A stretch of DNA of 64,000 nucleotides from the NCBI GenBank assembly GCA_047639555.1, contig JBLIOE010000019.1, positions 714-64,713 on the forward strand, given 5' to 3'. The notes beneath the pieces were generated by a model. The model was not told where the DNA came from. It did no database searches and was given only the letters and a program-made list of their open reading frames with translations. A program made the translations under genes and the position numbers. Below are positions 1 through 64,000 of the stretch, piece after piece. Every line of letters begins with the position of its first letter. Within the stretch, counting starts at the first letter, position 1. The DNA comes from Candidatus Aldehydirespiratoraceae bacterium. GTDB taxonomy: Bacteria; Actinomycetota; Acidimicrobiia; Acidimicrobiales; Aldehydirespiratoraceae.

Positions 1-863
1 TGGACTGCGTTGTCGTCTGCCCACGCGACGGTGTTCTGATGTTGATAGGCCGTGTGTCCGAGGACCGTTCGGGTGACATAGGGCGGGGACACATCAAGGT
101 TGAAAAATGCGGATGCATCGGGTGGAACATCGAAGAAGTTCGTCACAAACGAGAATTCCATGTCGCCGTCCGGCGGTGCAACAACAAGCAAAGAGCGATC
201 GGTGATGAGTCGAGTATCGAGAACAACCTCCCATCCCGCGGGTGACGCGGCGGTTGCATCGCTGAGTAGCGAGGTCGCTAGCAAGCTCTCGACGAGCGTC
301 TGCGGATCGTGTTGGCCGTCGAGGGTGACCGAGCCGCGGTGGGAGGGATGCCGCCACAACACACCTTTCCGAAAGTCGACACCATCGAAAAATATGCGGT
401 CGTCCCATTCCACAACACTTGGGACTTCCTCGCCCTCCGCGTATTCAGAAACCCCGAGGTTTGCGAGGTTTCCGGTTTCAATGTGGCGGAGTTTGAGCTG
501 GGTGAAATCGGATTGAAGTTCTTCGGCTGGCCGCACGCTGATATCCCAGTCGTCGAGACCGACGGGGTAAACGCTGAGCCTCACGCCTTCCGGGGCCTCG
601 ATCGTCGGAATCGTGGCGGGAGTGGTCGTCGTTGTCGACGACGCGCTGGTGTCCGGCTCGACCTGGACGTCGATACCGGCGTCGTCTTCGGTGCCTGATT
701 GGGCGACGACGACACCGATGCCGAGGATCAACCCGAACGCCGCTGTGCCGAGCAGGGCGGTCCGACGCCGGGCCGCTCGTCGTCCGAGAGCCCAAAGCTC
801 ATCGGTGTTTGGAGGCGAGGGTGTGGCGGTGGCTTCGTGAAGCTGGTTGCGGAAGTCGTTCAT
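1..863 (-). CDS. Putative membrane-anchored anti-sigma factor (partial; 3' end lies beyond the window edge)
   Basis: Absent from the ORF track because it has no stop in the window. My translation of the minus strand from the ATG at 861-863 gives MNDFRNQLHEATATPSPPNTDELWALGRRAARRRTALLGTAAFGLILGIGVVVAQ... and stays open to position 1. ATGA overlap with the ECF sigma stop. Short cytoplasmic N-terminus followed by one TM helix, the usual anti-sigma layout. Confidence 0.6.
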   Translation of the reverse strand, partial: MNDFRNQLHEATATPSPPNTDELWALGRRAARRRTALLGTAAFGLILGIGVVVAQSGTEDDAGIDVQVEPDTSASSTTTTTPATIPTIEAPEGVRLSVYPVGLDDWDISVRPAEELQSDFTQLKLRHIETGNLANLGVSEYAEGEEVPSVVEWDDRIFFDGVDFRKGVLWRHPSHRGSVTLDGQHDPQTLVESLLATSLLSDATAASPAGWEVVLDTRLITDRSLLVVAPPDGDMEFSFVTNFFDVPPDASAFFNLDVSPPYVTRTVLGHTAYQHQNTVAWADDNAV

Positions 864-1459
864 GTTCGAACCTCCAGAAGGTCGTTGGGTTCATCGGGGA
901 ATTGTGTATCGAGATCGTCGATGTGGAGTCCGGCGTGGCGGAGGGCGGCGATGGCGTTGCGGGTGCGTGTCTTGACTGTCCCAACCGGGATGCCGAGGGC
1001 GAGAGCGGTGTCGTCGACGCTCGCATCAGCGAAGTAGCGAAGGACGATCACTGCTCGTTGATCGCCGGGCAGTGACGCGACCGCCGCGCGGGTGGCGATG
1101 ACGTCGGCGGACGCCGGGGGTTGCGGCTCGACGGCCCCTGCTCGCAGCCGCGCTTCTGCTCGACGCCGCGACCCCCGTTTGCGAAACCGCGACCGAGCGA
1201 GATTCATCGCAACTTTCTGGGCCCAGGCGCCGGGACGATCGTGGTTCGAAACCTTCGCCCAGTCGCGGCAGACGCGGACGAAGGTCTCCTGGGTCAGCTC
1301 TTCGGCGAGGGCTGGTTCGCCGGTGAAAAGAACGAGGACGCCGAAGACTCTGGGGTATTCGGTGCGACAAAACGATTCGAGTGCGAGAGGAGCGACCGTG
1401 CGACTCCCCGAGTTGTCGACCATCGTTCGCCCTTGCATCGCCGTCGAGTCTTGATCCAT
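860..1459 (-). CDS. ECF-type RNA polymerase sigma-70 factor
   Basis: Region 2 (AEELTQETFVRVCRDW) and region 4 HTH (ALALGIPVGTVKTRTRNAIAALR). Track ORF is 860..1540. In-frame ATGs at 1474/1459/1438/1423, so the start is uncertain. Confidence 0.85.
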   Translation of the reverse strand: MDQDSTAMQGRTMVDNSGSRTVAPLALESFCRTEYPRVFGVLVLFTGEPALAEELTQETFVRVCRDWAKVSNHDRPGAWAQKVAMNLARSRFRKRGSRRRAEARLRAGAVEPQPPASADVIATRAAVASLPGDQRAVIVLRYFADASVDDTALALGIPVGTVKTRTRNAIAALRHAGLHIDDLDTQFPDEPNDLLEVRT

Positions 1460-1532
1460 CAGAACACTTCTCATCACCCATACAGACGCATGAACGTCCC
1501 GCGGGGTTTTTGTTCGCCGTAGGGTGACGAGT

Positions 1533-1877
1533 ATGAGCACGCCAGTTGGTCCTTACACACCCATCGTCCGGGCGGGCGATGTTCTCTTCACGTCTGGTCA
1601 GATCGGGATCAATAACGGTGCGATTGTCGAAGGCGGCGTCGAGTCCGAGCTTCGTCAGGTGTTCGTGAACCTGCGCGGCGTGTTGCAGTCGGCCGGCGCG
1701 GGTCTGGGCGATGTCGTGAAGACCACGGTCTTTCTCGTCGACATGGCTGATTACGCAAAGATGAATGAGATCTACGTCGAAGAGTTCGGTGACCATCGTC
1801 CCGCTCGCTCAGCCGTGGCTGTCGCTCAGCTTCCGCTTGGTGCCCAGATCGAAATCGAAGCGATCGCCAGCATCTAG
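1533..1877 (+). CDS. ridA: RidA/YjgF family reactive-intermediate (enamine/imine) deaminase
   Basis: PVGPYTPIVRAGDVLFTSGQIG...VKTTVFLVDMADYAKMNEIY...ARSAVAVAQLPLGAQIEIEAIA is typical of RidA. AGGGTGA lies 7 nt upstream of the ATG at 1533; the track start is GTG 1524. Confidence 0.85.
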   Translation: MSTPVGPYTPIVRAGDVLFTSGQIGINNGAIVEGGVESELRQVFVNLRGVLQSAGAGLGDVVKTTVFLVDMADYAKMNEIYVEEFGDHRPARSAVAVAQLPLGAQIEIEAIASI

Positions 1878-1922
1878 CGCTGGGGTAGCTGGCAGCCCGA
1901 CGGGTCTGGCAGACTGACCGCT

Positions 1923-2117
1923 ATGGAAATCGGTGCGGTCATCATGGTTATTGCGCTTCTCATCGTGATGCCTGTGGGTGTCTTGATGAGCATGACCGGT
2001 CTCGCCGGCGCGCTCGGCGCACTGATCGGTCGCGATCGTGACCTCGACAACGTCACCGAAGACGGCGAGCCCAACGAATACCTGGCGCTCTCCAACTCCA
2101 ACCCCTACGAGGGTTAA
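1923..2117 (+). CDS. Small hypothetical membrane protein (64 aa)
   Basis: Hydrophobic N-terminal half (AVIMVIALLIVMPVGVLMSMTGLAGALGALI) and acidic C-terminus. No recognisable family and no clear SD. Confidence 0.4.
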   Translation: MEIGAVIMVIALLIVMPVGVLMSMTGLAGALGALIGRDRDLDNVTEDGEPNEYLALSNSNPYEG

Positions 2118-2219
2118 ACAGGCTCGACTGAGCTGGTGCAGCCGGAGTAGACGTACCAGTCCGACCGGCCGCCGGCCATACCAAACCCCGACTTAAGTAG
2201 TTCTACGGCTAGCCGTAGG

Positions 2220-2909
2220 TCAGTCGTGGGCCCAACGCGATCGCCCAAACGAGTAGCCCACTGAGCGGATCGTTTGGATGAGGTTGGCGTGTTCTTCGCC
2301 GAGCTTCGCCCGCAGGCGCCGCACGTGGACGTCGACGGTACGAGCGCCGCCGTAGTAGTCGTAGCCCCACACTCGGTTGAGCAGCGTTTCGCGGGAGAAG
2401 ACCTTGCCGGGGTGGGCGGCCAGGAACTTCAGAAGCTCGTATTCCATGTAGGTGAGGTCGAGTGGCTTGCCGTCGATGATCGCCTGGTACGTCTCGAGGT
2501 TCATGGCGAGCGGGCCGTACTCAATGAGCTCGATTTCGTCGTTGCGGCCGGTGCCGCGGAAGACGTGCTTGAGACGGGCTTCGAATTCGATCGGGTGGAA
2601 CGGATGGACGCAGAAGTCGTCGAAGAGTTCTTCGCTCGGGTTGAGCTCGATCAGTTGGCCGCCGTTGACGAGCAGAAGGACGGCGTCGACGTTGATGTCG
2701 CCGTTCTTGATCGCTCGACAGAAGCGCATCGCCGAGTCCAGATCGGATGCAGCAGTGGCCATCACGATCGCGCCGACCCAACCGTCGGCCGGTTCGTCGC
2801 GGCGGGCGGCGTCGATATCGGCCGCGGCCTTCCACGGCCAGGCACCCATATCGAGTGCCTGAGCCAACTCCGGTGGGACGGGTTCGGGGAAGACGAGAAG
2901 AGGTTCCAT
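2220..2909 (-). CDS. glnR: OmpR-family orphan response regulator GlnR (global nitrogen regulator) with atypical receiver domain
   Basis: The C-terminal winged helix LLNRVWGYDYYGGARTVDVHVRRLRAKLGEEHANLIQTIRSVGYSF closely matches actinobacterial GlnR as I recall it. The receiver lacks the N-terminal acidic pair (LLVFPEP). Start MEPLLV at 2909, 6 nt after the glnA stop. Confidence 0.8.
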   Translation of the reverse strand: MEPLLVFPEPVPPELAQALDMGAWPWKAAADIDAARRDEPADGWVGAIVMATAASDLDSAMRFCRAIKNGDINVDAVLLLVNGGQLIELNPSEELFDDFCVHPFHPIEFEARLKHVFRGTGRNDEIELIEYGPLAMNLETYQAIIDGKPLDLTYMEYELLKFLAAHPGKVFSRETLLNRVWGYDYYGGARTVDVHVRRLRAKLGEEHANLIQTIRSVGYSFGRSRWAHD

Positions 2910-2914
2910 CACGG

Positions 2915-4252
2915 TTACCAGGTGGGTAGGTAACGCTCCAGTTCGAACGGTGTGACCTGGGATTGGTATTCGTCCCATTCGCTGCGTTTGTTCCGCAAGA
3001 ACCACTCGAAGATGTGGTCGCCGAGCGCAGAACGAACGAGCTCGGAACCTTCCATGAGGTCGAGCGCCTCATCGAGTGAGCGGGGGAGTGGTTCGATGCC
3101 GATCTCTCGGCGCTGGGCGTCGTCGAGATCGAAGAGGTTGACGTTGGTCTCGGGGGGCAACTCGTAGCCCTCGGCGATGCCTCGCATGCCGGCGGCGAGG
3201 AGCAGCGAGAACGCGAGGTACGGGTTACACGCCGGATCGGGGGCGCGGTATTCGATGCGGGCGGACTCGGGCTTGCCGACCTTACGGACCGGCAAACGCA
3301 CGAGGGCCGATCGGTTGTTGCGGGCCCACGCCACGTAGGGCGGCGCCTCGGAGGTTTCGGTGATGCGCTTGTAGCTGTTGACGAGCTGATTCGTGACCGC
3401 GGTGATCTCTCGGGCATGACGAAGGACACCGGCGGTGAACTGGCGAGCGGTGGGAGACCACCCGTATGGGTCGTCGCCATCGTGGAACGCGTTTTGTCCG
3501 TCCTTGAAGAGCGACAAGTGGGTGTGCATGCCTGAGCCTTGGACCCCGTTGAGCGGCTTCGGCATGAACGTCGCGTAAATATCGCGTTCGAGGGCAACCT
3601 TTTTCACGACAAGGCGAAGGGTCATCAGGTTGTCGGCCATGTCGAGCGCGCTGGTGTAACGCAGATCGATCTCGTGCTGGCTCGGCGAGTCTTCATGGAA
3701 CGAGTACTCGACCGGTATGCCCATTGCTTCGAGCATGTAGATCGTGCGCTTGCGGAGATCGCTCGAAACATCAGACGTGGTGAGGTCGAAATACGACGCC
3801 TGGTCCAGGGGCTGCGGCTTGCCGAGGGCGGGGTCGCCGGAGGCGAAGTAGAAGAACTCAACCTCGGGGGCCGCGAAGAATGAGTAACCCTCGGCCTGCG
3901 CCTCGTTGAGGTTGCGGCGGAGCACCTGTCGCGGGTCGCCCGCGAATGCCGTCTCGTCCAGGTTCTGAATGTCACAGAACATGCGGGCTGACGGTTCGTC
4001 TTCCTTCGCCCATGGCAACAACTCGAAGGTGGTGGCATCGGGACGAGCGAGCACGTCGGATTCGTGGACGCGACTGAAACCATCGATGGCGGTGCCGTCG
4101 AACTGCACGCCTTCAGAGAACGCCGTATCGAGTTCGGCGGGGGTGATCGCCACCGACTTCAGTTTCCCCAACACGTCGGTGAACCAGAGGCGGATGAGGC
4201 GCACCCCGCGTTCTTCGACCGTGCGAAGTACGTATTCCTGCTCGCGTTCCAT
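2915..4252 (-). CDS. glnA: Glutamine synthetase type I (GlnA2-like, 445 aa), no adenylylation tyrosine
   Basis: Full-length GSI (RLIRLWFTDVLGKLKS, GSGMHTHLSLF, NNRSALVRLP). The adenylylation loop reads NLFDL, with Phe where E. coli/Mtb GlnA1 have Tyr. Confidence 0.9.
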   Translation of the reverse strand: MEREQEYVLRTVEERGVRLIRLWFTDVLGKLKSVAITPAELDTAFSEGVQFDGTAIDGFSRVHESDVLARPDATTFELLPWAKEDEPSARMFCDIQNLDETAFAGDPRQVLRRNLNEAQAEGYSFFAAPEVEFFYFASGDPALGKPQPLDQASYFDLTTSDVSSDLRKRTIYMLEAMGIPVEYSFHEDSPSQHEIDLRYTSALDMADNLMTLRLVVKKVALERDIYATFMPKPLNGVQGSGMHTHLSLFKDGQNAFHDGDDPYGWSPTARQFTAGVLRHAREITAVTNQLVNSYKRITETSEAPPYVAWARNNRSALVRLPVRKVGKPESARIEYRAPDPACNPYLAFSLLLAAGMRGIAEGYELPPETNVNLFDLDDAQRREIGIEPLPRSLDEALDLMEGSELVRSALGDHIFEWFLRNKRSEWDEYQSQVTPFELERYLPTW

Positions 4253-4351
4253 GCCGTCTCCTGACGGGTCGACCCGGCATTCGGGTCCCTATAGCTTGCC
4301 CTATCGACTGTGGCATGCCCACCGCCAGACATCTCGGGTGGAGGGGTCTCG

Positions 4352-4389
4352 TTCACACGGCGTTCACAATTGAGCAACCGTTGCGAAAC
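4352..4389. promoter_or_regulatory. Candidate GlnR operator: four 5-mers each separated by exactly 6 nt (TTCAC-n6-TTCAC-n6-GCAAC-n6-GAAAC)
   Basis: Lies in the divergent glnA/glnII intergenic region, 75 nt upstream of the glnII ATG. The 5+6 nt periodicity and the xTnAC / GaAAC half-sites match the published Streptomyces GlnR box architecture (gTnAc-n6-GaAAc-n6-GtnAC-n6-GAAAC). GCAAC-C-GTTGC is also a perfect palindrome. Confidence 0.4.
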
Positions 4390-4463
4390 TCCGTATTGGA
4401 AAGGTTGCGTCCGGCTCGCGAGAATGAGCCACTTCCAACGACATCCTCAAAGAGGGGACCCCA

Positions 4464-5477
4464 ATGGCCTACCAGGCTGAATACCTGTGGATCGACGGCT
4501 CAGTGCCGACTCGTGAGATCCGCGGCAAGACCAAGATCCTTCAGGACGGCGACGTGCCCGGCATTTGGGGCTACGACGGCTCCAGTACCAACCAGGCCAC
4601 GGGCGACAACTCTGATGTTGTTCTCAACCCGGTGTTCCAGTGCCCCGATCCGATTCGTGGCGGCAACAACATCCTCGTGCTCTGTGAAACGGAGCTCACC
4701 GCGGATCGTTCACCGCACCCGACGAACACCCGTGCCCAGGCCCGGGAAGCGTTGGCCAAGTACGCCGACCAGGAGCCGTGGTTCGGTCTTGAGCAGGAGT
4801 ACACCCTGATCAACCCGTCCACCGGTTGGCCCGCCGGCTTCCCGCCGAACGGCTTCCCCGCTCCGCAGGGTCCCTACTACTGCGGTGTTGGCGCGCTGAA
4901 GATCCATGGCCGCGACCTCATTGAGGAGCACACGCAGGCATGCATCGACGCTGGCCTCATGATCTCTGGTACTAACGCTGAGGTCATGCCCGGTCAGTGG
5001 GAATTCCAGATCGGCCCGGTCGACACGGTTACCGTTGGCGACCATCTTTGGATCGCCCGTTACCTCCTCTACCGTCTCGCCGAGAACTACGAAGTCGAGG
5101 TGAGCATCGAGGCCAAGCCGATGAAGGGCGACTGGAACGGCGCCGGCATGCACACCAACTTCAGCACCAAAGCGATGCGCGAGAGCTACGAGCCGATCAT
5201 CGCCGCGTGCGAATCCATGGGTGCTGAAGGCGTCGTTGCCCGTCACCTTGTTGGCTACGGCACGGGTATCGAGGAGCGTCTCACCGGCGACCACGAGACC
5301 CAGCGTTTCGATCAGTTCAGCTATGGCGTTTCCGACCGCGGTGCGTCCATCCGTATCCCGTGGCAGGTTGCGCAGGATCAGAAGGGCTACATCGAAGATC
5401 GTCGCCCCAACGCCAACGCTGATCCCTATGTCGTGGCGACGCTGCTGACGAACACCATCTGCAGCGCACTCGCGTAA
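4464..5477 (+). CDS. glnII: Glutamine synthetase type II (eukaryote-like GSII, 337 aa)
   Basis: YLWIDG...WGYDGSSTNQA...FGLEQEYTL...GPYYCGVGA...NAEVMPGQWEFQIGP...PMKGDWNGAGMHTNFS...RIPWQVAQDQKGYIEDRRPNANADPY are canonical GSII motifs. Confidence 0.9.
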   Translation: MAYQAEYLWIDGSVPTREIRGKTKILQDGDVPGIWGYDGSSTNQATGDNSDVVLNPVFQCPDPIRGGNNILVLCETELTADRSPHPTNTRAQAREALAKYADQEPWFGLEQEYTLINPSTGWPAGFPPNGFPAPQGPYYCGVGALKIHGRDLIEEHTQACIDAGLMISGTNAEVMPGQWEFQIGPVDTVTVGDHLWIARYLLYRLAENYEVEVSIEAKPMKGDWNGAGMHTNFSTKAMRESYEPIIAACESMGAEGVVARHLVGYGTGIEERLTGDHETQRFDQFSYGVSDRGASIRIPWQVAQDQKGYIEDRRPNANADPYVVATLLTNTICSALA

Positions 5478-5497
5478 GGCGTTTCGTATTCGATAAT

Positions 5498-5550
5498 TGA
5501 TGCGGGCCCGCCACAGCCAACGTGGCGGGTTCGCATCAATCTCGAGTTTT
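5498..5550. terminator. Strong hairpin between the convergent glnII and oxidoreductase genes (likely bidirectional terminator)
   Basis: TGATGCGGGCCCGCCAC (5498-5514) pairs with GTGGCGGGTTCGCATCA (5522-5538): a 17-bp stem with two G-U pairs and a 7-nt loop, followed by ATCTCGAGTTTT. Confidence 0.65.
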
Positions 5551-5579
5551 GGGGCGAGTGGGGCGGAGCACGGGGCGGC

Positions 5580-6650
5580 TCACCCGTAGGGGCCAGGACC
5601 GGGATCAGCACACAGCTGCACGACGGCCTTGCCGGTGTTGGCGCCGGTGAACAGCGAGTTCAGCTGATCGACACACTTCTCCAGGCCGAACGCATGATCG
5701 ACCTTGTATTCCATCTTCCCGTCGGCCGCCCAGGCCCGCACTTGGTCCCACGCCTCGGGGTAGCGGTCGACATAGGCCAGGCCTTGGAACCCCGCCATCT
5801 TTGCCTGCTTGTTGATCAGGTTGAGATAGTTCGACGGCCCCGGTGGGCGACCCTTCTCGTTGTACATCGAGATGGCGCCAATGATCACGACACGGGCACC
5901 GATCGCGAGTCGTCGTAGGGCGAGATCAAGGATCGGCCCGCCCACATTGTCGAAGTAGATGTCGAACCCCTTCGGGCGAATCTCCTTGAGGCGAGCGGCC
6001 AAGTCGTCGGTGCGTCGATTGAGGCACACCTCCGCTCCGATGGATTCAACCCATCGACACTTCTCGTCGGATCCGGCGATGCCGACGACGGTTGCGCCGA
6101 GGTTGCGAGCGACTTGTACCGCGACGGAGCCGGTGGAGCCGGCCGCCGCGGAGATGAGCACCGAATCGCCCTCTTTGATCTCACCGAGATCGGTGAGCCC
6201 GAAGTAGGCGGTGGCTGCGGCGGAACCGATCACAGCCATCTGAAAGACCGCGTCGTGTTCGGGGGGAAAGGCGTTGACGATCGGGCTGTCGCCATCGGCA
6301 ACGATCCAGCTGTTCCAGCCCGGAAGACCACCACCACACCATGAACCGACTGCGATGTCGGGATGGTTGCTCTCGATGACACGGCCCATACCACCGCCCC
6401 GGACCGCCTCGCCGATCTTCACGGCGGGCAGATATCCCTCGCCCTCGTCGAGCCACGACCGAGCGGCCGCGTCCATCTGGACGTAGATCATCCGCATCAG
6501 TATCTGGCGATCGCCGAGCTCGGGCATTTCGCCTTCCACGAGCTCAACGTCATCGTGGGTAAGCATCCCGTCGGGGCGTTGGCGGAGCACCACCTGTCGA
6601 TTGATCCGCTGGAGCGGGTCGGGCAGGTCGTCGAGTGTCAGGTCCGGCAT
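5580..6650 (-). CDS. NADP-dependent oxidoreductase, MDR superfamily (YncB/PTGR-like enone reductase)
   Basis: INRQVVLRQRPDGMLTHDDVELVE N-terminus and AAAGSTGSVAVQVARNLGATVVGIAGS Rossmann motif. Start MPDLTL at 6650; the track N-terminal extension was rejected. Confidence 0.8.
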   Translation of the reverse strand: MPDLTLDDLPDPLQRINRQVVLRQRPDGMLTHDDVELVEGEMPELGDRQILMRMIYVQMDAAARSWLDEGEGYLPAVKIGEAVRGGGMGRVIESNHPDIAVGSWCGGGLPGWNSWIVADGDSPIVNAFPPEHDAVFQMAVIGSAAATAYFGLTDLGEIKEGDSVLISAAAGSTGSVAVQVARNLGATVVGIAGSDEKCRWVESIGAEVCLNRRTDDLAARLKEIRPKGFDIYFDNVGGPILDLALRRLAIGARVVIIGAISMYNEKGRPPGPSNYLNLINKQAKMAGFQGLAYVDRYPEAWDQVRAWAADGKMEYKVDHAFGLEKCVDQLNSLFTGANTGKAVVQLCADPGPGPYG

Positions 6651-6728
6651 GCCCGAGATTGTCGCGCATGCTCCGGGCGCGTGCCTGTTCTCTGGTCGCG
6701 CTCCGACGGTCGACGTACAGTTCATGTG

Positions 6729-7370
6729 ATGAGCGAGGAGTTCGGTCTCGATGAGGCCTATGCGGTGGAGACACCGGAGGACAACAAGCGTCTGTACGCC
6801 GCTTGGGCCGCCACCTACGACGAGGGCTTCCTTGTGAGCACGGGGTATATCTACGCCCGCGGCGTGGCGGCGATGTTCGCGGCCGACGGGTCTGGGCCGG
6901 TTCTCGATATCGGCTGCGGTACTGGCGCCGTCGGCATCGGGCTCGCCGCGCTCAACGTCGGGCCAGTGGACGGTGTCGACATCTCGACCGAGATGGTGGA
7001 GGTCGCGAGGTCGAAGCGCCTTGAGGATCAGGTGGTCTATCGAGATCTGTTCGTGGGAGATCTCACGGCCGGTCTCTCAATCCCCGATGGCGCGTACACC
7101 GGGGTCGTGAGCGCGGGCACGTTCACCCACGGCCACCTCGGCCCCGAAGTCCTGCCGGAAGTTGTGCGGGTTGGCGCGCCGGGCTGTCGCTTTGCCATCG
7201 GCGTGAACGCCCAGCACTACAAGACGCGCGGATTCGCGTCGACTCTCGAAGGTTTGGTTGCCGCTGGGCGAATCACCAACCTCACTTCCGACGACGTGGC
7301 GATCTACGAGAACAACACCACCGCGCACGGGCAGGATCGCGCGCTCGTGGTGCGGTTCATCAAACCGTAG
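6729..7370 (+). CDS. Class I SAM-dependent methyltransferase
   Basis: VLDIGCGTGAVGIGLA (motif I). The ATG at 6729 gives MSEEFGL. The upstream part of track ORF 6363.. is antisense to the oxidoreductase. Confidence 0.75.
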   Translation: MSEEFGLDEAYAVETPEDNKRLYAAWAATYDEGFLVSTGYIYARGVAAMFAADGSGPVLDIGCGTGAVGIGLAALNVGPVDGVDISTEMVEVARSKRLEDQVVYRDLFVGDLTAGLSIPDGAYTGVVSAGTFTHGHLGPEVLPEVVRVGAPGCRFAIGVNAQHYKTRGFASTLEGLVAAGRITNLTSDDVAIYENNTTAHGQDRALVVRFIKP

Positions 7371-7403
7371 GGTCCGCTGCGTCGCGGCCCGTACGATGAC
7401 CCC

Positions 7404-9182
7404 ATGAGTGACGGTGTGCCTACCCACCTCCGCGTGGCGATCTGCCAGATCAACACCATCGTTGGCGACCTCGACGGCAACGTGGCGCTAGCGCTCGAAG
7501 CGCTGGCGGAGGCCGAAGAGGCCGGTGCTGATGTCGCGGTGATGCCGGAGATGACCATCACCGGCTATCCGCCGGAGGACCTCGTACTCAAACCCGGGTT
7601 CGTGGCCGACTGTCGGGTCGCGCTCGAAAAGTTCGTGGCCCATACCGGCCGCTGTGCGGTTGTGATCGGGTTTGCCGATGGTGACGATGCGCCGGGCCGA
7701 GTGGTGCAAGACGTGGCGGGTGTCGATCACTTCAACGGCGTGTGGAACGCCGTGGCCATCTGTGCGGAGGGTCAGGTCTTCGGCACGTATCACAAACGCC
7801 ATCTCCCGAATTACGACGTCTTTGATGAGCTGCGTCACTTCCGACCCGGGGCTGAGGCGCTTGCGCTCTACGAGATCGCCGGCGTCCCGGTCGGCGTGAC
7901 CCTGTGCGAAGACTCCTGGATTCCCGAGGGCCCGGTTACCCAGTTGGCCCGCGGCGGCGCCCGCCTCGTGCTCAACGTGAACGGATCGCCGTTTCGCGAG
8001 GGAAAGCAGCAGGTACGCGAAGAAGTCATTGCCGAACGAGTCCGAGAGGCGGGAGTGCCCGTCGTCTACGCCAACCTCGTCGGCGGTCAGGACGAGCTCG
8101 TCTTCGACGGCGGATCGTTCGTAATCGCAGGCGACCGCGACGGCACGGCCGTCGTCGCCCGGTGCAACTCGTTTGCCGCCGGCACCGATGTCTTCGATAT
8201 CGAACTTCCGGCGGTGCAACCAACGATCGATCAGTACCCGATCGTGTCGGTGACCGCGGCGGCCTCTGGCCCTCGGAACCTGATCCCCGCCCCGATGGTG
8301 CCGCCGCTCGACGCGCTGGCTGAACGCTGGGAAGCACTCACGCTCGCCACCCGCGACTATGTCCGCAAGTCGGGCTTCGCCAAGGTGTGTCTCGGCATCT
8401 CCGGTGGCGTCGATTCCTCGCTCACCGCGGCGATCGCCGTTGATGCGCTTGGGCGCAACAACGTCCACGGCATTCTCCTGCCGTCTCGCTACTCGTCGGA
8501 CCACTCGCTCGACGATGCGTATGCCCTCGCCAAGAACCTCGGTATCGAGACATCGACCATCCCCATCGAGCCGGCCCACGCCGCACTGGCCGAGATGTTG
8601 CTGCCCCACGTGAGCGACGGCGCCATCGAAGTGGGCGACCTCACCGATCAGAACCTGCAAGCGCGGATCCGCGGCGTGGTGTGGATGGCGATGTCCAACG
8701 AACACGGCTGGCTCGCGCTCACGGCCGGCAACAAATCCGAGGCCGCGGTGGGTTACTCCACGCTCTACGGCGACACCGCCGGTGCGTTCGCGGTCATCAA
8801 GGATGTCTGGAAGCTGTCGGTCTACGAGTTGGGCCGCTGGCGCAACCAGGTTGCAATGATGGAGACCGGTTCCGTGGTCATCCCTGAAGGGGTCCTCACC
8901 AAGGCACCTTCAGCCGAACTGCGCCCGGGACAAACCGACGATCAATCGCTGCCGCCTTATGAGGTGCTCGATCCGATCCTGAAGGCGTACATCGAAGAAG
9001 ACTTCACCGTTGCCGAACTCATCGCGACCGAGGTCGCTGCGCCCGACGTCATCGAACGCATCTGCCGCCTGGTCGATATCGCTGAATTCAAGCGTCGTCA
9101 GACCCCGCTGGGTGCCCGTCTTACGAAGAAAGCGTTCGGCCGGGATCGACGCATGCCCATTGTGAACCGCTACCGCGGCTAA
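7404..9182 (+). CDS. nadE: Glutamine-dependent NAD+ synthetase (N-terminal CN-hydrolase domain plus NAD synthetase domain)
   Basis: Nitrilase-type N-terminus (LRVAICQINTIVGDLDGN...MPEMTITGYPPEDL...TLCEDSW). PP-loop domain (GISGGVDSSLTAAIA...TAGNKSEAAVGYSTLYGD). Confidence 0.9.
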   Translation: MSDGVPTHLRVAICQINTIVGDLDGNVALALEALAEAEEAGADVAVMPEMTITGYPPEDLVLKPGFVADCRVALEKFVAHTGRCAVVIGFADGDDAPGRVVQDVAGVDHFNGVWNAVAICAEGQVFGTYHKRHLPNYDVFDELRHFRPGAEALALYEIAGVPVGVTLCEDSWIPEGPVTQLARGGARLVLNVNGSPFREGKQQVREEVIAERVREAGVPVVYANLVGGQDELVFDGGSFVIAGDRDGTAVVARCNSFAAGTDVFDIELPAVQPTIDQYPIVSVTAAASGPRNLIPAPMVPPLDALAERWEALTLATRDYVRKSGFAKVCLGISGGVDSSLTAAIAVDALGRNNVHGILLPSRYSSDHSLDDAYALAKNLGIETSTIPIEPAHAALAEMLLPHVSDGAIEVGDLTDQNLQARIRGVVWMAMSNEHGWLALTAGNKSEAAVGYSTLYGDTAGAFAVIKDVWKLSVYELGRWRNQVAMMETGSVVIPEGVLTKAPSAELRPGQTDDQSLPPYEVLDPILKAYIEEDFTVAELIATEVAAPDVIERICRLVDIAEFKRRQTPLGARLTKKAFGRDRRMPIVNRYRG

Positions 9183-9243
9183 TTTCGCCTCCGTCCGCAA
9201 TCATCGTGGTGACGGACCACAAGAATCCGGGTGGGGAGGATTT

Positions 9244-9807
9244 GTGCACCAAGGCTTAACGGCTGTGCAGACCGCGCAAGTCGTCGGTGGATTGCATTGG
9301 GTATCGGCCCGCCTCTTCGAAGTTCTCGGAATGTGGGCGTCCGAAGCAGACCGTCCCGACATTGCCGTCTCGTTGGCGACTTCTTCTCGTCATCTCGGCT
9401 GGCATGCGGCTGATCTCGCCGAGCTCATGCCTGATTCTGTATTGCTTGAAGACGACGCGGTCTCGGCGCCCCACGATCCAGGCGTCGTCGCGGCAGTCGA
9501 CGCGATTCGCGCGATTCCCGGTTCGATCGAGCGTCTTGCCGTGGCCCATCGAGTGCTGCTGCCTCGTATCGCGGCGCGTTGTGTCGCCGTTGACCGAGCG
9601 AGCGGGCCCCACAGTGACGCCGCACTTTCGCGGGTCATTTCCTTCCTTCTTGCCGATCTTCGCGGAGACCGTGACGACGGCGAAACGCTCCTCGGCCGAC
9701 TATTGAGCGACATCGATGTTGTCGAGCGGGCCAATGGGCGCGTTCTGGAAGCGGAATCTCGACTGGTCACGGTTGGAGGCCTTCTCCCCACTCGTATCGA
9801 AGATTGA
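9244..9807 (+). CDS. Hypothetical helical protein (187 aa)
   Basis: GTG start preceded by GGGGAGGA. Coding-like composition, but I recognise no family. Confidence 0.5.
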   Translation: MHQGLTAVQTAQVVGGLHWVSARLFEVLGMWASEADRPDIAVSLATSSRHLGWHAADLAELMPDSVLLEDDAVSAPHDPGVVAAVDAIRAIPGSIERLAVAHRVLLPRIAARCVAVDRASGPHSDAALSRVISFLLADLRGDRDDGETLLGRLLSDIDVVERANGRVLEAESRLVTVGGLLPTRIED

Positions 9808-10012
9808 GCGCGGCGGTAGGTCCTTCGACTCAACTCTTGGAATGTCAGCCTCCAGTTCCTTATGATTGGTGTGGAATACGCCGATCATCGGGAGGCACAG
9901 CGTGCTTCGAGCGATAGACAGCTCGATACAATACGCGAACCTGTCGGTGGTGGAATCGCCATCGCTCGGTATCGTGCAAACAGCTAGCCGGTATCGACGA
10001 GAGGGCAACTCT

Positions 10013-10951
<939 letters not shown>

Positions 10952-10988
10952 AAATCTGAGAGGCGCTGACGCGTCTTGTATTTGTTGG

Positions 10989-11020
10989 AAAAGCGTCCCT
11001 GCGGGGACGCTTTTCTGCGT
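10989..11020 (+). terminator. Rho-independent terminator after the sigma factor gene
   Basis: AAAAGCGTCCC-TGCG-GGGACGCTTTT perfect hairpin followed by a T-rich tract. Confidence 0.65.
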
Positions 11021-11059
11021 TTGGGGATGGATGCCGCTGACTGCTGTCAGACTCCGGGC

Positions 11060-11950
11060 ATGAACACGCTGCGAGTTGTGACGTTGAATGTTGGTTCGTT
11101 GTTTGAACCGCACTGGGAGCGTCGGGCCCCTCGGATTGCCCGTGCGCTGGCTGCGCTCGAACCCGATGTGGTGTGTCTGCAGGAGATCGCCGACTCGTCG
11201 GGGCGGCCGAACGCGGCGCAGGAGATCGTCGATGCGATCGGTGATCATGGAGGTGATCTGACCAATCTCGTTTACGGCGGCCTGCCGATGGTCGAGGGTC
11301 TCTATCCGGACGAACCCGACCTCCAGTTTGGGTCCGCCGTGCTTTCGCGGTTCCCGGTAGAGCTGGTGGCGACCCACGCCTTGCCCGTCGACGGTGAGGG
11401 CACTCGCGCTTCCACGATGGGCTGGGAGTTGGTGCATGCCCGCACCGCCGGTCTCGACATTTTCTCGACACATCTGTGCGCGGCGCCGACCGATGCCAAC
11501 CATCGCCGGGTGCAGGTGCAGGAGATCAATCGACTGATCCAGGAGACTCGCACGGAGGTGGACACCGACGTGTGGTCTCCGGATCGCCCGGAGATGCCCC
11601 CGATCCTCTGCGGCGATTTCAACGCCGAGCCCGACAGCGACGAGATCCGCTTCCTATGCGGGTTGACCCCACTGGGCGGCGTCGACACCTTCTACCAGGA
11701 TTCGTGGAGAGTGGCCGCCGATGGTTCGGTCGGTCACACGAACGACTGGGCAAACCCCTTCGGCGGGAACCTCAATGTCCATCGAAAGCGGATCGACTAC
11801 GTGTTCGTCGGTGATCCGTTTCTACGGCGAGGAAGCGGTGGCCGAGTAATCGAAGCCCATGTGGTCCTCGACGAGGAGGTCGACGGGGTGCCGCTCAGCG
11901 ACCATCTCGGAGTGATGGCGCTGATCGCGTGGCCTAACTCGCCGGGATGA
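11060..11950 (+). CDS. Endonuclease/exonuclease/phosphatase (EEP) family protein
   Basis: LRVVTLNVGSL...PDVVCLQE...GDFNAEPDSDE...IDYVFV...SDHLGV is the EEP catalytic motif series. Start MNTLRV at 11060. Confidence 0.75.
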   Translation: MNTLRVVTLNVGSLFEPHWERRAPRIARALAALEPDVVCLQEIADSSGRPNAAQEIVDAIGDHGGDLTNLVYGGLPMVEGLYPDEPDLQFGSAVLSRFPVELVATHALPVDGEGTRASTMGWELVHARTAGLDIFSTHLCAAPTDANHRRVQVQEINRLIQETRTEVDTDVWSPDRPEMPPILCGDFNAEPDSDEIRFLCGLTPLGGVDTFYQDSWRVAADGSVGHTNDWANPFGGNLNVHRKRIDYVFVGDPFLRRGSGGRVIEAHVVLDEEVDGVPLSDHLGVMALIAWPNSPG

Positions 11951-13493
11951 GGCAGCTAACTGGTGGGGTGCCGTCGACGCCGAGAAGTTCGAGTTCGATG
12001 GGGCCCGCCTGAATCCGCACACGGTCGCCGGGGTTCAATCGCCGAGCGGACGATCGATTGTCGCCCTCGACCACGAAGAGGCGCGCGGCTCGCTCAATGA
12101 CGATCGTTGTCCCACGCTCGACTTCTTGGCGCCATATTCCGGCCTCGCTCTTGTCCTCACAGGTGCCGTCGCTGGTGTCGCTCGTCGTAAGCGCGAGTGA
12201 CGCATCGGCGTTCAGCACTGTGAGCGGCGCCGCGTCGATTGGCAGGTCGGGAAGGGCGCCCGCAGCGAGCTCCCGACGCAGCCATGCCACTCGCACCTCT
12301 TGGAAGAGCAAGGGTTCGAGGTCACCGGGTGCCTGGTCGAGGTAGGGCGAATGGGCCACGGCCAAGACCAGATCACGATTGCCAGTGGTGAACGGACCGC
12401 GATTGCGGAGCTGATCGGCGTTGTCGGGCATGGCGAGCGCAACGACAACAAGCGGCACGAGCACGAACGGCTTACGAAGCGTCCATAGCTTTTGCGCGCC
12501 GATAGCGATGATGGGCAAGAGGAGCGCCGCGCAGACGTGCATGTAACGACCGATTCCCGCGGTGCCGGCGATATCCACGCCGAAACCGCTGCGATTGAAA
12601 CCGGTGAGCGAGGCGAAGGCGATCGCCGCGGTGAGAAGTCCGACTGGAATGGCAAGCGGTCGAATGTTGCCCGACTCACGCCACTTCGCGAATGCGGTCC
12701 ACATGCCGAGTGCCGCGATGAGCATGAGGATGACTCCGCCAATCGTGCTTTGGCCGATTCCTTCGAACGCTTGGCGAATCATGTGGAAGGCGAACTGTGC
12801 AATCCGCCAGGGCTGCGGGTCGGAGTCTTCGGCGCCGCCGTAGGCCATCCACCACAGGCCGAATACGACGGCAGGTGGCACGGTGTGAGCGGCCGCGACT
12901 CGCCAGCCGCGATTGAGCAGAACAAAGGCACCAACGCCGACGCTCAGCGCCGGCATGACGGCACTTGTCATCAGCCCAAGGACGGCGATCGACACCCCCA
13001 GGGTGTCGCGCCGAGACCAGGCACCCTTGTGGTCGGCAAGGACGAATTGGGCAAGACCAGCAATGACCGAGCCGTTGAGCGTGATCTGGAACGCGAACAA
13101 GATGTTGCCCCAGCCAGCTCCAAGGAAGACGAAGGCGACAAGGAGACCGGTTGCGATCCATGCACGGACGCCCGCCCGCCGCATGAGCATGTGCATGAGC
13201 CCGGCGATGGTCAGGTGCGAGAGGATCACGAGGATCTGATACGGCACGTATGAATGCAGCCCGAACAGCTCATAGTTCACGCGATAGAGGACCAGCGGGA
13301 TCGTGACCCAGTGTCCGTTGTGATTCCCGAAGAGCCCGGCGCCGGACGGCAACTTCCGATTGGCGATGAAGGACCATTCGTCACTGCCGAACCATTGGCC
13401 GTCACCCCACACCAACAAGATTGGAAACGCGAGAATCAGGAGCGCCAGCGCGGCGTAGACGCCGTTGGTGTCAGCACCGAACCGTGCCTTCAT
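11934..13493 (-). CDS. Polytopic membrane protein, GT-C-like glycosyltransferase candidate with C-terminal extracytoplasmic domain
   Basis: About 10-12 TM helices. Acidic motif FGSDEW in the first predicted loop, typical of GT-C enzymes. The last ~130 aa are soluble. ATGA overlap with the upstream GT2 gene. Function is inferred from topology and context only. Confidence 0.55.
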   Translation of the reverse strand: MKARFGADTNGVYAALALLILAFPILLVWGDGQWFGSDEWSFIANRKLPSGAGLFGNHNGHWVTIPLVLYRVNYELFGLHSYVPYQILVILSHLTIAGLMHMLMRRAGVRAWIATGLLVAFVFLGAGWGNILFAFQITLNGSVIAGLAQFVLADHKGAWSRRDTLGVSIAVLGLMTSAVMPALSVGVGAFVLLNRGWRVAAAHTVPPAVVFGLWWMAYGGAEDSDPQPWRIAQFAFHMIRQAFEGIGQSTIGGVILMLIAALGMWTAFAKWRESGNIRPLAIPVGLLTAAIAFASLTGFNRSGFGVDIAGTAGIGRYMHVCAALLLPIIAIGAQKLWTLRKPFVLVPLVVVALAMPDNADQLRNRGPFTTGNRDLVLAVAHSPYLDQAPGDLEPLLFQEVRVAWLRRELAAGALPDLPIDAAPLTVLNADASLALTTSDTSDGTCEDKSEAGIWRQEVERGTTIVIERAARLFVVEGDNRSSARRLNPGDRVRIQAGPIELELLGVDGTPPVSCLIPAS

Positions 13494-14269
13494 GAGTTGC
13501 CCGTTTCGTCGTGGTAGGAGCGCTCGCCAGACTCGGGGAGCTGGTAGTTCTCGCTGAAGATTCGTCGACGGGTGCGCAACATGTCGGCGATCGTCTTGCG
13601 GATGTTGGCGACCGATGTGGAGCCGCCGCGCCCAATTTCGCGCGGGAAGGTTTGGATGCCCACCTCGCCGACCGGGTACCCCATCAGCATTGTTTTGATC
13701 GTGATCTCGGCGCCGATGAACGGGCTTGTTGCGGTGAGATTGAGCTTGTCGACGACATCCTTTTTGACCAAACGAAGCCCAGTACTGATGTCTCGATAGT
13801 CGGTATGGAACAGGCGGCGGAGCACGCGATTGTAGACCCGCGAAATGAACACCCGCATTCCGGAGTAGCGGCGTACGTAACGAAATGTGATGACGAGACC
13901 GTAGTGGTTTCGGAGCCGCCAGAGCTTCTTGAGATCGTGGAGGTCGTACTCATCGTCGCCGTCGGTGAAGCAGATCCATGTGTTGTTGCTCGCCGCGAGG
14001 CCCGTGCGGACGGCCGCGCCGTAGCCAAGGTTGGTCTCATGGTGAATGGCCGTCACCCGCTCGTTGTTGGCTGCGAGTTCGTCGGCAAGCTCACCCGATC
14101 GGTCCGGACTACCGTCGTTGACAATCAGGATTTCGTAGTCGTCGGTGAGGAACTCGCAGACCTGGATGGCCTTGTGCGTCACCCGTTCGATGGTGTGTTC
14201 GTCGTTGTAGACGGGGAAGAAAACCGTCAACGAGTCGGGCCGGTCGTCGGAGCGGCGGTGCATGTTCAT
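13490..14269 (-). CDS. GT2-family polyprenyl-phosphate glycosyltransferase (DPM1/Ppm1/GtrB-like, soluble)
   Basis: VFFPVYNDEHTIERV...ILIVNDGSPDRSGELA...NLGYGAAVRTG...FTDGDDEYD (DxD). No TM segment. ATGA overlaps at both ends. Confidence 0.85.
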   Translation of the reverse strand: MNMHRRSDDRPDSLTVFFPVYNDEHTIERVTHKAIQVCEFLTDDYEILIVNDGSPDRSGELADELAANNERVTAIHHETNLGYGAAVRTGLAASNNTWICFTDGDDEYDLHDLKKLWRLRNHYGLVITFRYVRRYSGMRVFISRVYNRVLRRLFHTDYRDISTGLRLVKKDVVDKLNLTATSPFIGAEITIKTMLMGYPVGEVGIQTFPREIGRGGSTSVANIRKTIADMLRTRRRIFSENYQLPESGERSYHDETGNS

Positions 14270-14997
14270 CAGAAGTCCAACCGGTTGTAGATTTGCGACG
14301 GAAGAATTTGCAGGCCCCGAACAATGGGGCTCCAGTAGCGGGGTTCAAAGACGGTGCGAGACCGCCCGCCGAGACCAGAGATCACCCGGGCGGCCACCTT
14401 CTTCGGGTCGGCTGGCTTCAGCTTCAGATCGCCCTGAGCGAGCCGTGTGTCGACATACCCCAAGCGGTAGAGGTGCACGGCGGCGCCGCTTCGGCCCAGT
14501 CGGTGCTGCATGGATCCGGCGAACGACTCGAGGCCCGCCTTCGCGGCTGCGTAGGCCACGTTGTTACGCCGCGGCGCGCCCGCCGCGATGGACGAAAACA
14601 GCACCAGGGTGCCGGCATCGGCCGTCTCGAACTCGATTGCGTAGTGACCGGCGAGCTTCATCACGCCCGTCATGTTGTTCGTCACGAGCGTGCTTGTGGT
14701 GGCCCAGTCGGTTGTGCCCTCGTCGATGGCCGAAACGCTGCCGGCCGTAATGATGACCGCGCTTGGGTTGGTCGCGGCTTGAGCGATGAAGTGAGTCAAC
14801 GAGTTGTCGTCGCTCACATCGACGGCGATTGGCGTGACCGAGCCCGCTCCTGCTTCTACAAGCGGTGCGACGAGAGCATCGAGGTCGTCCTGGTTCCGTG
14901 AACCAATCACCAGGTCCCAACCGGCGGCGGCAAGACCTTCGGCAATCGCCAGCCCAACCCCCGCGCTCGCTCCAACAACGATTGCCTTCTTAGACAT
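14269..14997 (-). CDS. Short-chain dehydrogenase/reductase, DprE2-like by context
   Basis: KKAIVVGASAGVGLAIA (TGxxxGxG-type) and YAAAKAGLESF (YxxxK). Three in-frame ATGs at 15027/15012/14997 come from a 15-bp tandem repeat; 14997 was chosen because AGGAG lies 4 nt upstream. Confidence 0.75.
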   Translation of the reverse strand: MSKKAIVVGASAGVGLAIAEGLAAAGWDLVIGSRNQDDLDALVAPLVEAGAGSVTPIAVDVSDDNSLTHFIAQAATNPSAVIITAGSVSAIDEGTTDWATTSTLVTNNMTGVMKLAGHYAIEFETADAGTLVLFSSIAAGAPRRNNVAYAAAKAGLESFAGSMQHRLGRSGAAVHLYRLGYVDTRLAQGDLKLKPADPKKVAARVISGLGGRSRTVFEPRYWSPIVRGLQILPSQIYNRLDF

Positions 14998-15031
14998 TGC
15001 ACTCCTAGACATCGCTCTCCTAGACATCGAT
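14987..15031. repeat. 15-bp tandem repeat x3 encoding (MS[RK][RSK]A)3 at the SDR start, overlapping the upstream gene stop
   Basis: The minus strand reads ATGTCTAGGAGagcg ATGTCTAGGAGtgca ATGTCTAAGAAggca. Each unit carries an ATG, and the first two units carry an AGGAG that serves as SD for the next ATG. Confidence 0.9.
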
Positions 15032-16333
15032 CCGCCTTCGTAGTGCGCTGTCAATTCGGCGATGCGGGTCGTGAGCGGCGAGCTCCGCCTTGAAACCTTC
15101 GTAGCCGGGGAATACCCGTGCCGAAGTGGCTGCGGTGATTCGGCTGTCCTTCGCGAGGTTCACGGCGCCGCCCATCGTTGCCGCGAGCTGATCGAGCCCG
15201 GCGAACAGGGCCAACGTGCGGGCGTTGGCGGGACCATCGAGAGTGAGACACACGCCATCGCCGATGAACCACATGTGCTTGCGGTCGCCACGAAACAGCT
15301 TCAGCGATGTGAGCGGAATGGTCGCCTTGGTCGACGCGATCAGAGAGCGGACTTCCTCGACAGCCTCGGACCAGCGATCCCGCGGAATGATCATCTGATA
15401 TTCGCGGAAACCCGGCCGACCGAAAGCGTGGAAGTAGCCCTCCTTGCCGTTGATCGGAAAGGCCGCATCGAGCACACCCATGGTGCGCGTCGGACGGCGA
15501 CTCTCGAGCGCGAAATAGGCGCCGTTGACAAGCGAAGTGGTGAGACGAGTCCAGCCAGAGAAGGGAAGTAGACGACCCCGACGTTCGGGTCGCAACACTC
15601 GATACCGCTGACCTGACGATGCGGGCGCGTCAACGAATCGCTCCTCGTAAACGACCCCGCGCCCGAAGTGTTTGCCGCGGCGATTGCCGTCGTTCCATGA
15701 GTAGACGTGGGATTCGTCGCCCGAACGGTCTTCCATGATCTCGACCGCGTCGACGAGATCTCGCGCCCGATGCGCGGTGCGCGAGATCGCACCGCCTCGA
15801 AGTGGTTGTACACGAAGGGTGACATCGACGATCCAACCGGTGAGGCCCATGCCTCCAACGGTGAGCAAGAACAGCTCGGCATTGTCAGACGGGCTACACA
15901 CGATCTCACCGTGGTCGCGATGTATCAGCGTGAACGACTCGACGTAGTCGACCATCTGTCCGATGTCGTGCTGAGTCTTCCCGTGGGTGTTGAACGCCAC
16001 ACATCCGCCGACTGTGATCTCGGGATGGCCGGGTAGCACGGGAAACCAACGATCGAGCGACACGAGATGACGCACGAGCGCGCCGACCGTGAGACCGGTT
16101 TCGACTCGGATGGTGTTGGCTTCGGCGTCAAAGTCGAGGATGCGGTCGAGTCCGCGCATGCTTACGGACGGCGACTTGGGACTGCCGCTCGCAAGGCAGT
16201 AGGAGAGCCCGCTGCCGCGAATGGCGAGCTGGTCGTGCGCGTCAACAAGGGCGCGGAGCTGTTTGCGATTCGTAGGTCGATGGACCTCGGACTCGCTGCG
16301 CTCCGTGCCATCGAAGCTGATCAGCGTGCTCAT
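15020..16333 (-). CDS. FAD-linked oxidase, DprE1-like (decaprenylphosphoryl-sugar 2'-oxidase family)
   Basis: By-eye alignment to my recollection of Mtb DprE1: FPVLPGHPEITVGGCVAFNTHGKTQH, ELFLLTVGGMGLTGWIVDVTLRV, GFREYQMIIP, GGAVNLAKDSRITAATSARVFP. Similar length (437 aa). Confidence 0.75.
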   Translation of the reverse strand: MSTLISFDGTERSESEVHRPTNRKQLRALVDAHDQLAIRGSGLSYCLASGSPKSPSVSMRGLDRILDFDAEANTIRVETGLTVGALVRHLVSLDRWFPVLPGHPEITVGGCVAFNTHGKTQHDIGQMVDYVESFTLIHRDHGEIVCSPSDNAELFLLTVGGMGLTGWIVDVTLRVQPLRGGAISRTAHRARDLVDAVEIMEDRSGDESHVYSWNDGNRRGKHFGRGVVYEERFVDAPASSGQRYRVLRPERRGRLLPFSGWTRLTTSLVNGAYFALESRRPTRTMGVLDAAFPINGKEGYFHAFGRPGFREYQMIIPRDRWSEAVEEVRSLIASTKATIPLTSLKLFRGDRKHMWFIGDGVCLTLDGPANARTLALFAGLDQLAATMGGAVNLAKDSRITAATSARVFPGYEGFKAELAAHDPHRRIDSALRRRIDV

Positions 16334-16348
16334 CGAAGTCGATGCGAA

Positions 16349-17023
16349 TTAGGCATCAGCAGGCTTCTGGACGACAACGAGAAACTGCTTTCCGAGCACT
16401 CGCCACGCCGGTCGGAACTTCAAATACAGGCGAACGAAGAGGCTCGGGGGCGGAGGTTTATCCGCCATCGTGAACGGCAAGAACCGCCCGTAGATGGTCT
16501 CGGGGGTGAAGCCGACGAGCTCGGTAACTTCGGCGAGGCTTGCCTCAGTGAGCGGCACGTAGTGATCGAAGAAGTCCCAATACGCACCGCCGACAAACTT
16601 GATGTTCGGACCCATGAGTACGAGGCGGCCACCCGGACGGAGGCAGCGATAAGCCTCGTCGAGCGTGCGCCGCACGGCGTCGCGGTCGGGGAGATGCTCG
16701 AGGAAATTGCTGCTGAACACCAGGTCGAGGGATGTGTCAGCGAGCGGCCAGGTGGCATCGGCCGCTTGTTCGAACAATGTGACCCCGGCGTCGAGATGGT
16801 TGATCGCATCCGGGTTGAGGTCGATTCCGTATCGATTGGCGACGTCGATCTGGTTAATGAACGGCCCCCAGCCGCAGCCGAGATCGAGAACGTCGTTGGC
16901 ATCGGTGAGATAGCGACCGAACCAGGCGTCGATGAGGACGCGCCAGACTCTCTGGCGCGTCGCGTCCTCCGCCTCGAAGCGGCGGCGGTATTGGTCGTCG
17001 AGTTGGTCGCCTGGACTGGACAC
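16349..17023 (-). CDS. Class I SAM-dependent methyltransferase (first gene of the glycan operon)
   Basis: VLDLGCGWGPF (motif I) and LRPGGRLVLMGPN. GTG start at 17023. Confidence 0.8.
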   Translation of the reverse strand: MSSPGDQLDDQYRRRFEAEDATRQRVWRVLIDAWFGRYLTDANDVLDLGCGWGPFINQIDVANRYGIDLNPDAINHLDAGVTLFEQAADATWPLADTSLDLVFSSNFLEHLPDRDAVRRTLDEAYRCLRPGGRLVLMGPNIKFVGGAYWDFFDHYVPLTEASLAEVTELVGFTPETIYGRFLPFTMADKPPPPSLFVRLYLKFRPAWRVLGKQFLVVVQKPADA

Positions 17024-17095
17024 GAGAAACGACGTTACCGCCCATGGTGCTGAGCGGACAGGGGCGGACGACCCATGGCCACGTTGGGCAACCTA

Positions 17096-17191
17096 TGGCG
17101 GAGGTGGACGGGAATCGAACCCGCCGGACAGGGATCACCCATCCCACCCGCTTTGAAGGCGGGGGAGCCCACCAGGCGCTCGGACACCTCC
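17096..17191 (-). tRNA. selC: tRNA with UCA anticodon and long variable arm: tRNA-Sec (selC) candidate
   Basis: The reverse complement is GGAGGTGTCCGAGCGCCTGGTGGGCTCCCCCGCCTTCAAAGCGGGTGGGATGGGTGATCCCTGTCCGGCGGGTTCGATTCCCGTCCACCTCCGCCA (96 nt, encoded CCA). Anticodon stem CCCGC/GCGGG with loop CTTCAAA, identical to the E. coli selC loop. G73 discriminator. 13 stacked positions in the acceptor plus T arm (7 bp + U-C + 5 bp, or 7+6). 5-bp variable stem. The D-arm looks Ser-like (4 bp). Confidence 0.7.
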
Positions 17192-17346
17192 ACTGGTGAC
17201 GTTATCGGGGCGCGGAGACATCCCGGGTTGGTCTGGCTACGGTCAAGACATGTCGAAGAACCGTCTTGTCCTCATCGCTGTTCTGGTTGTCTTGTTGGGC
17301 GTGCTCGCCCGCAAGGTCAAGGACGTCTGACCAACACCAGCGAGCG

Positions 17347-18174
17347 TTAGAACGGCCAGCGCCGTTTCGGTGCCTGCGACCGAAGGCGCCACCAGAACGC
17401 CAAACCCGCCGCGAGGCCGAGCCCCAAAGCTCCGGCCCCGACTGTCGCTGGCTTCGGCGCGGCGATCGAACCTTCTCGCAAAGGGCGTGGGTTTTCGAAG
17501 GTTCGGATTTCCCAGCCTCGTGCCTCGGCTTCCTTGAGCAGTGCCCGGTCCGGGTTGACGGCCACTGGGTGACCAACCGCTTCGAGCATCGGGAGATCGG
17601 TGACGGAGTCGGAATAGGCGAACGATCGGTCCAGCGCCAGGCCATATGTGTCGCGCTCGCGTTCGATGGCTTCCACCTTGTGAATGCCGGCCGAATAGAA
17701 CTCGACTTCGCCGGTGTAACGACCGTCGGCATCGATACGCGCCCGGGTGGCGATGGCATCGTCGACCCCGAGGTGACGGGCAAGCGGCATCACGATCTCT
17801 TCGGGCGAAGCCGAGACGAGGTACACCCGTCGGCCAGCGTCTCGATGCGACTGCATGAGCTCGAGGGCCTCGGCGTAGACCAGCGGATCGATCACATCGC
17901 TGAGGGCGTTGTCGACGAGGGCAGAGATCTTGTCCTTCTCCCAGCCAACCGCGATCTTCAATGCGGTCTCTCGCATCTTCTCCATGCGGCCTTCGTCGGC
18001 GCCGAGGTAGCGAAAGACGATCTGTCCCCAGAGCGCGCGGGCCACCATCCATCGGTTGAGTAGGCCCGCCTGTTGGAGGCGGGGCCCAAACGCGAGCATG
18101 GCGGCTTTCGCGATGACCGTTTTGTCGAGGTCGAAGAAGGCGGCCTCGACGGATTCGGGGGTGGGCGGCGCCAT
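17347..18174 (-). CDS. HAD-IB family hydrolase (SerB-like phosphatase) with C-terminal membrane anchor
   Basis: AAFFDLDKTVI (DxDxT), YLVSASPEEI, FAYSDSVTDLPMLEAVGHPVAVNPD. C-terminal TM VGAGALGLGLAAGLAFWW. Occupies the same position as the HAD gene next to the mycobacterial tad/ssd locus. Confidence 0.85.
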   Translation of the reverse strand: MAPPTPESVEAAFFDLDKTVIAKAAMLAFGPRLQQAGLLNRWMVARALWGQIVFRYLGADEGRMEKMRETALKIAVGWEKDKISALVDNALSDVIDPLVYAEALELMQSHRDAGRRVYLVSASPEEIVMPLARHLGVDDAIATRARIDADGRYTGEVEFYSAGIHKVEAIERERDTYGLALDRSFAYSDSVTDLPMLEAVGHPVAVNPDRALLKEAEARGWEIRTFENPRPLREGSIAAPKPATVGAGALGLGLAAGLAFWWRLRSQAPKRRWPF

Positions 18175-18327
18175 CAGGTGAGCTTAGGGAGGAGACGGAG
18201 CGCGAACGTGGCGGCTACAGAAGCTTGGGCCCGACGGCAGGCGCCCCGGGCGAGTCTCTCCGACGATTCCGATATGGCGACACCGCAGGCGCGGAGGTTG
18301 GGACTGTCACCGGGCCCGCCTATGGTC

Positions 18328-18380
18328 GAACCAACGACTTCCCCGTCGAGCAAAAGACTTCCCCGTCGAGTCGATTGTTC
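18328..18380 (+). ncRNA. Twin direct repeats forming two small hairpins with UUCCCC loops inside a closing stem; 6C-sRNA-like element or tandem operator
   Basis: GACTTCCCCGTCGAG occurs at 18336-18350 and 18356-18370 (20-bp period). Each contains (C)GAC-TTCCCC-GTC(G). Flanking GAA(C)CAA/TTGTTC can close the structure. It lies 12 nt upstream of the tadZ-like GTG. The stems are short, so this is tentative. Confidence 0.25.
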
Positions 18381-18391
18381 CGGGAGTTGTT

Positions 18392-19033
18392 GTGTTGACC
18401 GTGTGTTTCACGCCGAAGGGCGGTGCCGGTGGTTCCGTTGTTGCCGCCGCGCTGGCGTTGCAAGTAGCGGCGAGTGGTCGGCCGTGCCTACTCGTCGACC
18501 TGGCCGGTGATCTCGCGGCGGTCCTTGGTGTCGCCGAGGACGACGGCGTCAGCGACTGGATAGCGGCGGCCGATGATGTGCCGATCGATGCGCTGCGAGC
18601 GCTTGAGACGCCGGTGGTCGAGCACCTTCGCCTGCTCCCGTACGGCAACGCAGCGGCCGCCGATTGGTCCGAAGACCGACGTCAGCTCGCGATCTCAGTT
18701 CTCGCGGCGAGCGCCACCTCCGTGATCGTTGATGCGGGTACAGGCCCGCGCTGGTGGCCGGAACAGGCGACCACTATTGCCGTCGTGCGTTCGTGTTACC
18801 TGGGCGTCCGCCGACTCACCGCCGCTGTGCATCCGGCTGATCACATCGTGGTCGTAGAGGAGGCCGGCCGCGTTCTTCGGCGGCGAGACATCGAGGAGGC
18901 GATCGGTCGGCCGGCTTTGGCTATTCCGTGGGACCCGGCCGTGGCCCGAGCCGTCGACGCGGGTCTGCTGGCCCATCGTCTTCCACGGTCACTGCGAGGT
19001 CTGCGCCCATTGCTCGATCGAGGCGTCGCATGA
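18392..19033 (+). CDS. TadZ/CpaE/Ssd-like ParA-family protein with degenerate Walker A
   Basis: FTPKGGAGGSVVAAALA sits where MinD/ParA proteins have KGGxGK[ST]; the P-loop Lys is replaced by Gly. First gene of the tad operon. ATGA overlap with tadA. Confidence 0.7.
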   Translation: MLTVCFTPKGGAGGSVVAAALALQVAASGRPCLLVDLAGDLAAVLGVAEDDGVSDWIAAADDVPIDALRALETPVVEHLRLLPYGNAAAADWSEDRRQLAISVLAASATSVIVDAGTGPRWWPEQATTIAVVRSCYLGVRRLTAAVHPADHIVVVEEAGRVLRRRDIEEAIGRPALAIPWDPAVARAVDAGLLAHRLPRSLRGLRPLLDRGVA

Positions 19034-20055
19034 TCGACGAGCAGCTGGTCGCCCGAGTCCATCGCCGGGTGGTGAACGAAGATCGAGTTGATGAGGTGGC
19101 CGCAGTTGTGGCGTTGGAGTCACCCTTGTTGTCGTCGACCGATCGCGACCGCGCGGTGCAAGAAGTGGAAGCCCGGCTGCACGGGCTGGGTCCGCTCGAA
19201 CTGCTCATGGCGGATCCAACGGTCACCGAAATCATGGCCAACGGACCCGGTGTGGTCTGGGTGGAGCGAGCGGGCGCGGTCGAACCGACTGACACCACGC
19301 TCGATGCTCGTGAGCTGATGGCGGTGATCGAACGAGCACTGTCGGGGGTCGGTCGCCGTATCGATCCGCTGCGCCCGTGGGTCGACGCTCGGCTGCCGGA
19401 TGGGAGTCGAGTCAATGTGGTCGCCGGCCCTATCGCCGTCGACGGTCCCTACCTCACGATCCGCCGGTTCGGCTTGGTCAACCCGGAGCTGAGCGACTTC
19501 GCCTCGACCGCCGACGAACGGGCGCTCCGCAGCTTCGTCGAACGAGGCGACGCCGTGCTCATCAGCGGCGGAACCGGAGCGGGCAAGACCACCCTGCTGA
19601 ATGCGCTGGCCGGCTGCCTGGCCCCCGAACTGCGGGTCGTCACGGTTGAAGACGCGGCGGAGCTGGCGATTCCGTTGCCACATGTCGTGCGGATGGAGGG
19701 CCGCCCGCCGGGCATTGAAGGCGACGGAGAGGTGTCCACCCGCGATCTGGTTCGTACGGCGCTCCGCATGCGCCCGGATCGGCTGATTGTCGGCGAAGTC
19801 CGCGGCCCCGAGGCTTACGACCTTCTTCAGGCAATGCATACGGGGCATCGCGGCGGGATGTCCACCATCCATGCCAACTCACCACAGGACGCGCTTGATC
19901 GGCTGAGCACCCTCGTGCTGAGCGCGGGTATGGGCCTCGACCCCGGCGCGGTCGATCGTCAGATCCGTCGCGCCATCGACTGGGTCGTGCAGGTCGAGCG
20001 GCAGGCCAGTGGGCGTCGACGGGTGGTTTCCATGCTGGCTGTGGAGGCGATGTGA
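19030..20055 (+). CDS. tadA: Tad pilus secretion ATPase TadA/CpaF
   Basis: [33 protein letters not shown] (Walker A), [34 protein letters not shown]. Confidence 0.9.
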
Positions 20056-20627
20056 TCACGTGGAGAAAGCCGTCGGCCGGCGCGGCCGTGACGTGGCAGG
20101 TCGAACGTCTGCCAATGCTGTTGGACCGCCTGGCCCGCGAGATCCGGGGCGGGGGATCCTTGTTGCAGGCGCTGGCAACGGTCTCGAAGGATGATGTGCT
20201 GGCGGGATCGGCGTTGCGGGAGGCAATGCTCCGGGCGGAGCACGGCATGTCGGTAGTTGATGCCCTCGATGGGTGGGCCGAGGCACTGAACCATCGAGAC
20301 GCAGCCGTCGTTCGAGCCGTACTGGCAACGGGCCACACCGCTGGCGGCGGGCTGGCGAGCGCGCTCACGCGAGCGGCGATCAGCTTGCGCGATCGGGCGG
20401 CGGTCGAACGCGAGGTACGGGCGCTGTCGGCCCAGTCCCGCGCCTCGGCGATGGTGCTCACGGCCGCTCCAGTGATGTTCCTGGCGCTCTTTGGTGCGCT
20501 CAACCCGGCGGTCTTGGCGACCGCTGCCGGTTCGGGGCTGGGCCGTGTCTGTCTTCTCGGTGGCGCCCTTCTTGATGTCGCCGGTTGGCGCTGGATGATG
20601 GTGCTCGAGCGGCGGGTGCTGCGATGA
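20052..20627 (+). CDS. tadB: TadB-like type II secretion system F-domain membrane protein
   Basis: T2SSF-type layout with C-terminal TM helices. GTG start overlaps the tadA stop. Position in operon. Confidence 0.7.
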   Translation: MITWRKPSAGAAVTWQVERLPMLLDRLAREIRGGGSLLQALATVSKDDVLAGSALREAMLRAEHGMSVVDALDGWAEALNHRDAAVVRAVLATGHTAGGGLASALTRAAISLRDRAAVEREVRALSAQSRASAMVLTAAPVMFLALFGALNPAVLATAAGSGLGRVCLLGGALLDVAGWRWMMVLERRVLR

Positions 20628-21331
20628 GCGCGGGGATCGCGGTGTTGTGTGTGGCGGGAGCGCTCGCGCTGATGATTCGCCCGTGGTGGGCCCGGCCGCG
20701 CATGATTCACGCGCACCCAAGAGCCGCCGTGTCGCGCCCGTCCGGGATCGTGGCGGCGGGGCCGTTGTGGGGCGCGCTCGTGGTCGCCGGCTGGATGGTC
20801 CACCCGGTGCTCTCGTTGCTCATTCTGGTCGGCCCCAGCGTTCGTGAGCGGGCGGAACTCCGTCGGGTCTCCGGCGCGAGCGCTCGAGCGATTGTGAGCA
20901 CACTTCCCGAGGCCATCGACTTGATCGGGCTCGGGGTGGCGGCCGGCCTCGGGCCACGAGAGGCGCTTCTGACCAGTCACCGTTGGCTCCCTCACCCGTT
21001 CGCCGACGTGTTCGGCGAAGCGCTAAGACGAGCCGACGCGGGCGAGCCGCTCTCGGATGCGATCGATGTTGTTGCGCCCGCGCTCGGACACGAAGCCCAA
21101 GCCTTGTGTGTCGTGCTGAGCGGGGCGGAGCTGGCGGGAGGTGCCCTTGCGGCTGACCTCGTTCGGCTCGGTGATGATGCTCGGCGTGGTCGGCGCAGCG
21201 CCGCTGCAGCCCGAGCGCAGCGGCTCCCGGTGCAGATGCTCGCCCCTTTGGTGCTGTGTGTCTTGCCCGCTTTCGGTCTGGTCGCCGTTGTTCCCTTGCT
21301 TCTGACCGGCCTCGCCGACTTCGGCCTGTGA
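20624..21331 (+). CDS. tadC: TadC-like type II secretion system F-domain membrane protein
   Basis: N-terminal TM, T2SSF core (LPEAIDLIGLGVAAGLGPREAL), C-terminal TMs. ATGA overlap with tadB. Confidence 0.7.
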   Translation: MSAGIAVLCVAGALALMIRPWWARPRMIHAHPRAAVSRPSGIVAAGPLWGALVVAGWMVHPVLSLLILVGPSVRERAELRRVSGASARAIVSTLPEAIDLIGLGVAAGLGPREALLTSHRWLPHPFADVFGEALRRADAGEPLSDAIDVVAPALGHEAQALCVVLSGAELAGGALAADLVRLGDDARRGRRSAAAARAQRLPVQMLAPLVLCVLPAFGLVAVVPLLLTGLADFGL

Positions 21332-21383
21332 ACGCTCTTCCCCCGTCGCTTCCCCGCGTGATCAAAGCGAAAGAAGAGAATCC

Positions 21384-21605
21384 ATGAATCAAACAACAAT
21401 GCTGCGTATGTGGGTGGCCGCGGAGTCCGCGATGCGGACATCGCCACGGCTGCGAAACGACCGCGGCCAAGCCACGGCCGAATATGCCTTGGTCGTGCTC
21501 GGCGCGGCGGCGGTGGCAATGCTGCTCATCGCCTGGGCGACCAGCACCGGCAAGGTGTCGACCCTTCTGAACAAGGTGGTCGACTCGGTCGAGGATCGCA
21601 TCTAG
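21384..21605 (+). CDS. flp: Flp-type pilin (actinobacterial DUF4244-like)
   Basis: RGQATAEYALVVLGAAAVAMLLIAWA: the G/ATAEY processing motif followed by a hydrophobic helix. Confidence 0.75.
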   Translation: MNQTTMLRMWVAAESAMRTSPRLRNDRGQATAEYALVVLGAAAVAMLLIAWATSTGKVSTLLNKVVDSVEDRI

Positions 21606-21970
21606 TGATCCGCTCTGCCCGTGGTCAAGCGACGGTCGAGTTCGCCCTCGTTCTTCCGCTTCTCGCGCTCGTCGCGTTGGCGGTTGTTCAGGTTGCGGCG
21701 GTCGTCGACGATCGCGTGCAGCTCACCCACGCGGCGCGGGTTGGCGCCCGCGCTGCGTCGGTGGGGGCGACCGATCCTCAGGTCCGGGCCGACGTGGTGG
21801 CCGCCACAAGTCTCGACCCGTCGCGTCTCGATGTGCAGATCTCGCGATCGGGCCCGGCCGTCACGGTGACGGTTCGGTATCGCGCGGCAACCGGCACCCC
21901 AGTGGTCGGGGTGGTGCTCGCCGACGTGGAACTGAGCTCGACGGCTCGTATGCCCCGCGAGCCGCCGTGA
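21605..21970 (+). CDS. TadE-like pseudopilin
   Basis: GTG at 21605 gives VIRSARGQATVEFALVLPLLALVALAVVQVAAV, the TadE N-terminal motif. In frame with track ORF 21410..21970. Confidence 0.75.
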   Translation: MIRSARGQATVEFALVLPLLALVALAVVQVAAVVDDRVQLTHAARVGARAASVGATDPQVRADVVAATSLDPSRLDVQISRSGPAVTVTVRYRAATGTPVVGVVLADVELSSTARMPREPP

Positions 21971-22121
21971 GTTAGGTGGGGCGGAACTGGGCCGAGCGTC
22001 GTGTCGAAGCCGGGCGCCCGGTGACTTTGCTGATGATCTGCGCCCGGCATTCTGGGGTCTCTTGGGCTGAACGATTCAGAGACGTCGACCGAAAGGCCTA
22101 CTCTGGACCCGATCTTGCGGG

Positions 22122-24500
22122 TTAGCCGCCGAGAATCGCTCGAAGGAGCCGTGAGGCACCGATCTTGTCGAGCGGCTCGTTGCCATTGCCACATTTGGGC
22201 GACTGGACACATGACGGGCATCCGGCGACACAGCCGCAGGCATCGATGACATCGGCCGTGGCGCCGAGGTGGCGAGCCCCGGCCTCCCACCCCAGCTCGG
22301 CGATACCCGCACCGCCGGGGTAGGCGTCGTACACAAAAATCGTGGGGGCGCCGGTGTCGTCATGGTGGGCGGTGGACACCCCGCCGACATCCCATCGATC
22401 ACAGATGGTGAACAAGGGGAGCAGGCCGATCGCCGCGTGTTCGGCCGCGTGCAGAGTGCCGGCGATGTCGTCGCTGGCCGCGGCGACAAGGCCCGAATCG
22501 ACGGTGTACCAAAATGCTCGAGTGACGAGCCGCTGCTCGGGGAGGTCGAGGGTTTCGTTGGTGAGGATTTTTCGGGACCGAGTGTCGCGCAGCTGGTAGC
22601 CGGTCACTTGAGTGATCACTTCGACCGAACCGAGATGAAGCGTGGCCGCGCCAACGGTGCGGGTCTCGTCGACCTCAAGGACGCGGATGTCGGTGTTGCT
22701 GCGGGCCTGGGTGTAGTCCTTTCCGTCGGCCTCGACAACGCGGGCTTCTCGATCCTCGAGATCGAGGCGGACCACCTCGAAGGCGCGCCCTCGGTGGAGG
22801 TAGATCGCGCCGGTGTGGACCGACGAGTAGGCCCGGCTCTCATCGACGGTGCCGATCAGGCGTTGGGTGTCGTGATCAACGATTCGAATTTCGCCGGACG
22901 ACCCGGACCGGAGGCTGATGCCCCTCGACGGGTAGCCGGTGCCGCACCAATGAGCGAACGGTTCTTCGGTGCCGTTGCGCCAGCGGCGCCGGAGACGCAG
23001 GTGGTCGCTGCGGACAAGATCTCGCACCGCGTTGTGAAGCTCTTCTTCGCTCCACCAGCGAAGGTCGTCGTAGCTAATCGGCAGTTCGTAGGCGGCGCAC
23101 GCGAGATGGGGATTGAGGACGAAGGGGTTGTCGGTGTTGACCACGGATGGTTCGGGCGGGCGCGAGAACACTTCTTCGGGGTGGGCCATCAGGTAGCGGT
23201 CGAGCTGGTCGTCGCCCCCCACCATCACCGTGACGGAAGCACTCCCTCGGCGCCCGGCGCGCCCGGCCTGCTGCCACATCGACGCGATCGTGCCCGGGAA
23301 TCCGTTCATCACACACGCGTCGAGGCCGCCGATGTCGACGCCGAGTTCGAGGGCGGAGGTGGACACCACGCCGCGCAGGTTGCCGCCGAAGAGCTCGTGT
23401 TCGATCGCCCGCCGTTCCGCGGCGAGATACCCGCCTCGATAAGGCATGACCGAATCGCGGAGTGCGGCGGGTAGGCGTCGATTCACATCGGCCGCCACCA
23501 GCTCGGTGCCCTTCCGAGATCGGCAGAAGGTGATCGTGCGATGGCCGGAGGCGACCAGAGCGGCAGTGACCGACGCACATTCGGAGTTGGCCGACGAGCG
23601 AGCCCCACTTTCCTGGTCGACTACGGGTGGGTCGAGCAGGGCGAACCGTCGGGGCCCGGCGGGCGAACCGTCGTTGGTGACTGCGGTAACCGGCGCCGCA
23701 CACAGTGCCGATGCCAGCCGGGCCGGGTCGCCAATCGTGGCCGAGCAAAAGATGAAGGTGGGGTCGGCGCCATAGTGGCGACAGATGCGGCGGAGGCGCC
23801 GCAGGATATGAGCGACGTGGGTGCCGAATACACCGCGCAAGACGTGGAGCTCATCGATCACGACATATCGGAGTCGCATGAGTAGGGCATCCCACTTGAC
23901 GTGCCGGGGGAGCAGGCCACCGTGCAACATCTCCGGATTGGTGAGGAGCACGTTGGCGTGGACGCGGATCCACGCTTTCTCTTCGGCGCTCGCATCGCCG
24001 TCGTAGGCCCCGGCCACCAGCGCGGGGAAGTCGAGCGCGGTGAGGGCTCGCAGCTGATCGTGGGCGAGCGCCTTGGTGGGGTAGAGGATCAGCGCGGTGC
24101 CGGGCTTGATTGGATCGATCACTGCCTCGGCGATCGGCAGCTGGAAGCAGCGACTCTTTCCTGAAGCGGTGCCAGTGGCGATGACGACGTTTCCGCCATC
24201 TCTCGCCCGGTCAATCGCTTCGACTTGGTGGGTCCAAAGGGGAAGGTCGGTGACCCGGTGCTCGAGCGCGGTGGGCAGGGGCCGAGCGAGCGCACCGAAA
24301 CGCTCGACGCGCTCATCGAGATGTTCGATATGCACCAGCCGACCATCGTCGGTGAGCTCTTGCAGCAGCTCCTCGAAGGCCGGCGTGTGGGGGAGTGCTG
24401 GTGGTGCGAGTCGGAGGTTTGGCGCGTCGGCGATCGCGGGATCGGCCAGCCCGGAAGTCGACGGTGACTCGAGCGGCGTCGGCTCTGGAGCGAGCGCCAT
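22122..24500 (-). CDS. DEAD/DEAH-box helicase with C-terminal DUF1998 zinc domain (MrfA/YprA-like)
   Basis: VIATGTASGKSRCF (motif I), VIDELHVL (DExH), SALELGVDIGGLD, C-terminal CGCVAGCPSCVQSPKCGNGNEPLDK. Confidence 0.85.
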   Translation of the reverse strand: MALAPEPTPLESPSTSGLADPAIADAPNLRLAPPALPHTPAFEELLQELTDDGRLVHIEHLDERVERFGALARPLPTALEHRVTDLPLWTHQVEAIDRARDGGNVVIATGTASGKSRCFQLPIAEAVIDPIKPGTALILYPTKALAHDQLRALTALDFPALVAGAYDGDASAEEKAWIRVHANVLLTNPEMLHGGLLPRHVKWDALLMRLRYVVIDELHVLRGVFGTHVAHILRRLRRICRHYGADPTFIFCSATIGDPARLASALCAAPVTAVTNDGSPAGPRRFALLDPPVVDQESGARSSANSECASVTAALVASGHRTITFCRSRKGTELVAADVNRRLPAALRDSVMPYRGGYLAAERRAIEHELFGGNLRGVVSTSALELGVDIGGLDACVMNGFPGTIASMWQQAGRAGRRGSASVTVMVGGDDQLDRYLMAHPEEVFSRPPEPSVVNTDNPFVLNPHLACAAYELPISYDDLRWWSEEELHNAVRDLVRSDHLRLRRRWRNGTEEPFAHWCGTGYPSRGISLRSGSSGEIRIVDHDTQRLIGTVDESRAYSSVHTGAIYLHRGRAFEVVRLDLEDREARVVEADGKDYTQARSNTDIRVLEVDETRTVGAATLHLGSVEVITQVTGYQLRDTRSRKILTNETLDLPEQRLVTRAFWYTVDSGLVAAASDDIAGTLHAAEHAAIGLLPLFTICDRWDVGGVSTAHHDDTGAPTIFVYDAYPGGAGIAELGWEAGARHLGATADVIDACGCVAGCPSCVQSPKCGNGNEPLDKIGASRLLRAILGG

Positions 24501-24594
24501 TTGACGATGTTACGAGAAGGGTGTGACCAAATCACATGGTTGTGGTCCTCCGGCGGTTCCGTATGGCGGCGTCGGCGTATTACCGTCTCTCTTC

Positions 24595-24945
24595 GTGCAG
24601 ATTGTTACGCACTCACACCAGGAAGGGCCGTGGACTGTCATCACTGTCGCGGGCGAGCTTGATGTGGTGGGTGGGCCCGACCTTCGCCAGGCGATCATGG
24701 CCGAGGTTCGGGTGGGAAATCATCAGCTCGTGCTTGATCTCTCCGGTGTCGACTTCATCGATTCGTTTGGCCTGGGTGTGGTGATTGGCGCACTGAAGCG
24801 TGTCCGTATCCTTGATGGCGATCTGCGGCTCGTCGTGCCTGAGCCGCGGGTGCGTCGCGTCTTTGAGGTCTGTGATCTGGATCGCGTCTTTGACTTTCAC
24901 GCGTCGGTCGACGCAGCAGTTGAGGATGGGGCGGTTCGTCGATGA
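24595..24945 (+). CDS. STAS-domain anti-sigma-factor antagonist (RsbV/SpoIIAA-like)
   Basis: VITVAGELDVVGGPDLRQAI...LVLDLSGVDFIDSFGLGVVIGA (phosphorylatable Ser in DSFG). GTG at 24595 chosen; the track start 24523 is in frame. Confidence 0.8.
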   Translation: MQIVTHSHQEGPWTVITVAGELDVVGGPDLRQAIMAEVRVGNHQLVLDLSGVDFIDSFGLGVVIGALKRVRILDGDLRLVVPEPRVRRVFEVCDLDRVFDFHASVDAAVEDGAVRR

Positions 24946-25436
24946 GCGATGGCACCGCCGGCGACGAGATGGCGGTGGCCGATTTTCGTCCGGGTGAAAT
25001 CGTCCTCGAGATACCGGCGCGAACCGAATACGTCTCGTTGGTGCGAGTCGTCGTTGCGGCCGCCGCCGAGATCGAGCCCGACATGGACTCGGCGCGGATC
25101 GATGATCTACGCGTCGCAGTGTCGGAAGCCACGACGAACGCGATCGAGGCGCACGACCTCCATGGAGTCATCGATCGCATCCGTATCCAGTGCAATCTCG
25201 CGGATGATGAAATCGCCGTGGTCGTTCACGACCAGGGAATGGGGTTCGAGCCTGACGAGGTTCCCACCCTTCCGGAGCCTGATTCGCCCGAGCGATTGCT
25301 TCACGAATCCGGACTGGGCGTGCACCTGATGCAGATGCTGGCGGACGAGTCAGAGATCTCTGCCACCGACTCCGGCACCGACGTTCGTTTCGTCGTCTAT
25401 TCGTCGAAGCGTCGCCGCAGGGATTCAGACGGATAG
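24942..25436 (+). CDS. Anti-sigma factor / serine kinase, HATPase_c type (RsbW/SpoIIAB-like)
   Basis: VSEATTNAIEH-type N box (VAVSEATTNAIEAH) and G box DQGMGF...GLGVHLM. ATGA overlap with the STAS gene. Confidence 0.8.
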   Translation: MSDGTAGDEMAVADFRPGEIVLEIPARTEYVSLVRVVVAAAAEIEPDMDSARIDDLRVAVSEATTNAIEAHDLHGVIDRIRIQCNLADDEIAVVVHDQGMGFEPDEVPTLPEPDSPERLLHESGLGVHLMQMLADESEISATDSGTDVRFVVYSSKRRRRDSDG

Positions 25437-25451
25437 CGTTTCCCTCCGTCT

Positions 25452-26816
25452 ATGGCCCACGACGATCTTCCGTTCTCTCCTTACACCTGGATTGGTAGCG
25501 ATCGCCGTTTGGCGCGTGCCGTCGGACGGCCGGTCCGGAACTTTCTGCGGATCGAAGCGGCGGGCGGCATATTGCTCGTCGTCGCGACGATTACTGCGCT
25601 CGTCTGGGCTAATTCGCCATGGAGCGCTTCTTACAACGACATCCTCGACACGCACATCGCGCTTGCGGTAGGCGACCTCATCCAGCTCGATGAGTCCGTG
25701 CTTCATTGGATCAACGATGCGCTGATGGCCGTCTTCTTCTTCGTGGTTGGTCTGGAAATCAAACGTGAGCTGGTCGTCGGCGAGCTGCGGGATCCCCGAG
25801 CGGCGGCCCTCCCGGCGATCGCGGCAATCGGCGGCATGGTCGTGCCCGCTGGTATCTACATTCTGTTCAACTCGAGCGGCATGGAGTTCGACGGCTGGGG
25901 TATCCCGATGGCCACCGACATCGCCTTTGCGATCGGTGTTGTCTCACTTCTCGGCAATCGTGTGCCGAGCGCCATGAAGGTGTTCTTGCTCACCCTTGCG
26001 ATCGTCGATGACATTGGCGCAATCGCGATCATCGCGATTTTCTATACCGACGACTTCTCGTCGGGCTGGTTCCTGCTTGCGATGTTGGCCATCGGTGTGG
26101 TGCTGCTGATGCGTCTCGCGAAGATCTGGTGGATCCCGGCCTATGTGGTCGTGGGGTTCTTCGTGTGGCTTGCCGTATTCGAGTCCGGAATCCACGCCAC
26201 GATCGCCGGTGTCGTCCTTGGCCTCCTTACTCCGGCCGTGCCGCTGAAGCTGGAGTCAGAAGAGCAAGATGTCGACGATCTGATCCGTCGAGCCGCGCGT
26301 GGTGATGCCAGTGCCCCGGTGGTGCGGCGGGCCAACTTCGAACTGAAAGAACAGGTCTCCGTGGTCGAGCGACTCGAAGACGCGCTGCACCCCTTCTCGA
26401 GCTATTTCATCATTCCGATTTTTGCGCTTGCGAACGCGGGTGTAGCGCTCTCAAGCGACACGCTCCGCAACGCGGTTACCAGCCCCATCACCCTCGGCGT
26501 GGCGGGCGGCCTAGTGGTCGGCAAGATGATCGGCGTCTCGCTCGCGACGTTCATCGCGGTGCGAACTGGGATTGCCTCACTTCCTCGGGCCGCAACATGG
26601 ACCCACGTATTCGGCCTTTCTGCGATGGCGGGCATCGGCTTCACTGTGTCGCTCTTCATTACCGGCCTCGCCTTCGACGATCCCCTCGCTGACCAGGCCC
26701 GGATCGGCATCCTGGCGGCTTCGGTGATCGCTGCGGTGATTGGTTCCTTGATTCTCCTTCAGGCGAAAGAGGTCGTGGAAATCGAGATCGACGACCCGGT
26801 CCCCGCGGGCGTTTAA
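25452..26816 (+). CDS. nhaA: Na+/H+ antiporter NhaA
   Basis: WINDALMAVFFFVVGLEIKRE, ATDIAFA, AIVDDIGAIAIIA. Confidence 0.9.
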   Translation: MAHDDLPFSPYTWIGSDRRLARAVGRPVRNFLRIEAAGGILLVVATITALVWANSPWSASYNDILDTHIALAVGDLIQLDESVLHWINDALMAVFFFVVGLEIKRELVVGELRDPRAAALPAIAAIGGMVVPAGIYILFNSSGMEFDGWGIPMATDIAFAIGVVSLLGNRVPSAMKVFLLTLAIVDDIGAIAIIAIFYTDDFSSGWFLLAMLAIGVVLLMRLAKIWWIPAYVVVGFFVWLAVFESGIHATIAGVVLGLLTPAVPLKLESEEQDVDDLIRRAARGDASAPVVRRANFELKEQVSVVERLEDALHPFSSYFIIPIFALANAGVALSSDTLRNAVTSPITLGVAGGLVVGKMIGVSLATFIAVRTGIASLPRAATWTHVFGLSAMAGIGFTVSLFITGLAFDDPLADQARIGILAASVIAAVIGSLILLQAKEVVEIEIDDPVPAGV

Positions 26817-26920
26817 CCCCATTTTTCTACGTCGTCGGCGATTCTGCCGATCGACGAATTTGCGCATTGTTTGTCGGAAACAGTTGACAAGCACCTCAGA
26901 GATCGGTTTGGTTCGTCACC

Positions 26921-29704
26921 GTGCCCAACGCCCTCGTAATCGTCGAATCCCCGGCGAAAGCCAAGAAAATTGCCGAGTACCTCGGTGATGGATACACCGT
27001 GGAGTCGTCCATCGGTCATGTCCGCGACCTCCCGCGCAATGCCGCCGATGTGCCCAAGGCGTACAAGGCGGAGAAGTGGGCCCGCACCGGTATCGACGTC
27101 GACAACGGCTTCAAGCCGCTTTACGTGGAGAACAGTGACAAGAAGGACCACATCCGGCTCCTGAAGTCACTCTTGAAGGAAGCCGACGAGCTGTACCTCG
27201 CAACGGATGAGGATCGCGAGGGCGAGGCGATTGCTTGGCATCTCATTGAGGTCCTGAACCCGCAGGTGCCGGTCAAGCGTATGGTGTTCCACGAGATCAC
27301 CAAGAAGGCGATTCAGGCCGCGATCGACCAACCTCGCGAACTCGACCGCAAGATGGTCGATGCGCAGGAGGCCCGTCGAATTCTCGATCGGCTCTACGGC
27401 TACGAAGTGTCGCCGGTGCTCTGGAAGAAGGTCATGCCGCAGCTGTCGGCGGGCCGTGTCCAAAGTGTTGGCACTCGGCTTGTGGTCGAACGAGAACGCG
27501 AACGTATGGCGTTTCTCTCCGCTGGTTATTGGGATGTGAAGGGCCAATTCGCAGCCGCCGACGGTGACAGCCGAGAATTCAGCGCCGCGCTTGCCCAGAT
27601 CGACGGAGCCCGTCTTGCGAGCGGTCGCGATTTCGGTGACGACGGTCGACTCTCGCGTGACGATGTTGTGGTGCTCGACGAGGCCGGGGCTACTTCTCTG
27701 GTCGACGATCTTGAGGGTGTGCCGTATGAGGTGCGGTCCCGCGAGTCGAAGCCTTACCGTCGCCGTCCGGCCGCACCATTCATCACCTCCACTTTCCAGC
27801 AGGAGGCGGGCAACAAGCTTGGCCTGTCCTCCGCGATGGCGATGCGGGCGGCGCAAGGTCTCTACGAGAAGGGCTACATCACCTACATGCGTACCGACAG
27901 CACCACGCTGTCCGACACCGCGCTGCAGGCTGCCCGTTCGATGATCTCGGAGCGTTACGGCAAGGACTTCTTGCCCGACGAGGCTCGTGCGTATACGAAG
28001 AAGTCGAAGAACGCTCAGGAGGCTCACGAGGCCATCCGACCCGCCGGCGACGCGTTCATGCTGCCCGACACTGTGGCTAACGAAGTGCCGATCTCGGAAG
28101 CTCGCGTGTATGAGCTGATCTGGAAGCGCACGGTTGCTTCGCAGATGACCGATTGCACGGGCGAAACCGTGCAGTTGCGGTTGGGCGCTTCCAGCTCTGG
28201 GGGCAAGGACGTCGAGTTCAACGCCACCGGCACGGTTATCCAGCATCGCGGTTTCCGTGAGGCCTACGAAGAGACCGTCGAGAAGGAGCGCGGCGCCGAA
28301 GACACCAACGTCGACGACGAACGACGGCTGCCGCCGCTCGAAAAGGGCGACGCAGCCGTCTCGGTTGCCCCGCTGGTCTTCGAAGGCCATGAGACACAGC
28401 CGCCATCCCGCTTCACGGAGGCCTCGCTCGTGAAGCGTTTGGAAGACATTGGTGTTGGTCGGCCGTCTACCTACGCGTCGATCATCGGAACGATTCAGGA
28501 CCGCGGCTACGTCTGGAAAAAGGGTTCCGCCCTGGTTCCGTCGTGGACGGCCTTCTCCGTCACCAACGTGATGGAAGGTCACTTCCCGAACCTCGTTGAC
28601 TACGCGTTTACCGCGAAGATGGAAGACGATCTCGACAAGATCGCCTCCGGTACCGAAGAGGCCGAGCCTTGGCTCACCCGCTTCTACTTCGGTGAGGGCG
28701 GCGAAGACGGCGAACCGGGTCTGAAAGAGAAGGTATCGAGCCGTCTCCCCGAGATCGATGCGCGTCTCGTCAACACCATTCCGCTCGGCATGTCGGAAGA
28801 CGGCAAGCCGGTCGTCGTTCGAGTCGGCAAGTTTGGCCCCTACGTCCAGAAGGGCGATAGCGAGGTCAAAGAAGAGAACTCCACGGCCTCGATTCCCGAC
28901 GATGTGCCGCCTGATGAACTGACGCTCGCCAAGGCGATGGAGTTCCTCGAGATGCCCCGCGAAGGGCGCGTGCTTGGGCCGGACCCGGAAACGGGGATGG
29001 ACATCTTCGCGAAGGCCGGTCGGTTCGGTCCCTATGTGCAGGTCGGCACCTTCGAGGAGTTCGACGGCACCGACGAGAAGCCGAAGTCGGCATCGCTCTT
29101 CGCGACAATGTCGCTCGAAGAGATCACGCTCCCGGAAGCGCTTGAGCTCCTGTCGCTCCCACGCACCGTGGGCGCGGACCCGGCCGACGGTGAAGTGATC
29201 ACCGTGCAGAACGGTCGTTACGGGCCTTATGTGAAGAAGGGCAAAGACAGCCGCAGCCTCGAGAAGGAAGAGCAGTTGCTCACCATCGCGCTGGAGGAGT
29301 GCCTGGTCATCCTGGCTCAGCCCAAGCGGGGCCGTGGTCAGGTTGCGAAGCCGCCGCTGCGGGAGATGGGCCCTGATCCCGAGTCGGGTCAGGAAATGAT
29401 CGTGAAGGACGGCCGCTTCGGCCCCTACGTCACCGACGGCGAATACAACGCTTCGCTCCGCAAGGGCGACACCGTCGAAGAACTCACAGTCGACCGCGCG
29501 GCCGAACTGCTCGCCGACCGCCGGGCCAAGGGCCCGGCGAAGAAGGCCAAGAAAAAGAAGGCCGCCAAGAAGAAGGCCACGAAGAAGAAGGCGACCAAGA
29601 AGAAGGCGACCAAGAAGAAGGCCGTCAAGAAAGCGGCCGCGAAGCCAACGACAGAGGCGACTCCCGACGCGGTGGCCGCCGAAACCGCTGAGGTCGCTGA
29701 GTAG
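26921..29704 (+). CDS. topA: DNA topoisomerase I with lysine-repeat C-terminal tail
   Basis: LVIVESPAKAKKI, TOPRIM ATDEDREGEAI, active-site region YITYMRTDS. C-terminal domains lack Zn fingers and end in a KKKAT repeat tail. GTG start. Confidence 0.95.
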   Translation: MPNALVIVESPAKAKKIAEYLGDGYTVESSIGHVRDLPRNAADVPKAYKAEKWARTGIDVDNGFKPLYVENSDKKDHIRLLKSLLKEADELYLATDEDREGEAIAWHLIEVLNPQVPVKRMVFHEITKKAIQAAIDQPRELDRKMVDAQEARRILDRLYGYEVSPVLWKKVMPQLSAGRVQSVGTRLVVERERERMAFLSAGYWDVKGQFAAADGDSREFSAALAQIDGARLASGRDFGDDGRLSRDDVVVLDEAGATSLVDDLEGVPYEVRSRESKPYRRRPAAPFITSTFQQEAGNKLGLSSAMAMRAAQGLYEKGYITYMRTDSTTLSDTALQAARSMISERYGKDFLPDEARAYTKKSKNAQEAHEAIRPAGDAFMLPDTVANEVPISEARVYELIWKRTVASQMTDCTGETVQLRLGASSSGGKDVEFNATGTVIQHRGFREAYEETVEKERGAEDTNVDDERRLPPLEKGDAAVSVAPLVFEGHETQPPSRFTEASLVKRLEDIGVGRPSTYASIIGTIQDRGYVWKKGSALVPSWTAFSVTNVMEGHFPNLVDYAFTAKMEDDLDKIASGTEEAEPWLTRFYFGEGGEDGEPGLKEKVSSRLPEIDARLVNTIPLGMSEDGKPVVVRVGKFGPYVQKGDSEVKEENSTASIPDDVPPDELTLAKAMEFLEMPREGRVLGPDPETGMDIFAKAGRFGPYVQVGTFEEFDGTDEKPKSASLFATMSLEEITLPEALELLSLPRTVGADPADGEVITVQNGRYGPYVKKGKDSRSLEKEEQLLTIALEECLVILAQPKRGRGQVAKPPLREMGPDPESGQEMIVKDGRFGPYVTDGEYNASLRKGDTVEELTVDRAAELLADRRAKGPAKKAKKKKAAKKKATKKKATKKKATKKKAVKKAAAKPTTEATPDAVAAETAEVAE
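29540..29634 (+). repeat. 15-bp periodic AAG-rich repeat encoding the TopA tail KKAKKKKAAKKKATKKKATKKKATKKKAVKK
   Basis: Direct reading shows aagaagaaggcgacc-type units. Confidence 0.9.
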
Positions 29705-29748
29705 TTTCCACTCAGTAACCGCGGCAGTGAGCGCCTAGGGTTCGTGCG

Positions 29749-31260
29749 GTGGGAGAAGGATCTTCGAGCAGCGCGTCCCGTATGGGCGAAGCGATGTCCT
29801 CGGCGCGACCAAGTGGTCGAATCGAGTCCTGGTTTGGCTCGCGGGAGTTCTTCCGACTTTGGATCGCCCAGGTCATCTCGGCCACCGGTGACTGGCTCGG
29901 CCTCATCGCCACGATTGCACTGGCCACGCGCCTCACGAGCGACGGCACGGAGGGAACGGCGATCGCGCTCGTGCTCGCCACCCGCATCGCACCAGGGTTC
30001 TTCCTCGCGACGGCGGCCGGTGTCATCGTCGATCGCTTCGACCGCAAGCGACTCCTGCTCGTCTGCGATGTTGGTCGTGCCGCGGTGTTCTTTACGCTGC
30101 CGTTCGTCGACTCGCTCTTCGGCCTAGTCGTCGCGTCGTTCCTGCTCGAGATCTTCACGATGTTGTGGTCGCCAGCGAAGGAAGCGATCGTTCCCAACAT
30201 TGTTCCGAAGGAAAAACTCACCACCGCGAACTCACTGAACGTGGCTGCGGCCTACGGCATGTTCCCGGTTGCCGCCGGTCTCGCGGCGCTCCTCGCCAAG
30301 GCGGCGGAGTCGTTGCCGGCGGAGGGTTGGGTGAACACCTGGCGTCTCAACGAAGAGGGCCTCGCGTTCTATGTCGACGGCCTCTCGTTTCTGCTGACGG
30401 CGCTCATCATCTACACGATTTCTTTCCCTCGTCGCACTCGAGCCGAACGTCACGGCAACGAGAAGGGCAACTGGGACCTCGGCGGTGCCTGGCGTGAGCT
30501 TCGCGAGGGGTGGCGGTTCATCGCCGTAAATCCGATCGTGCGAGCGGTCAACATCGGTCTCGGTGTGGGAATCATCGGCGGGGGCATGCTTGTGCCGCTC
30601 GGTGCCCTCTACGTCGATGAATTGATCGTCGGCGACGATGCTGATTTCAAGCTGCTCCTTTTCGCGCTCGGTGTCGGGATGGCGCTCGGTGTCGTCACCG
30701 CGTCGCTGGTACAAAACAAGATCAATCGCGCTGCGACGTTCCCCGTGGCGTTGGTGGTGGCCGGTGGCGCGCTTCTGGTGGCGTCGTCGTCGCCCTTCCT
30801 GTCGGTGGTCGTCCCCGTGATCGGCGTCGTTGGCTTTGCGGCCGGACCGATCTATGTCCTGGGCTTCACCCTTCTTCACGAGAATGTCGAAGACGAGCTC
30901 CGCGGCCGTGTGTTTTCCGCCCTTCTTGTGCTCGTCCGGTTCTGTATGTTGTTCGCGCTGGCGGTTGCGCCGCTTGTCTCGGAGGGCCTCGACACCCTGT
31001 CGAACCGCTGGTGGGACCGCGACATTGATCTCTTTGGCTTCACCATGATGGTGCCCGGCGTCCGCCTCAGTCTTTGGCTGGCATCGATCACGATTATCGG
31101 CGCCGGCCTGCTCGCGTCGTGGAGCCTGCGAGCGGGGAGTGGTGCCTATCTCGGCCGCCATCTCATGCCAAAAGACGACTCCACCGACCCGGATGAGACG
31201 TCGATCGATCTCGACGCGGCCGGCACCTCCGTTGAATCCGTGAGCGAAGACATCCTGTGA
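29749..31260 (+). CDS. MFS transporter (EntS/DUF894-like, 12-14 TM)
   Basis: FFRLWIAQVISATGDWLGLIA...DRFDRKRLL is typical of this MFS subfamily. The start is uncertain: GTG 29749 or a downstream ATG. Confidence 0.8.
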   Translation: MGEGSSSSASRMGEAMSSARPSGRIESWFGSREFFRLWIAQVISATGDWLGLIATIALATRLTSDGTEGTAIALVLATRIAPGFFLATAAGVIVDRFDRKRLLLVCDVGRAAVFFTLPFVDSLFGLVVASFLLEIFTMLWSPAKEAIVPNIVPKEKLTTANSLNVAAAYGMFPVAAGLAALLAKAAESLPAEGWVNTWRLNEEGLAFYVDGLSFLLTALIIYTISFPRRTRAERHGNEKGNWDLGGAWRELREGWRFIAVNPIVRAVNIGLGVGIIGGGMLVPLGALYVDELIVGDDADFKLLLFALGVGMALGVVTASLVQNKINRAATFPVALVVAGGALLVASSSPFLSVVVPVIGVVGFAAGPIYVLGFTLLHENVEDELRGRVFSALLVLVRFCMLFALAVAPLVSEGLDTLSNRWWDRDIDLFGFTMMVPGVRLSLWLASITIIGAGLLASWSLRAGSGAYLGRHLMPKDDSTDPDETSIDLDAAGTSVESVSEDIL

Positions 31261-31865
31261 ACGGACGACTCATCGCATTCGAAGGGGCCGACGCCTCCGG
31301 CAAGTCCACGCAAGCGCGGCGTCTGGGCGAGCGCCTCGGCGTCGAGGTCACCTTCCAGTTCGGAGCGACCAACATCGGCAGCGCGATCCGTTCGATCGTC
31401 CTTGACCCCGCCAACGATGAGCTCGACGATCGGGCCGAAGCCTTAATGATCATTGCCGACAAGGCGCAACATGTGGCCGAGATTGTTGGCCCGGCCCTGG
31501 ACCGCGGCGACACGATCATCTCCGATCGATTCACGGCTTCGACGGTCGCATATCAGGGCTACGGGCGGGGGCTCAACCTCGGCCATCTGCGGGCCACGAT
31601 GGCGTTCGCTACTCACGGCATCGAACCCGACCTCACGGTGCTCCTCGATGTGGATCTGGCGGTTGCTCGTGCTCGTCTCGGCGATCAAATCGACCGCATC
31701 GAGGGTGCGGGCGCAGAATTCCATCAGCGGGTGCGTAACGGCTATCTCGAGCTGGCTGCCGCGGATCCCGAACGTTGGCTCGTTGTCGATGCCGGCGGCA
31801 CCGTCGATGAAGTGGCCGCTCGTGTCGACGCGGCCGTCGACGGATGGTTGGATCGGTCCCCATGA
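31257..31865 (+). CDS. tmk: Thymidylate kinase
   Basis: LIAFEGADASGKSTQ P-loop, DRFTASTVAYQG, LTVLLDVD. GTGA overlap with the MFS stop. Confidence 0.9.
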   Translation: MNGRLIAFEGADASGKSTQARRLGERLGVEVTFQFGATNIGSAIRSIVLDPANDELDDRAEALMIIADKAQHVAEIVGPALDRGDTIISDRFTASTVAYQGYGRGLNLGHLRATMAFATHGIEPDLTVLLDVDLAVARARLGDQIDRIEGAGAEFHQRVRNGYLELAAADPERWLVVDAGGTVDEVAARVDAAVDGWLDRSP

Positions 31866-32941
31866 CCGACGCGAGCGTGAACGATCCATGGGCCGCCGTT
31901 GTCGGCCAGCCCGACGCTGCTCGTCGTCTCGCCCTCGCGTCGGACCAGCCGGTGCACGCCTACATGTTCGTGGGCCCGCGAGGAGCAGGGAAGCGGCAAG
32001 CAGCTGGCGTATTCGGCGGTGAGGTACTTGCGGCCGCGGACCCCGAAGGCGCCGACCGGCATCGCCGGCTCGCGGCCGGCCTGATCCATCCCGACATCGT
32101 GATATTCGCCCCGAGTGGCAATGCGCTGCGCTTGGGTTCGTCGACCGATCCGGGTGAGATCCCGGCGATTATCAAAGAAGCCAGCCGGTCGCCCACCGAA
32201 GGCACCCGCAAGATTGTTGTCGTCGACCAATTCCAGACCGCCGAAGCGGCGGCCTCTTCGGCGCTTCTGAAGCTGGTCGAGGAGCCTCCCGACAGCACGA
32301 TCTTTGTCCTGCTCGCGACCGACGTTCCGCCCCACCAGATTACGATCGAGTCGCGATGCACGCGGGTCGATTTCGCCGCCTTGTCCGCGGCCGACATTGC
32401 CGCGGTTCTGGTGGACGAAGAGCTGGCCGACGCGGAACGCGCAGAAGTGGTAGCCGCGGCCGCCAACGGCGATCTGAGTCGAGCCCGAGTGCTGGTACTC
32501 GACGATCGCCTCGCGGCCCGGCGTGATGCCTGGTGGTCCGTGCCTGATCGACTCGATGGCACCGGCGCGGCTGCGGCGGCGATGGTCGAAGAACTTCGAA
32601 TGATGATTGACGATGCGGCGACGGCACGAGTGGCTCGCCACCGCGAAGAACTCGTCGTGCTCGAGGAGCGCGAGGAGCGGCTCGGCACCCGCGGATCGGG
32701 CCGCCGCGAGATGGAAACACGCCACAAACGAGAACTACGCCAATACCGCACCGACGAAGTGCGCTTCGGTCTCGCCACGCTGGCCCGTCGCTATCGGGAG
32801 ACAATCGCCTCCGGTGATCCACGACAAGGTCCACTCGACGCCGTCGATCGAATTCGCGACACCGCGGAAGCGCTGATCCGCAATCCGACTGAGACGCTGC
32901 TGCTACAGGCGCTCTTCGTTCGACTCCCGCCCCTCGGATGA
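31862..32941 (+). CDS. holB: DNA polymerase III subunit delta' (HolB)
   Basis: HAYMFVGPRGAGKRQAA, KIVVVDQF...ALLKLVEEPP. ATGA overlap with tmk. Confidence 0.8.
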   Translation: MTDASVNDPWAAVVGQPDAARRLALASDQPVHAYMFVGPRGAGKRQAAGVFGGEVLAAADPEGADRHRRLAAGLIHPDIVIFAPSGNALRLGSSTDPGEIPAIIKEASRSPTEGTRKIVVVDQFQTAEAAASSALLKLVEEPPDSTIFVLLATDVPPHQITIESRCTRVDFAALSAADIAAVLVDEELADAERAEVVAAAANGDLSRARVLVLDDRLAARRDAWWSVPDRLDGTGAAAAAMVEELRMMIDDAATARVARHREELVVLEEREERLGTRGSGRREMETRHKRELRQYRTDEVRFGLATLARRYRETIASGDPRQGPLDAVDRIRDTAEALIRNPTETLLLQALFVRLPPLG

Positions 32942-32990
32942 CCCGATTCGGTGAGGATCGCGGGGCCGGTTTTGGTACCTTTCGAGTCCT

Positions 32991-33066
32991 GCCCGAGTAG
33001 CTCAGTTGGTAGAGCGACGCTCTCGTAAAGCGTAGGTCACGAGTTCAATTCTCGTCTCGGGCTCCA
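32991..33066 (+). tRNA. tRNA-Thr (anticodon CGU), CCA encoded
   Basis: GCCCGAG-TA-GCTC-AGTTGGTA-GAGC-G-ACGCT-CTCGTAA-AGCGT-AGGTC-ACGAG-TTCAATT-CTCGT-CTCGGGC-T-CCA cloverleaf. Confidence 0.9.
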
Positions 33067-33086
33067 CCCTCGCCCCTGGAGGTCCC

Positions 33087-33695
33087 GTGGCTGACCCGGC
33101 CACATTCGCTGAAGACGCGATGCCCCTGATGTCATCGCTCTACAGCGCGGGATTACGGATGACCCGTAATCCCGCTGATGCGGAAGATCTCGTGCAAGAG
33201 ACCTACCTGAAAGCGTTCCGCGCCTACGAACGTTTTGAGACCGGCACGAACCTGAAGGCGTGGATGTATCGCATCCTCACCAACAGCTACATCAACGACT
33301 ACCGCAAGAAACAGCGGCGGCCCGACGAGCAAGACCTAGGCGACGTCGAGGACCTCTACCTTTATCGACGTATCGGCGGCCTCGAAGGTGCGGCGCTTGG
33401 TCGGAGTGCTGAAGATGAGCTCATGGATCTCTTCGGCGAAGCGGAAGTGAAAGACGCGCTCGAAGCTCTTCCCGAGCACTATCGGCTGCCGGTTTTGCTC
33501 GCCGATGTAGAGGGATTTGCCTACAAAGAGATCGCTGAGATTCTCGACGTTCCGATCGGCACTGTGATGAGTCGACTCCATCGTGGAAGAAAGCAGCTGC
33601 AAAAGCGGTTGTATAATTTTGCCGAAGAACGACGGCTCCTTCCCGACGATCCGGAGCCAGCCAACGTCGGTGCCGACATGAGTGAAGAGTCCTGA
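33087..33695 (+). CDS. sigH: ECF sigma factor, SigH/SigR type
   Basis: [20 protein letters not shown]...[12 protein letters not shown]...[28 protein letters not shown]. Followed by a ZAS anti-sigma gene. GTG start 20 nt after the tRNA-Thr 3' end, with a GGAGG SD. Confidence 0.85.
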
Positions 33696-33696
33696 G

Positions 33697-33963
33697 ATGA
33701 CTGACGATCCCTGCGCCGATTTCGGATCCAACGAATGCCAGCAAGCGCTGGCCGAGCTCTACTCGTACCTCGATGGCGAGCTCACCGTGCAGCGCCACAC
33801 TGTGATCCGCACCCACATCGATCTCTGCTTGCCGTGTGGCGATCGCTACGTGTTCGAGACCGAGCTCCGTCAGGTTGTGTCGATGCGCTGCCAAGACAGA
33901 GTCCCCGAGGCGCTGAGGAACCGCATCGCCGAGGCAATCCGCAACGAGATTCAAGGTCACTGA
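33697..33963 (+). CDS. rshA: Zinc-associated anti-sigma factor RshA/RsrA
   Basis: C-x...HIDLCLPCG (HxxxCxxC ZAS motif) plus an N-terminal Cys (DPCADFGSNEC). The ATG at 33697 lies 1 nt after the sigH stop. Confidence 0.8.
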   Translation: MTDDPCADFGSNECQQALAELYSYLDGELTVQRHTVIRTHIDLCLPCGDRYVFETELRQVVSMRCQDRVPEALRNRIAEAIRNEIQGH

Positions 33964-33984
33964 CGCGACATTTGTGTACTTAGC

Positions 33985-34011
33985 GGGAACGTTTTGCCCG
34001 CTTATGTCGTT
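33985..34011 (+). promoter_or_regulatory. SigH/SigR-type promoter GGGAAC-N18-GTT
   Basis: GGGAAC at 33985-33990, an exactly 18-nt spacer, and GTT at 34009-34011. The ATG at 34021 is 9 nt downstream, implying a leaderless or near-leaderless transcript. Confidence 0.5.
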
Positions 34012-34020
34012 CTCTCATAT

Positions 34021-34203
34021 ATGCGAGTCCAAGGTGAACGTTTTACGAGCATCGAACGGAACCTGCCGCGGTCAGCGATCGACCGGGTGTGTGGCGAGTT
34101 CGGCTGCATCACACAGCTGAGCGTCTACAACGAGCAAGAGTTCTGTTCGCTACACGCGGTCATGGTGGTGCCCCGAATGCGGGGCAAGGTGCTCGACGAC
34201 TAA
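34021..34203 (+). CDS. Small Cys/His protein (60 aa), probable SigH regulon member
   Basis: MRVQGERFTSIERNLPRSAIDRVCGEFGCITQLSVYNEQEFCSLHAV... (C-x5-C...C-x2-H). The track start is TTG 33994. I prefer ATG 34021 because of the promoter geometry. Confidence 0.45.
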   Translation: MRVQGERFTSIERNLPRSAIDRVCGEFGCITQLSVYNEQEFCSLHAVMVVPRMRGKVLDD

Positions 34204-34284
34204 CACCGCGACGGCCACCCAAACGAAACGAGGCGTTCACATCGTCGCCATTCGTGGGTCATACGTCTCCCGCATCGTCGCGGC

Positions 34285-35034
34285 ATGGAGACAGCGACCG
34301 CAACAGAGGTGCAGACCAGGACAGTCGATTGGGACGATGAGGAGATCGGTCGCTGGTACTGGCGGGTCCGCCACGCGACCGCGCCGCTGCATCAGCACTG
34401 GCTCAAGGTCGAAACAGTCGGCCTGGAGAACGTACCCGGTGATGGCGGAGTGATCTTCGCAGCGAACCACCTTTCGTTTCTCGACTCCGTGTTGTTGATG
34501 TACTCGACGCCTCGGCAAGTGACCTTCCTGGGCAAGATCGAGTACTTGTCTCGTCGTGCGACTCGCCGACTCTTCCCGGCGGCCGGGATGATCCCGGTCG
34601 ACCGGACCGGGCGTGGTGTCGGTCGAAGTCTCGGGTTGGCCGTGGAGCGGCTCCGTTCGGGTGAAGTTGTCGGCATCTTCCCCGAGGGGACTCGATCACG
34701 AGATGGCTCGCTCGGCGAAGGGCACGTCGGTGTCGCTCACCTCGCACTGAAGAGCGGTGCGCCAATCATCCCGGTCGGCATTCACGGGTCTAACGATGCG
34801 CTGGCGCCCGGTTCGATGGTGCCGCGTCGGTCGCCAATCACTCTGCGTTTCGGCGCCCCGATCGACCTCGGCCGTTGGTCGGGTGCTCGCCCCACCGGTC
34901 AGGTGAAACGCGAGATCACAGACGAAGTTATGTCCTCGATCGCGGCGTTGTCCGGCCAAACCGTGCCAATGCTCGCGCCGGCGCCGAAACGAGAGTTCGT
35001 GGTCGAATCGTCGACGACGGCGCTACCCCTTTAG
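34285..35034 (+). CDS. plsC: 1-acyl-sn-glycerol-3-phosphate acyltransferase (PlsC family)
   Basis: FAANHLSFLDSVLL (HX4D block) and IFPEGTRSRDG. Confidence 0.8.
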   Translation: METATATEVQTRTVDWDDEEIGRWYWRVRHATAPLHQHWLKVETVGLENVPGDGGVIFAANHLSFLDSVLLMYSTPRQVTFLGKIEYLSRRATRRLFPAAGMIPVDRTGRGVGRSLGLAVERLRSGEVVGIFPEGTRSRDGSLGEGHVGVAHLALKSGAPIIPVGIHGSNDALAPGSMVPRRSPITLRFGAPIDLGRWSGARPTGQVKREITDEVMSSIAALSGQTVPMLAPAPKREFVVESSTTALPL

Positions 35035-35105
35035 GCCGTCGACGACGGCGCTACTCCTTTAGGCCGTCGACGACGGCGCTACTCCTTTAGGCCGTCGACG
35101 ACGGC
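35011..35105. repeat. 28-bp tandem repeat, ~3.4 copies, each unit containing the 15-bp palindrome GCCGTCGACGACGGC
   Basis: Units at 35011-35038, 35039-35066 and 35067-35094, plus a partial 35095-35105. One C/T difference in copy 1. It spans the stop codons of both convergent genes (plsC 35032-35034; CMD gene 35079-35081). Confidence 0.95.
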
Positions 35106-35720
35106 CATGGCATCGAGGACGCCACCCTCGGGTGCGGCGATCTCTACGATCGGATCGTCGACGTCATCAAATTCGAGCCGTAGTGCTCGACTCATCGTGG
35201 CATGCATGTCGTAGGTGCACGTGATGTAGGTGAGCTCCAAGATCTCCTCTTCGCTGAGATGCTCTCGGAGGGCATCGAAGACCGCGTCGGGGACCCGTCC
35301 ACTCTGAAGCACGAGCGCGTCGGTGTAGGCGAGCACGGCCTTCTCGGCCGGTTCGAAACACTCGGCCACCGACCACGACGGAATTGCGGCGATCTTTTCC
35401 TCGCTGATGCCCTGCTCCCGGCTTGCCTTGCAGTGCTGCGAGAAGACGAACTGGCTGCCGCGGGCCCAGCCGGTACGGGTCTGCGCGAGCTCTCGTAGTT
35501 GCGGAGAAAGCAATCGCTTCGAGTCGCGGTAGAAGCCGAAACCGCTGACGATGTGATCGAACACGTCAGGCACCAGGGCGGTGACCGTCCACCAATCGCC
35601 GGGTGTGCCCGTGGAGGTGCCCGGTTCAGCGACCGGGTCTCGGTCGTCGAACAACATTGTGTAGAGCGCTTGGGCGAGCTCGTGGGCATCGGCTTTGTTG
35701 ACTTGACCGAGTCGGGGCAT
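35079..35720 (-). CDS. Carboxymuconolactone decarboxylase (AhpD-like) family protein
   Basis: Start MPRLGQVNKADAHELAQ at 35720 (ATGA overlap with the VOC gene stop). CMD-like core ...FVFSQHCKAS...LAYTDAL. The upstream 215 aa of the 428-aa track ORF are Arg-rich read-through and were rejected. Confidence 0.75.
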   Translation of the reverse strand: MPRLGQVNKADAHELAQALYTMLFDDRDPVAEPGTSTGTPGDWWTVTALVPDVFDHIVSGFGFYRDSKRLLSPQLRELAQTRTGWARGSQFVFSQHCKASREQGISEEKIAAIPSWSVAECFEPAEKAVLAYTDALVLQSGRVPDAVFDALREHLSEEEILELTYITCTYDMHATMSRALRLEFDDVDDPIVEIAAPEGGVLDAMAVVDGLKE

Positions 35721-36271
35721 CAGTTCTCTCCACTGAGGACGGTGGGGTCTTGGTCCGGTTGGTGCAGGACGATATAGGGGACTTCGGGGCTCGGCTCCGG
35801 GGCGATGGCGAACAGCAGCGCTTCGGCTTCGGCCCGATCGGTCTCGCTGAATGGTCGCGTCATGACAGCGAATTCGACCGCGATTCCGTCGGGGTCTTCG
35901 GTGTAGATCGAGTGGATCCATCCGTGATCGATCTCGAGCACGGCGAGGCCTCCATCGAGCCATCGCTGTTTCTTCTCCGCGATGTCGTCGAGGTCGTCGG
36001 CCTGGAACGCGATGTGGTTGGTGAGTGGATCGAGCCCCAGGTCGCGACAGATGTCGGTGGAGAACTCGCCGGCGCCCTTGTCGCTCGCGAGATCCCAGAA
36101 GGCGATCAGCTGGCCGTCGTTGTCGCCGGTCGAATAGAACGCGTGACGAGCGAAGCCATCGTCCTTCGGCACGATCTCCGTCTTCACGAGTTCGAAGCCC
36201 ATCGAGTCGGTGTAAAAGCGATGGGTAGCCGCCATATCTTTGACGGCAATCGCCAGGTGGTTGATGCCCAT
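35720..36271 (-). CDS. VOC (glyoxalase/bleomycin-resistance/dioxygenase) family protein
   Basis: INHLAIAVKDMAATHRFYTDSMGFELV...NHIAFQADDLDD...SIYTEDPDGIAVEF. Confidence 0.8.
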   Translation of the reverse strand: MGINHLAIAVKDMAATHRFYTDSMGFELVKTEIVPKDDGFARHAFYSTGDNDGQLIAFWDLASDKGAGEFSTDICRDLGLDPLTNHIAFQADDLDDIAEKKQRWLDGGLAVLEIDHGWIHSIYTEDPDGIAVEFAVMTRPFSETDRAEAEALLFAIAPEPSPEVPYIVLHQPDQDPTVLSGEN

Positions 36272-37194
36272 TAGCGAGTCTCCTCTTCGGTCGCACGACT
36301 TGGGTTGGTGCCGTAGAGCGTTGAGCGCTCCTCATACTCAGGCCAGCCGACGAGCGCTCGGGCATCGTCGAATGTCACGCGGGCGGCCGAGTCGGATGTG
36401 CCGCTACGAAGCCCTTGGGCGGCCTGCTGCATCGCATTGATGCTGTGCAGCAGCATCGTGACCGGATACAACACGACGGAGTAGCCGAGGTCGGTGAGTG
36501 TGGCCTCGGTGAGCCAGGGCGTGCGGCCATCCTCCACGAGATTCGCCGTCTTCGCGCCGGGCACCTCGGTGCAATAACGAGCCATCTGTTCCTCAGACTC
36601 TGGCGCCTCGAGGAACGTGATGTCGGCGCCTGCTTCGGCGAAGGCGACGGCGCGGGTGAGGGCTTCGTCGAAGCCGTCGGTGGCCACGGCGTCGGTGCGA
36701 GCCATCAACAAGATGTCGAGCCCATGTTCGTCTCGCACCGCGGCGGCCGCCCGAACTCGGGCGATGGCCTCGGCGCGGGGGACGACCTCCTTGCCGGACG
36801 TGTGACCGCAGCGCTTCGGCCACGCTTGATCCTCGATCATCACGCAGGCCGCGCCGGCACGGGCGTAGCCGAGCAACGATCGCTGGGCGTTCACCCCGTT
36901 GCCGTAGCCCGTATCGGCGTCGGCAATCAATGGGAGGGATGTGGCGGCGGCAACATCGGCCGTTTGGGCCACCATCTCGCCGTACGACATCAGGCCCACG
37001 TCGGGAAGGCCGAGCCGTCCCGCAGCGACCGAGAATCCGCCGAGGAAAGCGCACTCGAAGCCTGCCTCTTCCACAATTCGGACGGAGAGTGCGTCGTAGC
37101 AACCGGGTGCCGCAAGGACACCAGGCTCGGACAGACGTTGACGAAGCCGGGCGGCACCCGAAGTGGCAGCCGGAAAGAGCGTGCTTGACCCCAT
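36271..37194 (-). CDS. Isocitrate lyase/PEP mutase superfamily enzyme (methylisocitrate lyase / oxaloacetate decarboxylase-like)
   Basis: PGCYDALSVRIVEEAGFE...ADADTGYGN...ACVMIEDQAWPKRCGH...ARTDA. Confidence 0.8.
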   Translation of the reverse strand: MGSSTLFPAATSGAARLRQRLSEPGVLAAPGCYDALSVRIVEEAGFECAFLGGFSVAAGRLGLPDVGLMSYGEMVAQTADVAAATSLPLIADADTGYGNGVNAQRSLLGYARAGAACVMIEDQAWPKRCGHTSGKEVVPRAEAIARVRAAAAVRDEHGLDILLMARTDAVATDGFDEALTRAVAFAEAGADITFLEAPESEEQMARYCTEVPGAKTANLVEDGRTPWLTEATLTDLGYSVVLYPVTMLLHSINAMQQAAQGLRSGTSDSAARVTFDDARALVGWPEYEERSTLYGTNPSRATEEETR

Positions 37195-37304
37195 GAGCAG
37201 GACCCTAGGCGGTCATATGAGACGACGACTTCTTGCGGATTCGCAGTCACCCTTTCCTGACCCCGGCTGCGTTGAGTGGCCGCGGGGGTTCTACACTCCT
37301 TCTC

Positions 37305-37430
37305 ATGACTGCAGTTGTTTGGCATTTCTGGATCGCTGTCCCGCTCGCGGCGGGCGTCTTGTTGATCGCAATCTTGCTGATCGCGGGCTACGTCGGCACC
37401 GTAAGCCGCGCCCGCTACCCGCGGGACTAA
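37305..37430 (+). CDS. Possible small membrane protein (41 aa)
   Basis: MTAVVWHFWIAVPLAAGVLLIAILLIAGYVGTVSRARYPRD. TACACT lies 7 nt upstream of the ATG, so it may be leaderless. No family recognised. Confidence 0.35.
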   Translation: MTAVVWHFWIAVPLAAGVLLIAILLIAGYVGTVSRARYPRD

Positions 37431-37439
37431 GGCAGATCC

Positions 37440-38513
37440 TTGGCCGCTGATCCTGTCGACTGGGACGTTGCCCGCACCGTTGCGCGCAAGGTTGCCGGCA
37501 AAGAGCCGTTCTCGCGACCGGAATTTCGTGACGGGCTCGAAGAGGATTTCGATCGGTACACCGCCATGGCGGAAGACTTGGTCGCCGCGGAAACCGGTCT
37601 GCGCTCACTGAGCGGCAACGCCCGTGGCCGCGTGACTGATCGCAATGGTTGGATCGACGCCAACCTCGCGTCGTTTCAGCGTCTGCTTCGTCCGATCACC
37701 ACGAAGTTGGGCGAGAAGCTCGAGGACGGCTCCGGCCCGAACCTGGGCGGCAAGATTGCCGGCGCCGAGCTGGGCATGATGCTTGGCTGGATGTCCACCC
37801 GTGTCCTCGGCCAATACGATCTGCTCGTCATCGAAGACGAGAAGCCCGACGAACAAGACATCGTCTACTACGTGGCTCCCAACGTGCTGGCGCTCGAGCG
37901 CCGATACGCCTTCCCGCCGCAAGAATTCCGTCTGTGGCTCGCACTGCATGAGGTCACCCATCGCGCCCAGTTCACGGGTGTGCCTTGGATGCGGGAGCAC
38001 TTCCTTGGTTTGGTGAACTCCACAATGGACTCGGTCGACCCCGACCCCCAACGTTTCATGGCGGCGATTCAGCGCATGATGGAGGCCCGTAAGCGGGGCG
38101 AAGACCCGATGGATCAGGGCGGGATGATGGCGCTTTTCGCCTCCGAGGAACAGCTCACCGTGATCAACGAAGTCGCCGGTCTGATGTCGCTGCTTGAGGG
38201 ACACGGCGACGTCACCATGGACCGCGCCGGTAAGGGCCTGGTGCCCTCTCAAGAACGGTTCGCTCGCGTGCTGCGCCAACGCCGCCAGAACTCGAGCGGG
38301 TTCACCAAGGTCTTCCAGAAACTGGCGGGCCTGGAAGCAAAGATCAAGCAGTACGCCGAGGGTGAGCACTTCATTTCGGTGGTTGAAGACCATGGCGGCG
38401 CTGACCTTCTCGATCGCGCCTGGGCCGAACCGATCAACGTGCCTTCGATCGCGGAGATCCGCGAACCTGAGCTGTGGATCGCCCGCGTGGGCGCTCGCAA
38501 CACCGCTGCCTGA
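37440..38513 (+). CDS. Zinc-dependent metalloprotease, DUF2342-like (HExxH)
   Basis: LALHEVTHRAQF zinc motif. TTG start. Conserved position upstream of tilS-hpt in actinobacteria. Confidence 0.7.
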   Translation: MAADPVDWDVARTVARKVAGKEPFSRPEFRDGLEEDFDRYTAMAEDLVAAETGLRSLSGNARGRVTDRNGWIDANLASFQRLLRPITTKLGEKLEDGSGPNLGGKIAGAELGMMLGWMSTRVLGQYDLLVIEDEKPDEQDIVYYVAPNVLALERRYAFPPQEFRLWLALHEVTHRAQFTGVPWMREHFLGLVNSTMDSVDPDPQRFMAAIQRMMEARKRGEDPMDQGGMMALFASEEQLTVINEVAGLMSLLEGHGDVTMDRAGKGLVPSQERFARVLRQRRQNSSGFTKVFQKLAGLEAKIKQYAEGEHFISVVEDHGGADLLDRAWAEPINVPSIAEIREPELWIARVGARNTAA

Positions 38514-38514
38514 G

Positions 38515-39393
38515 ATGACCCCGGTCGAGCTACTCGACCGGTGCGACTTCCCCGCGACTGCGGGCCGACTGAATCTCGGTGTGAGTGGCGGCGCCGACAG
38601 CATGGCGATGGCACTGCTCGCCCGAGCGGCCGGACGCGACATCGTGATGTGGCACGTCCACCATGGCCTTCGAGCGGAGGCCGACGATGATGCTGAACTG
38701 GTCGCGAAAAAGGCGGCCGAATGGGGTGTCCCGTTCGAGCTCCGTCGGATCGATCTCGAGCCCGGCCCGGATCTCGAAGGGCGCGCCCGTGAGGCCCGGT
38801 ATCGCGCTCTCCCGGCCGACGTCTGTGTCGGTCACACGGCCGACGACCGAGCCGAGACGGTCCTGCTGAACCTGCTGCGGGGGGCGGGGCTCGCTGGCGT
38901 TGCTGCCCGCCTCGATCGTGTTCATCGTCCGATTCGCCAGCTTCGCCGGGCCGACACGGTGGCGCTGTGCGCGGCCATGGAAATCATGGTCGTTGACGAC
39001 GCGATGAACCACGACGCTCGTTTTCGCCGGGTGATCGTGCGCGACCAGGTGCTCCCGCTCCTTGCGGAAGGTTTTGATCGAGATCCGGTACCACTTTTGA
39101 ACCGCCACGCCGACCTCGTGGCCGATGCCCTGGAGGTTGTACAGGCGGCGGCGGCGGCGATCGACGCGACCGATGTGCACTCGCTGCGGACGGCGCCGCG
39201 AGCGGTGGCGACCGAAGCCATCCGCCAGTGGATCGCGGGAGATCTCGGATCGATCGACGGTGTCGACCTTGCGGCGATCGACCGGGTGTTGCTGGTGGTC
39301 GATGGCACCCATCTCGCGACGGAGTTGCCGGGTGGCCATCGGGTGGCGCGGACCGGTGGCGTTCTGCGCATCGAACCCGTCGTGCGGCAGTAA
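38515..39393 (+). CDS. tilS: tRNA(Ile)-lysidine synthetase
   Basis: LGVSGGADSMAM PP-loop, HVHHGLR, GHTADDRAETVLLNLLRG. The ATG at 38515 lies 1 nt after the upstream stop. Confidence 0.85.
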   Translation: MTPVELLDRCDFPATAGRLNLGVSGGADSMAMALLARAAGRDIVMWHVHHGLRAEADDDAELVAKKAAEWGVPFELRRIDLEPGPDLEGRAREARYRALPADVCVGHTADDRAETVLLNLLRGAGLAGVAARLDRVHRPIRQLRRADTVALCAAMEIMVVDDAMNHDARFRRVIVRDQVLPLLAEGFDRDPVPLLNRHADLVADALEVVQAAAAAIDATDVHSLRTAPRAVATEAIRQWIAGDLGSIDGVDLAAIDRVLLVVDGTHLATELPGGHRVARTGGVLRIEPVVRQ

Positions 39394-39403
39394 GGTCCGG
39401 CAA

Positions 39404-39937
39404 ATGGGCGTACCAAAAGGAACACTCGGCGCGACCGTGATCGCCGCCGACGAACTCGCGGCTCGGGTGAAAGAACTCGGCCGCCAGATCACCGAGGACT
39501 ATGCCGACCGACAACCGCTGCTTGTGGGCGTTCTGAAGGGTGCGTTCATCTTCATGAGCGACCTGGGTCGATCCATCGGACGTCCGGTTGAGTTCGATTT
39601 CATGGCGGTGTCGTCCTACGGCGACTCCACGAGCACCAGTGGTGTGGTTCGTATTGTGAAGGACCTCGAGACCGATATCCGCGGCCGCGATGTGATCCTC
39701 GTCGAGGACATCGTCGATTCCGGTCTGACACTGCGTTACCTGCGACAGCTGCTCGAAGACCGTGAGCCCGCGAGCCTTGAAGTGTGTGCCCTGCTCGTGC
39801 GCGAGGGCGCCCGATCCGACGATGTGAAGTATGTCGGCTTCCCGATTCCGCCCGACTTTGTTGTCGGTTACGGCCTCGATGTCGCACAGCATTATCGAGA
39901 ACTTGACTCGATCCGGGTCTTCGAACCCGGAGAATGA
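39404..39937 (+). CDS. hpt: Hypoxanthine-guanine phosphoribosyltransferase
   Basis: [16 protein letters not shown] and [14 protein letters not shown] (PRPP motif). ATG at 39404. Confidence 0.9.
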
Positions 39938-39962
39938 GCCTCGGCTCGCTAGCTTTCGAGGC

Positions 39963-40595
39963 GTGAGTCACACACTTGACGACGATTTCGAATCCGACCG
40001 TCCACTGATCGACGGCATCCATGCCCCCGAGGTTGACCAGCCGCGTATCGCGGCTGCGGTCAGAGAGATTCTTGAGGCCATTGGCGAAGACCCCGAACGT
40101 GACGGTCTGCAAAACACCCCCAACCGGGTGGCGCGGATGTACGCCGAGGTATGTGCGGGGCTGCACCAAGAGCCAGCGGGCCACCTGAACACCACGTTCG
40201 AGGCGGGCCACGACGAGATGGTCATGGTCCGAGACATTCCGCTGTACTCCCTCTGTGAGCACCACCTCATTCCGTTCATGGGGAAGGCCCACGTCGCCTA
40301 CATCCCGAACGACACCGGCCGGGTCACGGGGCTCTCCAAGCTCGCCCGTTTGGTCGATGGCTTCGCCAAGCGCCCGCAGGTCCAGGAGCGGCTCACTCAA
40401 CAGGTCGCCGGGGCGATCGAGTCTGAGCTCGAACCGCGTGGCGTGCTCGTCGTGATCGAGGCCGAGCATCTCTGTATGTCGATGCGGGGCGTTCGGAAGC
40501 CCGGATCGAGCACCGTCACCTCCAGTGTCACCGGCATCTTCCGCGAAAACGTGGCCACTCGCGCTGAGGCCATGCGTTTCATCGAGCGACACTAA
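39963..40595 (+). CDS. folE: GTP cyclohydrolase I
   Basis: [51 protein letters not shown] at 39963; the track start 39831 overlaps hpt. Confidence 0.9.
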
Positions 40596-40597
40596 GC

Positions 40598-41404
40598 GTG
40601 AACTCGCCGTCGATGACCCAAGTGATGGGCATCGTCAACGTCACGCCCGATTCGTTCTCCGACGGGGGTCGTTGGCTCGACACCGCAGCGGCGATCTCCC
40701 ATGCCCGCGCCCTCATTGACGAGGGGGCCGACCTGATCGACATCGGCGGCGAGAGCTCGCGACCGGGCTCCGTGCCGGTCGACGAAGCCACCGAGTTGGC
40801 CCGCACCATCCCGGTCATTGCCGCGCTCGCCGATTCGATCGGTGATGTCGAAATCTCAATCGACACCACGAAGCCGACCGTCGCCCGGGCCGCGGTCGCG
40901 GCGGGTGCCACGATCATCAACGACATCAGCGCCTCGCTCGAAGACATAGCGGCCGAAACGGGAGCCGGCTGGATCGCCATGCACAGCCTCGGCCCGAGCG
41001 CGACGATGCAAATTGATCCCCGCTACGACGATGTGGTCGAGGAGGTGGCGTCGTTCCTGGCCGCTGCTGTCGAGCGCGGGAAACGGGCCGGTGTGAAGCG
41101 GCTTTGGGTCGACCCCGGCATCGGGTTTGGCAAGACCACCGCTCACAACCTCGATTTGGTCGCGAATCTCGATCGTTTTTCAGAGATTGCGCCGGTGTTG
41201 GTCGGCGTGAGTCGGAAACGATTCGTGGGCGAAATTCACGCGGAATCTGACGGTATTTCAAGGGAAACACCGGTTACGGATGCCGACGATCGGCTGGAAG
41301 GATCGCTGGCGATCGCCGCGTGGGCCACACACTTGGGCGCCCACGTCGTCCGCGTGCACGATGTGCGGGCTACGGTCCACGCCGTGCGAGTTGTGCAGTC
41401 ATGA
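40598..41404 (+). CDS. folP: Dihydropteroate synthase
   Basis: VMGIVNVTPDSFSDGG, DIGGESSRPG, INDISA, DPGIGFGK. Confidence 0.9.
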   Translation: MNSPSMTQVMGIVNVTPDSFSDGGRWLDTAAAISHARALIDEGADLIDIGGESSRPGSVPVDEATELARTIPVIAALADSIGDVEISIDTTKPTVARAAVAAGATIINDISASLEDIAAETGAGWIAMHSLGPSATMQIDPRYDDVVEEVASFLAAAVERGKRAGVKRLWVDPGIGFGKTTAHNLDLVANLDRFSEIAPVLVGVSRKRFVGEIHAESDGISRETPVTDADDRLEGSLAIAAWATHLGAHVVRVHDVRATVHAVRVVQS

Positions 41405-42012
41405 GGGGCAAGTGGGCCCAAGGCATCGAACCGAGACATTTCCGTTGGATCGTGAAGGACCGCGTCGCGGTTTGTGAACGTCCCGGTGGGTATGGCGACA
41501 GCCATCGCAAGGTGCGCCGCCAAGAAGAGATCATCTGGCTTCGTCAGCATGAGTTCGACTTCGTGGTGTCGCTGATTGGTTCGACTCACAACCTGCACAA
41601 CTATGAAGAACTCGGCGTGCCGTTTCATCACGTGCCCTTCTCGGGAGCCGGCGATGGCCCGCTGGGCCTGACGCGGGCGATGGCCTCGATTCGTGACCAT
41701 GTCGAAAAGGGTCACAAGATCGTGATCCACCGAGAAGAACTCGGCGAGACCATCACGGGTCTGATCGGCGCCTACCTCCTGTGGATGGGGCTCGTTCCCG
41801 ACGGCCCGAAGGCGATCATGTTCACCGAACAGCTCTTCGAGCGCGAACTCGGCCCGAGAGCGCGTGAAATGGTGTCGATCGTTGGAAAATGCCAGCCGTC
41901 CGCCGAAGTTGAGGTTGACGCTTTCGCCCACGTCGCCGCCGCCGTCGAAGAGGAGCCCGCCGAGGGCGACGACACCGACAGCGACGATGCCGACAGCGCG
42001 GGCGACGACTGA
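41401..42012 (+). CDS. Phosphatase-fold (dual-specificity PTP-like) protein lacking the catalytic Cys/Arg, with acidic C-terminal tail
   Basis: VVSLI...YEELGVPFHHVPF...GHKIVIHREELGETITGLIGAYLLW resembles the DSP core, but the P-loop reads HREELGET instead of HCxxGxxR. ATGA overlap with folP. Tail EEEPAEGDDTDSDDADSAGDD. The fold call is by eye only. Confidence 0.45.
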   Translation: MRGKWAQGIEPRHFRWIVKDRVAVCERPGGYGDSHRKVRRQEEIIWLRQHEFDFVVSLIGSTHNLHNYEELGVPFHHVPFSGAGDGPLGLTRAMASIRDHVEKGHKIVIHREELGETITGLIGAYLLWMGLVPDGPKAIMFTEQLFERELGPRAREMVSIVGKCQPSAEVEVDAFAHVAAAVEEEPAEGDDTDSDDADSAGDD

Positions 42013-42018
42013 ACCGTC

Positions 42019-42387
42019 GTGGGATCCGCTGACGCCGTGATCCAGCTGCGAGGCCTGCGGTGTATGTGCATCTGCGGTGCCCTCCCCGAAGAACAAGATC
42101 GCCGCCAGCCCTACGAGTTCGATATCGACCTGATTGCCGATCTTCCGGCCACTGAGTCCGACGACCTCAACGACACGATCGACTATGGCGGCGTGCTCAA
42201 CCGCATTGAGGCGGTCACGCTCGACGAGTCGTTCCAACTCTTCGAACGTATGGCACAACGTGTGGCCGAGGCCGTCCTCGAAGATGAACGCATCGAGCAG
42301 GTCACCGTGGAGGTTCGAAAGCTCCGCCCACCGGTGGCCCAAGATGTTGCGTCGAGCGGGATGCGGCTCACCCGTCGAAGGGGATGA
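42019..42387 (+). CDS. folB: Dihydroneopterin aldolase
   Basis: IQLRGLRCMCICGALPEEQDRRQPYEFDIDL...TIDYGGV...VTVEVRKLRPP. Confidence 0.85.
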   Translation: MGSADAVIQLRGLRCMCICGALPEEQDRRQPYEFDIDLIADLPATESDDLNDTIDYGGVLNRIEAVTLDESFQLFERMAQRVAEAVLEDERIEQVTVEVRKLRPPVAQDVASSGMRLTRRRG

Positions 42388-43601
42388 CCGATACTCGCCG
42401 AGCGTTTCTTGCGCTGGGATCCAATATCGGTGATCGAGTCAGCCACCTCCGCGAGGCAGTCGAACGTATTCCCGATGTCGTCGCGGTCTCGGCGGTCTAC
42501 GAGACCCCACCGATCAGCGACGTGGCCCAAGACGCCTTCTTGAACATGGTGGTGCGGCTCGACACGGCTCTCAGCCCCCACGAGCTGCTGGATGTCTGCC
42601 GGCGTTGCGAAACGTCGGCGGATCGGGTGCGGGTGGTGCATTGGGGGCCGCGCACACTCGATGTTGATGTGTTGTGGGTCGATGGTGAAACAGTCGACGA
42701 TCCGCCCGATCTCTTCGTACCGCACCCGCGGATGTTTGAGCGTTCGTTCGTGTTGGTGCCGCTCGCCGATGTCGGTGCCGATCTGTTGCCGACCGGATAC
42801 GACGTTGACGCGGTGGCTGCCGCGGACGGTATTGGACGAGTTGGCTCGATCGATCAGCTCGATACGGAGCGAATCCAGCTTGTCACCCACATCGTGGGCG
42901 CCGGCCGAGCCGGCACCGCGCTGGCCGCGGCGTTGGGAACGGCGGGCTGGCCCGAACCTCGACTCTTCGGTCGAAACGTCCCGATCGCCGGAATTGGGAA
43001 GGGCGCCGATCTCGTGATTATTGCCACCCCCGACGAAGTGATTGGCGAAGTCGCCGCGTCACTTCCAGTCTCGGGCGATCGAGTGGTTGCCCACCTCTCC
43101 GGTTCACTGGGACTCGCGGTTCTGGCCGATCATCCTCGAGCGGCGACCCTCCATCCGCTGGTCTCAATGGCCGACGCCGCCACCGGGGCCGAACGACTCC
43201 GCGGCGCGTGGTTTGCCGTCGCCGGTGATCCTCGGATCGGTGCGGTCGTCGATGCCCTCGGAGGTCGTTCCATTCGTGTCGCCGACGAGGATCGCGCCGC
43301 CTACCACGCCGCCGCGGTGGTGGCTTCGAATCACCTCGTGGCGTTGCTGGGTCAGGCGGAGCGAATCGCGGCGACTGTTGGCGTGCCCTTCGAGGCACTT
43401 CTCGATCTCGTGAACTCCTCGGTCGCGAATGTTGCCGCGCTCGGTCCCGCCTCGGCTCTCACTGGGCCGGCGGCACGAGGTGACGAAGCCACGATCGAGC
43501 GTCATGTCGCTGCGCTCGACGAGAGCGAGCGGGCCACCTACCTCGCAATGGCCGACGAGGCCCGCCGACTGGCGGGTCGACCCTCTGCGGACGACTCGTA
43601 A
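42384..43601 (+). CDS. folK: Fusion protein: HPPK (FolK) N-terminal domain plus Rossmann/DUF2520-like oxidoreductase C-terminal domain
   Basis: N-terminus AFLALGSNIGDR...WGPRTLDVDVL...VPHPRMFERSFVLVPL is HPPK. From ~aa 165, IVGAGRAGTALAAALG (GxGxxG) ...AAYHAAAVVASNHLVALL...LTGPAARGD resembles the DUF2520 protein that precedes panC in mycobacteria. A single uninterrupted 405-aa ORF. Confidence 0.8.
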   Translation: MTDTRRAFLALGSNIGDRVSHLREAVERIPDVVAVSAVYETPPISDVAQDAFLNMVVRLDTALSPHELLDVCRRCETSADRVRVVHWGPRTLDVDVLWVDGETVDDPPDLFVPHPRMFERSFVLVPLADVGADLLPTGYDVDAVAAADGIGRVGSIDQLDTERIQLVTHIVGAGRAGTALAAALGTAGWPEPRLFGRNVPIAGIGKGADLVIIATPDEVIGEVAASLPVSGDRVVAHLSGSLGLAVLADHPRAATLHPLVSMADAATGAERLRGAWFAVAGDPRIGAVVDALGGRSIRVADEDRAAYHAAAVVASNHLVALLGQAERIAATVGVPFEALLDLVNSSVANVAALGPASALTGPAARGDEATIERHVAALDESERATYLAMADEARRLAGRPSADDS

Positions 43602-43610
43602 GATCGACTC

Positions 43611-44468
43611 GTGGACATCTTCACGACGATCGATTCGCTTCGCACTCGCCTCGACGCTGACCGAGGCGCGGGGCGGTCAATCGGCTTCGTCCCCACGATG
43701 GGTTTCCTCCACGACGGGCACGTGTCGTTGATCGACGCGTCGGTGGCCGCCAACGACCGCACGGTGGTGTCGATCTTTGTCAATCCGCTGCAGTTCGCGC
43801 TCGGCGAGGATCTCGAGGACTATCCGCGTGACCTTGAGGCCGATCTCTCCCTGGTCGAGGCCGCCAGGGCCGATTATGTATTCGCGCCATCAATCGACGA
43901 GATGTACCCCTCAGAGGTCGACACGGTCGTGACGGTCCCCGGTGTTGCTGCGCCCCTGGAGGGAGTGCATCGCCCGACCCACTTTGCCGGCGTGGCCACG
44001 GTGGTGGCGAAGCTCTTCTCGATCGTCGGTGCCTGCCAAGCGTATTTCGGAGCCAAGGACTGGCAGCAGGTCTCCGTCGTGCGTCGAATGGTGGCGGACC
44101 TCAGCATGCCGGTGACGGTCGTTCCCTGCCCGATCGTTCGCGAAGCCGACGGCCTCGCCATGTCGAGTCGCAACGTGTATCTCACCGACGCCGAGCGCGC
44201 CGTTGCCCCCGCGCTGCGGGCCGCCCTCGATGCCGGTCTGGTTCTGCTCACACAGGGCGAGCGCGAAGCGTCGGCCATCGAGATCGAGATGCGCCGCGTG
44301 CTTGCGGCGCGAGCTCCGAGTGGCACGGTGGACTATTCCGCGGCGGTGCCCGCCCACACCCTGGTGTCCGACGGCCCGCTGCAGGGCGAGGTCCGTCTCC
44401 TGCTGGCGGTGAAGTTCCAGAAGGCCCGTCTTATCGACAATGACGGCACAGTGATCGCGGACCTCTAG
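43611..44468 (+). CDS. panC: Pantoate--beta-alanine ligase
   Basis: GFVPTMGFLHDGHVSLI, SIFVNPLQF, MSSRNVYL. GTG start. Confidence 0.9.
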   Translation: MDIFTTIDSLRTRLDADRGAGRSIGFVPTMGFLHDGHVSLIDASVAANDRTVVSIFVNPLQFALGEDLEDYPRDLEADLSLVEAARADYVFAPSIDEMYPSEVDTVVTVPGVAAPLEGVHRPTHFAGVATVVAKLFSIVGACQAYFGAKDWQQVSVVRRMVADLSMPVTVVPCPIVREADGLAMSSRNVYLTDAERAVAPALRAALDAGLVLLTQGEREASAIEIEMRRVLAARAPSGTVDYSAAVPAHTLVSDGPLQGEVRLLLAVKFQKARLIDNDGTVIADL

Positions 44469-44588
44469 GAGAGTTCCAACCTGGCGGCGCGACCTACCCG
44501 CTGACGTCGATCTCCATGTCTGCCGGGCAGTCTCTCGCCGACGCATGATCGTCCCGCGTGTTGGTGAACCGTCGCGTACGCTCGCTCC

Positions 44589-45410
44589 ATGACAGAAATC
44601 AAGGCGGACTGGTATCCCGACCCGGGTGGCAAACACGAGCTTCGTTACTACGACGGCACGGCCTGGACCGATCACGTATCGAGCCATGGTCGCCAGTCCA
44701 CCGACCCGCTCGTCGACGCGGGAATGGTGCCGACGACGGGCACTCCTCAGGCGAAGATTCAGCAGCAGGTCAACGAGAAGGCGGGTGTGCCGTCGGCCGC
44801 CGCGGGCGGCGGCACCATATTCAGCGAGCCGATCATCGTCGTCAACCAGAAGGCCAAGCTTCTCGAGATCAACACTGAGTATTCGGTGTTCGATCAGAAC
44901 GGCACGCAGATCGGGGCGATCCGCCAGGTCGGCCAAAGCAAGCTCAAAAAGGCCGCTCGGCTGGTGAGCAGTCTCGACCAGTTCATGACTCACAGCCTGC
45001 AGTTGGTCGACACCCAAGGTGTCGTGCAGCTCACGGTCACCCGGCCGGCGAAGTTTGTGAAGTCGAAGGTGCACGTCACCGACGCGGCGGGCAACGCAGT
45101 TGGTTCGATCGTGCAGAAAAACATGATGGGCAAGATCAAGTTCTCGCTCGAAACACCCTCGGGTCAGATCGGCACGCTCAACGGCGAGAACTGGCGAGCG
45201 TGGAACTTCAACCTGCAAGACGGTCAGGGCAATGAGGTCGCTCGGATCACCAAGACCTGGGAAGGGCTCGCGAAGACGATGTTCACCTCGGCGGACAACT
45301 ATGTCCTGCAGATTCATCGTCCGCTTGAAGAACCGTTGCGCAGCCTGGTGCTGGCATCGGCGGTATCGGTCGATCTTGCCCTCAAACAGGACAGCCGCGG
45401 GCTCGGGTAG
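44589..45410 (+). CDS. DUF2510 domain plus phospholipid-scramblase/LURP-one-like (tubby-fold) protein
   Basis: N-terminus DWYPDPGGKHELRYYDGTAWTDHV (DUF2510). The C-terminal 190 aa follow the scramblase pattern (YSVFDQNGTQIGAIRQ..., LTVTRPAKF..., ITKTWEGLAKTMFTSADNYVLQI, LVLASAVSVDLALKQ). Confidence 0.7.
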   Translation: MTEIKADWYPDPGGKHELRYYDGTAWTDHVSSHGRQSTDPLVDAGMVPTTGTPQAKIQQQVNEKAGVPSAAAGGGTIFSEPIIVVNQKAKLLEINTEYSVFDQNGTQIGAIRQVGQSKLKKAARLVSSLDQFMTHSLQLVDTQGVVQLTVTRPAKFVKSKVHVTDAAGNAVGSIVQKNMMGKIKFSLETPSGQIGTLNGENWRAWNFNLQDGQGNEVARITKTWEGLAKTMFTSADNYVLQIHRPLEEPLRSLVLASAVSVDLALKQDSRGLG

Positions 45411-45426
45411 GCGCTAGCGTTTCGGA

Positions 45427-46221
45427 GTGCTCCTTACGATCGACGTCGGCAACACGCAGAACGTCCTCGGTCTTTACGACCCCGGAAGCGATTCTGGAGA
45501 GGGCGCGGCTGTCGGGCTGGTCGATCACTGGCGGCTGTCGACCGACGCCGAGCGCACGTCCGACGAGTATTCGATCGCGATCCGGTCGCTACTTGATACG
45601 GCCGATGTCGATTTTGAGACGGATCTCACCGGTGTCGCTATCTGTTCGGGTGTGCCCCGAATCTTGGCGAACCTTCGGCAAATGGTTGAGCGTTACCTGT
45701 CGTTCGAACCGATCGTCATTGAACCGGGCGTCAAGACCGGGATGCCGATCCTCTACGACAACCCGAAGGAGGTTGGCGCCGACCGGATCGCCAACGCGAT
45801 CGCCGCGCACGACCTCTACGGCGGGCCCACCGTGGTCGTCGACTTCGGCACCGGCAACAACTTCGACGTGATCTCCGCTGATGGCGAGTTTCTGGGCGGC
45901 GCGATCGCCCCCGGAATTGAGGTCAGCCTTGATGCCCTATTCGGTCGAGCGGCGCAACTTCGCGCCATCGAGCTCGTCGAGCCGCGCAGTGTGATTGGCA
46001 AGTCCACTGTTGAGTCGATCCAGTCCGGTGCCGTCTACGGCTTCGCCGCCATGATCGATGGCATGATCGAACGTTTCGCTCGTGAACTCGGCGAAATCAA
46101 CGTCATCGCCACAGGCGGGCTGGCGCATCTGATCTCGCCCGTCGCCGAGAGCATCCAACACGTCGAACCCTTCCTCACCCTCCACGGTCTTCGGATCGTT
46201 CACCAACGGAACCAGCGATGA
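45427..46221 (+). CDS. coaX: Type III pantothenate kinase
   Basis: LLTIDVGNTQ, VVVDFGTGNNFD, IATGGLA. GTG start. Confidence 0.9.
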   Translation: MLLTIDVGNTQNVLGLYDPGSDSGEGAAVGLVDHWRLSTDAERTSDEYSIAIRSLLDTADVDFETDLTGVAICSGVPRILANLRQMVERYLSFEPIVIEPGVKTGMPILYDNPKEVGADRIANAIAAHDLYGGPTVVVDFGTGNNFDVISADGEFLGGAIAPGIEVSLDALFGRAAQLRAIELVEPRSVIGKSTVESIQSGAVYGFAAMIDGMIERFARELGEINVIATGGLAHLISPVAESIQHVEPFLTLHGLRIVHQRNQR

Positions 46222-47687
46222 CCGAACCTGTCCCGTACCGCGCCGACGTCACTGCGACCACGGCGCAGATCCTGCACGACCATGCGAATCTCGAAGATGG
46301 CGAGGAGACCGACGTCGTCGTGTCGATCGCCGGCCGCCTCATGCTGCGACGAGATCAGGGCAAGCTTGCCTTCGGTGTCCTGCAGGATTCCACGGGTCGA
46401 ATTCAGCTCTTCGCGATGGCGAAGCTCACGCCGGAGTTCGACGGTTTCACCGGGCTGTCGATCGGCGATTGGATCCTCGTGAAGGGCATCGTGATGAACA
46501 CCAAGCGCGGTGAACTCTCCGTGCGGGTCGACGAGTGGACGGTGCTCGCCCACGCCCAACGGCCATTCCCCGACAAGTGGCACGGCATCACCGATCCCGA
46601 TATTCGATACCGCCAGCGTTATGTCGACCTCTGGGTGACGGAAGAGGCCCGCACCGCATTTCGGCAACGGTCACAAATCGTGGCGTCGATGCGCCGCTGG
46701 CTGGGTGAGCGCGACTTCATCGAAGTCGAAACCCCGATGCTTCATCCCATTCCGGGGGGAGCGCTGGCGAAGCCGTTTGTCACCCACCACAACGCGCTCG
46801 ATACCGAGATGTATCTCCGGATTGCTCCGGAGCTCTATCTCAAGCGTCTCGTCGTCGGCGGGATGGAACGCGTCTTCGAAATCGGCCGCGTGTTCCGCAA
46901 CGAGGGCACGTCTACGCGCCACAATCCCGAGTTCACGATGCTTGAGCTCTATTGGGCCTACGCCGACCACCGCGACATGATGACGCTCACCGAAGACATG
47001 GTCGCGGCCGCGGCCACGGAAGTAATCGGCTCTACCACGATCGAATACGACGGCCGTGAGGTCGATCTTTCCACCCCGTGGCGTCGAGCCACGATGGAAG
47101 AACTGATCCTCGAACACGCGGGCATTGAGGTGAGCATCGACACTCCAATCGACGAGCTCCGAGCGTTGTGCGACAAGTTCGGGGTGGAGGCCAAGGACCA
47201 CTACGGCCCGGGCAAGCTCATCCTCGAGATCTACGAGAAGACCACCGAGTCCGAACTGTGGGGACCAATCTTCGTTACCGACTATCCGGTTGAAGTTTCG
47301 CCTCTCTCTCGCGAACACCGAGACCGTCCGGGCTACACCGAACGCTTCGAGGCGATCGTGGCTGGTCGCGAGCTTTGCAACGGCTTCTCCGAGCTGCAGG
47401 ACCCAGTCGTGCAACGCCAACGTTTCGAAGCGCAGGAGGCGGAAGGCGCCGCCGGCGACGACGAAGCCATGGTGGTCGACGACGACTACATCCGGGCGCT
47501 CGAATATGGCCTACCCGGCACCGCCGGCTTGGGCATCGGCATCGACCGTCTTGTGATGTTGCTCACCGGCACCACCACGATTCGCGACGTGGTGCTGTTC
47601 CCGACTCTGCGCCCCGAGTCGCCTGCGTCAGCCGCGACTTCGACCGACGAATCCGTCGAGGACGACGAGCAGTCGGCCCCCGAGTAG
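46218..47687 (+). CDS. lysS: Lysine--tRNA ligase (class II)
   Basis: OB-fold N-domain, FIEVETPML, RVFEIGRVFRNEG, GLGIGIDRLVMLLTG. ATGA overlap with coaX. Confidence 0.95.
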   Translation: MTEPVPYRADVTATTAQILHDHANLEDGEETDVVVSIAGRLMLRRDQGKLAFGVLQDSTGRIQLFAMAKLTPEFDGFTGLSIGDWILVKGIVMNTKRGELSVRVDEWTVLAHAQRPFPDKWHGITDPDIRYRQRYVDLWVTEEARTAFRQRSQIVASMRRWLGERDFIEVETPMLHPIPGGALAKPFVTHHNALDTEMYLRIAPELYLKRLVVGGMERVFEIGRVFRNEGTSTRHNPEFTMLELYWAYADHRDMMTLTEDMVAAAATEVIGSTTIEYDGREVDLSTPWRRATMEELILEHAGIEVSIDTPIDELRALCDKFGVEAKDHYGPGKLILEIYEKTTESELWGPIFVTDYPVEVSPLSREHRDRPGYTERFEAIVAGRELCNGFSELQDPVVQRQRFEAQEAEGAAGDDEAMVVDDDYIRALEYGLPGTAGLGIGIDRLVMLLTGTTTIRDVVLFPTLRPESPASAATSTDESVEDDEQSAPE

Positions 47688-47695
47688 CGCTGGCG

Positions 47696-49063
47696 TTACG
47701 TCCGAGCAGCTTTCGGCGTCTTGTAACGGAGCAGCGGCTGTTCGACGAGATACCAAGACGCCGCCGTGAAGAGCGTCGTTAAGCCGAGAGCCAGGAACGT
47801 CTTCCAGAGCACCGAACCGTCGCCCCACCAGTACCGCACGGCAGCGAACACAAGGGCGTGCCAGAGGTAGAGGCCGTAGGCGACCTTGCCGATGCCGCGG
47901 AGCCACGCCATCGAGAGCACGCGGCCACACAGCGTTCCTTGGGCCCCGATCGAGCCCCAGACGATGAAGGCACCCGAAAGGGCAACGAGCGTCCAGCCGT
48001 ACTCGTAGAAGAACGGCTCGCCCAGGGTCCGTTGGTTGACTGCCCAAAGAAAGAACACCCATCCGACCGTTGCGAGCCATGTGGGCCCTCGTCGAGGGAT
48101 CCATCCCTCAACCCAAATAAATGCGAGCCCGGCTCCGACCATCAGTGAGTCCGCCCGACCCAAAGTGCCGCTGTAGAGGCGGAAGACTTCGCCGCCACCC
48201 TCGTAGCTGCCGTTGCGGTAGAGAAGCGTCGCACCAATGATGACCACGATGATCGACAGAATCCACACGGTGCGGTCTCGCTGCGAACGAATGAGCTCGA
48301 GGAGCCCGGTGACGAACGCCAGCACGATCGCGGTGGTCGCCCATCGGCCCGCATCGTCCGAGTCGTTCCAGATGTAATTGTGTCCGGCCATCACAACAGC
48401 GACGCCGCCGAGGACCGACGCGCCCACGTTTATCGCCGGCCGACGAGACAACATCGCGACGACCACTGTCGGCCAGACAATGTAGAACTGCTCCTCAACG
48501 GACAGTGACCAGAGATGGGCCAGACCGAGCGAGATGTTGTAACCATCGCCGATGTCGGAGAGCCAGTTCAGGCTGAAGAAGGCCGCACCAAGGATGGACG
48601 CAACCTGGTCGGCCCCATCCGTGCCCGGGCTGAACAGTGGCACGTTGGGAATATCGGTCAGCGCGGCGAACACGATGTGTCCGGCCAGGAACAGGAACAG
48701 CGCAGGGAGAAGTCGAAACGCTCGGCGCCGATAGAAGCCCCTAAAGCTGATGACGTTCGTTCGAGTCTGCTCATTCAGCATGAGCGCCGTGATGAGGAAT
48801 CCGCTCAAAACGAAGAACAGATCAACGCCGAGATGACCGGACTTGAGCCACGAGTACTGGCGTTCGAGGATGTCGCTCGGGTAGTGCCAAAGGACGACGA
48901 GAAGCACGGCGAAGCCGCGAACGCCGTCGAGGGCCGGTTCCTGACCGAGCTGTCGCTTGGTGCTGACCGCGGCGGTTTGAGATGTTTCCATCGGTCTCCA
49001 GGTTGGGCGCGCTCGGGCTATTAGTACCGCAGTAGGGCGGCTTCGGCAATGAGCCATAGACAT
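47696..49063 (-). CDS. Acyltransferase-3 family integral membrane O-acyltransferase
   Basis: LDGVRGFAVLLVVLWH and HLGVDLFFVLSGFLIT. About 10 TM helices. ATGA overlap with the upstream MDR gene stop. Confidence 0.8.
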   Translation of the reverse strand: MSMAHCRSRPTAVLIARARPTWRPMETSQTAAVSTKRQLGQEPALDGVRGFAVLLVVLWHYPSDILERQYSWLKSGHLGVDLFFVLSGFLITALMLNEQTRTNVISFRGFYRRRAFRLLPALFLFLAGHIVFAALTDIPNVPLFSPGTDGADQVASILGAAFFSLNWLSDIGDGYNISLGLAHLWSLSVEEQFYIVWPTVVVAMLSRRPAINVGASVLGGVAVVMAGHNYIWNDSDDAGRWATTAIVLAFVTGLLELIRSQRDRTVWILSIIVVIIGATLLYRNGSYEGGGEVFRLYSGTLGRADSLMVGAGLAFIWVEGWIPRRGPTWLATVGWVFFLWAVNQRTLGEPFFYEYGWTLVALSGAFIVWGSIGAQGTLCGRVLSMAWLRGIGKVAYGLYLWHALVFAAVRYWWGDGSVLWKTFLALGLTTLFTAASWYLVEQPLLRYKTPKAART

Positions 49064-50187
49064 CAGTCAGCCGGAGGGACAAGCACCAGCTTGCCCGCGA
49101 ACGACTTCGCGAGGAAGTCCTCTTGCGCACGAACGATGTCTTCGAGCGGGTAGGTGGCGGCGATGATCGGGACGATCTCGCCGCGTTCGATGTAGCGGAC
49201 GAGGTTCTCGAATACCTCGCGCGGCTGATAGGTCGATCCCAGCAGCGTGAGGTCCTTGAGATACAACGTGCGAACGTCGAGTTCGACGATTGGTCCGGCG
49301 ATCGCCCCGGCGCAGACGTAGCGTCCCTGCCGGCGAAGAACGTCGAGGAGAGCGGGCCAGGTGGGCCCGGCGACAACGTCGACGACAACATCGAGGGAGT
49401 CCCGGCCGAGTTCGGCCACGACATCGGCGTCGCGGCCAAGGAGGCGGTCGGCCCCGAGCGCGCGAACCTCGTCCCACTTCGACTGAGAAGCGACGCCGAT
49501 CACCGTGGCGCCACGTCGTTTGGCCAGTTGGACGGCCGCGGAACCGACGCCGCCTGAGGCCCCGGTGATCAACACGGTCTCACCATCGGCCAATCCGACG
49601 CGGTGGAGCATGGCTTCGGCGGTGGAGTACGCGCAGGGAAACGACGCGAGCTCGATATCGGTCAGATCGGAGCGAATCTCAAATGCTTCGCGGCTCGCCA
49701 CGCAGCAGTACTGGGCGAAGCCGCCGTCGATTTCTGAGCCCATGGTGATGAGCGCGTTCGCGTCGTCACGGGGGCCGGTGGTCTGCATCGAACGAACCAG
49801 CACGCGTTGGCCCAGTCGCCCGGAGTCGACATTGCTCCCGACGGCCACGATCGTTCCGGCGGCGTCGGCGCCTTGGACCCGAGGAAAGTTGAGGCCTTCG
49901 CCGGCCCAGCCACCGTCGTCAGAGACGTCTTCGCCGTAGCCCTCGTCGCCACCGGTTCCGGTCCCCGATGTGACGGACTTCGAATACCAGCCGATGCGGG
50001 TGTTGATGTCGGTGTTGTTGACTCCCGCCGCGCCCACCCGCAGAACGATCTCGTTCGGCCCCGGTGTCGGCACCGGCACGTCGTTTCGATACTCGAGCTT
50101 TTCGAACCCGCCGTGTCCGGTCAGGTACACGGCAGTCATCTTGGTCGGCAGGTCGCTCATCGGCGGCGAGTCTGCTTCACGAGCCAT
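49063..50187 (-). CDS. Zinc-type alcohol dehydrogenase / quinone oxidoreductase family (MDR)
   Basis: PGPNEIVLRVGAAGVNNTD and ITGASGGVGSAAVQLAKRRGA. The start is uncertain, with in-frame ATGs at 50187/50160/50139. Confidence 0.8.
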   Translation of the reverse strand: MAREADSPPMSDLPTKMTAVYLTGHGGFEKLEYRNDVPVPTPGPNEIVLRVGAAGVNNTDINTRIGWYSKSVTSGTGTGGDEGYGEDVSDDGGWAGEGLNFPRVQGADAAGTIVAVGSNVDSGRLGQRVLVRSMQTTGPRDDANALITMGSEIDGGFAQYCCVASREAFEIRSDLTDIELASFPCAYSTAEAMLHRVGLADGETVLITGASGGVGSAAVQLAKRRGATVIGVASQSKWDEVRALGADRLLGRDADVVAELGRDSLDVVVDVVAGPTWPALLDVLRRQGRYVCAGAIAGPIVELDVRTLYLKDLTLLGSTYQPREVFENLVRYIERGEIVPIIAATYPLEDIVRAQEDFLAKSFAGKLVLVPPAD

Positions 50188-50247
50188 CGCCCGGCAAGGA
50201 GCGGTGGGTTCGACGCCGCAGTCTCGCGCCGGATGAGAATCCGACGG

Positions 50248-51267
50248 CTAGCGAGCCTTGCGGCTGAAGCGCTTGCGGCCGAGTGGGGCTGCGGCCCGTT
50301 CGATCAGATGATCGGCGGCCGCTCGAAGTGCCCGAGCTGCCGGGGTGTCGGGGAGATCGGTGAGAGTTGCCGCGGCCTTGTCAGCCCACGACTGCGCAAC
50401 ATCGAGAGAAATTCGGACACCGTCGCTCGTTCGAACGAGTTCGCGAGCTTGGTCACGCTGCGCGGTGGTGATCTCGGGTGTGAGGAGCGGTCGGAGCTGA
50501 GCTTCGATGGTCGGTTCGGCGAGGGCGTGGATCACGGGAAGGGTGTAGATGCCTTCCACGAGGTCGTTGCCGGCCGGCTTTCCGAGTTGCGCATCGGTGG
50601 CGATGATGTCGAGAATGTCGTCGACTACCTGGAAGGCCATCCCGTAGGCCTTGCCGAACTCGGTCATCGAGTCGATCACCGGGCGGGGGAGATCAGCGAC
50701 TATTGCTCCGATGCGACAGGCGGTGGCCAACAACGAGGCGGTCTTGCCGGCGATCGATCGCTCGTAGCTGGCGATGGTGCGATCGGACTTGTACGCCGAT
50801 TCGAGTTCGAGGATCTGGCCTTCGCACAACTCTGTGATCGTTGTGGCAAGAATGCCAGCCACTTCGGTGCCGAGTCCGGCGGCCAGTTCTGAAGAACGGC
50901 CGAGCAGATAGTCGCCCGCGAGAATCGCTCGCAGGTTGCCCCACTGGGCGTTGACGCTCTTTACGCTGCGGCGAGTGGTGGCGTCGTCCATCACATCGTC
51001 GTGGTAGAGCGAACCAATATGGACGAGTTCGACGGCGCAACCGCCGTGGATCACGTCGAGCGATGCCGCGGCGCCCACCGGGTCGAGTACCGCGCTGGCC
51101 GCAATCGAGAAGCCCGGGCGGACGCGCTTGCCACCCGCAAGAATGAGGTGGCTGGCGATCTCAGTGAGGAATTCGGCATCCGACGCGACGACGCGAAGGA
51201 GTTCTTGTTCGACCCTCTGAAGGTCGTCTTCCATGCTCGGCAAGATGGAAAGCGGGGACGCAGCCAC
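50248..51267 (-). CDS. Polyprenyl diphosphate synthase (trans-IPPS, GrcC1/HepT-like)
   Basis: GGKRVRP, first DDxxD LYHDDVMDD, second FQVVDDILD. Confidence 0.85.
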   Translation of the reverse strand: MAASPLSILPSMEDDLQRVEQELLRVVASDAEFLTEIASHLILAGGKRVRPGFSIAASAVLDPVGAAASLDVIHGGCAVELVHIGSLYHDDVMDDATTRRSVKSVNAQWGNLRAILAGDYLLGRSSELAAGLGTEVAGILATTITELCEGQILELESAYKSDRTIASYERSIAGKTASLLATACRIGAIVADLPRPVIDSMTEFGKAYGMAFQVVDDILDIIATDAQLGKPAGNDLVEGIYTLPVIHALAEPTIEAQLRPLLTPEITTAQRDQARELVRTSDGVRISLDVAQSWADKAAATLTDLPDTPAARALRAAADHLIERAAAPLGRKRFSRKAR

Positions 51268-51429
51268 GCCGACACGCTACGTGAAATATGACCGTTCGGC
51301 CCATCGGAGAATTCACACCCAGGAGAAATCTGCCGATGGAGAGCACAGGAGTTGGCGGATTCGACCGTTTCAGGCCGAATCGCCCCGGTACACTCTGATG
51401 AACGACCCACACCTGGGAGGGAAATACCG

Positions 51430-53997
51430 ATGTTCGAGCGGTTTACTGACAGGGCTCGGCGAGTGGTGGTGCTTGCGCAGGAAGAAGCGCGCCTGCTCAA
51501 CCACAACTACATCGGGACCGAGCACATTCTGCTTGGCCTCATTCACGAGGGCGAAGGTGTAGCGGCGAAAGCCCTCGAATCGCTCGGGATCAGCCTGGAA
51601 GCCGTGCGCAACCAGGTTGAAGAGATCATTGGACAAGGCGGCTCCTCGCCAAGCGGCCACATCCCATTCACGCCTCGCGCCAAGAAGGTCCTCGAGCTCA
51701 GCCTCCGTGAGGCGTTGCAGCTTGGCCACAACTACATCGGCACCGAACACATCCTGTTAGGCCTCATCCGTGAGGGCGAAGGTGTGGCCGCGCAGGTCCT
51801 CGTCAAGCTTGGCGCCGACCTCAGCCGTGTCCGCCAGCAGGTCATCCAGCTGCTGTCCGGCTATTCCGGCTCTTCCGGGGCCGGCGAGTCGAGCGGAAGT
51901 AGCAGCGGCGGTGGCGGCGAAAAAGCAGGCGCCACCAGCGGCGGTTCAGGCGGCGACAGTGCCTCCGGTTCGCTTGTACTCGACCAATTCGGTCGCAACC
52001 TCACACAACTGGCGCGCGAGAAGGGCCTCGATCCTGTGATCGGCCGCTCCCGTGAAGCCGAACGCGTGATGCAAATTCTCAGTCGACGCACCAAGAACAA
52101 TCCAGTTCTTGTTGGCGAGCCCGGTGTGGGCAAAACCGCGATCGTCGAGGGCCTTGCCCAGTCGATCGCCGCTGACGACGTGCCGGAAACCCTGCGCGGC
52201 AAGCAGCTCTACACCCTCGACCTCGGCGCCCTCGTCGCTGGTTCGCGGTATCGCGGTGACTTCGAAGAGCGCCTGAAGAAGGTGCTCAAGGAGATCAAGA
52301 CCCGCGGCGACATCATCTTGTTCATCGATGAGATCCACACGCTCGTGGGTGCCGGTGCCGCCGAAGGCGCGATTGATGCTGCGTCGATCCTCAAGCCAAT
52401 GTTGGCTCGTGGTGAACTCCAGACCATCGGCGCCACAACGCTCGACGAATACCGCAAGCATCTCGAGAAGGACGCCGCACTCGAGCGTCGTTTCCAGAAG
52501 GTGCTGGTCGACGAGCCCACCGTGGCGCACACGATCGAGATCCTGAAGGGTCTCCGTGATCGCTACGAAACACACCATCGTGTAACCATCACCGATCAAG
52601 CGCTGCTGGCCGCGGCGAACTTGGCCGATCGTTACATTGCCGATCGCCACCTCCCGGACAAGGCCATCGACCTCATCGATGAGGCCGGTGCCCGCTTGCG
52701 CATCAAGCGCATGGAGACCCCGCCGGAATACAAGGAACTCGAAACCGAGATCGCCGAGGTCGTTCGAGAGAAGAAGGACGCGGTCGAAGGCCAGCAGTTC
52801 GAAGAAGCTGGTCGGTTGCGTGACAAGGAAAAGGAACTCCTTGCCCGTCGCGAGTCGATGGAAGGCGACGCAAAGGCGTCAGGCCTTGATCTCTTCGACG
52901 AGGTCGACGAGGAAGCGATCGCCGAGGTGCTGTCGTTGTGGACCGGTATTCCGGTCTACAAGCTCACTGAGGAAGAGACCGAGAAGCTCCTCCGTATGGA
53001 AGATGAGCTGCACAAGCGTGTTATCGGCCAGCAAGACGCCATTGCGGCGGTCTCGCGCGCAATCCGCCGCACCCGTGCCGGTCTCAAGGATCCCAAGCGT
53101 CCGTCCGGTTCGTTCATCTTCCTCGGCCCCTCGGGCGTTGGTAAGACAGAACTCGCCAAGACCCTCGCCGAGTTCTTGTTCGGTGACGAAACCGCACTCA
53201 TCAGCCTCGACATGTCGGAGTACATGGAGAAGCACACGGTGAGCCGTCTTGTTGGTTCGCCTCCCGGCTATGTCGGGTACGAAGAGGGCGGCCAGCTCAC
53301 CGAAAAGGTGCGCCGCAAGCCGTTCTCTGTGGTGCTGTTCGACGAGGTCGAGAAGGCCCACCCGGATGTCTTCAACACGCTGTTGCAGATTCTCGAAGAG
53401 GGTCGTCTCACTGACAGCCAAGGCCGCTCGGTCGACTTCCGAAACACCGTGCTGATCATGACTTCCAACCTGGGCACCGCCGATCTACGCAAGGCCAATA
53501 TTGGCTTCGGTAGCGGCGACGAAGCGGTCAACTACGAGAAGATGAAGGAAAAGGTCAACGATGCGCTGAAGGCGCATTTCCGACCGGAATTCCTGAACCG
53601 CATCGATGACACGATCGTTTTCCACGAACTCAGCCAGCCTGAGGTTCGCCAGATCGTGGACCTCATGGTCGCCCGGACGGCCGTTCAGCTCGGCCAGCAG
53701 GGTATGGGCCTCGAGATCACCGACGCGGCCAAGGACCACCTCGCCGACAAGGGCTACGACCCCACGTTGGGTGCGCGTCCATTGCGACGAGCGCTTCAGC
53801 GCCTCGTTGAGGATCCGTTGTCGGAGAAGCTTCTCTACAAGGAATTCCGCGCCGGCGAGATCATCATTGTCGACGTCGAAGCTGATCCTGAGAACAACAA
53901 CGAGCTCACGGTCGTCTTCCGGTCGATTGAAGGCTTCGAGCCAGCTGAGCCTGAGCTTGAGGCTGCCATCGATGGTGGAGAGTCGCTCGACATCTGA
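51430..53997 (+). CDS. clpC: ATP-dependent Clp protease ATPase subunit ClpC
   Basis: [20 protein letters not shown], doubled Clp-N repeats, two AAA+ modules ([18 protein letters not shown]), UVR-like segment. The ATG at 51430 is preceded by GGGAGGG. Long Gly/Ser linker after the N-domain. Confidence 0.95.
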
Positions 53998-54022
53998 GCG
54001 AATCGACAACCGACTACTTGGG

Positions 54023-54054
54023 AACCGCCGGCTGATTTCAGCCGGCGGTTTTCG
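54023..54054 (+). terminator. Rho-independent terminator after clpC
   Basis: AACCGCCGGCTG-ATTT-CAGCCGGCGGTT (12-bp perfect stem) followed by TTCG. Confidence 0.65.
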
Positions 54055-54100
54055 CGTGCCTGGCCACCGGGTTGGACTCTGGGCGTCTAGCGTTCTCGCA

Positions 54101-55546
54101 ATGCGTCGGGTTCACATGCTGCTTCTGGGGATCATCATCCTCCTGGCCAGCGCGTGTCGTGTCGACACGACTGTCGACATCGTGGTCGACGAAAACGGCT
54201 CGGGGACAGTCACGGTGTTGGTGGTGGCGGATGCTGCCGCGGTAGCGCAGATCCCCGACGCCCCTGACGAACTCGAGTTCTCAGACCTCACGGATGCGGG
54301 CTGGGTGATCGACGGGCCAAACCTCGATACTTCCGGCTCGATGAGCATCTCCGCGAGAAAGGGCTTCGCCAACGCCGACGATTTGCCGGCGGTGCTGGCT
54401 GAAATCGCTGGCGAAGATGTCGTCTTCCAGGACGTCACCCTGGAGACGTCCCACACGTTTGACCGCATCGGTCTCAGCCCTGCGAAGACGAACTATCAGC
54501 TCAGCGGCATCCTTGATCCGGCGCCTGAGATCAGTGATTTCGCCGATGCGTTTCTCCCGGAGTCAATCAGCCTTCCGCAACAGGCGACCGACTTCGACGC
54601 CGATCTCTTGGTGCGAATCCGGCTTCCCGAGACGGAGTCTTCGACCACGGGTGAGGCCACGGGTGAGGCCATCGAGTTCCGAGCCGAATTCGGCGCCGAA
54701 CCGATCGAGCTCGATGCATCGTCCTCGACGGAAGACATTCTGCCGCAGGTCTGGGCGATCGTTGCCTTGCTCGCCCTGTTGATGTTCGCCGGCATCATTC
54801 TGGCTCGCCTCGCCGGTGTGGGTCTCGCGAAACTGCGTACACCGAAGGGACGCCGTCGACGTGATGTCCGCCGGCGTCAAAACCGGGCCGCCACCCGCGC
54901 CGAGGAAGCCAATCGTCCGCGCCGCCGCATGTTGCGGCTCCTCATCGTTGATGTGCACGGCGTCGTTGTGCGTCCGACTGATCCGCTGGAAGGGCTCCTG
55001 CTGCCGCTCATCACCGCGGAGCGGCCCGACGCCGACCCGGCGCAGATCCGCGGGCTGTACCGAAAACTGGTCCTCGGTCGAATGTCGGTCGAGGAGTTCT
55101 GGGCCGAGGTTGGCCTGGGTCCTGTCGCCGAGGAAGTCGAGACGAAGTACCTGTCGTCGTTCCGGCTTGTCCCCGGGTTGCATCCGTTCCTCGACCGGAT
55201 GGCTACCAGCCGACTGCCCGTCGCTGCGGTTGGTAACCAGCCGCAGGTTTGGGGTGACCGCCTCCGTCGAATGGCTGCACTCGATGATTCCGTCAGCTCG
55301 TGGATGGTGAGCGGCGATGTTGGCTCCACGCTGCCCGAGCCGGCCTTGTTCGAAGCCACTCGTCGAACGATGTCTGTCGATCTGTTCGACTGCTTCTATT
55401 TGTCGAACGTGCCGGAAAATCTCGACGCGGCGAAGAAGCTTGGACTGGCGACGGGCCTGTTCGTTGCGGGCAATGAAGCGGCCCCGGACACCGATCACAC
55501 GGTTGTTCGAGGCTTCGAAGACCTGCTGCGTAGTCGCGGCAGCTGA
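54101..55546 (+). CDS. Lipoprotein with extracytoplasmic domain, one TM, basic linker and a cytoplasmic HAD-like domain carrying substituted catalytic residues
   Basis: The ATG at 54101 gives MRRVHMLLLGIIILLASAC (lipobox LASAC). TM VWAIVALLALLMFAGIILARLAGVGL. Linker KLRTPKGRRRRDVRRRQNR. HAD-like motifs LLIVDVHGVV (DxH rather than DxD), SGDVGSTLPEP, and YLSNVPENL (N in place of D). Confidence 0.65.
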   Translation: MRRVHMLLLGIIILLASACRVDTTVDIVVDENGSGTVTVLVVADAAAVAQIPDAPDELEFSDLTDAGWVIDGPNLDTSGSMSISARKGFANADDLPAVLAEIAGEDVVFQDVTLETSHTFDRIGLSPAKTNYQLSGILDPAPEISDFADAFLPESISLPQQATDFDADLLVRIRLPETESSTTGEATGEAIEFRAEFGAEPIELDASSSTEDILPQVWAIVALLALLMFAGIILARLAGVGLAKLRTPKGRRRRDVRRRQNRAATRAEEANRPRRRMLRLLIVDVHGVVVRPTDPLEGLLLPLITAERPDADPAQIRGLYRKLVLGRMSVEEFWAEVGLGPVAEEVETKYLSSFRLVPGLHPFLDRMATSRLPVAAVGNQPQVWGDRLRRMAALDDSVSSWMVSGDVGSTLPEPALFEATRRTMSVDLFDCFYLSNVPENLDAAKKLGLATGLFVAGNEAAPDTDHTVVRGFEDLLRSRGS

Positions 55547-55589
55547 CAGCCTCGCCGGGGCTGTCACACCGGCGTTCTAGGGTGCCTCT

Positions 55590-56945
55590 ATGGCAAGAAC
55601 CCGCACCGTTCATCGCTGCACCTCGTGTGGTGCGGGGGCCCCAAAGTGGGCGGGCCGTTGTGATGGCTGCGGCGAGTGGAACACACTCGTCGAAGAGCTC
55701 GATGTCCGCGAGGCACCGCTGTCGGTCGTCGGTCGATCGAGTGTTGCCCTCCCGATCGCGGACGTCGCCGACGAATCGGCCATGCTCCGTTCCACCGGGC
55801 TCACCGAAGTCGACCGTGTGCTCGGGGGCGGTTTGGTTCCGGGCTCTGTCACGCTGGTCGGCGGCGAACCCGGTATTGGCAAGTCCACCCTTCTCTTGCA
55901 GCTGGCGGGTTCCGTTGCGGCTGCAGGCCAGAAGGCGCTCTATATCTCAGGCGAGGAATCCGCATCGCAGGTACGAGGCCGCGCCGCTCGGCTCAACGCG
56001 ATTCACGACGACCTTTGGTTGGTCGGCGAGACCGTCCTTCCCTACGTGCTTGGTCATCTCGACGAGGTCAAACCCGACGTGGTGGTGATCGACTCAGTGC
56101 AGACCATGGTGAATCCCGATCTCACTTCTGCTCCTGGTTCGGTCGCGCAGGTTCGCGAGTGTGCTCATGCTCTGGTGCAGGAAGCGAAGCGTCGGGGTAT
56201 CGCCTTGCTGCTGGTCGGCCACGTCACCAAGGAAGGCACGCTGGCCGGGCCCCGGGTGCTCGAGCATGTTGTCGACACCGTGCTCGAGTTCGATGGCGAC
56301 CGTCAGCACGGTCTGCGTCTTCTGCGGGCGTCGAAGCACCGGTACGGGCCCACCTCCGAGGTCGGCCTGCTACAGATGGATGAAAGCGGCTTGACGCCGG
56401 TCGACGACCCCAGTGGCCTCTTCTTGGCCGACCGAGTCACGGGCATCTCTGGCTCCGCGGTAGTGCCGACAGTCGATGGAAATCGGCCACTGCTCGTCGA
56501 AGTGCAGGCGCTGGTCGCCCCCTCCCAGTTGGCAACGCCACGTCGGAGTGCGCAGGGCTTCGATCATGGCCGGCTCTCGATGTTGCTCGCGGTACTCGAA
56601 CGCCGAGTCGGTCTGCCCCTTTCCAACGCCGAGGTCTATGCGCTGGCCGTTGGCGGGGCCCGCGTCTTCGATCCGGGGGCCGATGCCGCGGTTGCGCTGG
56701 CGGTCGCATCGTCACTCACCGGCCATCCGTTGGCCGACGATCTCGTCGTTGTTGGCGAGGTTGGGCTTGGCGGCGAGTTACGCCATGTCAGCCACATCAA
56801 TCGTCGACTTGGCGAGGCCGCGCGGATGGGGTTCCGGCGCGCCATCGTGCCGCACGCCACCACCGATGCACCCGACGGGCTGCAGATTCTGCGAGCGCCC
56901 ACCCTTGCCGCAGCGGTACAACTGGCCGACGTCGGACCTTCTTAG
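55590..56945 (+). CDS. radA: DNA repair protein RadA/Sms
   Basis: CTSCGAGAPKWAGRCDGCGEWNT zinc finger, GGEPGIGKSTLLLQ, KNRFG-equivalent SKHRYGP, Lon-like C-terminal domain. Confidence 0.95.
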   Translation: MARTRTVHRCTSCGAGAPKWAGRCDGCGEWNTLVEELDVREAPLSVVGRSSVALPIADVADESAMLRSTGLTEVDRVLGGGLVPGSVTLVGGEPGIGKSTLLLQLAGSVAAAGQKALYISGEESASQVRGRAARLNAIHDDLWLVGETVLPYVLGHLDEVKPDVVVIDSVQTMVNPDLTSAPGSVAQVRECAHALVQEAKRRGIALLLVGHVTKEGTLAGPRVLEHVVDTVLEFDGDRQHGLRLLRASKHRYGPTSEVGLLQMDESGLTPVDDPSGLFLADRVTGISGSAVVPTVDGNRPLLVEVQALVAPSQLATPRRSAQGFDHGRLSMLLAVLERRVGLPLSNAEVYALAVGGARVFDPGADAAVALAVASSLTGHPLADDLVVVGEVGLGGELRHVSHINRRLGEAARMGFRRAIVPHATTDAPDGLQILRAPTLAAAVQLADVGPS

Positions 56946-56958
56946 CGATGATGGCCTA

Positions 56959-57606
56959 ATGCGCATCACTCTTCCGTCTGGCACAGAGGCCGAAGTCGTC
57001 GGCGAATCCCGCGAACGCGGCCTGGTTCTCGTTCCCGACATCATGGGATTACGCCCGCTCTTTTGTGACATGGCGGCGATGCTGGCCGAGCAGTGGCAGT
57101 GCCGGGTTGTCGCCCCCGACCTGTATCCCGGCCAATCCCACCTCGATCTCGAAGGTCGCCACGATGCCGCGTCGGCGCTGGTCGACGCCGAGGTTCTCGG
57201 TGACATGACCGCGGCCGCCGACGCCACGGGCGCCGATGTTGTCGGTGCGATCGGCTTTTGTATGGGCGGCATGTATGTCAACAAGGCCGTGTCCACCGGC
57301 CGCTTTCACCGGCTCGCGTCGTTCTACGGAATGATCAACATCCCTGAGCGTTGGGAAGGCCCTGGGCAGGTTGGTCCGCTCGACCATCTCGCCCAGGGCG
57401 ATCCCGGTCGGCTGCTGGCGGTCATTGGATCCGTTGATCCGTACACCCGGCCCGAAGAGGTCGAGACCCTGGGAGGCACCGGTGCCCACATCGCGGCCTA
57501 CGAGGGTGCCGGGCATGGCTTTGTCCACGATCCGACGCGGCCCGCGTATCGCGCCGACGACGCGACGGATGCTTGGGCGGGCGTGAAAACGTGGCTCTGG
57601 AGTTAG
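56959..57606 (+). CDS. Dienelactone hydrolase family protein
   Basis: GAIGFCMGG (nucleophile Cys motif) and GAGHGF. ATG at 56959; the upstream part of the track ORF overlaps radA. Confidence 0.8.
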   Translation: MRITLPSGTEAEVVGESRERGLVLVPDIMGLRPLFCDMAAMLAEQWQCRVVAPDLYPGQSHLDLEGRHDAASALVDAEVLGDMTAAADATGADVVGAIGFCMGGMYVNKAVSTGRFHRLASFYGMINIPERWEGPGQVGPLDHLAQGDPGRLLAVIGSVDPYTRPEEVETLGGTGAHIAAYEGAGHGFVHDPTRPAYRADDATDAWAGVKTWLWS

Positions 57607-57618
57607 TGCTCGGTTGCC

Positions 57619-58278
57619 TTAACGCGAACGGATCGAGAGCTGTTCGCGGTTGGTAATGATGTAACGACGGTCGGACTGATCGAGCCAGCCGAGCTTCACG
57701 AACGAGGCAATCGCCTTGTTCACCCTCTCGCGGCTCGCGCCCACCATGCCCGCCAACTCTTCCTGTGTGATTGGGAGGGTGAACTCGTCGTTGTCCCCCG
57801 CGAGTTCGAGGAGTCGCTTGGCCGTGCGGCCCGTGACATCGAGGAACACGCTGTCGGCGAGGGTCTCGTCCATCGACCGCAACCGTGAGGCGAGGAGCTT
57901 TACGACATTCCACAACTCGGCGGGTTCGTTCTCGTAGAGGGTTCGCACCGGACCGTAAGGAATAGCGATGACGCCCGAGGGTTCGAGTGCTCGGGCCTCG
58001 GCCGACCGGCCGAGGCCGTCGAAGAGCGGCATCTCGCCGAAGAGGTCGCCGGCCTCCATAAGCGCCACTACAGACTCGCGGCCGTCGATCGATTTGTTGG
58101 CGATCGCAATCCGACCCGACGTGACGATATAGATCTGATCGGGGTCTTGACCCTCGGTGAACAGAACGTCGCCGCGGCGTAGTTGTTGTTCCGTAGCGGC
58201 ATCGGCGATTGTGGTGAGGTGTTCGTCGGCAACGTCGGCAAAGAGCAACGTCGCCCGGAGAGTGCTGGTATCAGGCAT
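57619..58278 (-). CDS. crp: Crp/Fnr family transcriptional regulator (cAMP receptor protein-like)
   Basis: cNMP domain (LFTEGQDPDQIYIVTSGRIAI...GDLFGEMPLFD) and HTH TQEELAGMVGASRERVNKAIASF. Start MPDTST at 58278. Confidence 0.85.
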   Translation of the reverse strand: MPDTSTLRATLLFADVADEHLTTIADAATEQQLRRGDVLFTEGQDPDQIYIVTSGRIAIANKSIDGRESVVALMEAGDLFGEMPLFDGLGRSAEARALEPSGVIAIPYGPVRTLYENEPAELWNVVKLLASRLRSMDETLADSVFLDVTGRTAKRLLELAGDNDEFTLPITQEELAGMVGASRERVNKAIASFVKLGWLDQSDRRYIITNREQLSIRSR

Positions 58279-58332
58279 GAGCGAGCACCACACTAGTGAT
58301 GTGACCTCACCCCGTGCAGCCAAGCCGATTCC

Positions 58333-59013
58333 ATGAGCGGCGATTCGACCAGCGGCGACGCCGGGATCGTCTGGACAATTGTTGTTGCCGCGGGGTCGGG
58401 CTCTCGATTCGGCGCGCCCAAACAGTTCCTCGATCTCGGCGGCGTAAGTGTTCTCGACCGATCGATCGCAACTGCTGCTCGCCACAGTGCGGGCGTCGTC
58501 GTGGTGATGCCGGCTGACCCGGTTGCCGGCGTGGTGTCGCCGACTACGTCCGTCGCGTTGGTCGTCGTTGCCGGTGGCGCGACACGAACCGAGTCGGTGC
58601 GCAACGGCCTCGCCGCGGTGCCGTCTGATGCCGCGATCGTGTTGGTGCACGACGCGGCCCGACCGCTCGCCAGCGATCGGATCTACGAATCGGTGATTGC
58701 GGCGGTGAGCGATGGCGCCGATGCGGCAACACCAGCGGTGCCGGTGGCCGACACACTTCGGCGTCGCGGAGGTGGTGTGGTCGACCGTGATGGTGTGGTC
58801 GCCGTGCAGACGCCGCAGGGCTTCGCGGCGCCTGCGCTACGCGCCGCGCATGCGTCGGGGAAAGAAGCCACCGACGACGTGACCGTTGTCGAGGCTGACG
58901 GTGGCACAGTGGTTCTTGTGGATGGCGACCGACGCAACCTCAAGCTCACCACTCCGCTCGATCTCGTGATCGCCGCGGCGCTGATTGTCGCGCTCGACAA
59001 GGATTCACTGTGA
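58333..59013 (+). CDS. ispD: 2-C-methyl-D-erythritol 4-phosphate cytidylyltransferase
   Basis: VVAAGSGSRFGAPKQFL, VHDAARP, VQTPQGF. Confidence 0.9.
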   Translation: MSGDSTSGDAGIVWTIVVAAGSGSRFGAPKQFLDLGGVSVLDRSIATAARHSAGVVVVMPADPVAGVVSPTTSVALVVVAGGATRTESVRNGLAAVPSDAAIVLVHDAARPLASDRIYESVIAAVSDGADAATPAVPVADTLRRRGGGVVDRDGVVAVQTPQGFAAPALRAAHASGKEATDDVTVVEADGGTVVLVDGDRRNLKLTTPLDLVIAAALIVALDKDSL

Positions 59014-59504
59014 GCGCCGGCACCGAAGAGATCCCGTTCCGGGTCGGACAAAGTTTTGATGTGCACGCCCGCTCCGATGACCCCTCGCGCCGGTTGGTGC
59101 TGGGCGGCGTTGCGTTCGATGGCGAACCCGGCCTGGCCGGTCATAGCGATGCCGATGTGGTTGCCCACGCGTGTATTGATGCACTTCTTGGGGCCGCGGG
59201 ACTTGGCGACATCGGCCAGATGTTCCCCGACACCGATTCCTCACTTGAGGGTGCCGACAGCATCGAACTGCTCCGCCGAGCAGCGGTTGCCGTGCGCGAA
59301 GCTGGTTGGCGGCCCGGAAATATCGACTGTTCGGTCGTTCTCGACCGACCAAAGCTGGCGCCTGTGAAGGCCCAAATGGAGTCCAACTTGAGTACGGCAG
59401 CAGGAGCGCCCGTCTCCGTTACGGGACGACGTAGTGAAGGCGTCGGCGCGCTTGGCCGAGGCGAGGGCATTGTGGCGTGGGCTGTGGCCCTGGTGGCGCG
59501 ATGA
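59010..59504 (+). CDS. ispF: 2-C-methyl-D-erythritol 2,4-cyclodiphosphate synthase
   Basis: FRVGQSFDVHA, GHSDADVVAHA, GDIGQMFPDTD. GTGA overlap with ispD. Confidence 0.9.
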   Translation: MSAGTEEIPFRVGQSFDVHARSDDPSRRLVLGGVAFDGEPGLAGHSDADVVAHACIDALLGAAGLGDIGQMFPDTDSSLEGADSIELLRRAAVAVREAGWRPGNIDCSVVLDRPKLAPVKAQMESNLSTAAGAPVSVTGRRSEGVGALGRGEGIVAWAVALVAR

Positions 59505-60571
59505 GTCGCGGCGGACAGGCAGGCGGCGCCCGGGGAAAGGGTGGCCCGCGTAAGGCCGCCGGCAAGGGTTCAGCCGGAAAAGGGTCGGGCGGCCGTGGTT
59601 CGACAGGTAGCGGTTCGACCGGCCGGGGTTCGACAGGTAGCGGTTCGGGCGGCAAGGGGGCGGCGGGCAAGGGCCCTCGCAGTGCAAAGTCTGAAGGCCG
59701 CGGCAAGGGGCAGCCGAGGAATCCTCGACCCCGTTCGGGTCAAGGCGGTCGGAGTCGCGAAGGGCAGCGAGGGACCACCCCGCTCCGCGAACTCGACGGA
59801 GCGAGCCGTGGCGAATCACTCGGCGGCGATCAGGTCGAAGGGCGACACGCGGTTCGCGAGCTGCTTATTGCGGGCACCCGACGAACCCGCGAGGTGGTGC
59901 TGGCCGGCGATCTCGACTCGGCCGACATCCTCGACGAGATCATCGACCTCGCTGACGAGCTGAAGGTCACTATCACCGAGATCAGTCGGAGCAAGTTCGA
60001 ATCGATGACGCGGACTGAGGCGAGCCAGGGTGTGCTCGCGTTGGCCCAACCGCTTCAGCCAGTTGCGCTCGGCACATTGCTCGAGCCTGACTTCGATGGC
60101 ACGCCCCCGTTCCTGATCATGCTCGACGGCATTACCGACCCCGGCAATCTCGGAGCGATCCTTCGCACCGCGGAGTGTGCCGGCGTCACCGGCGTGATCC
60201 TGCCGCGTCATCGGGCCGCCCACATCACACCAACGGTCGCGAAGGCGGCGGCGGGCGCAGTCGAGCATCTGCAGATGGCGCTCGTGCCGGGCCTCCCTAC
60301 GGCGATGGGCACGCTGAAGAGCGCGGGTGTCTGGACCGTCGGCCTCGACGCCGGCGGCGACCAGTCGATTCACGACCTCGCGGTAGCCGAGGAGCCTGTC
60401 GCTCTGGTGTTGGGTGCGGAAGGCCCGGGTCTTTCTCGGCTCGTGCGAGAGCGTTGTGACACCGTTGCGTCAATTCCGCTTCTTGGTGTGCTCGACTCGC
60501 TCAACGTGTCGGCTGCGGCCGCGGTCGCATGTTTTGAAGTGGCCCGACGCCGGGCGCAGAAGGCGAGCTAA
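59501..60571 (+). CDS. rlmB: 23S rRNA (guanosine-2'-O)-methyltransferase RlmB (SpoU/TrmH) with ~115-aa Gly/Ser/Lys/Arg-rich N-terminal extension
   Basis: VEGRHAVRELL, LDGITDPGNLGAILRTAE, LVLGAEGPGLS, SLNVSAAAAV. ATGA overlap with ispF. Confidence 0.85.
   Translation: MSRGGQAGGARGKGGPRKAAGKGSAGKGSGGRGSTGSGSTGRGSTGSGSGGKGAAGKGPRSAKSEGRGKGQPRNPRPRSGQGGRSREGQRGTTPLRELDGASRGESLGGDQVEGRHAVRELLIAGTRRTREVVLAGDLDSADILDEIIDLADELKVTITEISRSKFESMTRTEASQGVLALAQPLQPVALGTLLEPDFDGTPPFLIMLDGITDPGNLGAILRTAECAGVTGVILPRHRAAHITPTVAKAAAGAVEHLQMALVPGLPTAMGTLKSAGVWTVGLDAGGDQSIHDLAVAEEPVALVLGAEGPGLSRLVRERCDTVASIPLLGVLDSLNVSAAAAVACFEVARRRAQKAS
59597..59656 (+). repeat. 30-bp tandem duplication inside the rlmB N-terminal low-complexity region
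   Basis: ggttcgacaggtagcggttcgaccggccgg / ggttcgacaggtagcggttcgggcggcaag encode GSTGSGSTGR / GSTGSGSGGK. Confidence 0.9.
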
Positions 60572-60592
60572 GCGGCAACGTCGATTTTAGGG

Positions 60593-60668
60593 TGGAGCCC
60601 GAGAGGAGAATTGAACTCCTGACCTGCTGTTTACAAGACAGCTGCTCTACCAACTGAGCTACTCGGGC
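60593..60668 (-). tRNA. tRNA-Thr (anticodon UGU), CCA encoded
   Basis: The reverse complement is GCCCGAGTAGCTCAGTTGGTAGAGCAGCTGTCTTGTAAACAGCAGGTCAGGAGTTCAATTCTCCTCTCGGGCTCCA. Anticodon loop CTTGTAA. The acceptor and D arms are identical to the tRNA-Thr(CGU) at 32991. Confidence 0.9.
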
Positions 60669-60732
60669 GGGTCTAGACAGCGTAGAGCGTGCCCGGCTCC
60701 ACCCACGCCCTTGTTTCTGCAAGGCTGGGGGA

Positions 60733-60993
60733 ATGGAGCTCACCGACGACGATCGCACCATCCTCGAAATCGAACGTTCGTGGTGGACTGAGCCTGGTCC
60801 CAAAGACGAAGCGATTGCCGGGCAGCTACAAATTTCTACGACGCACTACTACGAGTTGCTCAATGAGCTCATCGATCGTCCCGAGGCCGAGGCGCACGAT
60901 CCGCTTGTGGTTCGTAGGCTGCGTCGAATGCGGGACCGGCGTCGCCAGTCCCGAGCCGAGCATGTCGGCGCAACCAGCGAGGAGCTCAGCTGA
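60733..60993 (+). CDS. DUF3263-like small protein
   Basis: ILEIERSWWTEPGPKDEAIAGQLQISTTHYYELLNELIDRPEAEAHDPLVVRRLRRMR matches the actinobacterial DUF3263 pattern that precedes LytR_C genes. Confidence 0.7.
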   Translation: MELTDDDRTILEIERSWWTEPGPKDEAIAGQLQISTTHYYELLNELIDRPEAEAHDPLVVRRLRRMRDRRRQSRAEHVGATSEELS

Positions 60994-61628
60994 TGACTGC
61001 ACCCGGGCGCTATGCCGCTTCTGACGGATCGTTTGCAAAGTCCACAGGAAACGCGGCCGCACGCGGCGCTATCCTGATTGGCATTGCCGTGCTGATCGGC
61101 TTCTTGCTGCTCGCCAAGGCCTTCGACGGCGGCGACGCCGATGCGGTTCTTCCGGCCGTCGATGACCCCGCCGGCGAGACGCCAGTTGTCGACACGGGTG
61201 AGACGCCGGTGGTCGAGACGGGTGAGACACCGGTAGTCGAGACGGGTGAGACACCGGTGGTCGACACGCCGTCCGACACCGCAACTGTGGTCGATGCTCC
61301 AGGATTGGTTGAAGTCGCAGTGCTCAACGGATCTGGCGTGTCTGGTCAGGCCGGTGACCGCGCCGGTGCCCTCGGCACCGCTGGATATGTCAACACTGCG
61401 GGCAACGCGGCGAGCAACGCGACCGAAGCGAGCACCGTGTACTACAAGGCGGGCTACGCCGATGAGGCCAAGCTCGTCGCCGATGCACTCGCCGGCGCGG
61501 CCGGCGGTGCGGGAGTAATTGAGCCGGCGCCCGCCGACGTCACTGCGCTCGCCGACGCGGGTGATGCGGACAAGGTTGAGTCCGCCAACATCATCGTGGT
61601 GCTGGGCACCGACGGCGTGCTCGCTTAG
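60993..61628 (+). CDS. LytR_C domain membrane-anchored protein with GETPVV(D/E)T repeats
   Basis: N-terminal TM ILIGIAVLIGFLLLA. C-terminal VEVAVLNGSGVSGQAGDRAGALGTAGY...VYYKAGYADEAKLVA...IIVVLG is LytR_C. Confidence 0.75.
   Translation: MTAPGRYAASDGSFAKSTGNAAARGAILIGIAVLIGFLLLAKAFDGGDADAVLPAVDDPAGETPVVDTGETPVVETGETPVVETGETPVVDTPSDTATVVDAPGLVEVAVLNGSGVSGQAGDRAGALGTAGYVNTAGNAASNATEASTVYYKAGYADEAKLVADALAGAAGGAGVIEPAPADVTALADAGDADKVESANIIVVLGTDGVLA
61173..61268 (+). repeat. 24-bp tandem repeat x4 encoding GETPVV(D/E)T
   Basis: Units start at 61173, 61197, 61221 and 61245, with a few synonymous or conservative differences. Confidence 0.9.
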
Positions 61629-61634
61629 TTCCTC

Positions 61635-62414
61635 GTGGCGCATAATCCGCTCGACCCGTTCGGGCGGGCGCCGCAGAGAGCCGGACTCTTTCTGGACTTC
61701 GACGGCGTCCTCGCCGACATTGTTCCGGACCCCAACGCGGCCCGGATTCGTGTGGGCGTCGCCGACCTGCTCATTGAGCTGAGCGAACGACTGGGCCGCG
61801 TGGCCGTCATTTCGGGGAGACCGGTCAGCTACATCGGTGCCATGGTGCCGACGCCGGTCGACATTGTGGGTCTCTACGGCCTCGAATGGCGTTCGCGGGG
61901 AGTTCATCACACCCTCCACGAGGCTGAGTTCTATCGGGCAACCGTGCGCGACCTGGTCGAGGAGGCCACTCACACCTTTGGTGCCGCCGTGGTCGAACCC
62001 AAAGGTCTTTCGCTCACGATCCACTATCGAAGCGATGCCGACCTGGCGCCACCGATGCGGCAATGGGTTGCGGATAAGGCTGAGCAGACGGGGATGGAAC
62101 CGCGGCCGGCGAAGCACTCGTTTGAGCTTCATCCGCCGATCAAGCGCGACAAGGGCACGGCCCTCGTCGAGCTGGCGGAAGACCTCGACCCCGTCGCCTA
62201 TCTCGGCGATGATCTCGGCGACCTTCCGGCGTTCGACGGTCTTGACCAACTCGCCCGCCACGGCGTAGCGACGCTGCGAGTAGCCGTCGACTCGGCGGAA
62301 GCGCCGCCGATTCTTCGGAGCCGAGCAGACTTGGTGGTCGATGGTCCGGCTGGTGCGGAGGAATTGCTGCGCCAGATCCTGGCCGCCGCGATCTCGGCGA
62401 CGGGCGCGGACTGA
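61635..62414 (+). CDS. otsB: Trehalose-6-phosphate phosphatase
   Basis: LFLDFDGVLADIV (DxDG), VAVISGRP, YLGDDLGD. GTG start. Confidence 0.85.
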   Translation: MAHNPLDPFGRAPQRAGLFLDFDGVLADIVPDPNAARIRVGVADLLIELSERLGRVAVISGRPVSYIGAMVPTPVDIVGLYGLEWRSRGVHHTLHEAEFYRATVRDLVEEATHTFGAAVVEPKGLSLTIHYRSDADLAPPMRQWVADKAEQTGMEPRPAKHSFELHPPIKRDKGTALVELAEDLDPVAYLGDDLGDLPAFDGLDQLARHGVATLRVAVDSAEAPPILRSRADLVVDGPAGAEELLRQILAAAISATGAD

Positions 62415-62429
62415 GCAGGTAAGTGCTGG

Positions 62430-63800
62430 CTAGTCCGTCACGGCGGCGAGCTGATCGTTCAACCAGTCCGCGGGGTTGCGTGATTCGGCGCGACGGCGAA
62501 CCTCGGCCGACTGTTCGGCTCGGGCGGAGGTGTCCATGTCGAGTGCCTCGGCCAGCGCGAGCGCCTGATCGGCGATGTCGTAGGGGTTCACGGTTCGTAC
62601 GGCTCCGGCGAGCTCGTCGTGTACGCCTGCTTCGCGGCTGAGCACCACGATGCCGTCTCGTTCGTTGACCAACGGTCCTTCCTTTGCCACCAGGTTCAGA
62701 CCGTCGCGGATGGGGTTCACCATCAACACGTCGTAGCGGCGGAGGTGGGCGACGGATTTCGGGAAGTCGTCGACGAGGTCCAGCTCGATGGGCTCCCAGT
62801 CTTCGGTTCGCCAGCGTCGGTTAATCACGTTGGTCAGCGCCTCGATCTCCGAGCGATAGGCGAGATATTCGGGCAGACCCTCGCGGGAGGGGTAGCCGAG
62901 CGCACGGAACACCACGGTGCCGCGGAGGTCCGGCCGGTCAGCCAGCATTTGGTCATAGGCCCGGAAGCCGCGGAGTAGATTCTTGGAGAGCTCGATGCGG
63001 TCGACCCGTACGATCAGGCGACGATCACCAAGCGCCGAGTCGATCGCCGCCACTTCGTCGTTGCAACGATCGCTATGAGCCACGCCTCGGATGTCGTCGG
63101 CGTCGGGCGCGAGCGGAGCCACGAAGGTGCGCGGCTGGCGGCCGAGCACGTCACGACAACACGCCTGGAAGTCGTCGGCCCAACGCTGCGAGTGGAAACC
63201 GCAGGCATCGTGGCCGGCCATACCTTCCAGGAGTTCCGTCGCTATGTCGTGGGGAAGGACGCGTATGTGCAGGGGCGTTGCGAACGGTGTGTGGGAGAAG
63301 TGGACGGTCCGAAGGTCGGGCCGAGCTTCTCGGACCATCGGGCCGAGCAGGGCGAGGTGGTAGTCCTGCACCAGCACGGTGGCGCCGTTGGGCGATTCGG
63401 CGCACACGACCTCGGCGAACGAGCGGTTATACGACCGGTAGGCGTCCCACGCTTCACGGAACCCACGGTCGATGATCGGGCGTCGGCTTAGGTCGTGGAG
63501 CCCGTGGTAGAGAAACCAGAGCATGGCGTTACAGACGACGTCGTAGGACTTCGCCATAATCGCCGGGTCGATCGCGAGTGTGCGAACGCGGAGACCATCG
63601 GCCTCGATGACACCCTGTGTCGCGGCCGCTCGGTCGGCGTCGCTGAGCGCGGCGGCGATCCAGATTGCGTCGGTGCCCGCGACCAGAGGCGCGAGGCCGG
63701 ACACGAGCCCGCCACCTCCTCGCGTGGCGACGAGTTCGCCACCGTCCTCACGAAACGACAGTGGGCCACGATTCGAAACGAGCACTACGGGTGACGACAC
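62430..63800 (-). CDS. otsA: Alpha,alpha-trehalose-phosphate synthase (GT20)
   Basis: VVLVSNRGP...GGLVSGL..., VLVQDYHL, RVDRIELSKN, MVNPIRDGLNLVAKE. Confidence 0.9.
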   Translation of the reverse strand: MSSPVVLVSNRGPLSFREDGGELVATRGGGGLVSGLAPLVAGTDAIWIAAALSDADRAAATQGVIEADGLRVRTLAIDPAIMAKSYDVVCNAMLWFLYHGLHDLSRRPIIDRGFREAWDAYRSYNRSFAEVVCAESPNGATVLVQDYHLALLGPMVREARPDLRTVHFSHTPFATPLHIRVLPHDIATELLEGMAGHDACGFHSQRWADDFQACCRDVLGRQPRTFVAPLAPDADDIRGVAHSDRCNDEVAAIDSALGDRRLIVRVDRIELSKNLLRGFRAYDQMLADRPDLRGTVVFRALGYPSREGLPEYLAYRSEIEALTNVINRRWRTEDWEPIELDLVDDFPKSVAHLRRYDVLMVNPIRDGLNLVAKEGPLVNERDGIVVLSREAGVHDELAGAVRTVNPYDIADQALALAEALDMDTSARAEQSAEVRRRAESRNPADWLNDQLAAVTD

Positions 63801-63852
63801 CGCGCCAAACCTAGTGGCCGGACTCTTCGGGTGGGGCTAGGTATGAGGCAAC

Positions 63853-64000
63853 ATGGGCGAGATGAAGGTCCTCGTTTGTTCCGACAAGTTCCGTGGAACG
63901 GCCACGGCCCGAGAGATCGGCGATGCCGTGGCGTTCGCGATCGAAGGCGTCGGGGGTCACGCCCGCGTGCAGCCCATGGCGGATGGAGGAGAGGGCACGC
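63853..64000 (+). CDS. Glycerate kinase (partial, N-terminus only; continues past the window end)
   Basis: My translation MGEMKVLVCSDKFRGTATAREIGDAVAFAIEGVGGHARVQPMADGGEGT shows the signature SDKF[RK]G...ADGGEGT. It is open to the window end. Confidence 0.7.
   Translation, partial: MGEMKVLVCSDKFRGTATAREIGDAVAFAIEGVGGHARVQPMADGGEGT

Follow-up and report, generated by a model that had tools for sequence, protein, structure and literature searches.

The tRNA gene and its fold

The window analysed here is a stretch of 64,000 nt from an uncultured marine Acidimicrobiales bacterium, and its nucleotide matches are metagenome contigs only. A 96-nt tRNA gene occupies positions 17096–17191 on the minus strand, its 5' end being nucleotide 17191. 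Upstream of it lies a gene for a HAD-IB family hydrolase (17347–18174, minus strand; Pfam HAD PF12710, NCBIfam TIGR01490). On the other side, beyond a 3' trailer (17050–17095, minus strand) and a 6.1-kb insertion (10955–17049), lies a gene for a SigA/SigB-like group 1/2 sigma-70 factor (9866–10951, plus strand; Pfam r1_2, r2, r3 and r4, NCBIfam RpoD/SigB), which is convergent with the tRNA. The hydrolase and sigma genes are the two conserved landmarks of the locus.

ARAGORN calls positions 17096–17191 as tRNA-SeC with anticodon tca, and the Rfam tRNA-Sec model (RF01852) matches with 64.0 bits (gathering score 47; E = 1e-10). When the models of the Rfam tRNA clan compete for this sequence, tRNA-Sec comes out on top and the general tRNA model loses; seven divergent homologues score 64–81 bits against the tRNA-Sec model. 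The first-pass annotation had recognized a 96-nt tRNA with a UCA anticodon in the loop CUUCAAA, which these calls bear out and place on the minus strand, and had offered a genuine selC as one of several readings, to be checked with ARAGORN and a covariance model and abandoned on a below-threshold score. The score is well above threshold, so that objection fails. Together with the fold and the covariation described below, and with a D-arm of Sec type, these results make it very probable that the gene is a genuine, functional selC, encoding tRNA-Sec with anticodon UCA.

The MFE fold (−48.8 kcal/mol, with a modest single-sequence z-score of −2.1) gives the following layout. A 7-bp acceptor stem, whose first pair is G1–C72, is followed by a 3-nt linker (U, C, C) and a D-arm composed of 4 bp (GAGC/GCUC), one bulged G and a further 2 bp (CC/GG). 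These inner pairs, C16–G23 and C17–G22, close a UGGU tetraloop, and the Rfam alignment agrees with them. They are supported by the relative L075, in which the six D-stem pairs are uninterrupted and C16–G23 is replaced by U–A. The D-arm is of Sec type: its stem has 6 bp and its loop 4 nt, and the single bulge in the stem deviates from the textbook 6 bp. It had been described at first pass as a Ser-like 4-bp stem with a 9-nt loop, and the whole tRNA consequently as a Sec/Ser hybrid. Neither description survives, since the Rfam alignment, the MFE fold and L075 all support the inner pairs. Four of the six D-stem pairs covary.

The anticodon arm has a 5-bp stem and a 7-nt loop, CUUCAAA, in which UCA is preceded by U33; this loop is invariant across all 18 distinct homologues. 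The sixth, outermost position of the anticodon stem is mismatched, with C.U in the window tRNA and C.C or C.A in some relatives, leaving five pairs. The variable arm consists of a 7-bp stem, five pairs of which show changes on both sides, and a 5-nt loop. The T-stem is of 6 bp (G–C, G.U, C–G, G–C, G–C, G–C), the discriminator G73 is invariant and CCA is encoded. Between a 5-bp T-stem and G73 there are 8 nt, which gives an acceptor/T stack of 13 layers, either 7 bp plus the 6-bp T-stem or 7 bp plus U.C plus 5 bp. The long variable arm, G73 and the count of 13 stacked positions had all been noted at first pass, and the fold returns the same. The stack is best drawn as 7/6, the 8/5 drawing making its eighth layer a U.C mismatch in the window tRNA and A.C in L075. 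The pair forming the 13th layer, G67–C85, never varies, so that covariation cannot confirm it.

The anticodon loop, and a T-stem that starts with G.U followed by C–G, are presumably matched in the tRNA-Sec of E. coli. With the 8/5 tRNA-Sec of E. coli and Aquifex aeolicus the window tRNA shares the 13 layers, the 6-bp-type D-stem, the 4-nt loop and the serylation identity elements; unlike that form, it would have U.C as its eighth acceptor pair, and it has one D-stem bulge and C.U at the sixth anticodon-stem position. Mycobacterial tRNA-Sec is a 7/6 variant with 13 layers (PMC13449736, RNA Biol 2026), and the resemblance to it extends from the 7-bp acceptor stem and 6-bp T-stem to G73, a usually encoded CCA and the long variable arm, and it includes an acceptor/D linker and a D-stem that vary (PMC13449736). 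Both also begin with GGAGG (GGAGGCG in mycobacteria and L075, GGAGGUG in the window). The conserved bulged purine in the D-stem, on the other hand, sets the window type apart from the mycobacterial one. Variants of this kind are on record in genuine tRNA-Sec of Sec-using bacteria: the Secmarker catalogue includes a D-stem bulge (13a, Clostridiales), an additional linker nucleotide (7a) and 7-bp acceptors (PMC5330540). The window tRNA is like these in its D-stem bulge and 7-bp acceptor stem, but the 7-bp-acceptor variants of the catalogue have 12-bp stacks, whereas the window tRNA keeps 13 layers (PMC5330540). The gene is a further member of a well-known family, with a 7/6 layout already known from mycobacteria, and it extends that layout to a second, deeply separated actinobacterial class.

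Conservation, distribution and transcription

Covariation was assessed over 18 distinct homologues and 31 pairs. Standard pairs make up 99.3% of the pair cells, and changes on both sides, i.e. compensatory changes, are seen in 13 of the 31 pairs; these lie in the stems of the D-arm, the anticodon arm and the variable arm and in one pair of the acceptor. In 500 shuffles the observed values were never reached, and when the 3' partners were shifted by one to three columns, pairing fell to about 50%. Relatives with a HAD protein of only 74–84% identity can have a 100% identical tRNA, and the identity of the tRNA is 86–100% across relatives except the most divergent, L075 (77%). The 120-nt flanks of the tRNA are only 46–75% identical, which amounts to essentially unrelated sequence. 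Metagenome contigs queried with the 3' 63 nt of the tRNA gave 40 exact matches, all marine, with the same synteny wherever flanks are present; three of the 40 contigs come from genomes of 41–44% GC. The tRNA of one of these three, L098 (44% GC), was read over its full length and differs at two of 96 positions from the 70% GC tRNA of the window. This pattern shows strong purifying selection on selC.

Searching the neighbouring HAD protein against species-representative genomes gave 80 Acidimicrobiales MAGs, the best match being that of DHS20C19 with 84% identity. ARAGORN finds a complete tRNA-SeC(tca) adjoining the HAD gene in 33 of the 80 species, and a profile search added two more selC copies that are cut off by contig ends. 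Among the 14 closest relatives, 13 carry selC. In a further 23 species the HAD–sigma interval is intact and the tRNA is absent; a profile search for a decayed remnant in these 23 tRNA-less intervals found none. Patchy presence and absence of this kind is typical of the Sec trait. All three landmarks are present in 48 loci, and in each of these the tRNA stands between the HAD-IB gene and the convergent SigA/B-like sigma gene. It is inverted in six species, and the intervals on either side of it range from 9 nt to 6.5 kb among relatives, with cargo that is unrelated. In L040 and L024, for example, Pfam identifies genes for aromatic catabolism, regulators and acyl-CoA dehydrogenases beside selC, and no sel genes in that cargo.

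A tie between the HAD-IB hydrolase and Sec synthesis, as a phosphoserine-type phosphatase, was weighed and rejected. The protein is not SerB: it scores 176 bits against TIGR01490 (cut-off 98) and only 35 bits against the serB model, below its cut-off of 144. The gene is moreover present in all 80 related loci irrespective of the tRNA, so that no functional link is implied.

Upstream of the tRNA we predict a −10 hexamer, TAACGT, of the TANNNT type at 17199–17204 (minus strand), that is, from −13 to −8 relative to the mature 5' end. Among 34 distinct upstream sequences from homologous loci, 26 have TANNNT exactly at −13 and three others have it shifted by one, to −12 or −14; the other upstream sequence of these loci shows no conservation. 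In the 44% GC genome L098 the box reads TATTGT. Scanning around the tRNA for an E. coli-type consensus promoter and for a terminator returned nothing; the actinobacterial TANNNT box came from the comparison. Its conservation suggests that selC has its own promoter, with a transcription start at or next to +1, the mature 5' end. For mycobacteria, co-transcription of selC with selA–selB has been proposed (PMC13449736); the window selC, unlike the mycobacterial one, stands alone with a −10 box of its own.

Selenocysteine machinery and the role of the tRNA

About 55 ORFs span the 64-kb window, and Pfam found among them no domains of SelA, SelB, SelD or molybdopterin formate dehydrogenase. Six-frame searches of the window and 86 related loci (L001–L086) with motifs for SelA (DK[LMIV][LIFMV]GGPQ), SelD (G[C/*][GAS]CK) and SelB (GH[IV]DHGK[TS]) gave no match. 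A local tblastn search with E. coli SelA against 40 metagenome loci also found none, and in a set of 5.8 billion proteins the same query had only Enterobacterales among the matches listed (the top ones 99–100% identical). The related loci have the tRNA at the same housekeeping position and no sel genes in flanks of up to about 10 kb. Absence of sel genes near selC is normal and carries little weight, because selC in this clade never adjoins sel genes, and the same holds for Actinomarinales. In E. coli, too, selC is unlinked to selAB and selD.

Codon-position GC was used to screen the window for coding frames interrupted by TGA. Three candidates emerged, at 1811 (minus strand), 33961 (plus strand) and 42010 (plus strand), and all were rejected, since Pfam resolves each into separate adjacent genes or frames: a zf-HC2 anti-sigma factor plus a small ORF, an unknown gene plus folB (which starts right after a TGA), and an L-PSP shadow frame, respectively. 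An open ADH frame at 5583–7487, which could be read as 136 aa, TGA and 498 aa, was set aside as an ordinary gene whose ADH domain begins only at residue 160 of the downstream part. Of two further candidates in related loci, the TGA-joined ORF pair of L040 consists of a TetR gene and, behind it, one for an FAA hydrolase, and the possible TGA-joined ORF in the L014 insert is a low-complexity antisense shadow. These screens agree with the first-pass observation that the 64 kb hold no selA, selB, selD or obvious selenoprotein gene. With a few selenoproteins per genome, we estimate that far fewer than one would be expected in a stretch of this length. UGA still serves as a stop: TGA is the commonest stop codon in the window and ends 20 of 44 family-supported genes.

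Sec machinery has been documented within the class Acidimicrobiia. In Actinomarinales, apparently the only group of the class looked at in this respect, selA, selB, selC and selD lie at dispersed positions, with about five selenoproteins per Actinomarina genome (bioRxiv 10.64898/2026.04.03.716425), and a sponge-associated Acidimicrobiales bin of 61.6% GC has the SelA and SelB COGs, a second bin (bin134) having neither (PMC5649159, Table S4). Actinomarina is of the same class as the window organism and likewise has selC apart from selA and selD (bioRxiv 10.64898/2026.04.03.716425). The likeness, one of gene placement, has its bounds: unlike the window organism, Actinomarina belongs to a different order, with genomes of about 33% GC and 1.1 Mb and with its Sec machinery demonstrated.

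Our working hypothesis for the function of the gene follows the established bacterial pathway, from which we infer each step. The tRNA would be transcribed from its own promoter and charged with serine by SerRS, by way of G73 and the long variable arm. SelA, reading the 6-bp-type D-stem and the 4-nt D-loop, would then turn serine into Sec using selenophosphate from SelD. EF-Tu would reject the tRNA owing to its 13-layer acceptor/T stack, and SelB would deliver it to in-frame UGA codons with a downstream SECIS hairpin. A 6-bp D-stem with a 4-nt loop is the SelA determinant, and a lengthened acceptor branch is the basis of both EF-Tu rejection and SelB binding (PMC7609411). The sel genes, including selA, selB and selD, and the selenoprotein genes would on this hypothesis be located elsewhere in the genome.

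A very unlikely alternative, in our view, is that selC is an orphan, SelA, SelB and SelD having been lost and the tRNA now decaying or kept for some other reason. Such a relic would fit the lack of sel and selenoprotein genes in the window and the related flanks. It would fit, too, a Sec trait that is patchy in Acidimicrobiales, with 23 relatives devoid of the tRNA and the sponge bin134 devoid of SelA and SelB (PMC5649159). A relic would be expected to drift, however, whereas this tRNA has stayed the same in species with scrambled flanks, and nearly so in genomes of 41–44% GC. Compensatory changes and a conserved promoter box also speak against decay, and the lineages that have no tRNA show a clean absence with no decayed copies. 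Less likely still is a UGA-decoding tRNA that works independently of SelB, be it an allo-tRNA, a tRNA-Cys of the selC* type or an opal suppressor that descends from tRNA-Ser and inserts serine. The UCA anticodon would suit such a decoder, G73 and a long variable arm are identity features of tRNA-Ser as well, and the acceptor helix proper has only seven Watson–Crick pairs. Yet tRNA-Ser (7/5) has 12 bp in its acceptor/T stack, a D-stem of 3–4 bp and a loop of 8–11 nt. The window tRNA has 13 layers and a Sec-type D-arm with a 4-nt loop, and the clan competition retains tRNA-Sec as the best model. Allo-tRNAs (8/4 and 9/3) likewise have a 12-bp branch, in which the acceptor stem is lengthened and the T-stem shortened (PMC5389517), to be set against a T-stem of 5–6 bp and a total of 13 in the window. 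A general opal suppressor would also be costly where TGA ends 20 of 44 family-supported genes, which makes both such a suppressor and a reassigned UGA unlikely. On these grounds the Ser-derived opal-decoding tRNA entertained at first pass has been dropped. The selC* tRNA-Cys of Desulfobacterales has A1:U72 and a neighbouring extra copy of selB* or cysS* (PMC7609411); here, against that type, the first pair is G1–C72, the discriminator is G73 and the neighbours are the HAD-IB hydrolase gene and a methyltransferase or sigma factor gene.

The variable surroundings of the gene might instead suggest that selC is kept mainly as a landmark for recombination or integration, its translational role being secondary. 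Flanking intervals of 9 nt to 6.5 kb with unrelated cargo and the inversion of the tRNA in six species point in that direction, as do several contigs that end within the tRNA or just past it (L002, L003, L005, L047, L071, L108 and L125). [quoted passage not shown] We regard this as the least likely of the alternatives. That marine Acidimicrobiales lacking SelA, SelB and SelD should keep an invariant selC-type tRNA, for SelB-independent recoding of certain UGA codons or in some non-translational role, seems to us as improbable as the SelB-independent decoder above.

Taking the gene as a genuine selC, we consider that this marine Acidimicrobiales lineage (about 61–68% GC, with relatives of 41–44% GC) almost certainly uses Sec, so that its selenoprotein genes will be cut short at UGA by gene callers.

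The adjoining glycan cluster

The 6.1-kb insertion at 10955–17049 matters here as context only. According to Pfam and NCBIfam it carries, on the minus strand, genes for a methyltransferase, a DprE1-like FAD oxidase, a DprE2-like SDR, a GT2 glycosyltransferase and a 519-aa protein that has no family match and is presumed to be a membrane protein; a gene of the endonuclease/exonuclease/phosphatase family lies on the plus strand. Reading this as a glycan cluster is reasonable, because its genes are below-cut-off relatives of those for polyprenyl-phospho-sugar enzymes.

The cluster is strain-specific. It is missing altogether from L118 and L102, although their flanking HAD, sigma and NadE proteins are 95–97% identical to those of the window, and the distance from the end of the tRNA to the sigma stop codon is 92 nt in these two loci against 6148 nt in the window. 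By-eye comparison with the same loci shows a 3' trailer or spacer of about 45 nt (17050–17095, minus strand) common to the closest cluster-less relatives, beyond which the sequence diverges; this is the proximal boundary of the insertion. A search for an integrase gene or an att-type repeat of the tRNA 3' end bounding the 6.1 kb found none. The whole cluster occurs only in a contig of the same species (L001), none of the GTDB relatives having all of it, and in L097 two of its genes are partially matched beside the tRNA (GT2, 81%; the 519-aa protein, 60%). Because the cluster is absent from relatives with such closely similar flanking proteins, the adjacency of selC and glycan genes is strain-specific, with no conserved link. 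The selC of Actinomarina is placed within or beside a hypervariable region that is bounded by tRNA genes and tied to sugar decoration of the envelope (bioRxiv 10.64898/2026.04.03.716425), a situation paralleled by the variable inserts, the glycan cluster included, beside selC of the window type.

The first-pass annotation had placed the tRNA directly upstream of a glycan operon and raised the prospect of co-transcription. The geometry stands: the methyltransferase gene starts with GTG at 17023, is co-oriented with the tRNA and is separated from it by exactly 72 nt. The link to the operon does not stand as a conserved feature, given that the cluster is a 6.1-kb insertion and selC has its own −10 box. 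A false lead is thereby removed, and nothing points to a tRNA of hybrid Sec/Ser type or to selC being functionally coupled with glycan synthesis. A terminator scan of the 72-nt spacer found none, so in this strain read-through from the tRNA into the methyltransferase gene is possible. A second TAACGT (17032–17037), read from the sequence 8 nt ahead of the methyltransferase GTG, suggests that the glycan operon may have a transcription start of its own.

Gene content of the HAD-selC-sigma interval

The whole 'glycan' cluster (minus strand; methyltransferase, DprE1-like FAD oxidase, DprE2-like SDR, GT2 glycosyltransferase and a 519-aa protein), together with an endonuclease/exonuclease/phosphatase-family gene, forms a 6.1-kb insertion (10955-17049) between the tRNA-Sec gene selC (17096-17191, minus strand) and the sigma factor gene (9866-10951, plus strand). 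This insertion is missing from contigs of close relatives whose flanking proteins are 95-97% identical (L118, where the matching interval is 1792-1883, and L102). An integrase and an att repeat were sought for the insertion, and neither was found. Among the 48 loci compared, the gaps on either side of selC measure between 9 nt and 6.5 kb and contain unrelated cargo, and because of this variation in size and content the interval between the HAD-IB family hydrolase gene (17347-18174, minus strand), selC and the sigma factor gene looks like a hot spot of gene-content variation. In this it resembles the hypervariable region, bounded by a tRNA, that has been reported for Actinomarina (Actinomarinales, class Acidimicrobiia; bioRxiv 10.64898/2026.04.03.716425).

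In six species represented by GTDB Acidimicrobiales MAGs (L015-L020) the orientation of selC with respect to the HAD gene is reversed, yet selC remains within this interval, at a distance of 34-57 nt from the sigma factor gene; it thus behaves like an independent module. A number of metagenome and MAG contigs (L002, L003, L005, L047, L071, L108 and L125) terminate inside selC or right at its end, which is what branching of the assembly graph would give if strains differ just beside selC.

The same 70% GC tRNA is carried by low-GC relatives, represented by three metagenome contigs of only 41-44% GC (L098, L107 and L115). The 3' 63 nt of the tRNA are identical in all three, and the L098 tRNA, read at full length, differs at 2 of 96 positions. 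The HAD protein, in those contigs that include its gene, is just 56% identical, and the gene order HAD-selC-sigma-NadE is common to L098 and L107.

Putative promoters of selC and the glycan operon

A -10-like hexamer of the form TANNNT (TAACGT in the window) precedes selC on the minus strand (17199-17204), with the same offset in the related loci L007-L083 and in L098. Of 34 distinct upstream sequences, 26 have it exactly at -13 relative to the 5' end of the mature tRNA, and it is kept in genomes spanning 44% to about 70% GC. This hexamer implies that transcription would start at or next to +1, leaving little or no 5' leader for RNase P processing. A second TAACGT hexamer (17032-17037, minus strand) is located 8 nt upstream of the GTG start of the methyltransferase gene (17023). 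The glycan operon may thus be transcribed from a promoter of its own, with its first gene leaderless, instead of relying on read-through from selC.

Flanking elements and other parts of the window

A 26-codon ORF (17251-17331, plus strand), which separates the HAD gene from selC and runs on the strand opposite to both, is a candidate gene for a hydrophobic peptide, MSKNRLVLIAVLVVLLGVLARKVKDV; the corresponding DNA is conserved in part in L118 and L102. Just past the sigma factor gene stop is a perfect GC-rich hairpin (10989-11014; AAAAGCGTCCC-CGCA-GGGACGCTTTT) with A and T runs on its sides, which looks like a bidirectional intrinsic terminator. Its presence also suggests that the endonuclease/exonuclease/phosphatase-family gene really begins near 11060 rather than at 10976.

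Between 18000 and 24000 the GC content rises to 66-69%, compared with about 63% in the rest of the window, over genes for Tad pilus components (CpaE-like, TadA, two TadB/C and TadE-like) and the start of a DEAD/MrfA-type helicase gene. An ORF of some 200 codons that looks coding (41251-42009, plus strand), but gave no match in a Pfam search, lies between folP and folB in an otherwise standard actinobacterial block (folE-folP-folB-folK-panC-coaX-lysS-clpC-radA), and its TGA stop directly abuts folB.

Follow-up and report, generated by a model that had tools for sequence, protein, structure and literature searches.

HPPK (FolK), which transfers pyrophosphate from ATP to 6-hydroxymethyl-7,8-dihydropterin in the step that precedes FolP in folate synthesis, is known both as a monofunctional enzyme (E. 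coli 1hka, S. aureus 3qbc, B. anthracis 8sk1) and as one half of several bifunctional proteins, namely DHNA-HPPK (S. pneumoniae SulD, 2cg8), HPPK-DHPS (Francisella 4pzv, Arabidopsis 7mpy) and the HPPK-DHPS structure of yeast Fol1 (2bmb). In these fusions the gene of HPPK has been joined to a neighbour, and the partners are enzymes of adjacent folate steps.

The reduction of ketopantoate (2-dehydropantoate) to pantoate in the pantothenate pathway is associated with three separate families: PanE/ApbA, IlvC, for which it is a side activity, and the DUF2520 or COG5495 family. The last includes, according to the citing papers, the Francisella protein FTT1388, a ketopantoate reductase named PanG (Miller 2013, cited in PMC4684696, PMC4572677), and M. 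tuberculosis Rv3603c, a PanG which is the exclusive ketopantoate reductase of that organism (Pepi 2022, cited in PMC11626117). A paper of 2012 (PMC3317503) had already placed Rv3603c in COG5495, connected this group by gene context with both the fol and the pan operons, and noted the synteny of fol and pan genes across Actinobacteria and Firmicutes; an operon order panG-panC-panD-coaX has also been described (bioRxiv 10.1101/2024.03.29.587195). The B. subtilis protein YkpB, lately renamed “PanG”, is a PanE-family paralogue and is not a member of the COG5495/DUF2520 family. The literature found on DUF2520/COG5495 does not mention a fusion with HPPK, and a text search for folK together with panG returned only noise.

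The present work concerns a locus of an uncultured Acidimicrobiales bacterium, within a window of 64,000 nucleotides (the whole stretch of DNA that was analysed), in which one reading frame encodes both an HPPK and a PanG-type domain. The most probable explanation, which we hold with good confidence, is that this is a genuine bifunctional FolK-PanG fusion that arose from gene adjacency and whose domains most likely work independently.

The fused reading frame and its gene string

The open reading frame on the plus strand is uninterrupted from its ATG to its TAA and was found exactly as the first-pass annotation had described it, a single frame of 405 codons throughout. It lies in a tightly packed string of folate and pantothenate genes, the relevant members of which are the following.

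39831 to 41404, plus strand: folE and folP (Pfam, synteny), upstream members of the same string
42019 to 42387, plus strand: folB, dihydroneopterin aldolase (Pfam PF02152, E=3e-27), directly upstream of the fusion with a 4-nt overlap
42384 to 43601, plus strand: fused folK-panG, 405 aa and TAA stop, with an ATG that overlaps the folB stop (ATGA)
42384 to 42860, plus strand: HPPK (FolK) part, aa 1-159 (Pfam, TIGR01498, Foldseek, alignment to the unfused relative L087)
42861 to 42869, plus strand: junction codons D160-T161-E162, between the HPPK and PanG parts
42870 to 43598, plus strand: PanG-type part (COG5495, Rossmann and DUF2520), aa 163-405 (Pfam, PDB profile, fold)
42897 to 42914, plus strand: dinucleotide-binding motif G172-A-G174-R-A-G177, invariant in fused and stand-alone homologues
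43611 to 44468, plus strand: panC, pantoate-beta-alanine ligase (Pfam PF02569, E=4e-98), downstream of the fusion
45427 to 46221, plus strand: coaX, type III pantothenate kinase family (Pfam PF03309, E=2e-68, synteny), downstream in the conserved pan/coa string

The panC start lies 9 nt past the stop of the fusion, which bears out the earlier placement of the oxidoreductase directly upstream of panC. The GC content at third codon positions is 0.71 in the HPPK part, 0.62 in the junction and 0.70 in the PanG part, with one frame for all three, and the AlphaFold2 model of the whole fusion protein has a pLDDT of 93.1. Programmed frameshifting and readthrough were rejected because the frame is continuous. 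Two antisense reading frames returned by a crude gene caller based on GC3 (41236-42342 and 43164-43505, both on the minus strand) were discarded as artefacts of DNA with 64% GC, and a scan of positions 38500-48000 for promoters and terminators gave no signal above shuffled expectation. A Pfam scan of the approximately 37 reading frames in the 64-kb window found neither panE nor ilvC among them. The reading frame at 41398-42009 gave no match in a single-sequence PDB search; a match was obtained only with a profile built from its homologues.

It is extremely unlikely that the single frame was produced by faulty assembly or sequencing, through loss of a stop or a frameshift between two genes. Most relatives do have separate genes, often with just one in-frame stop between them, and isolated fused entries in the databases are in some cases error-prone (one cluster, P0022, contains garbled stretches). 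The identical 405-aa protein, however, is present on at least 7 contigs, for which three samples are shown (JGI metagenomes 3300053770 and 3300055003, and Logan run SRR28417531), and there are 11 further fused clusters, P0001-P0011, whose PanG halves are 66-92% and whose HPPK halves are 76-97% identical to the window. The spacing between the HPPK and PanG matches is 32 aa in all nine of the full-length members of these clusters in which both domains align, and one of them (P0003) lies on a 4.48-Mb contig of GCA_033344915.1 with the same surrounding synteny as the window. Since the identical protein occurs on this many contigs and 11 fused clusters share the same junction length, the fusion is genuine and not an assembly artefact.

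In a neighbour-joining tree of the PanG domain, built without support values, the window and P0001-P0011 form one fused clade. The same tree hints at approximately 11 independent fused lineages, several of which are single proteins and possible errors of metagenome-assembled genomes; the weaker claim, that HPPK-PanG fusion is recurrent, is the one made here, and it is anchored on clusters with several members, such as P0145 (9 members) and P0167 (14).

Assignment of the two domains

The description of the N-terminal half as a complete HPPK domain, put at aa 1-160 by the first-pass annotation, holds for aa 1-159. Pfam places HPPK (PF01288) at aa 8-130 with 129.2 bits against a cut-off of 25.7 (E=1.2e-37), the NCBIfam folK model TIGR01498 scores 120.5 bits against 54.1 (E=5e-35), and Foldseek aligns this half of the model to B. 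anthracis HPPK (8sk1_A) over 159 of 162 residues with a TM-score of 0.85 and an rmsd of 2.0, so that the alpha-beta-alpha HPPK fold is complete in the predicted structure. The stand-alone FolK of the unfused relative L087, which has 159 aa, is the counterpart of aa 1-159 over its full length. Ten residues are invariant in 17 fused orthologues (N54, R81, R83, W87, R90, D93, D95, H114, R120 and F122), as is the entire stretch from W87 to D95, and the motifs align with those of S. aureus and B. anthracis HPPK. We take these residues to be the counterparts of E. coli N55, R82, R84, W89, R92, D95, D97, H115, R121 and F123, and hence presumably the catalytic arginine pair, the two Mg-binding aspartates and the pterin- and ATP-binding residues, following the roles in the E. 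coli enzyme. The fusion protein thus has the full-length fold and all of the catalytic and Mg/ATP-binding residues in common with the monofunctional enzymes, and its HPPK half is predicted to be active; it differs from them in carrying a 243-aa C-terminal extension from another vitamin pathway. The structures of the known bifunctional proteins (2cg8, 4pzv, 7mpy and 2bmb) are all among the PDB matches to this half.

The C-terminal half had been described as a GxGxxG Rossmann domain followed by a DUF2520 domain, and both are present. DUF2520 (PF10728) matches aa 285-391 with 111.2 bits against a cut-off of 25 (E=3.6e-32), and is thus, like HPPK, above its Pfam threshold. The Rossmann-like family PF10727 reaches only 20.1 bits at aa 200-249, under its cut-off of 23, and no NCBIfam model matches this half, but the GxGxxG motif (G172-A-G174-R-A-G177) and the Rossmann fold are present despite the sub-threshold score. 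The model of the domain has a pLDDT of 95.9, with the helical DUF2520 domain beginning at approximately aa 301, and its nearest solved structures, by profile as well as by fold, are the structural-genomics DUF2520 proteins TM1727 (2i76; profile E=4e-26, Foldseek query TM-score 0.70-0.73) and BF3122 (3d1l; E=6e-22, and 0.77 for 3d1l_B). Both of these stand alone and have a Rossmann domain of full length, whereas the PanG half described here is fused and shortened; to our knowledge, the function of neither has ever been determined. The PanG half is 60-67% identical to stand-alone DUF2520 proteins, which carry the COG5495 name in the JGI annotation. In a set of up to 105 fused and stand-alone homologues, GxGxxG, R197, P216-D217, H237-x-x-G240, H257-P258, Y307-H308...N316-H317 and T360-G-P-x-x-R365-G-D367 are invariant or nearly so; motifs of the PanG half recur in TM1727, which shares PD, HxxG, HP, YHxAA..ASN and TGPxxRGD. 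No PanE/ApbA domain (PF02558 or PF08546) matches the fusion protein in Pfam at E<=0.01, and by this sequence criterion the protein falls outside that family, although the reaction presumed for its PanG half is the same. IlvC likewise belongs to a different family.

The assignment of aa 163-405 as an NADPH-dependent reductase of the PanG type follows indirectly, from Pfam and COG membership shared with the validated PanG proteins and from the published work on the family. With the PanG proteins of Francisella (FTT1388), E. faecalis (EF1861) and M. tuberculosis (Rv3603c), this half has in common the DUF2520 domain, the GxGxxG Rossmann domain, the site upstream of panC and the operon logic panG-panC-...-coaX, and the reaction, 2-dehydropantoate and NADPH to pantoate, is presumed to be the same; the differences are the covalent fusion to FolK and a Rossmann half approximately 20 residues shorter. 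The product, (R)-pantoate, would be the substrate of the PanC encoded immediately downstream.

The indirect nature of this link leaves some room for the C-terminal domain to be a different NADPH-dependent reductase, possibly with its substrate among the pterin or folate intermediates; the constant place of the domain beside folK would then be accounted for. The Rossmann half is indeed shortened and divergent, and lacks approximately 20 residues after beta2 relative to proteins that pass the PF10727 threshold (P0129, P0141, P0145), and the more distant fold neighbours span P5C reductases, imine reductases and ketol-acid reductoisomerases (the IlvC enzymes), so that fold alone does not give specificity. 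The shortening is, however, common to all of the stand-alone Acidimicrobiia homologues seen beside panC, and it therefore counts against a canonical architecture but not against function. The domain is, moreover, just as constant beside panC as beside folK, and in several lineages it is fused to PanC, which ties it to the use of pantoate; its DUF2520 motifs are fully conserved; and the validated members of the family are ketopantoate reductases (PMC4684696, PMC11626117). A different substrate is for these reasons very improbable. The first-pass annotation, which spoke of a reductase role suspected from gene context, understated the standing of that role, as the PanG function of the family is established (PMC4684696, PMC4572677, PMC11626117). 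In the preferred reading, each domain of the fusion is inferred to be catalytically active on its canonical substrate.

The junction and the unfused background

The origin of the fusion can be read against L087, an unfused locus with synteny identical to that of the window, whose FolK and PanG are 77% and 64.5% identical to the two halves of the fusion protein. In the alignment, the TGA stop of L087 folK corresponds to GAT at positions 42861-63 of the window. The L087 spacer is 34 nt long, panG is offset from folK by +1 frame, and the interval from L159 to H169 is 28 nt longer in L087 than in the window. Judged against L087, the fusion required only the loss of the TGA and a net shortening by 28 nt (3n+1); this is a change in length and not the 1-nt error expected of a sequencing artefact. 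The L087-type arrangement, with its stop codon, 34-nt spacer and +1 frame offset, is a surviving intermediate state. The simplest scheme would be a single deletion across the stop and most of the spacer in the lineage of the window, which would have brought panG into the frame of folK with approximately 3 junction residues. The consequence would be obligatory 1:1 co-expression of the two domains, with no new reaction.

The sequence GGAG found at positions 42866-69 is possibly a relic ribosome-binding site. Together with the in-frame GTG codons 144 and 171 it could also suggest that an internal start yields free PanG in addition to the fusion protein, in which case the fusion would be of little functional consequence. 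This seems a very slight prospect: GTG171 lies one residue ahead of G172, and initiation there would delete strand beta1; GTG144 is without a convincing ribosome-binding site; and codons 160-165, where the stand-alone homologues begin, include no ATG, GTG or TTG. Internal initiation as the source of the main product was rejected on this last ground.

The background against which the fusion arose was surveyed in a scan of Acidimicrobiia contigs that lists at least 80 loci, all from outside the clade of the window, and does not give an unbiased fusion frequency. Synteny of the fol and pan genes holds throughout the class. At least 77 species loci have folK and panG as distinct genes immediately next to each other, within a folB-folK-panG-panC string, and this tightly packed arrangement is ancestral in Acidimicrobiia; panG is followed by panC in approximately 73 of the 80 loci listed. 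Fewer than 300 nt separate the folK match from the panG match in 74 of the 77 separate-gene loci listed, the median distance from the folK stop to the GxGxxG motif is 55 nt in the listed loci with a parsable junction, and in 26 of the 77 the two genes share a frame and are divided by one stop (direct translation confirmed that these in-frame stops are real). The tight adjacency in the unfused loci implies that the lack of genes between folK and panG characterises the class and is older than the fusion, and the idea that the fusion had replaced small DUF3180-type genes is thereby contradicted. No fused folK-panG occurs among the at least 80 Acidimicrobiia loci listed. HPPK-DUF2520 fusions, a survey of which the first-pass annotation had proposed, occur as one clade and in other lineages but are absent from these loci; the fusion is rare and lineage-restricted.

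Coordination, neutrality and related fusions

The fusion could also be adaptive, with FolK-PanG coordinating folate and pantothenate synthesis through fixed stoichiometry, co-regulation or co-localisation. The argument for such coordination is that PanB requires 5,10-methylene-tetrahydrofolate to make the substrate of PanG. It is consistent with the maintenance of the fused state and of a constant junction spacing in a clade of 66-92% identity, with the existence of other HPPK-PanG lineages with many members, and with the fol/pan synteny of Acidimicrobiia, which extends to Actinobacteria and Firmicutes (PMC3317503). Against it, none of the 77 species loci listed is fused, nor is the close relative L087; HPPK and PanG are several steps from a shared metabolite, which makes channelling chemically implausible; and other neighbouring pairs fuse too, as would be expected from adjacency alone. 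Adaptive coordination is accordingly judged rather unlikely. A stronger version, in which FolK-PanG is a functional cross-pathway B9/B5 unit, either because the PanG domain has gained, or has had from the start, a second reductase role on a pterin or folate intermediate or because HPPK allosterically ties pantoate to folate status, is highly doubtful.

The other fusions from the same neighbourhood include PanG-PanC proteins (P0117, P0118, P0133 and P0143, all verified with Pfam, from metagenomic Actinomycetota, with further representatives of 540-586 aa assigned from length only), an HPPK-PanC protein (P0245, also from metagenomic Actinomycetota) and HPPK-DHPS. The PanG-PanC and HPPK-PanC fusions are events of the same kind as the one described here, the in-frame joining of adjacent fol/pan genes; PanG and PanC, however, catalyse consecutive steps of one pathway, while FolK and PanG do not. 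As in the known HPPK fusions, the partner joined to HPPK in the FolK-PanG protein comes from a neighbouring gene; here, however, it is part of the pantothenate pathway and has no substrate in common with HPPK. In the literal sense the fusion does link the biosynthesis of folate and pantothenate physically, as the first-pass annotation stated, but there is no sign of functional coupling. The fusion is rare and restricted to particular lineages, it is explained by the 28-nt net shortening across a stop codon, and it stands among fusions of other neighbours. In the reading preferred here, the fusion is inferred to be adjacency-driven and largely neutral.

Both enzymes were already known; what is new is their architecture, and no new enzyme, pathway or mechanism is involved. 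The locus is a clean and datable case of the origin of a bifunctional gene, with the intermediate surviving in a close relative, in a neighbourhood that has repeatedly given rise to other fusions. The PanG-PanC fusions and the adjacency of panG and panC provide comparative support for the PanG assignment beyond Francisella and Mycobacterium, in which PanG is of interest as a drug target. Because the NCBI and JGI annotations name the fused proteins “folK” only, metabolic reconstructions of these Acidimicrobiales could miss their ketopantoate reductase and wrongly predict pantothenate auxotrophy.

Architecture of the FolK-PanG reading frame

The first-pass annotation had described HPPK and a GxGxxG Rossmann/DUF2520 protein within one 405-aa ORF, and this description is correct with respect to the ORF, the Pfam domains, the dinucleotide-binding motif and the folds. 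The single ORF, at 42384..43601 (+), belongs to a run of genes from folE to lysS which is tightly packed on the + strand, and a scan of 38500-48000, which covers this run, found no promoter-like or terminator-like signals above chance.

Genes from folE to lysS
39831-40595, +, folE
40598-41404, +, folP
about 41398-42012, +, unknown ORF between folP and folB
42019-42387, +, folB
42384-43601, +, fusion, its start overlapping the folB stop as ATGA
43611-44468, +, panC, beginning 9 nt past the fusion stop
44589-45410, +, scramblase/DUF2510 gene between panC and coaX
45427-46221, +, coaX
46218-47687, +, lysS

The Pfam calls proposed as a check of that description assign aa 8-130 to HPPK (E=1.2e-37) and aa 285-391 to DUF2520 (E=3.6e-32), with a Rossmann-like match between them that remains below threshold (20.1 bits against the 23-bit cut-off of PF10727) and a dinucleotide-binding motif at G172-A-G-R-A-G177. 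NCBIfam identifies the N-terminus as folK, and the catalytic residues of HPPK are all retained (R81, R83, W87, R90, D93, D95, H114, R120, F122); no NCBIfam model matches the C-terminal half. AlphaFold2 models the full-length protein with confidence (pLDDT 93.1, pTM 0.76), and in Foldseek the model aligns with B. anthracis HPPK over 159 columns (TM 0.85), while its remainder matches BF3122 (3d1l) and TM1727 (2i76). Modelled alone, aa 163-405 reach pLDDT 95.9 and have the same two proteins as top fold matches (TMq 0.77 and 0.70-0.73, respectively).

The Rossmann-like score is sub-threshold because about 20 residues are missing after strand beta2 (window 42970-43010, aa about 196-209), both in the fusion and in stand-alone Acidimicrobiia homologues, compared to the canonical-length fused proteins P0129, P0141 and P0145, which pass the Pfam model. 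Since short forms adjoin panC in hundreds of cases, the shortening probably represents a compact but functional variant.

Several features of the surrounding DNA are recorded separately. No panD follows panC (window 44468-45427), unlike in Mycobacterium and at locus L085, and the scramblase/DUF2510 insertion is confined to the closest relatives found (loci L081, L087 and about 12 others). Long antisense ORFs lying over the fol/pan genes, at 41236-42342 (-), 38530-39492 (-) and 43164-43505 (-), have high GC3 but are expected artefacts of 64% GC DNA, and they misled a simple GC3-based gene caller. Two divergent glutamine synthetase-like genes lie at 2915-4252 (-) and 4464-5477 (+), and the product of the latter (337 aa), which aligns to no more than the first half of the catalytic-domain model, may be truncated or divergent.

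The uncharacterised protein of about 200 aa encoded at 41398-42012 (+) has no Pfam or NCBIfam match, and homologues occupy the same place in 76 of the 80 loci listed, nearly all of them from Acidimicrobiia (for example L087:2537-3115). A profile of 23 homologues matches a structure from the dual-specificity phosphatase family (PDB 25xa, E=9e-10); the catalytic Cys and Arg of CX5R are missing from the protein, in which H111 is followed by R/E-E-L-G, and the motif CERPGGxGxxHRxVRRxEEIxW is invariant at the N-terminus of the family. The protein may have a phosphatase fold without the Cys and serve the folate operon, for instance by dephosphorylating dihydroneopterin triphosphate, a step with no assigned enzyme here; alternatively, it may be a pseudo-phosphatase.

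Identity of the C-terminal half

Stand-alone homologues of the C-terminal half (about 240 aa, 60-67% identical) carry the COG5495 name as their JGI label. Rv3603c belongs to COG5495, its gene context ties it to both pantothenate and folate operons (PMC3317503), and its operon reads panG-panC-panD-coaX (bioRxiv 10.1101/2024.03.29.587195). A Corynebacterium DUF2520 protein is described as homologous to FTT1388 of Francisella and EF1861 of E. faecalis (PMC4572677). The first-pass annotation regarded a reductase role for DUF2520 proteins as suspected from gene context, a view that is out of date, because ketopantoate reductase activity is established for the family according to two citing articles: FTT1388 is PanG and stands in for PanE (PMC4684696, citing Miller 2013), and the PanG of M. 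tuberculosis is Rv3603c, “the exclusive ketopantoate reductase” of that species (PMC11626117, citing Pepi 2022). The PanE-family paralogue YkpB of B. subtilis, also renamed “PanG” (bioRxiv 10.1101/2024.04.17.589903), has no relation to the Francisella and Mycobacterium PanG, which is of the DUF2520 type, so that the shared name is a collision.

An unlikely rival explanation is that this half acts on a different substrate; its next fold matches are NADPH-dependent P5C reductases, ketol-acid reductoisomerases, imine reductases and prephenate dehydrogenases. The PanG motifs P216-D217, H237..G240, H257-P258, Y307-H308..N316-H317 and T360-G-P..R365-G-D367 are invariant or nearly so in up to 105 homologues, and TM1727 has the same motifs. 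The tie of the C-terminal half to validated PanG is indirect, through COG5495/DUF2520 membership and the cited papers. The protein is most probably a bifunctional FolK-PanG, with both domains predicted to carry out their canonical, chemically unrelated reactions.

Authenticity and origin of the fusion

The fusion is not an artefact. At least seven contigs encode the identical 405-aa protein; of the three places shown, two are in JGI metagenomes and the third is in a Logan run. Among 5.8 billion protein clusters searched, 26 carry both domains. High GC3 stays in one frame across both halves and the junction. Neighbour-joining on the PanG domain unites the window and its relatives P0001-P0011 (66-92% identical in the PanG half) in one fused clade, and the spacing between the two domain matches is 32 aa in 9/9 full-length members of P0001-P0011 with both domains aligned. 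The 4.48-Mb contig that carries P0003, from the Acidimicrobiales MAG GCA_033344915.1, has the gene order of the window (tilS-like, hpt, folE, folP, unknown, folB, fusion, panC, scramblase-like, coaX, lysS). Some isolated HPPK-PanG metagenome entries may owe their fused state to faulty assembly; the “fused” entry P0022 (392 aa) has garbled, frameshift-like stretches in both domains.

A scan of GTDB species genomes gave at least 80 loci, nearly all from Acidimicrobiia MAGs, whose folK/panG state was assigned by tblastn and an ORF check. The order folE-folP-unknown-folB-folK-panG-panC-(scramblase)-coaX-lysS is near universal among the loci listed, and in 77/80 folK and panG are adjacent yet separate. 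In 26 of these pairs the two genes share a frame and are divided by a stop in that frame; in the other 51 the frames differ. Where the junction was parsed, the median distance from the folK stop to the PanG GxGxxG is 55 nt; panG starts a few to tens of nt past the folK stop in many loci and overlaps it by 4 nt in several. No gene lies between the two in the loci listed, except in three with gaps of 465-1109 nt, and the mycobacterial DUF3180-type genes are therefore absent class-wide, not replaced by the fusion as had been proposed.

The unfused locus L087 (P0029), from a close relative, shares the window's synteny down to the scramblase gene, with identities to the window of 77% in FolK and 64.5% in PanG. 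Here folK terminates in ...RVGELADL-TGA, and panG begins with GTG in the +1 frame after a spacer of 34 nt. In the DNA alignment the window and the fused L081 carry a sense codon (GAT or GAG) exactly at this TGA, and from the Leu159 codon to the His169 codon both have lost a net 28 nt (3n+1) relative to L087. A single deletion over the folK stop and most of the spacer would have both removed the stop and corrected the frame. FolK ends at L159 and only three junction residues, DTE, precede the former PanG N-terminus, so the fused protein is almost linker-free. Internal initiation might still yield a separate PanG, the only in-frame start candidates within the fusion being GTG144 and GTG171; such a product is unlikely, because no ATG, GTG or TTG stands where the stand-alone homologues begin.

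Frequency and significance

Among the best 150 matches from a 1.84-billion-representative library there are about eight fused HPPK-PanG representatives, including P0024, P0129, P0141, P0142, P0145 (9 members) and P0167 (14 members), some with the long Rossmann form. Other neighbours are also joined: PanG-PanC in P0133 and P0143 (Pfam-verified) and in several further 540-586-aa proteins recognized by length only, HPPK-PanC in P0245 (468 aa, HPPK joined directly to pantoate-beta-alanine ligase) and HPPK-DHPS in P0253. With P0117 and P0118 there are four Pfam-verified PanG-PanC proteins, of 535-586 aa. At L085:6001-7611 a PanG-PanC gene is followed by panD, nadB, nadC and coaX. Fused proteins fall in about 11 places among unfused ones in the PanG-domain tree, which lacks support values; some of these lineages consist of one protein each and may be errors, and P0022 looks frameshifted. 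We conclude that neighbours in this fol/pan string become joined in frame recurrently but rarely, the window being a member of one stable fused clade.

Known HPPK fusions (DHNA-HPPK, HPPK-DHPS) combine consecutive folate steps, whereas the present one crosses pathways. PanB makes the PanG substrate using 5,10-methylene-tetrahydrofolate, and this indirect connection is, to our knowledge, the sole metabolic link between FolK and PanG. The join would enforce co-expression of both domains. Adaptive coupling is a further, less likely rival explanation; the ORF, domain, fold and synteny data contain no sign of channelling or new chemistry, and close relatives do without the fusion, which argues against its being required.

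Both enzymes and the adjacency of their genes are already known, and fused proteins are already in public databases, named for folK only; no description of the HPPK-PanG architecture was found in the literature searched. NCBI/JGI call the fused proteins (42384-43601 here, P0001-P0004, P0129 and P0145) only [quoted passage not shown]. Because the ketopantoate reductase half is thus unannotated and lacks an NCBIfam model, pathway reconstructions could call these genomes pantothenate auxotrophs. The main value of the finding lies in the corrected annotation and in a clean example of gene fusion through deletion of a stop codon and spacer.
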